DNA of 41,689 nucleotides, from assembly GCA_016879935.1 (NCBI GenBank), contig JAACJQ010000356.1, positions 1 to 41,689 of the forward strand, in the 5' to 3' direction. The notes beneath the pieces were generated by a model. It was not told where the DNA came from, ran no database searches, and saw only the letters and a list, made by a program, of their open reading frames with translations. This stretch comes from Archangiaceae bacterium (lineage in GTDB: Bacteria > Myxococcota > Myxococcia > Myxococcales > Myxococcaceae). Below are positions 1 through 41,689 of this stretch, in pieces. Both the position numbers and the translations under genes were made by a program. Position 1 is the first letter of the stretch. The number at the start of each line of letters is the position of its first letter.

Positions 1-54
1 CTCGCCTAGTGGGTCGAAGGCCACTTCCTCACCCACCCCGAAGAAGACGAGGTC

Positions 55-756
55 GTGCTCGCGGCGCTGCTCGATCGAAACGAGCTGCAGCTCTCCGACA
101 TCATCGACTTCGACCACTTCACCGAGAACGGAGACGACGACCTCAAGTACGCCATCGGCCGCGGCTTCATCGACGTGATGGTGAAGCGCTACGGCACCGA
201 GTCGATTCACAAGCTGCTGCGCGCGTTCGGTGACGAGCAACTGCCGCCGAAGCTGGCGGGCGCGGCGTTGTGGCAGGCGACGTTTCAGCTCGCGGGGATG
301 GACCTGGGCCTCGTCGCAGACGACTTCTTCGGCACGCTCGAGAAGGGGCTCGAAGCGAAACGCGCGGTCGTCGATGCGTTGCCCAGGCCGCAGACGAAGC
401 TGGTCACGCAAGACGGGTGGCACGGCATCGAGGTGTCGGCCGAGCCCGTCGAGGCGCACCCGCGGCTGGTGATTCGATACCGCCCCGCCCCCGACAGCCC
501 GATGAACGAGTACGACCGCACGTGGGTGCGCAACGGTGACGTCGCGTGGCGCGAGGCCGAGGCGATTCAGCGCCAGCGCCTGTGCTTCCAGGCCGGGCTC
601 CAGCTCGCGAAGAAGGCGGTGCTGTTCGAGAAGTGGCAGTGCCTGCCGCTGAGCGCCGCTGCGAAGTGGGAGCCGCAGCCGGCCGAGCCGCCGCCGGAAG
701 AGACCATCGACTTCACCGAAGATGGTGGCGTGGTCGAGGCCGATGGCGGGGAGTGA
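55..756 (+). CDS. Hypothetical acidic protein (233 aa), no recognisable motif; GTG start just after an in-frame TAG at 7-9
   Basis: Complete ORF with strong GC3 bias. Upstream frame closed by TAG at 7-9, so the gene is not truncated by the window edge. No signal peptide or TM segment. Confidence 0.55.
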   Translation: MLAALLDRNELQLSDIIDFDHFTENGDDDLKYAIGRGFIDVMVKRYGTESIHKLLRAFGDEQLPPKLAGAALWQATFQLAGMDLGLVADDFFGTLEKGLEAKRAVVDALPRPQTKLVTQDGWHGIEVSAEPVEAHPRLVIRYRPAPDSPMNEYDRTWVRNGDVAWREAEAIQRQRLCFQAGLQLAKKAVLFEKWQCLPLSAAAKWEPQPAEPPPEETIDFTEDGGVVEADGGE

Positions 757-802
757 CCGAATCGGGTTGCTCGAGCGGCTCAGACTGTGAGTTCGTGCGC
801 CC

Positions 803-1444
803 ATGCGACGATGGCTCCTGACGGTGATGCTGCTGTTGCCGGTGCTCGCGCTGGCGGGAAACACCGCCGAGGTCGAGCTCGTCGGCTTCAGTGACGATGG
901 GTCGCTCTTCGCCTGGTACGACTTCGGCGTCGTCGACGGCGCGGGCTGGGGCTACGCCAACCTCTTCGTCATCGACGAGAAGGGCGCGAGCCTGACTCGA
1001 AAGCCCACGGTCGCGCACGATGGGAGCGCCGCCGAGGGCGAGCCACCCAGCCAGGCCGAGGTACTGGCGCAGCTCAAGGCGAAGACGGCCGCCGTGGTGA
1101 AGGCGAAGAAGCTGACGGACCCCGGCGTCGAGCTCTACACCTCGGGCACGGCGCGCTCGACCGCCTTCACGCTCGGCAACCGCCCCGCGAAGCTCACCAT
1201 CAAGACGAAGCCGTGGGCCGACGACGAGAGCGGGTTCTCCGGCGTCGAAGCGAGCATCGTGCTCACCGTTCAGGGCAAGGAGCGGGTGTTGCTCGCACCG
1301 ACGAAGGTGGGCGCGTCGATCAACCTGTCGTCGGTGCGGCTATCGAAGGGCGGCACCTCGCTCGCGGTCGTCGTGAAGTACGACGCGGTGAACGGCTTCG
1401 AAGGCGCCGACCGCCGCGTGATGGGTGTGCTCACGAAGCTGTGA
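803..1444 (+). CDS. Secreted hypothetical protein (213 aa) with N-terminal signal peptide (MRRWLLTVMLLLPVLALAG)
   Basis: Classic n/h/c signal-peptide architecture. Begins 47 nt downstream of the preceding ORF on the same strand. High GC3. Confidence 0.6.
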   Translation: MRRWLLTVMLLLPVLALAGNTAEVELVGFSDDGSLFAWYDFGVVDGAGWGYANLFVIDEKGASLTRKPTVAHDGSAAEGEPPSQAEVLAQLKAKTAAVVKAKKLTDPGVELYTSGTARSTAFTLGNRPAKLTIKTKPWADDESGFSGVEASIVLTVQGKERVLLAPTKVGASINLSSVRLSKGGTSLAVVVKYDAVNGFEGADRRVMGVLTKL

Positions 1445-1732
1445 GCGAGCTCGTCGGGGTGCGGCCGGCTCGTCAGGGCGCGCTGCCTTCGTCGTCACGC
1501 ACCCGCATGACACCCGTCGGCGTCAGCGTCGTCGTCCTCCAGCGCAACGCGGTGCTGCTCGCTGCGTTCGTGCGGGCGCGCTGACCGCCGCCGTGTCTTC
1601 TCTCCAGCTTCGCTGAAGCACCTCGCCTCGCTGGCTCGAGCTGACTCGAGACGCGCGCCCGAAGACGCACCTTCACGTCAAGCCTCCACCCGTCACCCGC
1701 GCGGCCTCACCGGCCGTCGCGAAGGAACCCGT

Positions 1733-3718
1733 ATGTCCACCACCACGCTGCAGAGAACCCGCTTGTTCGGCGTGCTCGCGCACGTCGACGCAGGCAAGAC
1801 CACCGTGAGCGAGCGCATGCTCTTCCTCAGCGGTCGCATTCACCGCATCGGAGAGGTTCACCACGGCAACACCACCCTCGACCACGGCGCCGAAGAGAAG
1901 AAGCACGGCATCACCATCTCGGCGGCGGCGTCGTCGTTTCGCTGGCAGCCTCACGGGCTCGCCGAACATCACCTCACGCTCATCGACACGCCGGGCCACG
2001 TCGACTTCGCCATCGAGGTCGAACGCGCGCTGCGGGTGCTCGACGGCGCCGTGGTGGTGCTCGACGCGTCACGTGGCGTGGAGCCGCAGACCGAGAGCGT
2101 GTGGCGCCAGGCCAGTACGCATGGCGTGCCGCGCGTCGTGTTCGTCAACAAGCTCGACGCGCCCGGTGCGTCGGTCGAACGCTGTCTTCACGACCTTCGC
2201 GAGCGCCTCGGCGCGCGCCCGCTCTTCCTGCAGTGCGTTCGGGAAGACGGCACGCTCGTCGACGTCATCGAGCAGCAGGCGCTCTCGTTCGGCGCCGACG
2301 GCACGGTGACGCGAAGCCTGGTCGACGAGACGGAGCGACGTGAGCTGCTCGTGCAGGAGCTCGCCGAGTTCGACGCCGAGGTGATGAACGTGTGGGCGCG
2401 CGACGAAGCGGTCGAGTCGTCGGTGCTGCATGCGGCCATTCGCCGGCTCACCTGCGCAGGGCAGCTCGTGCCAGTGCTCTGTGGGGCGGCGCTCAAGAAC
2501 CGGGGTGTGCCTCCGGTGCTCGACGCCGTGGTGCGCTACCTGCCATCGCCAGAAGACCGGGTGCTCTCGCACGGCCTCGTCGCGACAGGAGCCGAAGCGC
2601 CGGTTGGCTTCGTCTTCAAGACCGACGTCGACGCGCACGTCGGAAGCCTCGCGTGGGTGCGGGTCTTCCAGGGCACCATTCGCCCGTCAGACACGCTGGT
2701 CGTGCGACCTTCTTCGCGGAGGGAGCGCGTCTCGCGTGTGCTCGGCCTTCACGGCGGGCACTTCGAGCCGATGAAGGAACTCGGGCCCGGCGGCATCGCG
2801 GCGCTCGTGGGCCTCAAGTCGGCGAAGACGGGTGACACGGTCACGGCGGAGTCGCTCGAGGTCGTCTTCGAGCGGCTGGCCACCGTCGAGCCGGTGGTCG
2901 AGCTCGCCCTCACGGCGAAGTCGGGTGACGACCAGTCGAAGCTGGGCGAGGCGTTGCGGCGCGCGTGCCTCGAGGACCCTTCCTTGCGCGTTCGAATCGA
3001 CGACGAGACGGGGCAGACGGTGTTGTGCGGCGTCGGTGAGCTGCACCTCTCCATCTGGCTCGAGAAGCTCGCGCGTCGAGACGGGCTCGAGGTGAAGGCC
3101 TCGGCGCCGGCGGTGTCGTATCGAGACACCATCACCGGTGAAGCACGCGTGACGTACCGTCACGTTCGGCAGAACAGCGGCCCGGGCCAGTACGCGGTGG
3201 GGTCGGTGAAGGTCGCGCCGGCGCCACCGGGCACCGGGTTCTCGTTCGTCGACGACGTGGTGGGCGGCGTCATTCCCGCCGAGTTCATTCCCGCGGTGGA
3301 GCGGGGCGCACGCGCGGCGTTGCAGCGTGGCGTGCGTGAAGGCGTGCCGGTCGTCGACGTCGAGGTGACGTTGCTCGACGGGCTCATGCACGAGGTGGAC
3401 TCGAGCGCGATGGCCTTCGAGGTGGCGGGTTCGCTCGCGGTGCAGCAGGCCGTGGAGCGCGCCGGGTTGTGCCGCCTCGAGCCGGTGGCGAAGGCGCAGG
3501 TGACGGTGCCCGAGGCTCAGCTCGGCGCTGCGCTCGGTGAGGTGTCTGCTCGCCGTGGCGTGGTGCAGGGCATGAGCACGCAGGGCGCCGTCGCCGTCAT
3601 CGAGGCGGTGATGCCCATCGCCAGAACGTTCGGCTTCGTGACGAGCCTGCGAAGCCGTACCGAAGGGCGAGGCAGCGTGTCGCTCACGCACGCGGGCTTC
3701 GAGCCCGTGAAGTCGTAG
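1733..3718 (+). CDS. EF-G family translational GTPase paralog (661 aa)
   Basis: G1 AHVDAGKTT, G3 DTPGHVDF and G4 NKLD motifs. The stretch VEPQTESVWRQA..VPRVVFVNKLD is nearly identical to EF-G. Full five-domain length but shorter than canonical FusA. GAAGGA RBS 6 nt upstream of the ATG. Confidence 0.85.
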   Translation: MSTTTLQRTRLFGVLAHVDAGKTTVSERMLFLSGRIHRIGEVHHGNTTLDHGAEEKKHGITISAAASSFRWQPHGLAEHHLTLIDTPGHVDFAIEVERALRVLDGAVVVLDASRGVEPQTESVWRQASTHGVPRVVFVNKLDAPGASVERCLHDLRERLGARPLFLQCVREDGTLVDVIEQQALSFGADGTVTRSLVDETERRELLVQELAEFDAEVMNVWARDEAVESSVLHAAIRRLTCAGQLVPVLCGAALKNRGVPPVLDAVVRYLPSPEDRVLSHGLVATGAEAPVGFVFKTDVDAHVGSLAWVRVFQGTIRPSDTLVVRPSSRRERVSRVLGLHGGHFEPMKELGPGGIAALVGLKSAKTGDTVTAESLEVVFERLATVEPVVELALTAKSGDDQSKLGEALRRACLEDPSLRVRIDDETGQTVLCGVGELHLSIWLEKLARRDGLEVKASAPAVSYRDTITGEARVTYRHVRQNSGPGQYAVGSVKVAPAPPGTGFSFVDDVVGGVIPAEFIPAVERGARAALQRGVREGVPVVDVEVTLLDGLMHEVDSSAMAFEVAGSLAVQQAVERAGLCRLEPVAKAQVTVPEAQLGAALGEVSARRGVVQGMSTQGAVAVIEAVMPIARTFGFVTSLRSRTEGRGSVSLTHAGFEPVKS

Positions 3719-3729
3719 CCAGTCGAGGG

Positions 3730-3758
3730 GCCGCCAGCGGAATCGAATCGCTGGCGGC
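3730..3758. terminator. GC-rich hairpin: 10-bp perfect stem gccgccagcg/cgctggcggc with 9-nt loop, between convergent genes. Candidate bidirectional intrinsic terminator without a U-tract.
   Basis: Perfect inverted repeat read directly from the sequence. Sits in the 57-nt gap between the EF-G-like gene (+) stop and the SRPBCC gene (-) stop. Confidence 0.4.
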
Positions 3759-3775
3759 TCGGCTCGTTCAAAGGG

Positions 3776-4402
3776 CTACTTCGCCGCCCGCGCGCTCTCG
3801 AGCGCCGCGAGCAAGGTCTGGCGTGTCGAGCTGCGCTGCGTGCCGTGCACGATGAATGCGGGCACCGAGCCGGCCGGGTTGCTGAACATGATCAGCGACA
3901 CCTTCGTCTGGCCGTCCGCAGCGGGCTCGAAGGTCCACGACGTCCACAGCTGGTCCATTCGAACGACGCCCGCCTCGAGCGGAGGCGCCAGCTCGTTGGT
4001 GGCGTGGCCCCGAATTCGGCACACCCCCTTGTCGTCGATGCGACGCATCGAGGTCACCACGAGGTCGCGCGGTGAGACGACGGAGTTGCGCGTGCGCTGG
4101 TAGACGGACCTCCTGTCACCCGCGTCGTTCACCAGCTTCGAGATCTCGAGGTCAGGGTGTTTGGGCCCCGTGGTGACCCAGTCGAAGACGGCGGCGCAGA
4201 GCTGGGTGGTGGAGCCGGTGACCGCGATCGACGCGCGGTACTCGAAATACGCGGTGCCGCTGACGGGGCGTGACTCCAGGGTCACCGTGCCGGTCTCGAG
4301 CGCCTTCCACGAGGCGGCGTTCGAGAAGTCACTGGAGTCCCACACGGGCGTCGGGGCGGCTTGGGCGAGCGAGAGCAGCAGAATCGTGAATGGCATGGTC
4401 AT
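3776..4402 (-). CDS. Secreted SRPBCC (START/Bet v1-like) lipid-binding domain protein (208 aa)
   Basis: N-terminal signal peptide MTMPFTILLLSLAQAAP. Length and hydrophobic-pocket pattern typical of START/polyketide-cyclase SRPBCC superfamily. Family call from pattern recognition only. Confidence 0.5.
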   Translation of the reverse strand: MTMPFTILLLSLAQAAPTPVWDSSDFSNAASWKALETGTVTLESRPVSGTAYFEYRASIAVTGSTTQLCAAVFDWVTTGPKHPDLEISKLVNDAGDRRSVYQRTRNSVVSPRDLVVTSMRRIDDKGVCRIRGHATNELAPPLEAGVVRMDQLWTSWTFEPAADGQTKVSLIMFSNPAGSVPAFIVHGTQRSSTRQTLLAALESARAAK

Positions 4403-4481
4403 CGCGGGGGCAGAGGCGGCCAGTCTGCATCGCGGCGAGGCCTGCCGTCAGCCCCACCCTGGCGACAACACTGCGCGGCGC

Positions 4482-6008
4482 TCAGCGCTGAATGGCGACG
4501 CCTTGCGCCTGGTCGGTCGCGTCGCCACCGAAGTCGATGACCATGCCCTGGTTGGTCGCCGTGCCATTCGCGCCGTCGACCTGCACGCGGAAGAGCTCGG
4601 TGACGCAGGTGATGAAGACGGTGCCGGTCCAGGGGCCGCGCATGATCATGTCGCTCGACGAGCCCAGCGGCAGGCCGGTGACTGCGGTGCCGAGCGTGAC
4701 GCCCGTGGGCGAGACGACGACGGGCGTGGCGCGGTTGCGGAAGGGCTGTGAGACGAGCGCCACTCCGCGGGAGCCGTCGGAGTCGGGGTGAAAGACGATG
4801 TCGGCCGGTTCTCCGATGACCGTGTTGCGCATCACCAGGTTCGACGCCGAGCTGCTCAGCGAGATGAGCGAGAGGCCGGGCATGAACACCTCGTCGGAGA
4901 CGAGGAGCAGCCCACCGCGAGGAGACGCCGCGAAGCCAGTGGCGCCACCGATGGTGACGGGCGTGACGTGCGAGCGGGCCGCGTCGTACGGGTCGAACAC
5001 CATCACGCGCTCGGGGCGGTTCTGGAGGCCTGGGCCCACGGGCAGCAGCACGCGGCCCGACTCGGCCTCGACGTCGAAGCGCAGCGACGGCCCGGGAATC
5101 TCGGCTACCAGCGTGCCCGTCCCGAGGGTCGAGAGGTCTTCCGAGGGCGTGAACCGCCAGAGCCGATAGTCCGACGAGCCCTGCGGCGCCGAGCCCACGA
5201 CGTACAGGTGCCGGCCGTCGTGACTGAAGCGCGCGTCGATGACTTCACCCATCGGCGGCTTCACGCCGGCGTGCAGCACGCGCGCGTTCAGCGGGTTGGC
5301 GTCGAGCGGCGTCTCGATGATCGACAACGAGCCCGACGTGTCTTCCACCACCACCGTCGCGCGGCCGTGGGGCGCGGCGCGGTGCTGGTTGGGGCCCATG
5401 CCCGTCGTCAGCCGGCGGGTGCCCGTCAGCGCGGTGCCGTTCCACTGGCCGACGGTGATCTCGGTGTGCCTCGCGGTGACGCCACCGCCATCGAGCTGGA
5501 GGAGGGGATGCCCGATGGTGACGAGACGAGCCGTCGCCGGGTCGTTGCGCAGGTCGACGGGCGCGAAGCCCAGCAGCGTGCCGCCGCTCACCACCTCGAG
5601 CTGCACCCGCTCGTTGGAGGCGACGTCGTCGAACGACTGCCAGGTGAGCTCGCCGACGCCGCCGTCGCGGGTGCTGCCGCGCAGCAGCGTGGCCGTCTTG
5701 GTGCCGCCGTCGCTGCGAACGCGCAGCTCCCAGCCGTCGACCATCGAGCGCACCGCCACCGCGATGGGCCCGCGTCGTGGTGCGCTCGCCACGGTGATGG
5801 TCGCCTGGCCGGTCGAGGTCGAGCCACCGCCCTGGGCACTCCCACCTCCGGCGGTGCCGCCACCACTGCTGCCGCCGCCAGCCGACGCGATGCCGCCGCC
5901 GGTCAGGGAGCTGCCGCTGCCGCTGTCAGGGCGCGCGTTGCCGACGCTGCCGGTGTTGGTGCCGCAGGCGACTGAGAAGACGAGAACGCCGAGAAGAAGG
6001 GCTCGCAT
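4482..6008 (-). CDS. Lipoprotein with Gly/Ser-rich linker and predicted beta-propeller-like body (about 508 aa from the ATG at 6008; ORF extends to 6044)
   Basis: MRALLLGVLVFSVAC lipobox-type signal. Low-complexity GGGSSGGG tether. Repeated beta-strand-rich segments. No catalytic motif recognised. Confidence 0.6.
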   Translation of the reverse strand: MRALLLGVLVFSVACGTNTGSVGNARPDSGSGSSLTGGGIASAGGGSSGGGTAGGGSAQGGGSTSTGQATITVASAPRRGPIAVAVRSMVDGWELRVRSDGGTKTATLLRGSTRDGGVGELTWQSFDDVASNERVQLEVVSGGTLLGFAPVDLRNDPATARLVTIGHPLLQLDGGGVTARHTEITVGQWNGTALTGTRRLTTGMGPNQHRAAPHGRATVVVEDTSGSLSIIETPLDANPLNARVLHAGVKPPMGEVIDARFSHDGRHLYVVGSAPQGSSDYRLWRFTPSEDLSTLGTGTLVAEIPGPSLRFDVEAESGRVLLPVGPGLQNRPERVMVFDPYDAARSHVTPVTIGGATGFAASPRGGLLLVSDEVFMPGLSLISLSSSASNLVMRNTVIGEPADIVFHPDSDGSRGVALVSQPFRNRATPVVVSPTGVTLGTAVTGLPLGSSSDMIMRGPWTGTVFITCVTELFRVQVDGANGTATNQGMVIDFGGDATDQAQGVAIQR

Positions 6009-6107
6009 GGCGGCGCCGTCTACCGCAGCTCGCCGCAGCGGCACCGTCTCTGAAACCGCACACCCCGCTCGTCGACGAAACGTTCCTCCACTACGGTGGG
6101 CGCCATC

Positions 6108-7193
6108 ATGACGACGAAGCTGAAGGTCGGAGTTCTCGGTGCGACGGGCATGGTGGGCCAGCGGTTCGTCTCACTGCTCGCCAATCACCCCTGGTTCGAG
6201 GTGGTCGTGGTCGGCGCGAGCCCCTCGTCGGCCGGCAAGTCGTACGCCGAGGCCGTGGGAGGCCGGTGGTCGCTGCCCGGGGGCATTCCCGCTGCCGCCT
6301 CGAAGCTCACCGTCGTCGATGCGAGCGACGTGCAGAAGGTCGCAGGCCAGGTCGACTTCGTCTTCTGCGCCGTCGACATGCCGAAAGACGCGACCGCGAA
6401 GCTCGAGGAGGACTACGCGAAGGCCGAGACGCCCGTCGTCTCGAACAACTCCGCGCACCGGTGGACGAGCGACGTCCCCATGTTCATTCCCGAGATCAAC
6501 GATGGCCACGTCGCCGTCATCGACGCCCAGCGCCGCCGCCTCGGCACGAAGCGCGGGTTCATCACCGTGAAGCCGAACTGCTCGATTCAGAGCTACGTGC
6601 CCGCGCTCCACCCGCTCAAGGCGTTCGGGCCCACGAAGCTCGCGGTGTGCACGTACCAGGCGATCTCGGGAGCCGGGAAGACGTTCGAGTCGTGGCCCGA
6701 GATGGTCGACAACGTCATTCCCTTCATCAAGGGCGAAGAAGAGAAGAGCGAGCAGGAGCCGCTGAAGATCTGGGGCCAGGTCGTCGATGGCCGAATCGTC
6801 GCCGCCAGCTCGCCCACCATCACCGCGCAGTGCATTCGGGTGCCGGTCTCCGATGGCCACATGGCTGCGGTGTTCGTCGCCTTCGAGAAGAAGCCGACGA
6901 AGGAGCAGATTCTCGAGGCGTGGCGTGCGGCTTCGGGCAAGCCGCAGCAGCTGAAGCTCCCCAGCGCACCGACGCCGTTCCTCACCTACTTCGAAGACGA
7001 CGCCCGCCCGCAGACGAAGCTCGATCGCGACGTGGGCAACGGCCAGGGCATCAGCATCGGCCGGCTGCGCACCGACGCGGTGTTCGACTGGCGCTTCGTC
7101 GCGCTCTCGCACAACACCGTGCGCGGCGCCGCGGGTGGTGCCGTGCTCACGGCGGAGCTGTTGAAGGCCGAGGGCTGGCTCAGCGCGAAGTGA
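6108..7193 (+). CDS. asd: Aspartate-semialdehyde dehydrogenase, archaeal/fungal-type (ATG at 6108; alternative GTG at 6096)
   Basis: N-terminal Rossmann motif KVGVLGATGMVGQRF. Active-site Cys in NCSIQ. C-terminal dimerisation-domain pattern SHNTVRGAAGGAVL. Length about 361 aa. Confidence 0.9.
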   Translation: MTTKLKVGVLGATGMVGQRFVSLLANHPWFEVVVVGASPSSAGKSYAEAVGGRWSLPGGIPAAASKLTVVDASDVQKVAGQVDFVFCAVDMPKDATAKLEEDYAKAETPVVSNNSAHRWTSDVPMFIPEINDGHVAVIDAQRRRLGTKRGFITVKPNCSIQSYVPALHPLKAFGPTKLAVCTYQAISGAGKTFESWPEMVDNVIPFIKGEEEKSEQEPLKIWGQVVDGRIVAASSPTITAQCIRVPVSDGHMAAVFVAFEKKPTKEQILEAWRAASGKPQQLKLPSAPTPFLTYFEDDARPQTKLDRDVGNGQGISIGRLRTDAVFDWRFVALSHNTVRGAAGGAVLTAELLKAEGWLSAK

Positions 7194-7196
7194 CGT

Positions 7197-8450
7197 TCAG
7201 AAGGTGACCATCGCGGCCAGCTCTCCACCGAGCGCGAGGCGCCGGCCGCTGGTGCGCGTGGCGTCGAAGTCGGTCAGCTGGTGCTCGGAGTCGAGCACGA
7301 ACCCCTCGAGCATGAAGGCGAGGTACTTGCTGAGGCGCAGCTCGTAGCCGAGCGTTCCGCCAGCGTTGTGCAGCAGGCCGGGCCCCGTGCCCGCGAGCAC
7401 CGCCGTCGCCATCGACGGCATCGACCCATCGGCTGGCATCGACGGGTACGAGTACGAGGGGCGCACCGCAGACCGGTTCAGCACGCGCGCGAGGCCGGCC
7501 GTGCCATAGACGAAGTGCATGTCGGTGAAGCCGTGCCGCGCCGAGACGAAGCCGCCCCACTCGTCGACGTCCTGCGGGCCACCGAAGCCGAGACCCAGCA
7601 GGCCGATGTTGGCCATGTTGCGGCCGAGAGACAGCTCGGAGCGCACCGTGGTGCGGCCGAAGGTGACGTCGGCGAACGCGGTGACGCCGCCCGAGAGCGC
7701 GCGCCGCTGGCTCTGCGTGCCGAAGCCGAGCAGCACCGACGTCGCGATGCCCGAGACGCCCACCCGGCCCTTGCCGACGAGCCACGCGCCGCGCACCGCG
7801 AACGTCGGCACGCCCGACAGCTCGAAGGCGCTGTCCTTCGCGGTGGCGTTGGCGCCCTCCATGCCGACGGCGCCCGCGAGCTCGAAGCCGCCCACCACTC
7901 CGAGCACCTTCACCTGCTGGCGCATGAAGCCCGTGTTGCCCGAGAGGAACCGGGTGCCGACGAGGTTGGCGCCGTGGGCGTTCACCGGCGCGTGCAGGTC
8001 CCAGTCCTGGCCGGCGACGATGGAGAACTTCGGGGTGGGCGCCCACTCGATGCGCGCGAGCCGCAGGCGGGGCAGCGACACCACCGTCGGAGACGCCTTC
8101 GAGAAGTCGACGAAGTCGACTTCGAGCTGCCCGCGCACCTGGCCCGTCTCGTTCACGGCGAGGCCCAGCCGCGACTGGGCGACCTGAAAGGTGAGCCGTG
8201 GGTCGCCTGGCGCGACGGAGATGACGGGGTTGCCCGCAGCCGTGATGGCGCTCGCGTTGGGCTGCCCGAACGACTCCACGGCCCCGGAGGACGGAATGAC
8301 GGCAGGCTTCAACGTCGCGTACGGCCGCAACAGGCTGAGCACCGTCTCGGCGGCAGACGGCGGCTGCTGCACGCTCACAGCTGGCTGCTGCGGCTCTTCG
8401 GCCCGGGCCTGGTGCGAGAGCACCAACAGGATGATGACGAGGCGCTTCAT
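7197..8450 (-). CDS. Outer-membrane beta-barrel protein (putative porin/channel, 417 aa) with signal peptide [17 protein letters not shown] and C-terminal ...AMVTF
   Basis: Signal peptide. Alternating amphipathic beta-strand pattern. Terminal Phe typical of BAM-dependent OMPs. The 757-aa ORF in the track (7197-9470) is an artefactual upstream extension; the real ATG is at 8450. Confidence 0.7.
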
Positions 8451-9925
8451 GAGCGGCTCCCTGCGTCGAGCGAGTGCGTGCCTTCGATGAGCTGGTGAAG
8501 GTCGTGCACGACGTCTCGGAGCGAAGTCGCCTGGCCGTTGAGCTCCTGTGCGGCGCTGGCGATCTCTTCGGCGTTCGCGGCGGTGTGCTGGGTCGAGGTG
8601 TCGAGCGCGCGCAGGCCGTGGCCCACCTCGCCGATGTTGTCGGCCTGCTCCGACGAGGCCTTCGCGATGCCCGAGAGCAGCTCGCCGACCTGTCGCACGT
8701 CGTTGGCGAGCGCCGTGAACCCTGCGCTGCTGCCGGTGACGAGCGTGGCGCCTTCGGAGATGCCCGACACCGTGCGGTCGATGAGGTCGGCGCTCGTCTT
8801 CGAGGCCTCGGCGCAGCGCATGGCCAGCGCGCGCACCTGCTCGGCCACCACCGCGAAGCCGGCTCCTGCCGTGCCGGCCCGCGCCGCTTCGATGGCGGCG
8901 TTGAGCGCGAGCAGGTTCGTCTGAAACGCGATGTCGTCGATGGTCTTCACCACCTTGCTCACCTCGCGACCGGTCTCGGTGACGCGGCCCATGTGCGTGG
9001 TGACCTCGGCGAGCTGGCGGGTGGCGTGCTCGACCTGGTCGGTGGTCGCGCGCATCAGCCGCTGCACTTCTCCAGCGTCGTTCGCGTTTCGCTTCGTGCG
9101 CGACGACACGCCATCCATCGCGGTCGACGACTGCTGCAGCGCCGACGCAGACGAGATGGAGTCGTGCGCGAGCGACTCCGAGACGCGCGCCACCATCTGC
9201 GAGGCGTCGGCGACGTGGGCGCTGCCCTCCTCGAGCGACTCGATGGCCTGCTCGAGCGGTTTCGAGATGCGCCGCGCCACGACGATCGACATGATCAGCG
9301 ACGCCAGCAGGCCCAGCGTCGAGATCACCACGGCGATGCGAACGACCGCGTTGACGTTGGCGCGCACGTCGTCGGTGTACACGCCAGCGCCGATGACCCA
9401 GCCCCACCGCGGCATCAGCTTCACGTACGAGACCTTCGGCACCGGCGCCTCGGAGCCCGGCTTCGGCCACAGGTAGTCGACGTGCGCGTCGTGGTTGGGT
9501 GAGCCGCTGACGCCCTTGACCATTTCGACGAAGAGCAGCTTGCCCTTCGGGTCCTTCTTCGCCGACAGGTCCTGGCCGTCGAGCGCGGGGTTCATCGGGT
9601 GCATCACCATCGTGGGGTGCAGGTCGTTCACCCAGACGTAGTTCTCACCGTCGAAGCGCAGCCGCCTGAGGTGGTCGAGGGCCGCGGCCTGGGCCTGGGC
9701 CCGCGTCAACGTGCCCTTCACCTCGAGCTCTTCGTAGAGCGCCACCTGTGAGCTGGCGGCTTCGACCGCGGCCTGTGGGTACTCCGACCTCGCGTCGAGC
9801 AGCAGGTCTCGAAAGCGCCAGGTGGTCCACCCGAGCACACCCGCGATGATCAGGTTCGAGAGGATGATCAGCGTGACGATGCGTGTCTTCAGACTCGACG
9901 ATCGACTTCCACGGCGTTCGCTCAT
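8447..9925 (-). CDS. Methyl-accepting chemotaxis protein with periplasmic sCache_2 sensor, HAMP and MCP signalling domain (ATG at 9925, GAGG RBS; ORF extends to 9982)
   Basis: TM1 [18 protein letters not shown]. sCache_2 hallmark [17 protein letters not shown]2, then HAMP. Highly conserved MCP hairpin [16 protein letters not shown]. Stop TGA overlaps the ATG of the downstream OMP gene as ATGA at 8447-8450. Confidence 0.9.
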
Positions 9926-10080
9926 GAAGGACCTCTGGAGTCCGCCTGTGCAAGGTCGGCTCCAGCAGCGATCGAAGAGCAAAGTCAGCGAACTCTGTTG
10001 AGGGTCTGCTGAGATGGTGGCTCAGGTACAACCCGCCCCATTGTCAGAAGTGTGACGCAGCGTTGATCAGGGTCAGCCGA

Positions 10081-18652: not shown

Positions 18653-19207
18653 TCAAAGCTCCTGCACCTTGCCGCTGCGGAACGTCTTCGGGTCGAGCGC
18701 CCCTTCGCTCGCCTGCAGAATGAGCCCGGCAGCGCCGCTCGTCTCGGTCTGAGACGCGCGTGACCACGAGACGACCGCGATGCTCCCCTCGGCAGCCTGG
18801 GTCAGCACCTTCACGTCGTCGACCGCGTGCTGCAGCGAGACCGGCGTCGGATACCGCAGCGTGAAGCGGCCCAGCAGCACCAGCCCGGAGCCTTCGCGGG
18901 TGACTGCGCCGCCCTCACGCAGCTCGAGCCCCGCGGGGATGGTGTCGACCAGCACTTCGACCCGCTGCGTGGCGTCGATTCGCTTCTGCGCGAACTCGCG
19001 CAGCGTGACTTCACGCCCGTTCTTCAGGGTGACACGCGCCTCGGGGTTCTTCGCCGTCTTCACCAGCAGCGCGCGGTCGCTCTTGAAGGTGCTCACGATC
19101 TCCGCGTCGCCTGCCGGGTTGGCGTGCCCGAACGAGGTGAAGAGCACCTGCGGTGTCGCGGCACAGCCACAGAGAGAGACGAGCAGGCAGAGAAGCTGGC
19201 TTCGCAT
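18653..19207 (-). CDS. Small lipoprotein/secreted protein (184 aa), signal MRSQLLCLLVSLCGC
   Basis: Signal peptide ending in a Cys-containing lipobox-like motif. Balanced composition. The track ORF (to 19363) is an upstream extension. Confidence 0.55.
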   Translation of the reverse strand: MRSQLLCLLVSLCGCAATPQVLFTSFGHANPAGDAEIVSTFKSDRALLVKTAKNPEARVTLKNGREVTLREFAQKRIDATQRVEVLVDTIPAGLELREGGAVTREGSGLVLLGRFTLRYPTPVSLQHAVDDVKVLTQAAEGSIAVVSWSRASQTETSGAAGLILQASEGALDPKTFRSGKVQEL

Positions 19208-19287
19208 CACGCCGTCATACTCCGGCGTGGCGTCGAGGGAGCCGGAAGGTCGATGGCGACCGAACGCCGCCACCGACCGCCCTGAGG

Positions 19288-22200
19288 TCAGCCGCGGCGT
19301 CTGCGGAGCAGCCCAACGAGCGCAACGACGGCGAAGAGGAGCTGGCCGTCGACCGACGAGCATCCAGCGCAGCCGCCGCCGTTGCTGGCGCCACCACCGC
19401 CAGCGCCACCAGCCGTCGCGGAGCCACCCGCCGTCGCAGAGCCACCAGCCGTCGCAGAGCCGCCCGCCGTCGCAGAGCCACCAGCCGTCGCAGAGCCACC
19501 AGCCGTCGCAGAGCCACCAGCCGTCGCAGAGCCACCAGCCGTCGCAGAGCCGCCAGCCGTCGCAGAGCCACCAGCCGTCGCAGAGCCGCCAGCCGTCGCA
19601 GAGCCGCCAGCCGTCGCAGAGCCGCCAGCCGTCGCGGAGCCGCCAGCCGTCGCGGAGCCGCCACCGACTCCGCTCGAACCGCCTGCCGACGCCGAGCCAC
19701 CACCAACTCCGCTCGAGCCACCTCCGGCACCGGTGCCGGCGTCACTGCCTGCGTACCCGGCGTCCATCAGCGGCGGCAGGAAGCCACCATCGATTCGCAC
19801 GCCCGCGTCGAAGTACGCCGACGCCGACGTCACCAACACCACGCTCTCGGTCTGCCCGAAATACGCGGGCTCGGTGATGATGAACGTCGTCTGGCCTGCG
19901 TTCAGCGTGACGCCGATGTCGAGGTACTGCATCGGCGTGCAGTTGAGACCACACGTGTTGCTGCGGGTGACGTAGCCATTCGTCTGCACGACGTAGTCGC
20001 CGGACACGGGCGCCGTGAACGACCACACCACGTCGGGGTTGCCGGTGTAGCCACAGGTCGAGCACCCGCCGTCAGTCGTGCAGGTCGAGCCGCCGTCGCC
20101 TCCTCGTGGCAGGTCGTCCATCGCGTCGATCAGCGGCGTGGAGTTCTGCACGCCGAGCTGGAGCGCCTGGGGCAGCGTGCACGAATCGTTCGACGGCGGA
20201 ATCACCTGGTTCACCGACAGCGTGAAGTCGGTGCCGAGCGAGTAGGGCGACTCCACGACGACGAATGAGGGGACTCCCGCCGTGCCCGACATGACGCTCG
20301 ACGTCGACAAACAGCCTCCGTCGCAGCCTGCGCGCGCCCACGAGGTCGTGACCCAGCCTGCATCGGCGATGGCAGTCGCGCGCCACGCCCCGCTTGCAGG
20401 AGGCGTGAGCTGGTAGACGACGTCTGGCCCGCTCCAGAGCCCGCACGAGAAGTCGTCTTGCGCGCCGAGGGTGGTGCCAGAGACGGGCACGCCGACCGAG
20501 ATGGGCAGCGGCGCCGTGCAGCGGTCGTTCGGCGGAGGCACGATGAAGCGCGCGAGCACCTGGCCAGACGTGTACTCGTCGCCGTCGACGATGAGGTACG
20601 CCGTTTGTCCCGCGACGAGGTCGAGCAACATCGGGCCCCACGTCGTCGGCTGGCAGCCCGCGCCACAGGTGCCCACGCTCACCGAGAGCATGCCGGGTGC
20701 AGTGATGAGGTAGCGGCCCGTCGCCGTCGCGGTCAGTGAGAAGACGACGTCGGGGTAGCCGGCCGCGCCACACGTGCCGAGCATCGGCCCCGCGTCGACC
20801 GCACCACCACCGTCACCCGAGAAGGCGCCACCGCCTCCCGCGCCCGGCCCACCCGCCGTCGAGCCACCACCACCGTAGCCACCGCCGTACGCCGAACCGC
20901 CACCGTACGCGCTGCCACCACCGAAGCCGCCGGTGTTCACCCCGCCGTCAGGGAAGATGTCGTCGAGCGCGCCCAGCATCGCGACCGGAGCTCCGACGCC
21001 CAGGGTCAGCGCCTGAGGCGCCGAGCAGTTGTCGTTGGCGGGTGCCATCACCTGGTTCACCACGAATTGAAACGGCGCTTCGTCCCAGTTGCTGACCGAC
21101 AGCTTCACCGTCTCGCCAGCGTTCGCGCGAATCACGAGTCGGCTCTGGCAGAGGCTGTACGTGCCGCCGTCAGCGGGGCAGCCCCGCGTCGCTCCGAAGA
21201 TGACGCCGCCATCACCCGTCGTCGAGTTGACCGAGTACACACCCGCGCTGTTGGCGGTGAAGGTGTAGAAGACCTCTCCCGAGCCGTACGAGCAGAGGAA
21301 GTCAGGCGCTGCGCCGGCCGTCACGCCGTTCACCGGCACCCCGAAGGTGACCGGGAGCGCGTTCACGCAGAGGTCGTTCGACGGCACGGTGATGGGGTCG
21401 ACGCGGAGCGTGCCTGACTGGGCCACGTCTTCGATGGTGACGATGACCGGTGCACCAGCCGCGAGGTCGAGGTCGACGCGCCCATACCGGTTCGACGCCA
21501 GACACGCGCCAGCACACGAGCCCTGGCTCACGCTCATGCTGAACGACGAGGCGAAGCGGTAGCGCCCCGTGGCGGTCGGCGTGAAGCGGTAGTGCACGTC
21601 ACCCAGCCCCGCGGTGCCGCAGAACACGACGCCACCATCGGTGCCGGCGGCCGGCAGGTCGTCGACGGAGTTGGTGGTGTCGACCGCGACCGGCGTTCCC
21701 ACCGTGAGCACCGTCGGCGTGCTGCACTGGTCGTTCACCGGCGGCGTCACCGGCTGCGCGACGACCTGAAACGACCCCTCGCTCCACGAGGCGACCGCGA
21801 GTGAAGCGCTGCCACCCGGCGGCAACCGGAACGTCGTGCCCGAGGACCACCACGAGTACTGGCACACGAACGAGGTCGAGTCGCAGGTCGGAGCACCGGG
21901 CGTCACGACGAAGCCGCCCGCGTCCGAGCTTCCGTTCGCCGACGCCGTCGCGCGGAAGGTGCCACCGTCGGTCGAGGTCACCCGATAGAAGACGTCGGGG
22001 CCCTGGCCGCACGCCGTGTTCACGAGCGCACCGACCGTCGTCCCCACCACGGGCACGCCGATGGGCAGCGTCGTCGCGCCCGGGCAGAGGTCGTTCGACG
22101 GCACCACGAGCTGCTGCACTGAGAACGTCTGAACGCCGCTGCCGTCGAGCACCAGGAAGCTCGTCACGCCCGCCGTGAGGTCGAGGGTCAGCGCGCCGTA

Positions 22201-23001
22201 GTTCGACTGGCAGTTCGTGCCGCAGGTGCCGATGGAGTGTGAAATCGACCCGCCGCTCAGCTCGAAGCGATAGCGGCCGGTGACCGACGGCGTGAACGAA
22301 TAGACGAGGTCGGCCGCTCCACTGGAGCCGCAGCCGGAGTAGCCGCCGTCGGTGCCGCCGTCGCCGCCACCGCTGCCGCCGAACGTGTCGTCGAAGGCGC
22401 TGGTGAAGTCGACCGTGCGGGTGCCGACGGTGATGGGCGCGGGTGCTGAACACGTCTCGTTCGTGGCGGGCGTGAAGCTGCGCACCTCGAACGTGAACGG
22501 CGTCGGGGTGATGGTGTCGACGACGAGGAAGTGGCTGGTGCCGGCGTTCGCGCGGAAGACCAAGGTGCTGTCGGGCCAGGTGTCACAGGTGGTCGAGACG
22601 AAGCCGCCGTCAGCGAGCCCGCCGGCGTCGATGCCCGAGCACCCCGTGCGCAGCCGGTACACGCTGGGCTGGTAGCCCGAGTACCCCGCGTCGGATGACA
22701 CGGGCCCGGCGTCGACGAAGACGGCCGCGCGATACGCACCCGTCGAAGGTGCCGTGAACGAGTAGACGACGTCGGGGCCCCAGGTGCCGTACCAGCAGTC
22801 GAAGTCGTTGCTGGCCTCGACGGTGGTGCCCGTCACCACGGTGTTCGCCGGCACGGCGATGACACCACTGCAGCGGTCGTTGGCTGGGGCCAGCGCGGCG
22901 CTCTGTCGCTGAACGGGCTCGGGCGTCGCGGCGGGCGGCTCCATCGCGCACGAGCCGGCGAGGAGGACGACACAACAAGACAGCGCATAGAGGCGGTTCA
23001 T
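19288..23001 (-). CDS. Giant secreted surface protein (1237 aa): signal peptide, about 8 tandem PPC-like (pre-peptidase C-terminal-type) beta-sandwich modules each beginning P-x-N-D-x-C, a (GGSATA)n low-complexity stalk and a C-terminal MYXO-CTERM sorting signal
   Basis: N-terminus MNRLYALSCCVVLLAGSCA. Repeated module starts: PANDRCSG, ATNETCSAP, PSNDLCPGA, PVNDQCSTP, PSNDLCVNA, PANDNCSAP, PPNDRCTAP, PSNDSCTLP. C-terminus GGGCAGCSSVDGQLLFAVVALVGLLRRRRG (Cys-rich + hydrophobic + Arg cluster = MYXO-CTERM). Confidence 0.8.
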   Translation of the reverse strand: MNRLYALSCCVVLLAGSCAMEPPAATPEPVQRQSAALAPANDRCSGVIAVPANTVVTGTTVEASNDFDCWYGTWGPDVVYSFTAPSTGAYRAAVFVDAGPVSSDAGYSGYQPSVYRLRTGCSGIDAGGLADGGFVSTTCDTWPDSTLVFRANAGTSHFLVVDTITPTPFTFEVRSFTPATNETCSAPAPITVGTRTVDFTSAFDDTFGGSGGGDGGTDGGYSGCGSSGAADLVYSFTPSVTGRYRFELSGGSISHSIGTCGTNCQSNYGALTLDLTAGVTSFLVLDGSGVQTFSVQQLVVPSNDLCPGATTLPIGVPVVGTTVGALVNTACGQGPDVFYRVTSTDGGTFRATASANGSSDAGGFVVTPGAPTCDSTSFVCQYSWWSSGTTFRLPPGGSASLAVASWSEGSFQVVAQPVTPPVNDQCSTPTVLTVGTPVAVDTTNSVDDLPAAGTDGGVVFCGTAGLGDVHYRFTPTATGRYRFASSFSMSVSQGSCAGACLASNRYGRVDLDLAAGAPVIVTIEDVAQSGTLRVDPITVPSNDLCVNALPVTFGVPVNGVTAGAAPDFLCSYGSGEVFYTFTANSAGVYSVNSTTGDGGVIFGATRGCPADGGTYSLCQSRLVIRANAGETVKLSVSNWDEAPFQFVVNQVMAPANDNCSAPQALTLGVGAPVAMLGALDDIFPDGGVNTGGFGGGSAYGGGSAYGGGYGGGGSTAGGPGAGGGGAFSGDGGGAVDAGPMLGTCGAAGYPDVVFSLTATATGRYLITAPGMLSVSVGTCGAGCQPTTWGPMLLDLVAGQTAYLIVDGDEYTSGQVLARFIVPPPNDRCTAPLPISVGVPVSGTTLGAQDDFSCGLWSGPDVVYQLTPPASGAWRATAIADAGWVTTSWARAGCDGGCLSTSSVMSGTAGVPSFVVVESPYSLGTDFTLSVNQVIPPSNDSCTLPQALQLGVQNSTPLIDAMDDLPRGGDGGSTCTTDGGCSTCGYTGNPDVVWSFTAPVSGDYVVQTNGYVTRSNTCGLNCTPMQYLDIGVTLNAGQTTFIITEPAYFGQTESVVLVTSASAYFDAGVRIDGGFLPPLMDAGYAGSDAGTGAGGGSSGVGGGSASAGGSSGVGGGSATAGGSATAGGSATAGGSATAGGSATAGGSATAGGSATAGGSATAGGSATAGGSATAGGSATAGGSATAGGSATAGGSATAGGAGGGGASNGGGCAGCSSVDGQLLFAVVALVGLLRRRRG
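19405..19660. repeat. 18-bp tandem repeat (gcc[a/g]ccagccgtcgc[a/g]gagcc), about 14 copies, in-frame within the giant protein gene; encodes GGSATA repeats
   Basis: Directly visible near-perfect periodicity across 19405-19660. Translated minus strand gives GGSATAGGSATAGG... Confidence 0.85.
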
Positions 23002-23150
23002 CGACTCTCCCGGTTTCGTTCAGTGCTTCGACGCCTGAGCCTGCGAGCGTGAGACATCGGCCTGCCTCAGCGGCTGAGTGGCCGAGTCTGCCCCGCTCCG
23101 TTGCCGGGTGTGACCCACACGCGTCAATCAGGAGCCCCGAATGATGGCGC

Positions 23151-24239
23151 TCAACCCGGCTTCAAGCGTTCGCTCACCGCCTCGGCGATGCAGCGCTCCT
23201 CGTTGGTGGGAATGCACAGCACCTTCGCGCGCGAGACCCGTGTCGAGATGAGCGTCGAGTTCCTTCCGTTCGCCGCGTCGTCGATGGCGAGCCCGAGCCA
23301 GGCCAGCTTGCGCACGATGCGCCCGCGAATCGCCGACGAGCGCTCTCCGATGCCGGCCGTGAAGACGAGCGCGTCGAGCCCGCCGGCCGCCGTCGCCAGC
23401 GACGCCACTTCCCGCGCGCAGCGGTGCACGAAGTACTCGACTGCCTCTTTCGCGGCGCTCGACTCGTCTGCCAGCAGCGTGCGCATGTCGTTCGAGAGCC
23501 CCGAGAGGCCCTTCAGGCCCGACTCCTTGTAGAGGAGCGTCTCGAGCTCCTTCAGCGGCATGTGCTTCTGGTCGAGCAGATGGAGCAGCACGCCGGGGTC
23601 GATGGCGCCCGTGCGCGTGCCCATCGGCAGCCCGTCGATGGTCGAGAAGCCCATGGTGCTGGCGACGCTCCGCCCACCGTTGAGTGCGCACATCGACGCG
23701 CCGCTCCCCAGGTGCGCGACGACGACCTTGCCCTTCGCGACGTCGGGCGCGACGACCGCCAGCTGCTTCGCGATGAACTGGTACGAGAGGCCGTGAAAGC
23801 CGAAGCGTCGAATGCCCTCGTCGAAGAAGCGGCGGGGCAGGGCGTACGCCTCCTCGACGAAGCTGCGGGTGCGGTGGAAGGCGGTGTCGAAGCACGCCAC
23901 CTGCGGCACGTTGGGGAAGGCGGCGCGCGCGGCCTTGATGCCCTGCACGTTGTGCGGCTGGTGCAGGGGCGCGAGCGGCACGAACGACTCCAGCGTCGCG
24001 AGCACGGCGTCGTCGATGCGCGCGGGCGCGGAGTAGGTGACGCCGCCGTGCACGACGCGGTGGCCGACGCCGACGACCTCGACCTCGGCGGTGCGCGTCA
24101 CCTCGAGGGCCTTCGCCATCGCGGCCTCGCCGGTCTCTTCCAGCGTGCCGCGTGAGAGCTCGGTGACGCCGTCGTCGCCGAAGAGCGCGTACTTCACCGT
24201 CGAGCTGCCGGCGTTGAGCGTGAGAATCGCGGGGCGCAT
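23151..24239 (-). CDS. ackA: Acetate kinase (362 aa from the ATG at 24239; AAGGAG RBS overlapping the pta stop)
   Basis: ASKHA-fold N-terminus ILTLNAGSSTVKYALF (acetate-kinase-like LNxGSSSxK). Conserved internal HLGSGASMCALNGGRSVASTMGFS and EERCIAEAV. The 387-aa track ORF has a 25-aa artefactual extension. Confidence 0.9.
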   Translation of the reverse strand: MRPAILTLNAGSSTVKYALFGDDGVTELSRGTLEETGEAAMAKALEVTRTAEVEVVGVGHRVVHGGVTYSAPARIDDAVLATLESFVPLAPLHQPHNVQGIKAARAAFPNVPQVACFDTAFHRTRSFVEEAYALPRRFFDEGIRRFGFHGLSYQFIAKQLAVVAPDVAKGKVVVAHLGSGASMCALNGGRSVASTMGFSTIDGLPMGTRTGAIDPGVLLHLLDQKHMPLKELETLLYKESGLKGLSGLSNDMRTLLADESSAAKEAVEYFVHRCAREVASLATAAGGLDALVFTAGIGERSSAIRGRIVRKLAWLGLAIDDAANGRNSTLISTRVSRAKVLCIPTNEERCIAEAVSERLKPG

Positions 24240-24249
24240 GGTGGCTCCT

Positions 24250-25647
24250 TCAGGTCGAGGGAACGGCCGACTTCCCCGTCTTGCGGAAGTGGGCTTCGAG
24301 CACGGCGACCGCACAGCTCGCCAGCCGCGTGGAGTCGTCGTCGGCCCGGCTCGTCAACATGATGGGCACCTGCGCGCCGACGACGAGCCCGGGGCCTTCG
24401 GCGTGCGCGACGAACGCGAGCTCTTTGGCGAGCATGTTGCCCGACTCGATGTTCGGCACCATGAGCACGTTCGCGCGGCCGGCCACGAGCGAGGTGATGC
24501 CCTTCGTGCGCGCGGCCTTGAGCGAGAGCGCGTTGTCCATCGCGAGCGGGCCGTCGACGATGCCGCCGGTGATTTGCCCGCGCTCGGCCATCTTCGAGAG
24601 AATCGCCGCGTCGAGCGTCGAGGGCATGGCGGGGTTCACCACCTCGACGGCCGAGAGCACGCCCACCTTGGGCTGCGCGTAGCCCAGCGCCTGCGCGAGG
24701 AAGATGGCGTTCTGCACGATGTCGACCTTCTCCTCGAGCGTAGGCGCGATGTTGATGGCGGCGTCGGTGACGAGCAGCAGCTCGCTCAGGCCCGGCACGT
24801 CCATCACGAAGACGTGGCTGATGCGGCGCACGCCGCGCAGGCCGCCCTCCTTCTTCACCACGGGCTTGAGCAGCTCGTCGGTGTGCAGCTTGCCCTTCAT
24901 GAGCGCCTGCACGCTGCCCTGGTTCGCGAGGGCCACGGCCTTCTCGGCCGCGGGAATCGCGCCGCTGGCTTCGATGATCTCGAGCCCGTCGAGTGACGCG
25001 TTGAGCCCCTTCGCGACCGCGCGAATCTTCTCGACGTTGCCGATGAGAATCGGGCGAATGAGCTCGTGCTTGAAGCCGAGCAGCGCGCCCGCGAGCGACG
25101 CGTCGTCTTCGGGGCAGACCACGGCGGTGGCGAGCGGCTCGAGCGGCTCACACGCCTTCATCAGGCGCTCGATGTGCTGGTGGCGCACGACGGTGAGCGA
25201 AGGCAGTTCGTCGTCGGGCACCTCGATGCGCTCGGTCGGCGCGAGCACCTCGGCTTCTCCTTCGGCGATGACACGGCCGTCGGCGGTCTTCACCTCGGTG
25301 TCGAAGGTGACGCGCGCGTCGCCGAGCTTTCGTTTCACCGTCACCGTCGCGGTCACCGTGTCACCGATGCGCGCGCGCTCGGGGAAGCGGAAGGTCTGCG
25401 CGATGTAGCGCGTGCCCGGCCCGGGGAGCAGGTTGCCGAGCACCGCCGAGACCTGTGCTCCGGCCCAGAGCGGCGGCGCGACCGCGTCACTCTTGCCGTC
25501 GCCGTTCGGGTCGAACGAGGGCAGCACCAGCGGGTTCAGGTTGCCGCTCGCGTGCGCGAAGACCCAGAGGTCGTTTGCGGTGACTTCGCGGCGAATCGAC
25601 GCCTTCGCGCCGACAACGAGTTCGTCGTACGTGGTGTTTCGAGCCAT
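24250..25647 (-). CDS. pta: Bifunctional MaoC-like (hotdog) dehydratase / phosphate acetyl(butyryl)transferase fusion (465 aa)
   Basis: N-terminal 140 aa is a MaoC/hotdog fold (NPLVLPSFD...GTRYIAQTFRFPERARIGDTV). The C-terminal 320 aa is a PTA_PTB domain (GKLHTDELLKPVV...SGNMLAKELAFVAHAEGPGLVVGAQVPIMLTSRADDDSTRL). Immediately upstream of ackA on the same strand. Confidence 0.85.
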   Translation of the reverse strand: MARNTTYDELVVGAKASIRREVTANDLWVFAHASGNLNPLVLPSFDPNGDGKSDAVAPPLWAGAQVSAVLGNLLPGPGTRYIAQTFRFPERARIGDTVTATVTVKRKLGDARVTFDTEVKTADGRVIAEGEAEVLAPTERIEVPDDELPSLTVVRHQHIERLMKACEPLEPLATAVVCPEDDASLAGALLGFKHELIRPILIGNVEKIRAVAKGLNASLDGLEIIEASGAIPAAEKAVALANQGSVQALMKGKLHTDELLKPVVKKEGGLRGVRRISHVFVMDVPGLSELLLVTDAAINIAPTLEEKVDIVQNAIFLAQALGYAQPKVGVLSAVEVVNPAMPSTLDAAILSKMAERGQITGGIVDGPLAMDNALSLKAARTKGITSLVAGRANVLMVPNIESGNMLAKELAFVAHAEGPGLVVGAQVPIMLTSRADDDSTRLASCAVAVLEAHFRKTGKSAVPST

Positions 25648-25715
25648 GCACGCAGGCTACGCGCAGCCGACCGCGTCGCTGAGTGACTTTGGTTGAAGCG
25701 AGAATCAGATCAGCT

Positions 25716-25901
25716 GATCAACCCAGCGAGCGAGGCGGTCGCGAGGCCGAAGCCGTGAAGCGCGTCACCTGTGCGGCCGAGTCGAGCGCGACGAGCGAGC
25801 GGATCAACCCAGCGAGCGAGGCGGTCGCGAGGCCGAAGTGGTGAAGCGCGTCACCTGTGCGGCCGAGTCGAGCGCGACGAGCGAGCGGAACAACCCAGCT
25901 C
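25716..25901. repeat. 86-bp tandem direct repeat, 2 full copies (25716-25801, 25802-25887; 2 mismatches) plus a 14-bp partial third copy that runs into the stop of the PEGA gene
   Basis: Direct reading: gatcaacccagcgagcgaggcggtcgcgaggccgaag[cc/tg]gtgaagcgcgtcacctgtgcggccgagtcgagcgcgacgagcgagcg, then again. It lies between the PEGA gene stop (25900) and the pta start (25647). Confidence 0.9.
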
Positions 25902-27036
25902 AGAACTCCAACGACCAGACGCTGCCGGCGCCGTTCGGCGTCACCCACGCCGACGCCTTCGGCCCGCGGTACGACTGATACTTGTTCGGGTCTTCCCCGA
26001 TGATGAAGAGCGCGGTCGCGGCGATGGCCGACGCGAGGCCGACACCGCCACCGACGTACGACACGGCGAGCTGGGTGTTGATGGTGTTTCGCAGCGCTTC
26101 GGCCTCGGAGCGAACCGACTCGTCGCCTGCGGCCAGCGTGTCGCGCAGCGAGATGAACGAGCGCTCCGTGCCCGGCCCGTAGTTGTACTGCGCCTGGCCC
26201 TGCATGATGGCGAAGGTGGCGATGCCGGCGACCGCGACGCCGGTGGCGATGAACGCTCCGATGCGCAGGCCCCACTGCTTCTTCTCGTAGCCCTCGATGA
26301 AGTCGGGGCTGGGCATGAGCCGCACCGCTTCTTCCGTCACCTGGTCAGGCGCGATGCGCACCTGCTTCTGCACCGAGGTGAAGCCCTCTTTCTCGATGCG
26401 CAGCACGTGGGGCCCGCCGGGCACCGAGAGGCGCTGCAGCATGGGCGTGGTGCCGAGCTGCGTGCCGTCGACCTTCACCGCCGAGCCGTCCTCCGACGCG
26501 ATGACGACGAGGAAGCCCTGACGCCCGTTCAGCAGCGGCGCGATGAGGGCCGCCACGTTCTCCTGCAGCTTCGAGACGAGGTCGGCTTCGCTGCTGCCCT
26601 TCACCTCGCGCGAGCTCACCCGCTTGCCCGACTTCACCTCGACGATGGCGAGGTCGAGCGTGAGGCCCGTGGTCGCCTTCTTCGCGTCGGTCAGGCGCGA
26701 GACCCGGCCGTTGAGCAGAAAGTCGACGCCGAGCTGGCCGGCGATGTTCGACGTGCACGAGTCGTCGTTGCAGCCCAGCAGCTGACGCTGACGGTCGAGC
26801 GAGAGCAGGGCGCGCACCTGATCAGACGTCGTCACCGTGAACATGCCCGTGCGGTCGATCTCGGTCGCAACCGAACCCGCCAGCATCGCCGCGATGGGCT
26901 CGTTGCCCGCCGTCGTCTGGAAGTCGGGCACGGCCATCTTCGGGTTGGTGTTGCCGTCGGCCACCCGCGCCTGGTCGGCGATGGTCTTGTCGGGCGTTTG
27001 CGTCAGCAACGTGGCGAGCGTGATGGCGAGCAACAT
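25900..27036 (-). CDS. PEGA-domain envelope protein (378 aa): N-terminal signal/anchor, periplasmic domain, PEGA domain, C-terminal TM segment
   Basis: PEGA motif VKVDGTQLGTTPMLQRLSVPGGPHVLRIEKEGF. C-terminal hydrophobic helix LRIGAFIATGVAVAGIATFAIM. GGGGGAG RBS 6 nt upstream of the ATG. Confidence 0.65.
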   Translation of the reverse strand: MLLAITLATLLTQTPDKTIADQARVADGNTNPKMAVPDFQTTAGNEPIAAMLAGSVATEIDRTGMFTVTTSDQVRALLSLDRQRQLLGCNDDSCTSNIAGQLGVDFLLNGRVSRLTDAKKATTGLTLDLAIVEVKSGKRVSSREVKGSSEADLVSKLQENVAALIAPLLNGRQGFLVVIASEDGSAVKVDGTQLGTTPMLQRLSVPGGPHVLRIEKEGFTSVQKQVRIAPDQVTEEAVRLMPSPDFIEGYEKKQWGLRIGAFIATGVAVAGIATFAIMQGQAQYNYGPGTERSFISLRDTLAAGDESVRSEAEALRNTINTQLAVSYVGGGVGLASAIAATALFIIGEDPNKYQSYRGPKASAWVTPNGAGSVWSLEF

Positions 27037-27105
27037 CGGTGGACTCCCCCGTGGAAAAGACGAGGCAGCCTAACCGAACCCGTCTGGGCTGCAGCAACGT
27101 TCGGC

Positions 27106-27118
27106 GATCAACCCAGCG
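27106..27118 (+). promoter_or_regulatory. Third occurrence of the 13-mer GATCAACCCAGCG (core of the 86-bp repeat) in the divergent promoter region between the PEGA gene and hoxF; candidate operator
   Basis: Exact 13/13 match to the first 13 nt of both 86-bp repeat copies (25716, 25802). Located 40-100 nt upstream of the hoxF start candidates. Confidence 0.3.
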
Positions 27119-27220
27119 CACGGAACCCATGTCTGGCAGCCGGGAACGCAACGCTTGCGCTCGGCGGCGGGCCAGGGGCGTGACAGGCGGAGCGGCGCGA
27201 GGCGTGCAACAGGTCGTCGG

Positions 27221-28966
27221 GTGCGCTCCGCGTCCGACATCTTGAATGCGCACCGGGGGGACCCAACCCGGCTGGTGCAGATTCTCCGAGATGCGCAGCA
27301 CGCGTGTGGCAACTGGTTGCCGGCGAGGGTGCTCTCGGAGATTGCCCGCGGGCTCGGCCTGCCGCGCGCGCGCGTCGAGGGCGTCGCGGGATTCTACGCC
27401 TTCTTGAACCTCAAGCCCGTCGGCCGCTTCCGCGTGCTCGTTTCGGACAACGTGACCGACCGCTTCGCTGGAAGCGCCGAGACGTGTGGCGCGCTCTGTC
27501 AGCGCCTCGGCGTGAAGCGTGGCCACGTGCGCAGCGACGGCCGCGTCTCGGTCGACTTCACCTCGTGTACGGGGCTGTGCGACCAGGGGCCCGCGCTGCT
27601 GGTGAACGGCCTCGCGATTCCCCAGGTGACGGGTGAGCGGCTCGACCAGGTCGTCAGGCTCATCGAGGCCGACACTCCCGTCGACGAATGGCCGGCGGAC
27701 CTGCGGCGTGTGCAAGACGGCGTGCGTCTGCAGGGGCCCGTGCTCGGAGCGACGCTCGAGCCCGGAGCCGCGCTCCATCGTGTGCTGCATGCGAGCCCCG
27801 ACGACGTGCTCGCGACCCTGAAAGACTCGAAGCTGCGCGGCCGAGGCGGTGCCGGCTTCCCCGTGGCGACGAAGTGGGAGACCTGCCGCACCGCGCCTGG
27901 TGACAGCGTCGTCGTCTGCAACGCCGATGAAGGCGAGCCGGGTACTTTCAAAGACCGCGCGCTGCTCATGCGCCGGGCCGACCTCGTCGTCGAAGGCATG
28001 ACCATCGCCGCGCGCTTCACGGGCGCCACGCAGGGCTTCATCTACCTGCGGGGAGAGTACGAGTTCCTGCTCCCGCACCTGAACGAGGTGCTCTCGAAGC
28101 GGCGCGCAGCGAAGCTGCTCGGCACCGGCATCTGCGGCGACCGCGGCTTCGACTTCGACGTCGACGTGCACCTGGGCGCGGGCGCGTACGTCTGCGGCGA
28201 AGAGACGGCCCTGCTCGAGTCGCTCGAGGGCAAACGCGGCGTGCCCAGGCACCGCCCGCCGTTTCCCGTCACCCACGGTTACCTGGGCCGGCCCACCACG
28301 GTGAACAACGTCGAGACCTACGCCGACGCCGCCGTCATCTTCGGGCTGGGCCTCGAGGCGTGGAAGGCGCTGGGCACCGAGCAGTCGTCGGGCTCGAAGC
28401 TCTTGTCCATCGCGGGCGACGTCGAGCGGCCCGGCATCTTCGAGGTGCCGTGGGGCACCACCGTGCGTGAGGTGCTGAAGCTCGCAGGTGCCGGCTCGGT
28501 GAAGGCCGTTCAGGTGGGCGGCCCGTCGGGAGAGCTCATCTCACCGAAGGAACTCGACCGCCGCATCGCGTTCGAAGACCTGCCCTGCGCGGGCGCCATC
28601 GCCGTCTTCAACGAGTCGCGAGACCTGCTCGAGGTGGTGGTGAACTACGCCCACTTCTTCGCGCACGAGAGCTGCGGCTTCTGCACGCCCTGTCGCGTGG
28701 GCACGCACGTGGCGACACGTTCGTTGGACAAGCTGCGGCAGGGCCGCGGGTCGTCGGCCGAGCTGGCAGAGCTGGGCACCCTGACGAGGCTGCTGCGCGA
28801 CACCTCGCACTGCGGCCTCGGCAACACGGCGCCGAACGCGTGGCGCCACTACCTCGACAAGTTCCCCGACGACCTCGCGCGGCGGCTGCAGGCTGGCTTC
28901 GTGCCTGCCTTCGACGTCGACGCGGCGCTGGTGGCGGCTCGTACGGCGCGTGGAGAGACGCCATGA
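27221..28966 (+). CDS. hoxF: NAD-reducing [NiFe] hydrogenase diaphorase subunit HoxF (fused NuoE-like 2Fe-2S domain + NuoF-like FMN/NAD/4Fe-4S domain); GTG 27221 proposed, maximal ORF from TTG 27155 (603 aa)
   Basis: NuoE-type C-x4-C...C-x3-C (CGALC...CTGLC). NuoF motifs GRGGAGFP and NADEGEPGTFKDR. 4Fe-4S ESCGFCTPCRVG. Same length and architecture as the Cupriavidus SH HoxF. Stop overlaps the hoxU ATG. Confidence 0.9.
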   Translation: MRSASDILNAHRGDPTRLVQILRDAQHACGNWLPARVLSEIARGLGLPRARVEGVAGFYAFLNLKPVGRFRVLVSDNVTDRFAGSAETCGALCQRLGVKRGHVRSDGRVSVDFTSCTGLCDQGPALLVNGLAIPQVTGERLDQVVRLIEADTPVDEWPADLRRVQDGVRLQGPVLGATLEPGAALHRVLHASPDDVLATLKDSKLRGRGGAGFPVATKWETCRTAPGDSVVVCNADEGEPGTFKDRALLMRRADLVVEGMTIAARFTGATQGFIYLRGEYEFLLPHLNEVLSKRRAAKLLGTGICGDRGFDFDVDVHLGAGAYVCGEETALLESLEGKRGVPRHRPPFPVTHGYLGRPTTVNNVETYADAAVIFGLGLEAWKALGTEQSSGSKLLSIAGDVERPGIFEVPWGTTVREVLKLAGAGSVKAVQVGGPSGELISPKELDRRIAFEDLPCAGAIAVFNESRDLLEVVVNYAHFFAHESCGFCTPCRVGTHVATRSLDKLRQGRGSSAELAELGTLTRLLRDTSHCGLGNTAPNAWRHYLDKFPDDLARRLQAGFVPAFDVDAALVAARTARGETP

Positions 28967-29667
28967 GTTCGTTCACGCTCGATGGCGCCGACGTCGCCTT
29001 CACCGAGGGGCAGACCATCATCGAGGCCGCGCGCGTGGCGGGCCGCTTCATTCCCTCGCTCTGCGCGCACCCCGAGTTCCCCGCCCACGGCTCGTGCCGC
29101 GTCTGCACGGTGCTGGTGAACGGCCGCCCGATGTCGTCGTGCACCACGAAGGCCTCGGAGGGCCAGGTGGTCGAGAGCAACACGGCCGCGCTCAACCGCG
29201 ACCGGCAGGCGCTCGTGCAGATGCTCTTCGTCGAGGGCAACCACTTCTGTCCCGGCTGCGAGAAGTCGGGCGCGTGCACGCTGCAGTCGCTCGGGAAGGA
29301 GCTCGGCGTCACGTCGGCGGGCTTCGCGCACGAGTCGCCGACCCGCCCCGTCGATGCCTCGCACCCCGACATTCTGCTCGACTTCAACCGCTGCATTCTC
29401 TGCGAACTCTGCGTGCGCGCGTCGGCTGACGTCGACCACAAAGACGTGTTCGCGCTCTCGGGCCGCGGGCTGCACAAGCACCTCATCGTCAACGCCGAGT
29501 CGGGGCGGCTCGCCGACACCGGCATGTCGCTCGAAGACAAGGCGATGACGGTGTGCCCGGTGGGCGTGATTCTGAAGAAGCGGCAGGGCTTCTCGACGCC
29601 CATCGGCGCGCGGCGTGACGACGTGCAGACGCCGAGGCAGCGCCTCGAGGCGGGGAGGAAGCCATGA
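28963..29667 (+). CDS. hoxU: NAD-reducing hydrogenase diaphorase iron-sulfur subunit HoxU (NuoG N-terminal-like, 234 aa)
   Basis: 2Fe-2S CRVCTV motif. CPGCEKSGACTLQ and CILCELCVRA cluster motifs. GGAGAG RBS. ATGA overlaps with hoxF (28963) and hoxY (29664). Confidence 0.9.
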   Translation: MSSFTLDGADVAFTEGQTIIEAARVAGRFIPSLCAHPEFPAHGSCRVCTVLVNGRPMSSCTTKASEGQVVESNTAALNRDRQALVQMLFVEGNHFCPGCEKSGACTLQSLGKELGVTSAGFAHESPTRPVDASHPDILLDFNRCILCELCVRASADVDHKDVFALSGRGLHKHLIVNAESGRLADTGMSLEDKAMTVCPVGVILKKRQGFSTPIGARRDDVQTPRQRLEAGRKP

Positions 29668-30203
29668 CCGCGAAGGTGCGCGTGGCGACGACGTCGCTGG
29701 CCGGCTGCTTCGGCTGCCACATGTCGTTCCTCGACATCGACGAGCGCATTCTGCCGCTGCTCGAGCGCGTGACGCTCGACCGCTCGCCGTTGACCGACCA
29801 GAAACACGCAGGCCCGTGCGCGGTGGGGCTCGTCGAAGGTGGGGTGTGCAACGAAGACAACCTGCACGTGCTCCGTGAGTTCCGCGCGCAGTGCCAGGTG
29901 CTGGTGGCCGTCGGTGCGTGTGCCATCAACGGAGGCCTGCCCGCGCAGCGAAACCACTTCGAGGTCGGTGACCTGCTGCGCCGCGTGTACACCGAGGAGC
30001 CGGGGCTCACGCGCCGTGTGGTGCCCGACGACCCCGAGCTGCCGCTGCTCTTCGACAAGGTGCGGCCGCTGCACGAGCTGGTGAAGGTCGACTACTTCAT
30101 TCCCGGCTGCCCGCCGCCCGCCGAGGCCTTCTGGGCGTTTCTCTCAGACCTGCTCGACGGCAAAGAGCCGCGGCTGCCGAAGGGAGCGATTCGGTATGAC
30201 TGA
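29664..30203 (+). CDS. hoxY: [NiFe] hydrogenase small subunit HoxY (179 aa)
   Basis: Proximal-cluster motifs LAGCFGCHMS and GACAINGG...GCPP. GGAGG RBS. Overlaps hoxH start by 8 nt. Confidence 0.9.
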   Translation: MTAKVRVATTSLAGCFGCHMSFLDIDERILPLLERVTLDRSPLTDQKHAGPCAVGLVEGGVCNEDNLHVLREFRAQCQVLVAVGACAINGGLPAQRNHFEVGDLLRRVYTEEPGLTRRVVPDDPELPLLFDKVRPLHELVKVDYFIPGCPPPAEAFWAFLSDLLDGKEPRLPKGAIRYD

Positions 30204-31632
30204 GACGCTGCGACGCATCGCCATCGACCCGCTCTCGCGCGTGGAGGGGCACGGCAAGGTGACGCTGCTCCTCGACGACGCTGGCCACGTGCACGAGGCG
30301 CGACTGCACATCGTCGAGTTTCGCGGCTTCGAGGCCTTCATCGTCGGGCGCCCGTACTGGGAGGTGCCCGTCATCGTGCAGCGCCTCTGCGGCATCTGCC
30401 CCGTCTCGCACAACCTCTGCGCGGCGAAGGCGCTCGATGCCGTCGTCGGTGGCGTGCCACCTCCTTCGGCCGTGAAGCTGCGGCGCCTCATGCACGCGGG
30501 CCAGCTGCTGCAGTCACACGCGCTCCACTTCTTCCACCTCGCTTCGCCCGACCTGCTCTTCGGCTTCGACAGCGACATGGCCCGGCGCAACCTGATGGGC
30601 CTCGTCGAGACGCACCCCGAGCTCGCGAAGCAGGGCGTCATGCTGCGCAAGTTCGGGCAGCAGGTGCTCGAGGCCGTCTACGGCAAACGCATTCATGGCA
30701 CCGGCGCCGTGCCCGGCGGGGTGAACAAGCACCTGAGCCTCGAGCACCGCGACGAGTTCTCGAAGCAGCTGCCGCAGGTGAAGCAATGGGCCCTGGGAGC
30801 GGTGGCGCTCGCGAAGCAGCTGACCGAGGCGAACCTGGTGCGGCACGCGGGCTTCGGCACCGTGCCCTCGGCGATGTTGAGCCTCGTCGCGGCCGATGGC
30901 TCCCTCGACCTCTACGACGGTGGCCTGCGCGCGAAAGACGCCGAAGGCCGGCTGCTCTTCGACGGCCTCGACGCGTCGTCGTACCGCCAGCTCATTCAGG
31001 AAGAGGTGCGGCCCTGGTCGTACATGAAGTTCCCCTACCTCTCGGCGCTGGGGCCCGATGCGGGTTGGTACAAGGTCGGCCCGCTCGCGCGCCTGCAGGT
31101 GTGCGACCGCCTCTCGACGCCGCTCGCCGAGGCCGCGCGTCAGGAGCTCATCGCGAGCTCTCCGCGCACCATTCACGCGCCGCTCGTCTTCCACTGGGCG
31201 CGAATGATCGAGCTGCTCCATGCCGCCGAAGACATCGAGCGGCTGCTGCAAGACGACGCGCTCGTTCAGGGCGAGCTGGTCTCGACGGGCGAGCGGCAGC
31301 GCGAAGGCGTCGGCGTCATCGAGGCGCCGCGCGGCACGCTCATTCATCACTACGAAGTCGGTGACGACGACCTCGTCACCCGCTGCAACCTCATCGTCTC
31401 GACGACCAACAACAACCAGGCGATGAACGAGGCGATTCGGTCGGTGGCCCGCCAGTACCTCGACGGGCACCGCGTGACCGAAGGGCTGCTGAACCACCTC
31501 GAGGTCGCCGTGCGCGCGTTCGACCCGTGTCTGTCGTGCGCCACGCACGCGATGGGGCAGATGCCGATGGAAGTCACGGTGGTGGACTCTTCTGGAGCCG
31601 TGCTGTCGCGGGCGGAACGGGGGGCGTCGTGA
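30196..31632 (+). CDS. hoxH: [NiFe] hydrogenase large subunit HoxH (group 3d-type, 478 aa) with C-terminal cleavable extension
   Basis: N-terminal Ni-binding RLCGICPVSH (R-x-C-G-x-C). C-terminal DPCLSCATH (D-P-C-x-x-C-x-x-H) followed by a 24-aa tail removed by the HoxW protease. Confidence 0.92.
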   Translation: MTETLRRIAIDPLSRVEGHGKVTLLLDDAGHVHEARLHIVEFRGFEAFIVGRPYWEVPVIVQRLCGICPVSHNLCAAKALDAVVGGVPPPSAVKLRRLMHAGQLLQSHALHFFHLASPDLLFGFDSDMARRNLMGLVETHPELAKQGVMLRKFGQQVLEAVYGKRIHGTGAVPGGVNKHLSLEHRDEFSKQLPQVKQWALGAVALAKQLTEANLVRHAGFGTVPSAMLSLVAADGSLDLYDGGLRAKDAEGRLLFDGLDASSYRQLIQEEVRPWSYMKFPYLSALGPDAGWYKVGPLARLQVCDRLSTPLAEAARQELIASSPRTIHAPLVFHWARMIELLHAAEDIERLLQDDALVQGELVSTGERQREGVGVIEAPRGTLIHHYEVGDDDLVTRCNLIVSTTNNNQAMNEAIRSVARQYLDGHRVTEGLLNHLEVAVRAFDPCLSCATHAMGQMPMEVTVVDSSGAVLSRAERGAS

Positions 31633-31640
31633 AAGCCAGA

Positions 31641-32075
31641 ATGCTGATCTTCGGTTGGGGAAATCCATCTCGCGGCGACGATGGGCTGGGGCCCGCGTTC
31701 GTCGGCGAGGCGCTGCGGCGCGCGGGCGTCGACGTGCTGGTCGACTACCAACTGCAGCCCGAGCACGCGCTCGACCTCGTGGGCCGCGACGAGGTGTTGT
31801 TCGTCGACGCCAGCACCTCGGGAGAGGAGCCGTTCGAGGTCTTCGAGCTCGCTCCCGGGCCGAAAGTGACGGTGTCGACGCACCACCTGTCTCCGGGCGG
31901 GCTGCTGGCCGTCTACGAGCGGGTGACCGGCAAGAAGGCGCCGCATGCGCGAGTGCTGGCGATTCGGGGCTGGGCGTTCGGCCTCGGCGAGAGCTTGAGT
32001 GACAGGGCGAAGCAGAACCTCGAGGCCGCGCTCGACTGGTGGCTGCACCAGCAGGAGCCGGCGGCGGCGCACTGA
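31641..32075 (+). CDS. hoxW: Hydrogenase maturation endopeptidase HoxW/HycI family (144 aa; alternative GTG at 31629 overlapping the hoxH stop)
   Basis: Signature MLIFGWGNPSRGDDGLG (G-x-G-N-x-x-x-G-D-D-G) and downstream HH..P motif for Ni-dependent cleavage. Immediately follows hoxH. Confidence 0.8.
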   Translation: MLIFGWGNPSRGDDGLGPAFVGEALRRAGVDVLVDYQLQPEHALDLVGRDEVLFVDASTSGEEPFEVFELAPGPKVTVSTHHLSPGGLLAVYERVTGKKAPHARVLAIRGWAFGLGESLSDRAKQNLEAALDWWLHQQEPAAAH

Positions 32076-32114
32076 CCGTCGCGTTGGCCGAGTCGATGGA
32101 GTAGGGGCGCGCGC

Positions 32115-32780
32115 ATGAGTGACGCAGTGGTGGTGCTTCGGGTGAAGGCGGGAGCCCCGGTTCCCGAGTGGCTGTGGGACCTGCAGGGCGTCGAGCGGCT
32201 CCGTGACGGAGCCTTCCTGGTGCCGGCGGGTACGTTTCGCGTCGACGACGTGAGCGGCGGTGAGGTGCGCAAGGCGTTGCCGCACGACCTCTCGTTTCAC
32301 GACGACGCGCGTGGCGTGAGGTGGATGAAGCTGACCGCGATTCCGCCGCGCAAGGTCATCGAGTGCGAGCTGGCCGGGCACGGGCGCTTCAAGGCGTACG
32401 CGCTCGACTACGAGCCGTGCGTGAGTGCTCCCGGGGCGTGGGTGCCGGCGAAGGCGCCGACCGTCGTGGTGCCGCGCAAGAAGGTGCCTGACGCCGACGA
32501 GCCGCAGCACCGCAACGTGGTGGTGGTGAAGAAGGCGCCGAAGACGCTGCCGAAAGAGCTCGTCGTGCTCTCACGCCTGCCCGATGGAACGGCGCTCGCG
32601 GTCGGCCCGCGCAACCGTGGCTGGGTCGACTGGCTCAAGAAGAACGTGCCGCTCGAGCACCTGCGCCTGCTGCGTGGCCCCGTGCCCGACTCGTTCATCA
32701 AGGAGATGGAGAGCTTCGAGATGCTCGACGCGGCCTGCCGACTTCAGGGCCAGTCGTTGCTGGTGATGAAGTCGGAATAG
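32115..32780 (+). CDS. Hypothetical protein (221 aa) immediately downstream of hoxW on the same strand
   Basis: Complete ORF with high GC3. No motif recognised. 39-nt gap to hoxW. Confidence 0.5.
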   Translation: MSDAVVVLRVKAGAPVPEWLWDLQGVERLRDGAFLVPAGTFRVDDVSGGEVRKALPHDLSFHDDARGVRWMKLTAIPPRKVIECELAGHGRFKAYALDYEPCVSAPGAWVPAKAPTVVVPRKKVPDADEPQHRNVVVVKKAPKTLPKELVVLSRLPDGTALAVGPRNRGWVDWLKKNVPLEHLRLLRGPVPDSFIKEMESFEMLDAACRLQGQSLLVMKSE

Positions 32781-33593
32781 TCAGCGCCTTCGCGCGAACG
32801 GCAGCGTCAGCAGGAACGAGAGCGCGAGCAGCAGCACGATGGCGGCGCCCGAGGGCGCGTTCACCGACGCGGAGACGAAGACGCCGCCCACGCCGCTGAG
32901 GAGCGCGATGACGACGCTCGCCCAGGTGAGCCCCGCGACACTGCGCGCGACGTTGCGCCCGGCCGCCGCGGGCACGAGCAGCATCGCCTCGACCATCAAC
33001 GCGCCGAGCACCTTCACCGACGCGACGATGACGAGGGTGAGCAGCACCACCAGCCCGTACTCCAGCGTGGCTGAGGGGAGCCGCTTCGCCGCCGAGAGCC
33101 GCGCGTCGGTGCCGTCGAGCAGCAGCGCGTTGTGAAAGCGGGTCAACACGAACACGACGAGCAGCAACGCGCCGCCCAGCACGAACAGGTCGGTGCGCGT
33201 GACGGTCAGCACCGAGCCGAACATGACGGCTTCGAGTTGGTGCACGTTGAAGCGCTTCGTCACCACGGTGAGCAGCAACACACCGAGGCCGAGCGTGAAG
33301 GCGAGCAGCACCCCGACGAGCGTGTCGGCCGGGAGCGACGAGCGCCTGCGCACGAAGACGAGCCCGACGCCGCAGAGGAGCGAGAACCCGAGCACGCTCG
33401 CCCAGGGCGCGTCGACGGGCTCTCCCAACAACACGCCAAGTGACACGCCCGTGAGCACGGCCTGGCCGAGCGCGGCGGAGAAGAAGGCGAGCCTTCGCGT
33501 GAGCACGAGCGGCGAGAGCAGACCCAGCATCGGCGCGGCGAGGGCGACGGCGATGAGCGCGCGTTGCACGAACTCGAGCGAGAGCGTGTTCAT
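32781..33593 (-). CDS. znuB: Metal (Zn/Mn) ABC transporter permease, ZnuB/MntB family (270 aa)
   Basis: 8-TM ABC-3 permease pattern. ATG overlaps the znuC stop (ATGA at 33590-33593). Confidence 0.8.
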   Translation of the reverse strand: MNTLSLEFVQRALIAVALAAPMLGLLSPLVLTRRLAFFSAALGQAVLTGVSLGVLLGEPVDAPWASVLGFSLLCGVGLVFVRRRSSLPADTLVGVLLAFTLGLGVLLLTVVTKRFNVHQLEAVMFGSVLTVTRTDLFVLGGALLLVVFVLTRFHNALLLDGTDARLSAAKRLPSATLEYGLVVLLTLVIVASVKVLGALMVEAMLLVPAAAGRNVARSVAGLTWASVVIALLSGVGGVFVSASVNAPSGAAIVLLLALSFLLTLPFARRR

Positions 33594-34192
33594 GCGGCGC
33601 TCCCGATTCGCGTGGTGTGCGTGGCGAGCGTGATGGCCTGCGCGTCGTGAGAGATGAGCAGCGTCGCGACGCCGTCACGTTTCGCCTGCTCGAGCGCGGT
33701 GACGAGGTGCTGCTTCGAGCCGTCGTCGAGCCCCGCTTCGGGTTCGTCGAGCAGCAGGAGCTGCGGCTTCGTCGAGAGCGCGTCGGCCAGCAGCACGCGG
33801 CGCAGCTCTCCGCCCGAGAGCTCGGAGACGCGACGGTTCAGCAGTGACTCGCAGCCCGTGCGGGAGAGCGCCGTGACGACCTCTGCCTTCGTCGCCGCTC
33901 CGATGCCCAGGAACGAGGGACGCGTCGTGCGCGAGGCCGCGAGCAGCTCGAGCACCGTCAGCGGCGTGAGCGTCGGCACCGAGAAGCGCTGCGGCACCAC
34001 CGCGAGGCGAACGTCGGGCGCCAGCTGGAGCGTGCCTTCGAAGGCGACGAGGCCGAGCACGCAGTCGAGAAACGTCGACTTGCCCGAGCCGTTCGGGCCC
34101 ACGAGCGCGTGCACGTCTCCCTTCGAGATGGACAGCGAGACTGGCGCGAGCCGACCGGTCACCCGAACGTCTTTCGCCACGAGCACGTTCAT
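33590..34192 (-). CDS. znuC: Metal ABC transporter ATP-binding protein, ZnuC family (200 aa)
   Basis: Walker A GPNGSGKST. ABC signature LSGGELRRVLLA. Walker B LLLLDEP. ATGA overlap with the znuA stop. Confidence 0.85.
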   Translation of the reverse strand: MNVLVAKDVRVTGRLAPVSLSISKGDVHALVGPNGSGKSTFLDCVLGLVAFEGTLQLAPDVRLAVVPQRFSVPTLTPLTVLELLAASRTTRPSFLGIGAATKAEVVTALSRTGCESLLNRRVSELSGGELRRVLLADALSTKPQLLLLDEPEAGLDDGSKQHLVTALEQAKRDGVATLLISHDAQAITLATHTTRIGSAA

Positions 34193-35064
34193 CGAACGAG
34201 CTCCCGCACGATGGCGTCGAGGTTCTGCTGCATGTCGTGCTCGAAGCGCTCGGGCGTGAAGGCGCCGGTCGCGATGTGGCTCACCACCACGACGCGCGCG
34301 CCGGCGTCTTCGAGCACCTTCGCCATCGAGGGTGGAAACGACTCCTCCGAGAAGACGACGGTGGCCTGCTTCGCCTGGAGCAGCCGCACGACTTCACCGA
34401 GCTCCGAGGCCGAGGGGAGCAGCCCGTGCGCAGGCTCCACCACCGCCGCGAGCTCGAGTCCCAGCTCCTGCAGCAGGTACGAATAGCCGTCGTGCACCGT
34501 CACCACGCGGCGTGACTTCACGTTCGAGAGCGCCGTCACCGCTCGTGCCCGCATGGCCCGCAGCGTCTTTGCGTAGGCGGCGGCGTTGCGCTCGAGCTGC
34601 GCGCGCCACTCGGGCTTCACCTCGGCCAGCGCCCGCGCGAGCGCGTACGACTGGAGCATCGCGTTGCCGAGCGAGAGAAACGTGTGCGAGTTGGGAGCGC
34701 CTTCCTTCGACACGAGCCGCGGCGTCGCGTCATTGAGCCGAACGCGCACGAGCTTCGGGTTGTCGGCCGCGCGCACCATCTCGTCGAGGAACGCGTCGTG
34801 GCCGAGCCCATTTTCGACCAACACGTCGAGCGTCGTGAGCGTGGCCACGTCTCGCGGCCGCGGCTGGTAGCTGCCGATGTCGACGTCTCCCGGCACCACC
34901 GGCACGACCTCGACCGGCAGGCCCTGCGTCACCCGCGACGTCCACGAGAAGTAGGGGTGCAACGTCACGCCCACGCGGAGCGGAGCCGACGCCAGCAACG
35001 CGAGGCAGACGAACGAAGTCACGGCGCCGCGCTCACCGTGCCAGGCGGCGGCTTTCCGACACAC
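34189..35064 (-). CDS. znuA: Periplasmic metal-binding protein, ZnuA/TroA family (291 aa; GTG start 35064, alternative GTG 35022)
   Basis: Signal peptide. TroA-like two-lobe pattern with conserved His positions (TLHPYF..., VTVHDGYSYL...). First gene of znuA-C-B. Confidence 0.75.
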   Translation of the reverse strand: MCRKAAAWHGERGAVTSFVCLALLASAPLRVGVTLHPYFSWTSRVTQGLPVEVVPVVPGDVDIGSYQPRPRDVATLTTLDVLVENGLGHDAFLDEMVRAADNPKLVRVRLNDATPRLVSKEGAPNSHTFLSLGNAMLQSYALARALAEVKPEWRAQLERNAAAYAKTLRAMRARAVTALSNVKSRRVVTVHDGYSYLLQELGLELAAVVEPAHGLLPSASELGEVVRLLQAKQATVVFSEESFPPSMAKVLEDAGARVVVVSHIATGAFTPERFEHDMQQNLDAIVRELVR

Positions 35065-35960
35065 GACGGCAGCTGCTCGAGCGCGGCAGCGTCATGGGCG
35101 GGAATGACGAGCACGTCTCTGCGCTCCCTGGAGAGCACGTGCAGCAGGCCCAGCGCGTCGCCCGTCTTCTCTTCGTCGGCGTCGAGCCGCACGAGCGGGT
35201 TCTTGTGCACCGGTGCTTCGACGCCGCGCATCGTCCACGAGGTGTCGCCCGAGAAGAGCGCGGTGCGGCCGTCGCCGAGCTTCACGAGGAACGCGGTGCT
35301 GCCCGGGGTGTGACCGGGCATCGGCACGGCCACGATGGCGCCATCGCCGAAGACGTCGAACGACGAGGGGAAGCCGTCGCGCGCGGGGCCCTTGAAGTCG
35401 AACGTCCACAGCCGCTCCTTGGCGCGGGCGAGGTGGTGCGGCATCACGCCTTCGTCGAGGAAGCGCGTCAACGTGCGTGCCCACTCGAGCTCGGGCTTCG
35501 CGATGAGCACGCGGGCATTCGGAATGTCGCCGAGGGCGCCGACGTGGTCCCAGTGCACGTGGGTGGCGAGCGCGAGCGTCACGTCGTTCGGGTCGAGGCC
35601 CGCTTCGCCCATGAGCTCGACCATCGGGTGCTTCGTGCGCGCCGGGCCCATGGCGAGCGCGAACAGCTTCGGGCCCTTCGCGAGGTCGGTCGCGACGTTC
35701 TTGCCGAACGCAGGGTCGATGATGACGAGGCCGGCCGGGTGCTTCACGACGATGGAGGCGATGCCGTAGTGCCACGGCTCGAAGCTCCACTCCGCCACGC
35801 CTTCGACGCGTGAACGCACGGTGCGCTCCTGCATCAGCACGCACACCTCGACGCCACGGCCCGTCGGCTTCGACGCCTTCACGAGGCTCGGGTCGGGCAG
35901 CCGAATCGGTGGACCTGCACACGCAGACAACAGAAGGACGAAGACGGCCGGTCGCAGCAT
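35019..35960 (-). CDS. MBL-fold metallo-hydrolase lipoprotein (313 aa)
   Basis: Signal MLRPAVFVLLLSAC. Zn-binding THVHWDHVG (H-x-H-x-D-H) and downstream GHTPGS. Confidence 0.8.
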   Translation of the reverse strand: MLRPAVFVLLLSACAGPPIRLPDPSLVKASKPTGRGVEVCVLMQERTVRSRVEGVAEWSFEPWHYGIASIVVKHPAGLVIIDPAFGKNVATDLAKGPKLFALAMGPARTKHPMVELMGEAGLDPNDVTLALATHVHWDHVGALGDIPNARVLIAKPELEWARTLTRFLDEGVMPHHLARAKERLWTFDFKGPARDGFPSSFDVFGDGAIVAVPMPGHTPGSTAFLVKLGDGRTALFSGDTSWTMRGVEAPVHKNPLVRLDADEEKTGDALGLLHVLSRERRDVLVIPAHDAAALEQLPSCVGKPPPGTVSAAP

Positions 35961-35980
35961 CGAGGCGCCTTATGCCGCAA

Positions 35981-37468
35981 TCACTCGCACGCCGCCGCCT
36001 TCTTCCCGGCCTTGAGCAGGTGGTGTTTGCACCCGATCTCCGTGATGGCGTCGATGACCAGCTCGTCTTCGTCGTTGATGGTGGTCGAGGTGAAGTTCTG
36101 CGCGGCGGTTGCGGACAGTGAATCGGCGAGGGCGTTGCGCAACGCCGTGTCACCCAGCATCGCCAGGAACACCTGGGCCGTGCGCTGCTCGTCTTTCGCG
36201 ACCTGCTTGAGGCGCGGCTCGAGCTGCGGGCGCAGCGTTCTCGAGTTCACCAGCGCACCGGCGACCGAGGCGCGTGCCTCCCAGTCCTTCGGCTTCTTGA
36301 AGGCGAGGTCGAGCAGCAGGTTCGCTTCCTTCAGCGTGAGGTCGAAGCGCGCGCTCTTCGCGAGCTTCAGCATCTGCGGGGTGCGCACGTTTCGCTCGAG
36401 GGCCGCGAAGATCTTCTCGCGTTCGGCCGAGGTGGTGAGGTCGACGACCACTTCGGCTTCGGGTTGCGCGAGCGCCTCGAGCCACTCGTCGGTCGAGACC
36501 GGTTCGTAGAGCGTCAGGCGCGCGACGACCGAACCACCCTTCGTGCACTTGCCGACGCCTGCCTTCACGCCTGCGCTCCGCAGCGGGGCCTTCTCGGGAA
36601 CCATGCCGTGCGGCTCGAGCGCCCGCGCGTCGAGCGCGTGCTTCACGGTGCACAGCTGCTCGGCGAGCATCGTGGCGGCGGCGGTGATGGTCGCGTCGGT
36701 CGCGAGCTCACACTCGAGGGTCTCCTTCGCCGTCAGGCCTCCCGGATGTTTCAACGCGGCCTCGATGAATGCGACGGCCCGCTCCGGGTGGTCGTCATGG
36801 CGGCACGTGTGCTCGACGACGGCGGCGCGGCTCTCGTCAGGTTCGTCGGCCGCGGAGAGCCGCTCGAGCACGAAGGCGTCTCCTTCACCGCTGAGGTTCG
36901 AAGCCGCTTCGCCGAGCAGGGCGCCGCGCTGCTTGCCCTCCTTCTTCGCGAGCTTCTCGCGGTACTGGGCGACGAGGTCGACCTGCGACTGAATGGTGGT
37001 GGGCGTCTTCGTCTCGCCGCCGTCTTCGTTCTTCGTCACCTTCGCGGCCTCGACGATGGCGCGCTGGCCGAGCTCGGGCAGGTCGAGCTGCACCAGCTCG
37101 CGCCAGCCGGTCTCGGTCTTCGCGCGGGCCGAGAGCAGGTCGCCCGACGTCGAGTACAGCCCGTGAAACGTCTCGACGCCGTTCTCGATGACCGAGACCT
37201 CGTCGAACTTGTCGGGGAAGACGGCCGAGTAGAGGAGGAAGGGCAGAATGATGACGCAGGCCGCGGAGTGGCCACACCCACCTCCACCACTGGTTGGCCT
37301 GGTGTTGCGCTCGACCGTCACCACGACCTCGGGCGGCTTCGCGCGCTTCTTCACCGCGTCGAGGGTGGCGGGCACGTCGACGTACGACTTCTGCTCGGGA
37401 GCGCAGCGAAAGCAGCACGCGCTCAGCACGAACGTCATGGCCCACACGGCCAGCAGCTTCGGTGTCAT
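35981..37468 (-). CDS. Lipoprotein, unknown function (about 495 aa from the ATG at 37468; ORF extends to 37522)
   Basis: MTPKLLAVWAMTFVLSAC lipobox. Lys/Glu-rich helical regions. No catalytic motif. Confidence 0.55.
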   Translation of the reverse strand: MTPKLLAVWAMTFVLSACCFRCAPEQKSYVDVPATLDAVKKRAKPPEVVVTVERNTRPTSGGGGCGHSAACVIILPFLLYSAVFPDKFDEVSVIENGVETFHGLYSTSGDLLSARAKTETGWRELVQLDLPELGQRAIVEAAKVTKNEDGGETKTPTTIQSQVDLVAQYREKLAKKEGKQRGALLGEAASNLSGEGDAFVLERLSAADEPDESRAAVVEHTCRHDDHPERAVAFIEAALKHPGGLTAKETLECELATDATITAAATMLAEQLCTVKHALDARALEPHGMVPEKAPLRSAGVKAGVGKCTKGGSVVARLTLYEPVSTDEWLEALAQPEAEVVVDLTTSAEREKIFAALERNVRTPQMLKLAKSARFDLTLKEANLLLDLAFKKPKDWEARASVAGALVNSRTLRPQLEPRLKQVAKDEQRTAQVFLAMLGDTALRNALADSLSATAAQNFTSTTINDEDELVIDAITEIGCKHHLLKAGKKAAACE

Positions 37469-37546
37469 CGACCCTCCCCGCGGGTGAGGGGTGGAACGTA
37501 GCCCGTCGTGGTTGGTCGTCACCCTGCTTCATGCGAGCGTGCGCGC

Positions 37547-38917
37547 GTGCTTCGCCTCGTGCCCGACTTCGCGTTCGTTGCAGGTTCGCTCGTCGAACAG
37601 CCCGTCATCGGCGTCGATGATGCAGGTCGAATCTGTGCGCCGGTCGAGAGCGCTCCGCTTCGCCGCCTCGCGGGAAGGCTGCTGTTGCCCGGCTTCGTGA
37701 ACGCCCACAGCCACGCCTTTCAGCGCGTGTTGCGCGGGCGAACCGAGCTGCGGGGGGAAGGCAACGAGAGCGACGACTTCTGGTCGTGGCGCGAGCGCAT
37801 GTACCAGGCGGCGACGGCGCTCTCGCCAGAGCAGCTCTACGCGGTGTCGCGCCAGACGTTCCTCGAGATGGCGCTCGCGGGTGTGACGACGGTGGGCGAG
37901 TTCCACTACGTGCAGCACCAGGCCGATGGCACGCCGTACGACGACGTGTCGTTGCTCGCGAAGACGGTGATTCAGGCGGCGCGTGACGTGGGCTTGCGCA
38001 TCGTGCTGCTGCGCGTCGGCTATGCGCGCGCGGGTCATCAGGTGGCGCCAAACCCGAGGCAGCGGCGTTTCATCGACCCCGACGTCGAGGTGTTTCTCTC
38101 GCGCGTCGAAGCGCTGCGGCGGAGCGTGGCCGATCCACTCGTCTCGGTGGGCCTCGCGCCGCACTCGGTTCGCGCCGTACCGAAGGAGTGGCTCAGACGA
38201 ATCGTCGAGGCGCGGCTCCCGGGGCCCCTGCACATGCACGTGGCGGAGCAACCGGCCGAGCTGCGCGCGTCTCTCGCCGAGACGGGAAGGCGGCCCATCG
38301 AGCTGCTCGCCGACGTGGGCGTGCTGGGCCCGAACTTCACCGGCGTGCACGCGATTCACCTCGAAGCAAATGAGGTGGCGCTGCTGGGCCAGTCGCGGTC
38401 GATGGTCTGTGCGTGCCCGACGACGGAGCGCAACCTGGGTGACGGCATCGTGCGGGCCGACGAGTTGATGACCGCCGGCGTCGAATTCTCGCTCGGCAGT
38501 GACAGCCACGCGCACATCGACCTGCTCGACGAGGCGAAGCAGCTCGAAGGCCATCTGCGGTTGTTGCGGCTGTCGCGGGCGGTGTTGTTCCCGAAGCAGG
38601 TCGATGGCGCGCGCGAGTCGGAGCTGGGTCGCGTGTTGCTCCGGTCGCTCACGGTCGCGGGCGCGCGTTCACTTGGCGTCGACACGGGCGCGCTCACGGT
38701 GGGCCAGCCCGCCGATTTCGTCACGCTCGACGTGAATCACCACACGATGGTCGGAGCGCCGAAAGAGGCCCTGCTGACCGCTGCCGTGCTGGGCGCCTCG
38801 AGCGCTGCGATTCGTGACGTCGCCGTTCAGGGGCGCTTCATCGTCGAGGAGGGAAGACACGCCCTCTCGGAGCAGAGCGCCGCGGCCTACTCGAAGGTCG
38901 TCGACACGCTGCGCTGA
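37547..38917 (+). CDS. Amidohydrolase, formimidoylglutamate deiminase (HutF)-like (GTG 37547 proposed; maximal ORF from 37508, 469 aa)
   Basis: N-terminal metal-binding PGFVNAHSHAFQR followed by DDFWSWRERMY, as in HutF/guanine-deaminase-like amidohydrolases. Conserved HxH...H...D ligand pattern. Confidence 0.7.
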   Translation: MLRLVPDFAFVAGSLVEQPVIGVDDAGRICAPVESAPLRRLAGRLLLPGFVNAHSHAFQRVLRGRTELRGEGNESDDFWSWRERMYQAATALSPEQLYAVSRQTFLEMALAGVTTVGEFHYVQHQADGTPYDDVSLLAKTVIQAARDVGLRIVLLRVGYARAGHQVAPNPRQRRFIDPDVEVFLSRVEALRRSVADPLVSVGLAPHSVRAVPKEWLRRIVEARLPGPLHMHVAEQPAELRASLAETGRRPIELLADVGVLGPNFTGVHAIHLEANEVALLGQSRSMVCACPTTERNLGDGIVRADELMTAGVEFSLGSDSHAHIDLLDEAKQLEGHLRLLRLSRAVLFPKQVDGARESELGRVLLRSLTVAGARSLGVDTGALTVGQPADFVTLDVNHHTMVGAPKEALLTAAVLGASSAAIRDVAVQGRFIVEEGRHALSEQSAAAYSKVVDTLR

Positions 38918-38919
38918 GC

Positions 38920-39663
38920 TCAGTGGGGCGCGCGTTCGGTGAAGGCCACCAGCTCGGGCCAGGCCCGCCCGAGTTCGTCTGGCCCCGACTCGCCGTACAA
39001 CGCGACGCGGTCGACGTGACGTCGCTCACCGGAGGTCAGCTCGACCGCCCACGCCTCGAGCGTTCTTCCGAGCGCGCCGAGCACGCCTGGCAGTTGCTTT
39101 GCGTCGAAACCGCTGACGCGGTCGAGCACCGCGCGAAAATCTCCCGCACGAGCCATCAACACGGCCTCGACGAGCGCGGTGAGGCGCGGGTCTCTGGCAG
39201 GCGCTGGCACTTCTTGCAGTGACCGTCGGGCACCCGACACGTCACCGCTCAGCGCCTTCACCAACGCTTCGTGCTCGACGGCAGACGGCGTGATGCCTCC
39301 GACTGACGCGGCGCGAGCTCGAGCGAAGGCGTCGAGGGCTGCCGCAGGCCGCCAGAGCAGGGTCTTCGCGATGCCCACCTTCGATGGCCCCAGCGCGTTC
39401 TTCGGCGCGTGGCGAACCGCCGTTTCGTAGGCGGCGAGGGCCTCGGCGGCTCTGCCCAGCGCCATCAGCCGGTCGCCCTCGCGAATGGCGCGGGCGTGCT
39501 GCTGCCCACCCTGCATCAGCCGCCAGAAGACGAGGAACAGGACGAAGGCAGCAACCACCGGAGCCGACTCCGAGAAGATCGCCGACCAGGACCCGTCTTG
39601 CCCGTCCGTGGCAGGCGCAGCGCCAGCGAGCGACACACGGATGAGAAGGAGCAGAGTGCGCAC
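38920..39663 (-). CDS. TPR-like repeat protein with N-terminal signal/TM (247 aa)
   Basis: Hydrophobic N-terminus and helical Ala/Leu-rich repeats (ALGRAAEALAAYETAVRHAP...). Confidence 0.5.
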   Translation of the reverse strand: MRTLLLLIRVSLAGAAPATDGQDGSWSAIFSESAPVVAAFVLFLVFWRLMQGGQQHARAIREGDRLMALGRAAEALAAYETAVRHAPKNALGPSKVGIAKTLLWRPAAALDAFARARAASVGGITPSAVEHEALVKALSGDVSGARRSLQEVPAPARDPRLTALVEAVLMARAGDFRAVLDRVSGFDAKQLPGVLGALGRTLEAWAVELTSGERRHVDRVALYGESGPDELGRAWPELVAFTERAPH

Positions 39664-39697
39664 GGAGCGGGTCAGTACGGCGACCCCGTGGCTGGCT

Positions 39698-41677
39698 TCA
39701 ACGTGAATCGAGCAACCCGCGCGCTGCCGCGATGGCCTCGTGGCTTCCCGCGAGGGCGAGTCGGTCGTGCGCCGCGAGCGGCTCGGTCGGCGTCGCGAGC
39801 AGGCTGGCGCCGTCGCGCGTGATGGCCAGCACGGTGGCTCCCGTCACGCCGCGAAGGTTCAGCTCGGCGAGCGTCTTCCCCACGGCGGGGCTGGTCTCGG
39901 TGAGCTCGATGACCGACGCCACGCTGAGGCCGAGGCCGGGCAGCAGCGTTCCGACCTCTGCAATCGCTTCTCCCTGCTCGGTGTTCCGTCGCTCTGACGA
40001 AGAGAGCAGGGCTCCGCTGATGATCTCGACGCCGGCACGAACGTGGCCCTCGAGGTTCGTCGTCTGTCTCCAGAACGTGAGGGCGAGCACGGCGAGGAGC
40101 ACCAGCAGCACGAGGCCGATCGGCACCGACGGCAGCATCGGCTGCGTGACGGCTACCATCGGAACGCCGAGCACCAGCACGATGGCCATCTGAAACGTGA
40201 CCGTCAGCACGCGGCGCGGAGAGGCAGCGAGATCGAGCTTCCCATCGGTGCGTGGCGGGAGCGCCGACTCGGCGAGCTCCTTCGCCAGCGAGATGGAGAC
40301 GCGGACGATGCCGATGAGGAACGGCAGCGCGACGGCGACCGCGACGCCGACGACCAGCCACGCAGGAAAGTCGCTGAAGATCTCCGTTCGCCGTGCGAGC
40401 GCGGTGCTGACGATGATGGCCGTGAGGAGCGCCGCGTCGATGAGCAGCGCGCGCACCTTCTTCCGCGGGCCCTGCGCCGCCGGTCGGTCCTTCAGCCCGT
40501 CGAGCCAGCTCGCGTACAGCGTGGTGAACACCTGCACCGGCTTCGGCGACTTGCGATCGACGAGGCTGGCGAACGGTCCAGATGCCTTGACCAGCCAACC
40601 AGTCGACAGCGTGCTCAACACGCTGACGGCCGCGGCGACGGGGAAGAGGAAGTCTCCCGTCACGCCGAGCGTCTTCCCGAGGCCCGCGATGATGAAAGAG
40701 AACTCGCCAATCTGCGCCATGCTCATGCCGGCCTGAATCGAAGCGCGCGTGCCCGAGCCCGTGAGGAACGAACCGATCGACACGCTGACGACCTTGCCGA
40801 TGATGACCACCACGAGCAGCGCGACGACGGCGGGCCAGTTGCGGGTCACCTCGGCGGGGTCGATCAACATGCCCACCGACACGAAGAAGATGGCCGAGAA
40901 CAAGTCTTTCAACGGTGCGACGAGGTGCTCGACCTTTTCGGCCTGCCCCGACTCCGCGATGAGCGAGCCCGCGAGGAAGGCCCCGAGCGCCACGGAGTAG
41001 CCGAAGTGCTGCGCGAGCAGCGCGACCGAGAAGCAGAAGCCCACCGCGGCGACGAGCGTCGTCTCGGGGCGGCCGAGGGCGAGCACCGCCCGTGTCGCGC
41101 GAGGCACCACGAAGAGGCCGACGATCATCAGCCCGCCGAGGAAGAGGGCGAGCCGGGCGAGCGTGCTGGCCAGAGCCTCTGCCGACACCTGCGTGCCGGT
41201 CGAGAGCGCGGTGAGCGTCGTCAGCAGCAGAATCGCGATGAGGTCTTCGACGACCAGCACGCCGACGACGAGCTCTCGCAGCTTTCCCGCGATGCCCTGC
41301 TCGTCGAACGTCTTCACGATGATGGTCGTCGACGAGATGGCGACCACCGCAGCGGTGAAGACACTCTCGAGCGTGCTCCACCCGAAAGCGCGCGCCGCGA
41401 GGAAGCCGAGCGTGAGCATGCTGCCAGTCTCGATGACGGCAGTGAGCCCCGCGCGCGGCCCCACCTTGCGCAGCTGGCGAATGCTGAACTCGAGCCCGAT
41501 GGAGAACATCACGAAGATGACGCCCAGCTCCGAGAGCGCGGTGACGACGCCGACATCGGCCACGAGCGGAATCGGAAGGTAGGGCCCGACGATGAGGCCC
41601 GCGACGACGTAGCCGAGCACCACCGGCAGCCGGAGCGCCTGGCAAAGGAGCGTCGTCACGGCGCCGACGCCGAGCAC
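39698..41677 (-). CDS. CPA2-family K+/H+ antiporter (KefB/KefC-like) with C-terminal TrkA-C/RCK_C domain; N-terminus at or just beyond the window edge (GTG 41677 or further upstream)
   Basis: N-terminus ...LPVVLGYVVAGLIVGP matches the KefB GYLLAGIxIGP motif. 12-13 TM helices. C-terminal RCK_C segment LAELNLRGVTGATVLAITRDG. The frame remains open to position 41689. Confidence 0.85.
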   Translation of the reverse strand: MLGVGAVTTLLCQALRLPVVLGYVVAGLIVGPYLPIPLVADVGVVTALSELGVIFVMFSIGLEFSIRQLRKVGPRAGLTAVIETGSMLTLGFLAARAFGWSTLESVFTAAVVAISSTTIIVKTFDEQGIAGKLRELVVGVLVVEDLIAILLLTTLTALSTGTQVSAEALASTLARLALFLGGLMIVGLFVVPRATRAVLALGRPETTLVAAVGFCFSVALLAQHFGYSVALGAFLAGSLIAESGQAEKVEHLVAPLKDLFSAIFFVSVGMLIDPAEVTRNWPAVVALLVVVIIGKVVSVSIGSFLTGSGTRASIQAGMSMAQIGEFSFIIAGLGKTLGVTGDFLFPVAAAVSVLSTLSTGWLVKASGPFASLVDRKSPKPVQVFTTLYASWLDGLKDRPAAQGPRKKVRALLIDAALLTAIIVSTALARRTEIFSDFPAWLVVGVAVAVALPFLIGIVRVSISLAKELAESALPPRTDGKLDLAASPRRVLTVTFQMAIVLVLGVPMVAVTQPMLPSVPIGLVLLVLLAVLALTFWRQTTNLEGHVRAGVEIISGALLSSSERRNTEQGEAIAEVGTLLPGLGLSVASVIELTETSPAVGKTLAELNLRGVTGATVLAITRDGASLLATPTEPLAAHDRLALAGSHEAIAAARGLLDSR

Positions 41678-41689
41678 CGTCGCGAGCGC

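Follow-up and report, generated by a model that had tools for sequence, protein, structure and literature searches.

The closest analogue of the locus described here is the 18-bp SD-repeat stalk, or R-domain, of the staphylococcal proteins ClfA and Fbl, an analogy of layout. In ClfA and in Fbl of S. lugdunensis, in-frame 18-bp units encoding hexapeptides lie directly before the C-terminal sorting signal, and the R-domain, a flexible stalk, projects the binding domain (PMC6533592). Its copy number varies between strains, from 9 to 52 in Fbl, and its polymorphism is mostly synonymous; the variation is ascribed to slipped-strand mispairing, yet copy number was stable through 30 subcultures (PMC6533592). 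At the locus analysed here, a 14 × 18-bp in-frame array likewise lies between a folded region and a C-terminal sorting signal. The R-domain unit is SDSDSA/SD, acidic and glycosylated, whereas the unit here is uncharged GGSATA and has no sequence homology to it. The staphylococcal proteins are joined through LPXTG and sortase to Gram-positive wall peptidoglycan, whereas the tail here predicts a MYXO-CTERM/myxosortase lipid anchor at a diderm outer membrane. The 1237-aa protein contains no LPXTG and its repeat unit no Asp, and its relation to the SD-repeat proteins is one of analogy, not membership.

Two further systems offer partial parallels. In the lipoproteins RcsF, NlpD and Pal, an N-terminal disordered linker adjoins the lipidated Cys, as a segment predicted to be disordered does here beside a Cys predicted to be lipidated. 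For E. coli lipoproteins, linker length matters for trafficking and linker sequence does not (bioRxiv 10.1101/2021.01.05.425367). The family described below fits this rule, since the presence of a linker is conserved and its sequence is not, as do (GGSATA)n tethers that follow the lipobox in five metagenomic lipoproteins. The RcsF, NlpD and Pal linkers are, however, N-terminal, much shorter (over 22 aa), free of DNA tandem repeats and served by the Lol pathway, whereas the linker here is C-terminal, 136 aa long, encoded by a repeat array and presumably connected with the type II secretion system (T2SS). Within Myxococcota, Myxococcus xanthus TraA bears a tripartite C-terminal tag of Cys motif, transmembrane helix and Arg cluster (PMC11980579; PMC3325183). 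Our protein shares this layout and a predicted fate in which it is lipidated, cleaved by MrtX and displayed at the surface through the T2SS, but has eight PPC-like modules, probably an N-terminal lipobox as well, and a GCAGC tag just under the HMM cutoff. The MYXO-CTERM paper (PMC11980579) nowhere mentions linkers, repeats or low-complexity sequence.

The window, a 41,689-nt stretch of DNA from an Archangiaceae bacterium with a GC content of 68–71%, carries on its minus strand a gene for a predicted surface protein of 1237 aa (19288–23001; ATG at 23001, stop codon at 19288–19290), the longest ORF at the locus. A sequence-only reading had called this protein giant; it is large, not giant. Towards the 3' end of the gene, minus-strand positions 19411–19662 hold 14 consecutive, uninterrupted in-frame 18-bp units (GGY GGC TCY GCG ACG GCK), each encoding GGSATA (aa 1114–1197). 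Tandem Repeats Finder (TRF) reported a repeat at 19390–19663 with period 18, 15.4 copies, 93% matches and a score of 436; maximum scores in 20 shuffled windows were 38–59. Searching with the 18-mer at up to three mismatches gave 14 in-register matches on the minus strand, against an expectation of 0.53 anywhere in the window, and the observed total of 16 was reached by 0 of 100 shuffles. TRF and translation thus bear out the earlier proposal of an in-frame coding array of about 14 GGSATA repeats and fix the number at exactly 14; the interval first proposed was 19405–19660, and the core of the array is 19411–19662 on the minus strand.

The units fall into five haplotypes with a mean pairwise identity of 93.5%. 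Polymorphism is confined to three nucleotide positions, each a synonymous third-codon site: codon 1 (GGC/GGT) and codon 3 (TCC/TCT), both g/a on the plus strand, and codon 6 (GCT/GCG), a/c on the plus strand, which differs in units 10 and 12. The wobble had been described as a/g at two positions only, and the a/c site is the one missed. Of the 18 positions 6 are four-fold degenerate, and all three variable sites are among them, an outcome with a chance of 0.025 by our calculation. A second, small in-frame 18-bp repeat, GGGSAY × 2.6, was located by TRF and the motif map at 20877–20923 (minus strand), in a Gly-rich loop insertion of module B3.

Base composition and codon usage set the array apart within its gene. 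The array has a GC3 of 0.64, against 0.886 in the remaining, globular part; TCT makes up 11 of the 14 Ser codons in the array versus 3% elsewhere in the gene, and GCT occupies codon 6 in 12 of 14 units versus 7% of Ala codons elsewhere. Units also differ more the farther apart they lie (r = 0.48, permutation p = 0.001). Because the rare TCT and GCT codons have been copied through and adjacent units are the most alike, we conclude that the array was amplified at the DNA level from one founder unit; the sequence-only reading had suggested recent amplification from the conservation of the DNA. Codon-by-codon listing revealed an older, degenerate 39-bp repeat (GGSSGVGGGSASA / GGSSGVGGGSATA) at 19663–19722 on the minus strand, the final 18 bp of which form a founder-like unit, and TRF found a second periodicity of 36/39 bp across 19421–19719. 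The founder was probably the tail of this older repeat, duplicated repeatedly via replication slippage or unequal recombination in a turnover that probably continues. Hairpin-promoted instability was rejected, because a single strand of the array folds worse than shuffled controls (z = +5.7). The array is a feature of an ordinary type, and nothing about it suggests a new mechanism.

The array forms part of a low-complexity linker of 136 residues, aa 1075–1210 (19372–19779, minus strand), of which 92% are G/A/S/T. The final beta-sandwich module ends near aa 1065–1074, and the array stops 13 residues short of the Cys motif of the C-terminal tail at aa 1211. AlphaFold2 assigned pLDDT values of 25–39 across aa 1068–1217, based on a 6-sequence alignment, which suggests that the linker is disordered. 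The placement of a stalk just upstream of a MYXO-CTERM anchor is thereby upheld, the segment being rich in G/S/A/T, predicted disordered and adjacent to a MYXO-CTERM-like tail. The 84 repeat residues would have a contour length of at most ~30 nm by our estimate.

The tail itself, NGGGCAGCSSVDGQLLFAVVALVGLLRRRRG, spans aa 1207–1237 of 1237 (19291–19383, minus strand) in a protein that also has an N-terminal signal peptide. The MYXO-CTERM signature is a short motif with an invariant Cys, generically GCGC (PMC11980579). Here the motif is GGGCAGCSS (GCAGC, with Cys1211 and Cys1214), which aligns with GCGC/GCSGC of the homologues and precedes a hydrophobic helix, LLFAVVALVGLL (1221–1232), and RRRR (1233–1236); AlphaFold2 predicts a helix over 1218–1236 (pLDDT 76–82). 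An NCBIfam scan of the full 1237-aa protein gave no match. MYXO-CTERM models surfaced only with the isolated tail, which scored below both cutoffs, at 18.6 bits for TIGR03901 (cutoff 20) and 14.2 bits for TIGR03382 (cutoff 15.85). The aligned homologue tails of P0001, P0003, P0005 and L005 score above both cutoffs and that of P0007 above TIGR03382 only, with 31.5 bits for P0003, 28.6 for P0005 and 25.4 for P0001. As homologue tails at the aligned position exceed the cutoffs, we regard this tail as a near-threshold MYXO-CTERM variant. The original MYXO-CTERM call holds in that the family is the best or near-best NCBIfam match and the tripartite layout is present, and falls short in that both scores lie just under their cutoffs. 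By extension from the described pathway (PMC11980579), a Cys of the tail would be lipidated, the helix removed by the myxosortase MrtX, and the protein delivered by the T2SS to the cell surface, where the lipid would hold it.

At the other end of the protein, the signal peptide (22948–23001, minus strand) contains a lipobox-like LLAGSC in which Cys18 is putatively lipidated, as judged by eye. By the strict criterion, [LVI][ASTVI][GAS]C should lie among the first ~35 residues and follow a basic n-region and then a hydrophobic h-region; MNRLYALSCCVVLLAGS-C18 agrees with a looser PROSITE-type rule, a comparison made by hand and eye only. Cys18 is an invariant column across all 8 family members in the alignment, and the lipoboxes of the homologues are canonical (VLGC, LAGC, VVGC and LAAC).

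Between the signal peptide and the linker, the motif map shows eight alternating A/B beta-sandwich modules (19780–22887, minus strand), each opening with P-x-N-D-x-C (aa 39, 177, 301, 421, 540, 654, 823 and 936). AlphaFold2 models the final two as beta-sandwiches (pLDDT 80–95). Their best Foldseek match in the PDB is the ColG s3a–s3b tandem of collagen-binding domains (5iku; E = 4e-9, probability 1.00), with a TM-score that is low (0.20/0.34) because the disordered tail was included in the query. In Pfam, PF23759 (GBD_T9SS_assoc) reached 22.4 bits, under its 27-bit gathering threshold, and PF04151 gave no match in the 1237-aa protein; homologues have precomputed PF23759 matches, faint in the two looked up, and distant relatives have PF04151. 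By predicted fold, the ectodomain modules are PPC/collagen-binding-like, at scores that do not reach the Pfam threshold. The neighbouring genes, which encode acetate kinase, phosphotransacetylase and an esterase, are housekeeping genes, and a synteny comparison found no gene neighbourhood in common between the window and the homologous loci; gene context therefore gives no functional clue. No terminator-like site was found downstream of the 1237-aa gene.

Protein searches with the 1237-aa frame identified seven homologues of the same architecture at 33–43% identity, all from Myxococcota MAGs, with E-values down to 1e-230. A genome scan likewise found homologues only at ≤43% identity and only in MAGs, and no relative turned up when metagenomes were scanned with peptide patterns taken from the 1237-aa protein. 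Because repeat words might crowd out homologues among the 8000 scored candidates, the protein search was rerun with the globular part only and complemented by an exhaustive HMMER search. Both recovered the same family, adding a 168-aa near-identical fragment, which comes from a contig of 1x coverage and says nothing about the array, and P0019, whose linker is built of DGGFPNY heptads. As they lack synteny with the window, the homologues could be paralogues and not orthologues.

In each of the examined homologues with a complete C-terminus, a tandem DNA array occupies the same place but is built of a different unit (periods 12–45 bp, plus 57/69-bp units). The units include GGGAV (15 bp), GGSAAGGSAGGTATA (45 bp), GGAAA (15 bp), GGSTA (15 bp), a 30-bp unit, GGF units of 12/57/69 bp and the DGGFPNY heptad, and the linkers are ~70–150 aa long. 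P0003 and P0005 are 85% identical in their globular parts but contain 12 versus 3 GGAAA units; aligning their linkers leaves two clean gaps, both in frame, of 153 nt (within the 15-bp array) and 15 nt, which amounts to about ten 15-bp units, a length gap read from short-read MAG assemblies, in which repeats may collapse. A length-variable tether is thus supported indirectly, at the family level, by sequence comparison. In each of two MAGs, two members occur together whose linker units differ (L001 vs L007; L004 vs L006), and on this ground homogenisation between paralogues was rejected for the family. A count of synonymous-only variation in the homologue arrays was discarded as circular, the units having been picked by peptide motif. 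Among the collections searched, the only near-identical sequence was L019, a 691-bp contig with a coverage of about 1x that matches at 99.3% over 562 bp of the 5' end of the gene, outside the array; no sibling strain spanning the array was found in them. ENA sample ERZ724557 contains the same species at 99.3% identity.

Together, we consider it probable that the array forms the bulk of a disordered, uncharged Gly/Ala/Ser/Thr tether between the ectodomain and the MYXO-CTERM signal, and that its turnover at the DNA level is ongoing. Of the competing explanations, the one that survives best, although we judge it unlikely, is that the count of 14 copies and the variant order are products of assembly, through collapse or mis-joining of an array that is longer or heterogeneous; the count would then carry no information on true length. 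Assembly errors are known to arise at tandem repeats (PMC6868369), and the contigs of three homologous loci (L002, L003 and L006) stop within or beside the linker region, a sign that assemblers break there. The contig here, by contrast, crosses the array with unique sequence on each side, and the longest exact internal repeat is only 68 bp, so that longer reads or k-mers would trace a unique path through the five haplotypes.

Slightly less likely still is that the repeat is a modified or structured element, either a mucin-like stalk O-glycosylated on Ser/Thr or a Gly-rich binding or self-associating fibre. Low-complexity regions of PEP-CTERM proteins are suspected of O-glycosylation. Each unit has one Ser and one Thr, which makes 28 potential O-glycosylation sites; the hexapeptide recurs in other lipoproteins; and, with every nucleotide difference synonymous, selection may be acting on the peptide itself. 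In the survey by Haft, Ser/Thr-rich low-complexity regions in other sorting-signal proteins suggest glycosylation (bioRxiv 10.1101/2023.06.07.544157), and SD repeats are glycosylated by SdgA/SdgB (PMC3794999). However, homologues have units at the same place that lack Ser/Thr (GGAAA, GGGAV) or are altogether unlike (DGGFPNY), which indicates that neither Ser/Thr nor a specific fold is a conserved requirement. AlphaFold2 gives the segment no structure, and no glycosyltransferase is evident beside the gene.

The recurrence in other lipoproteins raises a broader and doubtful proposal, to which we give a little less credence again: that the 18-nt unit is a 'tether cassette' of the lipid-anchored surface proteins of one Myxococcota lineage, spread or homogenised between genes by recombination, and that the protein is in addition double-anchored. 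One and the same double unit of 36 nt recurs in five otherwise unrelated predicted lipoproteins from metagenomes (four from one metagenome), always within ~100 residues of the lipobox Cys. By these predicted sequences, an anchor-proximal position of the repeat tether is general, a point in favour of the tether reading above. The pattern behind the DNA matches fixed the unusual codons, so that the codon usage they share offers no independent evidence of common descent of the unit. The sequence whose occurrence near lipobox or MYXO-CTERM Cys residues bears on the cassette proposal is GGYGGCTCYGCGACGGCK. If that proposal is true, stalk lengths across the surface proteome would be a fast-evolving and possibly co-varying set; if the protein is double-anchored, by N-terminal lipobox and MYXO-CTERM, the long repeat would supply slack for that topology.

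Far less probable is a contingency locus, at which slipped-strand changes in repeat number switch a surface protein on and off, the phase variation suggested by the sequence-only reading. The general setting is shared with the contingency loci of Neisseria, Haemophilus and Campylobacter, in which slippage-prone tandem repeats, homogeneous like the one here, lie within surface-protein genes. Contingency repeats toggle expression because the length of their units, 1–7 bp, is no multiple of three, or because they lie in promoters. The 18-bp unit here, by contrast, comprises six codons, so that gain or loss of whole units keeps the frame and changes length only, which excludes phase variation by this route. 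The flanking degenerate units are likewise in frame, length differences among homologues are multiples of three, and the array lies at the 3' end of the coding sequence, neither in a promoter nor near the start. Finally, although several long ORFs on both strands overlap the region, as is usual for DNA of 69% GC, we regard it as extremely improbable that the periodic DNA belongs to a plus-strand gene (for example, the (PPAVAE)n ORF at 19382–19975) or to a non-coding repeat element, as homologues exist only for the minus-strand 1237-aa frame, this frame combines high GC3 with a coherent architecture of signal peptide, modules and anchor, an Rfam scan of the window gave no family, and the single strand folds poorly; the plus-strand and alternative-frame ORFs across the repeat were rejected as high-GC artefacts.

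In the favoured reading of a disordered tether with ongoing turnover, tether length would set the reach of the binding modules from the outer membrane. Export may likewise depend on the tether, by analogy with the N-terminal disordered linkers of E. coli lipoproteins. Composition and a minimum length (every relative has ~70 aa or more) then appear to be what selection maintains, rather than exact sequence or copy number, and a change in copy number would alter tether length only, with no gene switch-off.

For annotation, repeat arrays of this kind are best masked, as they displace real homologues in word-based searches; such arrays also break or distort short-read assemblies. If variation between strains proves true, the locus would be a possible single-locus typing marker for this uncultured lineage. 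The locus would also be a natural system for relating tether length to the reach and export of MYXO-CTERM proteins. More generally, the locus is a clean example of a design rule for Myxococcota surface proteins, in which a long low-complexity tether beside the lipid anchor is made and resized by tandem-repeat turnover. Gram-positive adhesins offer the parallel in their SD-repeat stalks, which are anchored by a different chemistry.

Tandem Repeats Finder identified a single outstanding array in the window, at 19390-19663 (period 18, 15.4 copies, 93% matches), with a score of 436, whereas 20 shuffled versions of the window always scored ≤59. Searching with the consensus 18-mer at ≤3 mismatches gave 14 minus-strand matches in perfect register, compared with 0.53 expected anywhere in the window. 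Translation resolved the array core as exactly 14 unbroken GGSATA units at 19411-19662 on the minus strand (amino acids 1114-1197). Together, these results bear out the in-frame coding 18-bp tandem repeat proposed by the sequence-only reading, which had left the minus strand of the gene unstated. Within the unit, nucleotides vary at three positions only, each a third-codon position and synonymous: codon 1 (GGC/GGT), codon 3 (TCC/TCT) and codon 6 (GCT/GCG, two units). The two wobble positions noted earlier are both real, but the third, in codon 6, had been overlooked. As the longest exact repeat internal to the array is 68 bp, the array in the window should be resolvable with ordinary reads, judged from the assembled sequence alone.

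The gene carrying the array (19288-23001, minus strand) is the longest open reading frame of the neighbourhood and encodes 1237 amino acids, a large protein rather than the giant one it had been called. Homologues exist only for the minus-strand frame over the array region. Seven share the same overall architecture (33-43% identity, E values down to 1e-230), all of them from uncultured Myxococcota MAGs. Searching again with the low-complexity tail removed, and exhaustively with HMMER against 1.84 billion representatives, turned up no closer full-length relative. Near-identical public sequence is limited to one 691-bp contig (ENA ERZ724557, ~1x coverage), which is 99.3% identical over 562 bp and lies at the 5' end of the gene only.

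The protein begins with a signal peptide (22948-23001, minus strand, amino acids 1-18) with a lipobox-like end, LLAGS-C18; Cys18 is invariant in 8/8 family members, and lipoboxes of canonical form are present in the homologues. The ectodomain consists of eight alternating modules of two types, each opening with P-x-N-D-x-C. In the AlphaFold2 model, the last two modules are beta-sandwiches (pLDDT 80-95); among PDB structures they best match the tandem collagen-binding (PPC-fold) domains of ColG (5iku, E = 4e-9). Pfam gave a GBD_T9SS_assoc match alone on the ectodomain, below threshold.

Beyond the modules lies a linker of 136 residues, 92% of them G, A, S or T, with the 14 units contributing 84 residues and, by our estimate, up to ~30 nm of contour length. 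Amino acids 1068-1217 are modelled without secondary structure (pLDDT 25-39), between beta-sandwiches on one side and the C-terminal helix on the other, both modelled with confidence. This low pLDDT between confident flanks, combined with an uncharged Gly-rich composition, indicates that the array segment is a disordered tether, in agreement with the flexible (GGSATA)n stalk suggested previously. The C-terminal tail (NGGGCAGCSSVDGQLLFAVVALVGLLRRRRG; 19291-19383, minus strand) is MYXO-CTERM-type. In isolation, its best domain matches are the MYXO-CTERM models, just below cutoffs (TIGR03901, 18.6 bits, cutoff 20; TIGR03382, 14.2 bits, cutoff 15.85), and the homologue tails at the aligned position pass these cutoffs. 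As described (PMC11980579), the MYXO-CTERM tag joins a Cys motif, GCGC in its generic form, to a transmembrane helix and a cluster of Arg residues. Because all three parts are present, we treat the tail as a putative MYXO-CTERM variant close to threshold; the window has no other MYXO-CTERM-type tail. The placement of the stalk upstream of such an anchor was therefore confirmed, for a tail that narrowly misses the cutoffs.

[quoted passage not shown] Following this pathway, the Cys just past the tether would be lipidated, the C-terminal helix would be cut off by MrtX, and the type II secretion system would present the protein on the cell surface. The protein seems to bear a lipoprotein signal at its N-terminus as well as a MYXO-CTERM tag at its C-terminus, in which case it would be lipid-anchored at both ends.

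Codon usage in the array is unlike that of its gene. TCT makes up 3% of Ser codons elsewhere in the gene and 11/14 in the array, GCT makes up 7% of Ala codons elsewhere and 12/14 at codon 6, and GC3 is 0.64 compared with 0.886 in the rest of the gene. Only five unit haplotypes occur, with an average pairwise identity of 93.5%. Adjacent units are more similar than units far apart (r = 0.48, permutation p = 0.001), a pattern that marks local duplication through slippage or unequal exchange. The gene-rare codons, the five haplotypes and the neighbour similarity show DNA-level amplification of one founder unit, not convergence on a peptide. The earlier proposal of recent amplification holds in that the array was recently amplified or is maintained homogeneous in its DNA. 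Just upstream is an older 39-bp repeat in two copies (GGSSGVGGGSASA and GGSSGVGGGSATA), whose last 18 bp look like the founder unit. All three variable sites fall at four-fold degenerate positions (chance ~0.025), a hint that the peptide is under some constraint. Folding of the single strand gave no indication that hairpins could form (z = +5.7 relative to shuffled sequences), ruling out hairpin formation as a route to array instability and making plain misalignment the likely mechanism of change.

Two further small in-frame Gly-rich repeats lie on the minus strand inside the ectodomain: GGGSAY x 2.6 (18 bp; 20877-20923), in a ~45-residue loop insertion of the B-type module B3, and a 21-bp G/D/S-rich repeat (22328-22381) in the corresponding loop of module B1. 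Slippage-type expansion in this gene is therefore not confined to the tether.

The array gene has housekeeping neighbours (acetate kinase, phosphotransacetylase, esterase and a NuoF-like protein) and there is no synteny between the window and homologous loci; the genomic context thus gives no functional clue to the array protein. A 716-residue open reading frame (14411-16561, minus strand) strongly matches major vault protein (MVP; Pfam MVP_shoulder, 8e-31, and Vault_3; PDB MVP chains, E = 2e-31 over amino acids 198-649); bacterial MVP homologues, Myxococcota included, have been described (bioRxiv 10.1101/872010). Just 3' of its stop is a 17-bp tandem repeat, CGCACTCGCCCGCACGA (14325-14383, 3.5 copies, 95% matches), presumably intergenic as its unit length is not divisible by three. 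An 86-bp tandem repeat (25712-25899; 2.2 copies, 96% identical, score 348 in Tandem Repeats Finder), with no Rfam match, lies between a phosphotransacetylase-like gene (24250-25647, minus strand) and an open reading frame without a Pfam match (25771-27183, plus strand).

Phase or length variation had been proposed for the array. A phase-variation switch is excluded by arithmetic, since the unit spans six codons, the degenerate units on either side are likewise in frame and the array sits at the 3' end of the coding sequence. Length variation stands at the family level. In all homologues whose C-terminus is complete, a DNA-level tandem array occupies the same site, each array being different: GGGAV (15 bp) in P0002, GGSAAGGSAGGTATA (45 bp) in P0001, GGAAA (15 bp) in P0003, GGSTA (15 bp) in P0007, a 30-bp unit at locus L005, GGF-type units (12/57/69 bp) at locus L006 and ~30 DGGFPNY heptads in P0019. 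In P0019 (910 residues, from a public protein collection), tandem DGGFPNY/DAGFPTW heptads replace the G/A/S/T linker before the MYXO-CTERM tail, apparently expanded from the conserved 'FDGG..DGGF' motif ending the last module. As measured in short-read MAGs, homologue linkers are always long, from ~70 to ~150 residues, and those of P0003 and P0005, which are 85% identical across the globular part, show clean gaps relative to each other, of 153 nt and 15 nt and both in frame (12 versus 3 GGAAA units). Paralogues within one MAG have different units, which rules out homogenisation between family members.

The MAG contigs of L003 and L006 end inside the repeat linker, and that of L002 stops just short of it, at the last module. 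Linker arrays evidently interrupt short-read assemblies, and many database copies of such proteins will be truncated, without their sorting signal.

A metagenome scan with two consecutive units (GGYGGCTCYGCGACGGCK x2) matched five contigs, four from sample Ga0075163 (the 36-nt double unit at L014:395-430, L015:5810-5845, L016:513-548, L017:1204-1275 and L018:101-136). The matches fall in five different, unrelated predicted lipoprotein genes (RCC1 repeats occur in one and a weak F5/8-type-C-like match in another, and the remaining three gave no Pfam match). Their arrays, ≤~100 residues past the lipobox Cys, are N-terminal tethers of the (GGSATA)n type, in which GGSPTA and GGTASA variants also occur. 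As the unusual codons were fixed in the search pattern, their sharing provides no independent evidence for movement of the 18-bp unit between genes, a reading of low probability. Two distant relatives, P0024 and P0029, also carry Gly-rich repeat linkers behind an N-terminal lipobox. Given that the linkers of these proteins and of the five lipoproteins follow the lipobox, Gly-rich tandem-repeat tethers appear to adjoin whichever protein end bears the lipid. The disordered N-terminal linkers of Escherichia coli outer-membrane lipoproteins offer a parallel: there, length matters and sequence does not (bioRxiv 10.1101/2021.01.05.425367).

The principle of a repeat-encoded tether is already well known; our literature search found no paper on such tethers in MYXO-CTERM proteins. 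The R-domain of staphylococcal ClfA and Fbl comes closest as an analogue: its 18-bp repeats encode a hexapeptide flexible stalk directly upstream of the C-terminal sorting signal; copies vary from 9 to 52 among strains, polymorphism is mostly synonymous and slipped-strand mispairing is held responsible (PMC6533592). The array differs in its peptide, lack of LPXTG, envelope and anchoring chemistry, and by analogy would work like the R-domain without belonging to its family. We conclude that the array is a real in-frame coding repeat forming a predicted tether before a MYXO-CTERM-type anchor, length-variable across the family. Because arrays recur at the same site and linkers are always long, each with a different unit, the presence, composition and minimum length of the tether are conserved in the family, while its sequence, unit and copy number turn over fast.

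Follow-up and report, generated by a model that had tools for sequence, protein, structure and literature searches.

Bacterial minisatellites are intergenic repeats with units of approximately 10–100 bp, which gain and lose copies through replication slippage or unequal recombination. REPs are imperfect palindromes of 20–40 nt that occur in hundreds of dispersed copies, and the usual target-site duplications are shorter than 12–16 nt. A repetitive sequence of M. xanthus was reportedly described in J Bacteriol in 1991; a search of the literature on intergenic repeat families of Myxococcus gave no usable description. MIRUs are units of 40–100 bp that are arranged in tandem between co-oriented genes and start at the stop codon of the upstream gene (in part from PMC12548453).

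The locus compared here with these systems is an array of 86-bp units, each consisting of a 16-nt direct repeat (DR) and a 70-nt core (X). It was found in the window, which is the whole 41,689-nt stretch of DNA that was analysed, between a gene for a PEGA-domain protein and the pta and ackA genes. The array is probably a young, lineage-specific, non-coding insertion that was turned into a two-copy minisatellite and has no dedicated function. The features of the locus were as follows.

25900–27036, minus strand: gene of a PEGA-domain protein of 378 aa with a weak DUF3280-like N-terminal part (Pfam PF08308, E = 3.1e-11)
25712–25899, no strand: whole array, 2 full 86-bp units and a 16-nt partial copy (Tandem Repeats Finder, repeat-pair search)
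25884–25899, no strand: third copy, which is partial and comprises the DR only (minus strand GCTGGGTTGTTCCGCT), adjoining the PEGA stop codon at 25900–25902
25798–25883, no strand: PEGA-nearest unit, DR at 25798–25813 and core X at 25814–25883
25712–25797, no strand: pta-nearest unit, DR at 25712–25727 (minus strand GCTGGGTTGATCAGCT) and core X at 25728–25797
25708–25719, no strand: perfect 12-nt palindrome GATCAGCTGATC, which straddles the pta-side array boundary and matches itself on the opposite strand
25648–25711, minus strand: ancestral part of the spacer, alignable with relatives (alignments)
24250–25647, minus strand: pta, PTA_PTB protein of 465 aa with a weak MaoC-like N-terminus (Pfam PF01515, E = 7.6e-44)
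23151–24314, minus strand: ackA, acetate kinase (Pfam PF00871, E = 4.9e-100)

The placement of the array between the PEGA gene and pta-ackA, which had been proposed in an earlier sequence-only reading, could be confirmed through the Pfam identities of these genes. Orthologues of the PEGA protein share 94–95% amino acid identity in L018, L019, and L024 (the compared loci are designated by L numbers), and homologues of the PTA_PTB protein are annotated in their sources as 'bifunctional enoyl-CoA hydratase/phosphate acetyltransferase'. As judged from the sequence, the true start of acetate kinase is probably located downstream of the listed GTG, because the genes of relatives encode 359–367 aa. 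Between the PEGA stop and the pta ATG lies a spacer of 252 nt (25648–25899), and the array indeed fills most of it, as had been stated (188 nt, 75%).

Tandem Repeats Finder revealed one array at 25712–25899 with a period of 86, 2.2 copies, 96% matches, and a score of 348, which was the only array with a period above 36 in the 41.7-kb window. The repeat-pair search aligned the units 25712–25797 and 25798–25883 with 97% identity and returned the 16-nt third copy at 25884–25899. Furthermore, array sub-patterns of 31 nt and 43 nt each occurred exactly twice in the window and in 0 of 100 dinucleotide-preserving shuffles; the 86-bp repeat is thus not due to chance, and the 2.2-copy tandem repeat of the earlier reading was borne out by both searches and by the shuffles. 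Three of the 86 positions distinguish the two units, namely G/T at 25801/25715 and TG/CC at 25838–9/25752–3. The statement that they differ only at cc/tg is correct in the phase that starts at 25716, but the phase of Tandem Repeats Finder adds T25715 versus G25801. The partial copy had been thought to overlap the last codons and the stop of the PEGA gene; this had to be corrected, as the similarity extends only to 25899 and the copy thus adjoins the stop at 25900–25902, which reads TCA on the plus strand and leaves the last two bases of the earlier interval (25900–25901) as mismatches.

The architecture of the array could be written as DR16-X70-DR16-X70-DR16. On the gene strand, the order is TGA, GCTGGGTTGTTCCGCT, X, GCTGGGTTGATCCGCT, X, GCTGGGTTGATCAGCT, followed by GATCTGATTC. 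The 70-nt core X consists of CGCTCGTCGCGCTCGACTCGGCCGCACAGGTGACGCGCTTCAC(CA/GG)CTTCGGCCTCGCGACCGCCTCGCTC, and its G+C content is 74%, compared to 69% in the window and 61% in the remaining spacer. No two of the three DR copies are identical, and they follow the consensus GCTGGGTTG[A/T]TC[A/C]GCT. An in-frame coding repeat is impossible since 86 equals 3 × 28 + 2. The palindrome at 25708–25719 lies exactly at the pta-side array boundary, and only GATCAGCTG could be found as its counterpart in relatives; it may mark a breakage or slippage hot spot, or its position may be a coincidence.

The exact Pta and PEGA proteins are absent from the public gene index, and no conspecific genome was found. 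Close Pta homologues with 82–95% identity were gathered by protein search and their contigs were compared, and eight more loci came from searching GTDB genomes and JGI metagenomes with PEGA. Among these eight are metagenome-assembled genomes (MAGs) labelled as Myxococcaceae bacterium (L018, 95% amino acid identity), 'Archangium gephyra' (L019, 94%), and Myxococcus sp. The resulting set comprised 25 orthologous loci, 264 kb in total, taken from metagenomes and from MAGs of related Myxococcaceae, which supports the myxobacterial origin assumed in the earlier reading. The PEGA-pta-ackA synteny was kept in all related loci, and the PEGA-pta spacer measured 49–132 nt, except in one lineage, where it consists of 508 nt of unrelated sequence. 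The individual lengths were as follows.

Window: 252 nt
L020: 132 nt
L002: 113 nt
L001, L019, and L024: 81 nt
L018 and L006: 68 nt each
L004: 64 nt
L009: 62 nt
L015, L021, and L023: 56 nt
L025: 55 nt
L022: 49 nt
L012–L014: 508 nt, unrelated sequence

In the four nearest relatives (L001, L019, L024, and L018; approximately 90% DNA identity), both flanks of the array could be aligned and exactly 172 nt (2 × 86) were missing. In these relatives, the PEGA stop is immediately followed by one remaining 16-nt DR-like sequence (GCGTCGTTGATCAGCT), and the DR at 25712–25727 is the window copy that most resembles it, as compared with L001/L019. Nothing similar to X could be found in the orthologous spacers, including the 49–132-nt spacers of the outgroups. 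Conservation of the duplication in close relatives, which had been proposed as a check, was therefore not observed, as the four nearest loci lack even one unit.

The pta DNA identity was 90.4–90.8% between the window and L001/L018/L019, 92.5% between L018 and L019, and approximately 85% for the outgroups. These values place the window as sister to a clade without X, with outgroups that are also without X, and one gain in the window lineage is accordingly the shortest history. It is quite unlikely that X was ancestral to the clade of the window, L018, and L019, and that it was precisely deleted in the relatives via recombination between DRs while the window kept and duplicated the older element. 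The single DR of L001, L019, L024, and L018 is exactly what such a deletion would leave behind, and only one extra step would be needed, since the window is sister to the clade without X and a single loss suffices. However, the outgroup spacers hold nothing like X, so that a gain and a loss have to be set against one gain. Moreover, all three DR copies of the window share a window-specific TGG where L001/L019 have GTC, which indicates that the copies arose within the window lineage, and the two X copies are 97% identical. The divergence between the units (3/86, 3.5%) compared to that of the alignable spacer against L001 (approximately 16/81, 20%) indicates that the duplication is much younger than the split.

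Longer spacers were also observed elsewhere among the 25 loci. In L012 (9493–10000; also in L013 and L014), which belongs to the lineage of P0007 with a Pta of 86% identity, the 508-nt spacer contains a called ORF of 100 aa, for which no Pfam match was obtained. The spacers of L002 (113 nt) and L020 (132 nt) also hold unrelated extra sequence. No relevant tandem repeats could be detected in the longer spacers of L012 and L020. As judged from these sequence comparisons, the stop-proximal end of the PEGA-pta spacer appears to have repeatedly accepted insertions across lineages.

The relation of X to sequences elsewhere was evaluated at several scales. No second copy of X was found in the window and the 25 related loci (264 kb) using blastn-short and nhmmer. 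An exact 24-mer of X gave 0 matches in 185,579 GTDB species genomes, including two relatives of approximately 90% identity, an exact 25-mer gave 0 matches in JGI metagenomes, and both patterns gave 0 matches in IMG/VR; such exact scans detect copies down to about 90% identity and would miss those below it. Plasmids and phages likewise gave 0 matches by blastn in its distant mode. The dispersed copies in related genomes for which a search had been suggested with the earlier reading were thus absent from the 25 related loci and from the exact-k-mer scan of GTDB. X was also considered as a fragment of a coding gene or as part of ORFs called elsewhere, and this was rejected, as its six-frame translation matched nothing at E ≤ 0.01 among 5.8 billion proteins. 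Templating of X from nearby sequence, in direct or inverted orientation, was rejected as well. When X and its reverse complement were compared with 500 nt on each side by Smith-Waterman alignment, 23–489 of 500 dinucleotide shuffles reached the observed score. The 86-bp array was the only intergenic array with a period of at least 30 in the 264 kb of the clade.

These searches bear on the reading of the unit or its core X as a copy of a small non-autonomous mobile or dispersed element (MITE-, MIRU-, or REP-like), which would have duplicated a 12–16-nt target and been amplified in tandem. DR-X-DR resembles an insert with a target-site duplication, with the relatives representing the empty site with one copy. 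A long imperfect hairpin can be drawn for X, which is new sequence without a local template, and the spacer is a hot spot of indels elsewhere (508 nt in L012–L014, 113 nt in L002, and 132 nt in L020). The unit size and the location next to a stop codon, between two genes of the same orientation, further recall MIRUs (PMC12548453). Nevertheless, this reading is doubtful, as neither the 41.7-kb window nor the 264 kb of related loci held a second copy, the exact 24/25-mers were absent from GTDB genomes, JGI metagenomes, and IMG/VR, and plasmids, phages, and proteins yielded nothing. In addition, the X hairpin is no more stable than those of shuffled sequences, an ORF that links the PEGA stop to the pta start in the manner of MIRUs is lacking, and a direct repeat of 12–16 nt is generally considered long for a target-site duplication.

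By analogy with MIRUs, the unit could be the first sighted copy of an undescribed small non-autonomous element of an uncultured Myxococcaceae lineage that inserts in a MIRU-like manner at the stop-codon ends of spacers, which is unlikely. An element of this type would have used a target with the GTTGATCAGCTG palindrome, duplicated 12–16 nt of it, and undergone tandem amplification, and further copies would be expected in the genome; this chain of events is likewise improbable. If the unit were dispersed in the full genome, it would represent a new small repeat family in Myxococcota.

The array was further evaluated for signals of function, as the sequence-only reading had offered duplicated operator or UAS sites, an attenuator, and an sRNA. 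No Rfam match was obtained for the whole window at the gathering score or for 25550–26000 at E ≤ 10. Folding of the whole spacer gave z-scores of −0.36 for the gene strand and −1.93 for its complement, both within the shuffle distributions. The proposed folding of one unit yielded energies inside the shuffle distribution too, with z-scores of −0.77 to +0.74 for the single unit and X on both strands. Structural covariation cannot exist, because the array is absent from all relatives. No sigma-70-like promoter was found in the spacer, and none of the 33 sigma-54-like matches of the window (TGGCAC-N5-TTGC, ≤ 2 mismatches) was located in 25600–25910; the total of 33 is below the shuffle expectation. 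Within 25300–26300, no intrinsic terminator could be detected on the gene (minus) strand, and the only terminator-like site was on the plus strand at 25675–25687, outside the array.

An inverted repeat was observed between 25668–25680 and 25815–25827 (also 25729–25741, the end of X), with 12 of 13 positions complementary. The similarity or complementarity of X to its flank was equalled or beaten by 122–128 of 500 shuffles, and the match is therefore treated as chance. Four window-specific substitutions in 25668–25680, compared to L001/L019, all raise the complementarity to the end of X; this could be a template-switch correction of a quasi-palindrome, or chance.

A cis-regulatory device for pta-ackA or PEGA, acting as an operator or UAS, an attenuator or partner for pairing with the pta leader, a 3' stabiliser of the PEGA mRNA, or an sRNA, is very unlikely. 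In favour of such a device, the array spans −65 to −252 relative to the pta ATG, which is the place expected for upstream activator sites. In the minus-strand MFE fold and centroid, the pta-proximal unit is paired through its 3' end with a region approximately 20–35 nt upstream of the ATG, and the four substitutions in 25668–25680 enhance exactly this pairing. However, every relative lacks the array even though the synteny and the pta-proximal motifs are conserved. Together with the shuffle results for the pairing, the lack of an Rfam match at E ≤ 10, the ordinary gene-strand fold of the spacer (z −0.36), and the absence of sigma-54-like and sigma-70-like sites from the spacer and of an intrinsic terminator from the minus strand, this speaks against each of the regulatory functions proposed earlier.

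The part of the spacer next to pta is conserved. A motif AAGTCACT at 25682–25689 (−42 to −35 from the pta ATG) and a motif CGTAGCCT at 25654–25661 (−14 to −7; general form CGTAG(C/G)(C/G)T) were conserved across 11 related spacers, and CGTAG..T at −14 to −7 was invariant. Both motifs are downstream of the array and intact in the window. The insertion took place upstream of the conserved 45 nt by the pta ATG and left the motifs untouched; it was therefore probably neutral or nearly so, and the lack of conservation and the lack of signals point in the same direction. No Shine-Dalgarno sequence was evident upstream of the pta ATG (25648–25711). TAGCCT/TAGCGT within the −14 to −7 motif fits the TAnnnT shape of a −10 element only 6–7 nt before the ATG, and from this sequence pattern, pta may be transcribed from a promoter of its own into a leaderless mRNA. 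The conserved upstream region of pta in this clade, being without a Shine-Dalgarno sequence, merits mapping of transcription starts.

The non-coding nature of the array, as claimed earlier, was supported. In the six-frame translation, no ORF of the MIRU type connects the two genes. A single frame on the gene strand reads through; it comes in from within the PEGA gene, offers CTG but no ATG, GTG, or TTG at the PEGA stop, and ends at 25718–25720, 70 nt before the pta ATG. The 185-aa ORF at 25718–26275 had been described as spurious and antisense; the first part of this description agrees with the lack of a Pfam match, but the ORF is on the minus strand, as are the genes, and represents an out-of-frame overlap of the PEGA 3' end. 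Long ORFs were also called at 25771–27183 (plus strand, 470 aa), 26822–28276 (minus strand, 484 aa), and 28608–30074 (minus strand, 488 aa). Relative to the PEGA and hox genes they are antisense or out of frame, no Pfam match was found for the two minus-strand ORFs, and all three are probably typical spurious ORFs of high-GC DNA. For annotators, the 185-aa and 470-aa ORFs that cross the array should be taken as spurious.

An assembly artefact that created the duplication, although not X itself, from a single 86-bp unit is extremely unlikely. In its favour, typical short reads are too short to span the 188 nt of the array. Against it, the units differ at three positions and the DR copies all differ, whereas a mis-assembly would have produced exact copies, and X is in any case genuinely new sequence when compared with the relatives. 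Tandem repeats are usually collapsed and not expanded by assemblers, which also counts against an artefact.

The preferred reading, a young insertion turned into a minisatellite, can be arranged in three steps. A piece of 70–74 nt would have been inserted at the stop-proximal end of the spacer, beside or duplicating a 12–16-nt target, giving DR-X-DR. Slipped-strand mispairing or unequal recombination between the direct repeats would then have doubled the 86-bp unit to DR-X-DR-X-DR, and three substitutions (2–3 events) may have accumulated since the duplication. As a consequence, the PEGA 3' region and intercistronic spacer would have grown from approximately 80 to 252 nt, presumably with little or no phenotypic effect. 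This explanation accounts for the step from one unit to two, and the arrival of the first 70 nt stays outside it.

Several other features of the window were observed. A hoxFUYH-like cluster for an NAD-linked [NiFe] hydrogenase is located at 27155–31632 on the plus strand, divergent from PEGA-pta-ackA, with the domains Complex1_51K/2Fe-2S, Fer2_4/NADH-G, Oxidored_q6, and NiFeSe_Hases. The hydrogenase block of approximately 4.3 kb (27336–31596) is present in L004, L020, L021, and L023 and absent from the nearest genome relatives L018 and L019. Downstream of ackA, approximately 5 kb (18095–23162) are without a counterpart in L018/L019. An ORF at 19288–23001 (minus strand) encodes a protein of 1237 aa with only a weak GBD_T9SS_assoc match, and Tandem Repeats Finder revealed a coding tandem repeat at 19390–19719 with 18/36-bp units in 15 or 8 copies. 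A 17-bp unit (CGCACTCGCCCGCACGA) is repeated 3.5 times with 95% identity at 14325–14383, in the intergenic spacer 14287–14410, where alignments with relatives break. This spacer adjoins an MVP-like gene at 14411–16561 (minus strand), which encodes a 716-aa bacterial MVP homologue (MVP_shoulder E = 8e-31, Vault_3 weak) that is also present in L004.

The array itself carries little biological weight. It provides an example of spacer growth by insertion and slippage in which the conserved promoter-proximal part was spared, and the locus would be a convenient strain-typing (VNTR) marker if conspecific isolates exist.

Among the known kinds of repeat, the array shares with MITEs and with REP/BIME sequences a small, GC-rich, non-coding, and imperfectly palindromic core flanked by direct repeats. 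As a REP it was rejected for its wrong size and its lack of copies, since the unit measures 86 nt and the core 70 nt and no second locus is present in the 41.7-kb window. Unlike a MITE, it has neither terminal inverted repeats nor a hairpin stability beyond that of shuffles, and the repeat-pair search reported no inverted pair at the ends of the 86-bp units. Each X is flanked by a 12–16-nt DR, one copy of which is present at the empty site of the relatives, but this length is atypical for a target-site duplication. MITEs are multi-copy, whereas X was found at one locus only across the window, the related loci, the exact-k-mer collections, plasmids, phages, and proteins.

The array resembles MIRUs in unit size, tandem layout, location in a spacer between co-oriented genes, and start at the stop codon of the upstream gene. 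However, MIRUs are dispersed, and no other copy of the array was detected in the window, the 25 loci, GTDB, JGI, or IMG/VR. MIRUs further carry a short ORF coupled to the neighbouring start, which the array does not have, and the host phylum of the array, Myxococcota, is a different one.

RecA-independent slipped-strand duplication offers a close parallel, as DR-X-DR-X-DR is the product expected from the misalignment of 12–16-nt DRs that are 86 nt apart; the origin of the first X is outside its reach, the relatives having only the DR. Taken as a whole, the array most likely belongs to a known and ordinary kind, the intergenic tandem duplication or bacterial minisatellite. It differs in being the single such locus in the 264 kb of the clade, and as copy-number polymorphism among strains defines a minisatellite or VNTR, the comparison here is that of 2.2 copies with 0 in species-level relatives. 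With that kind it shares the head-to-tail 86-bp units, the intergenic position, the identity of 96–97%, the partial end unit, and the DRs that bound the units as in slippage products.
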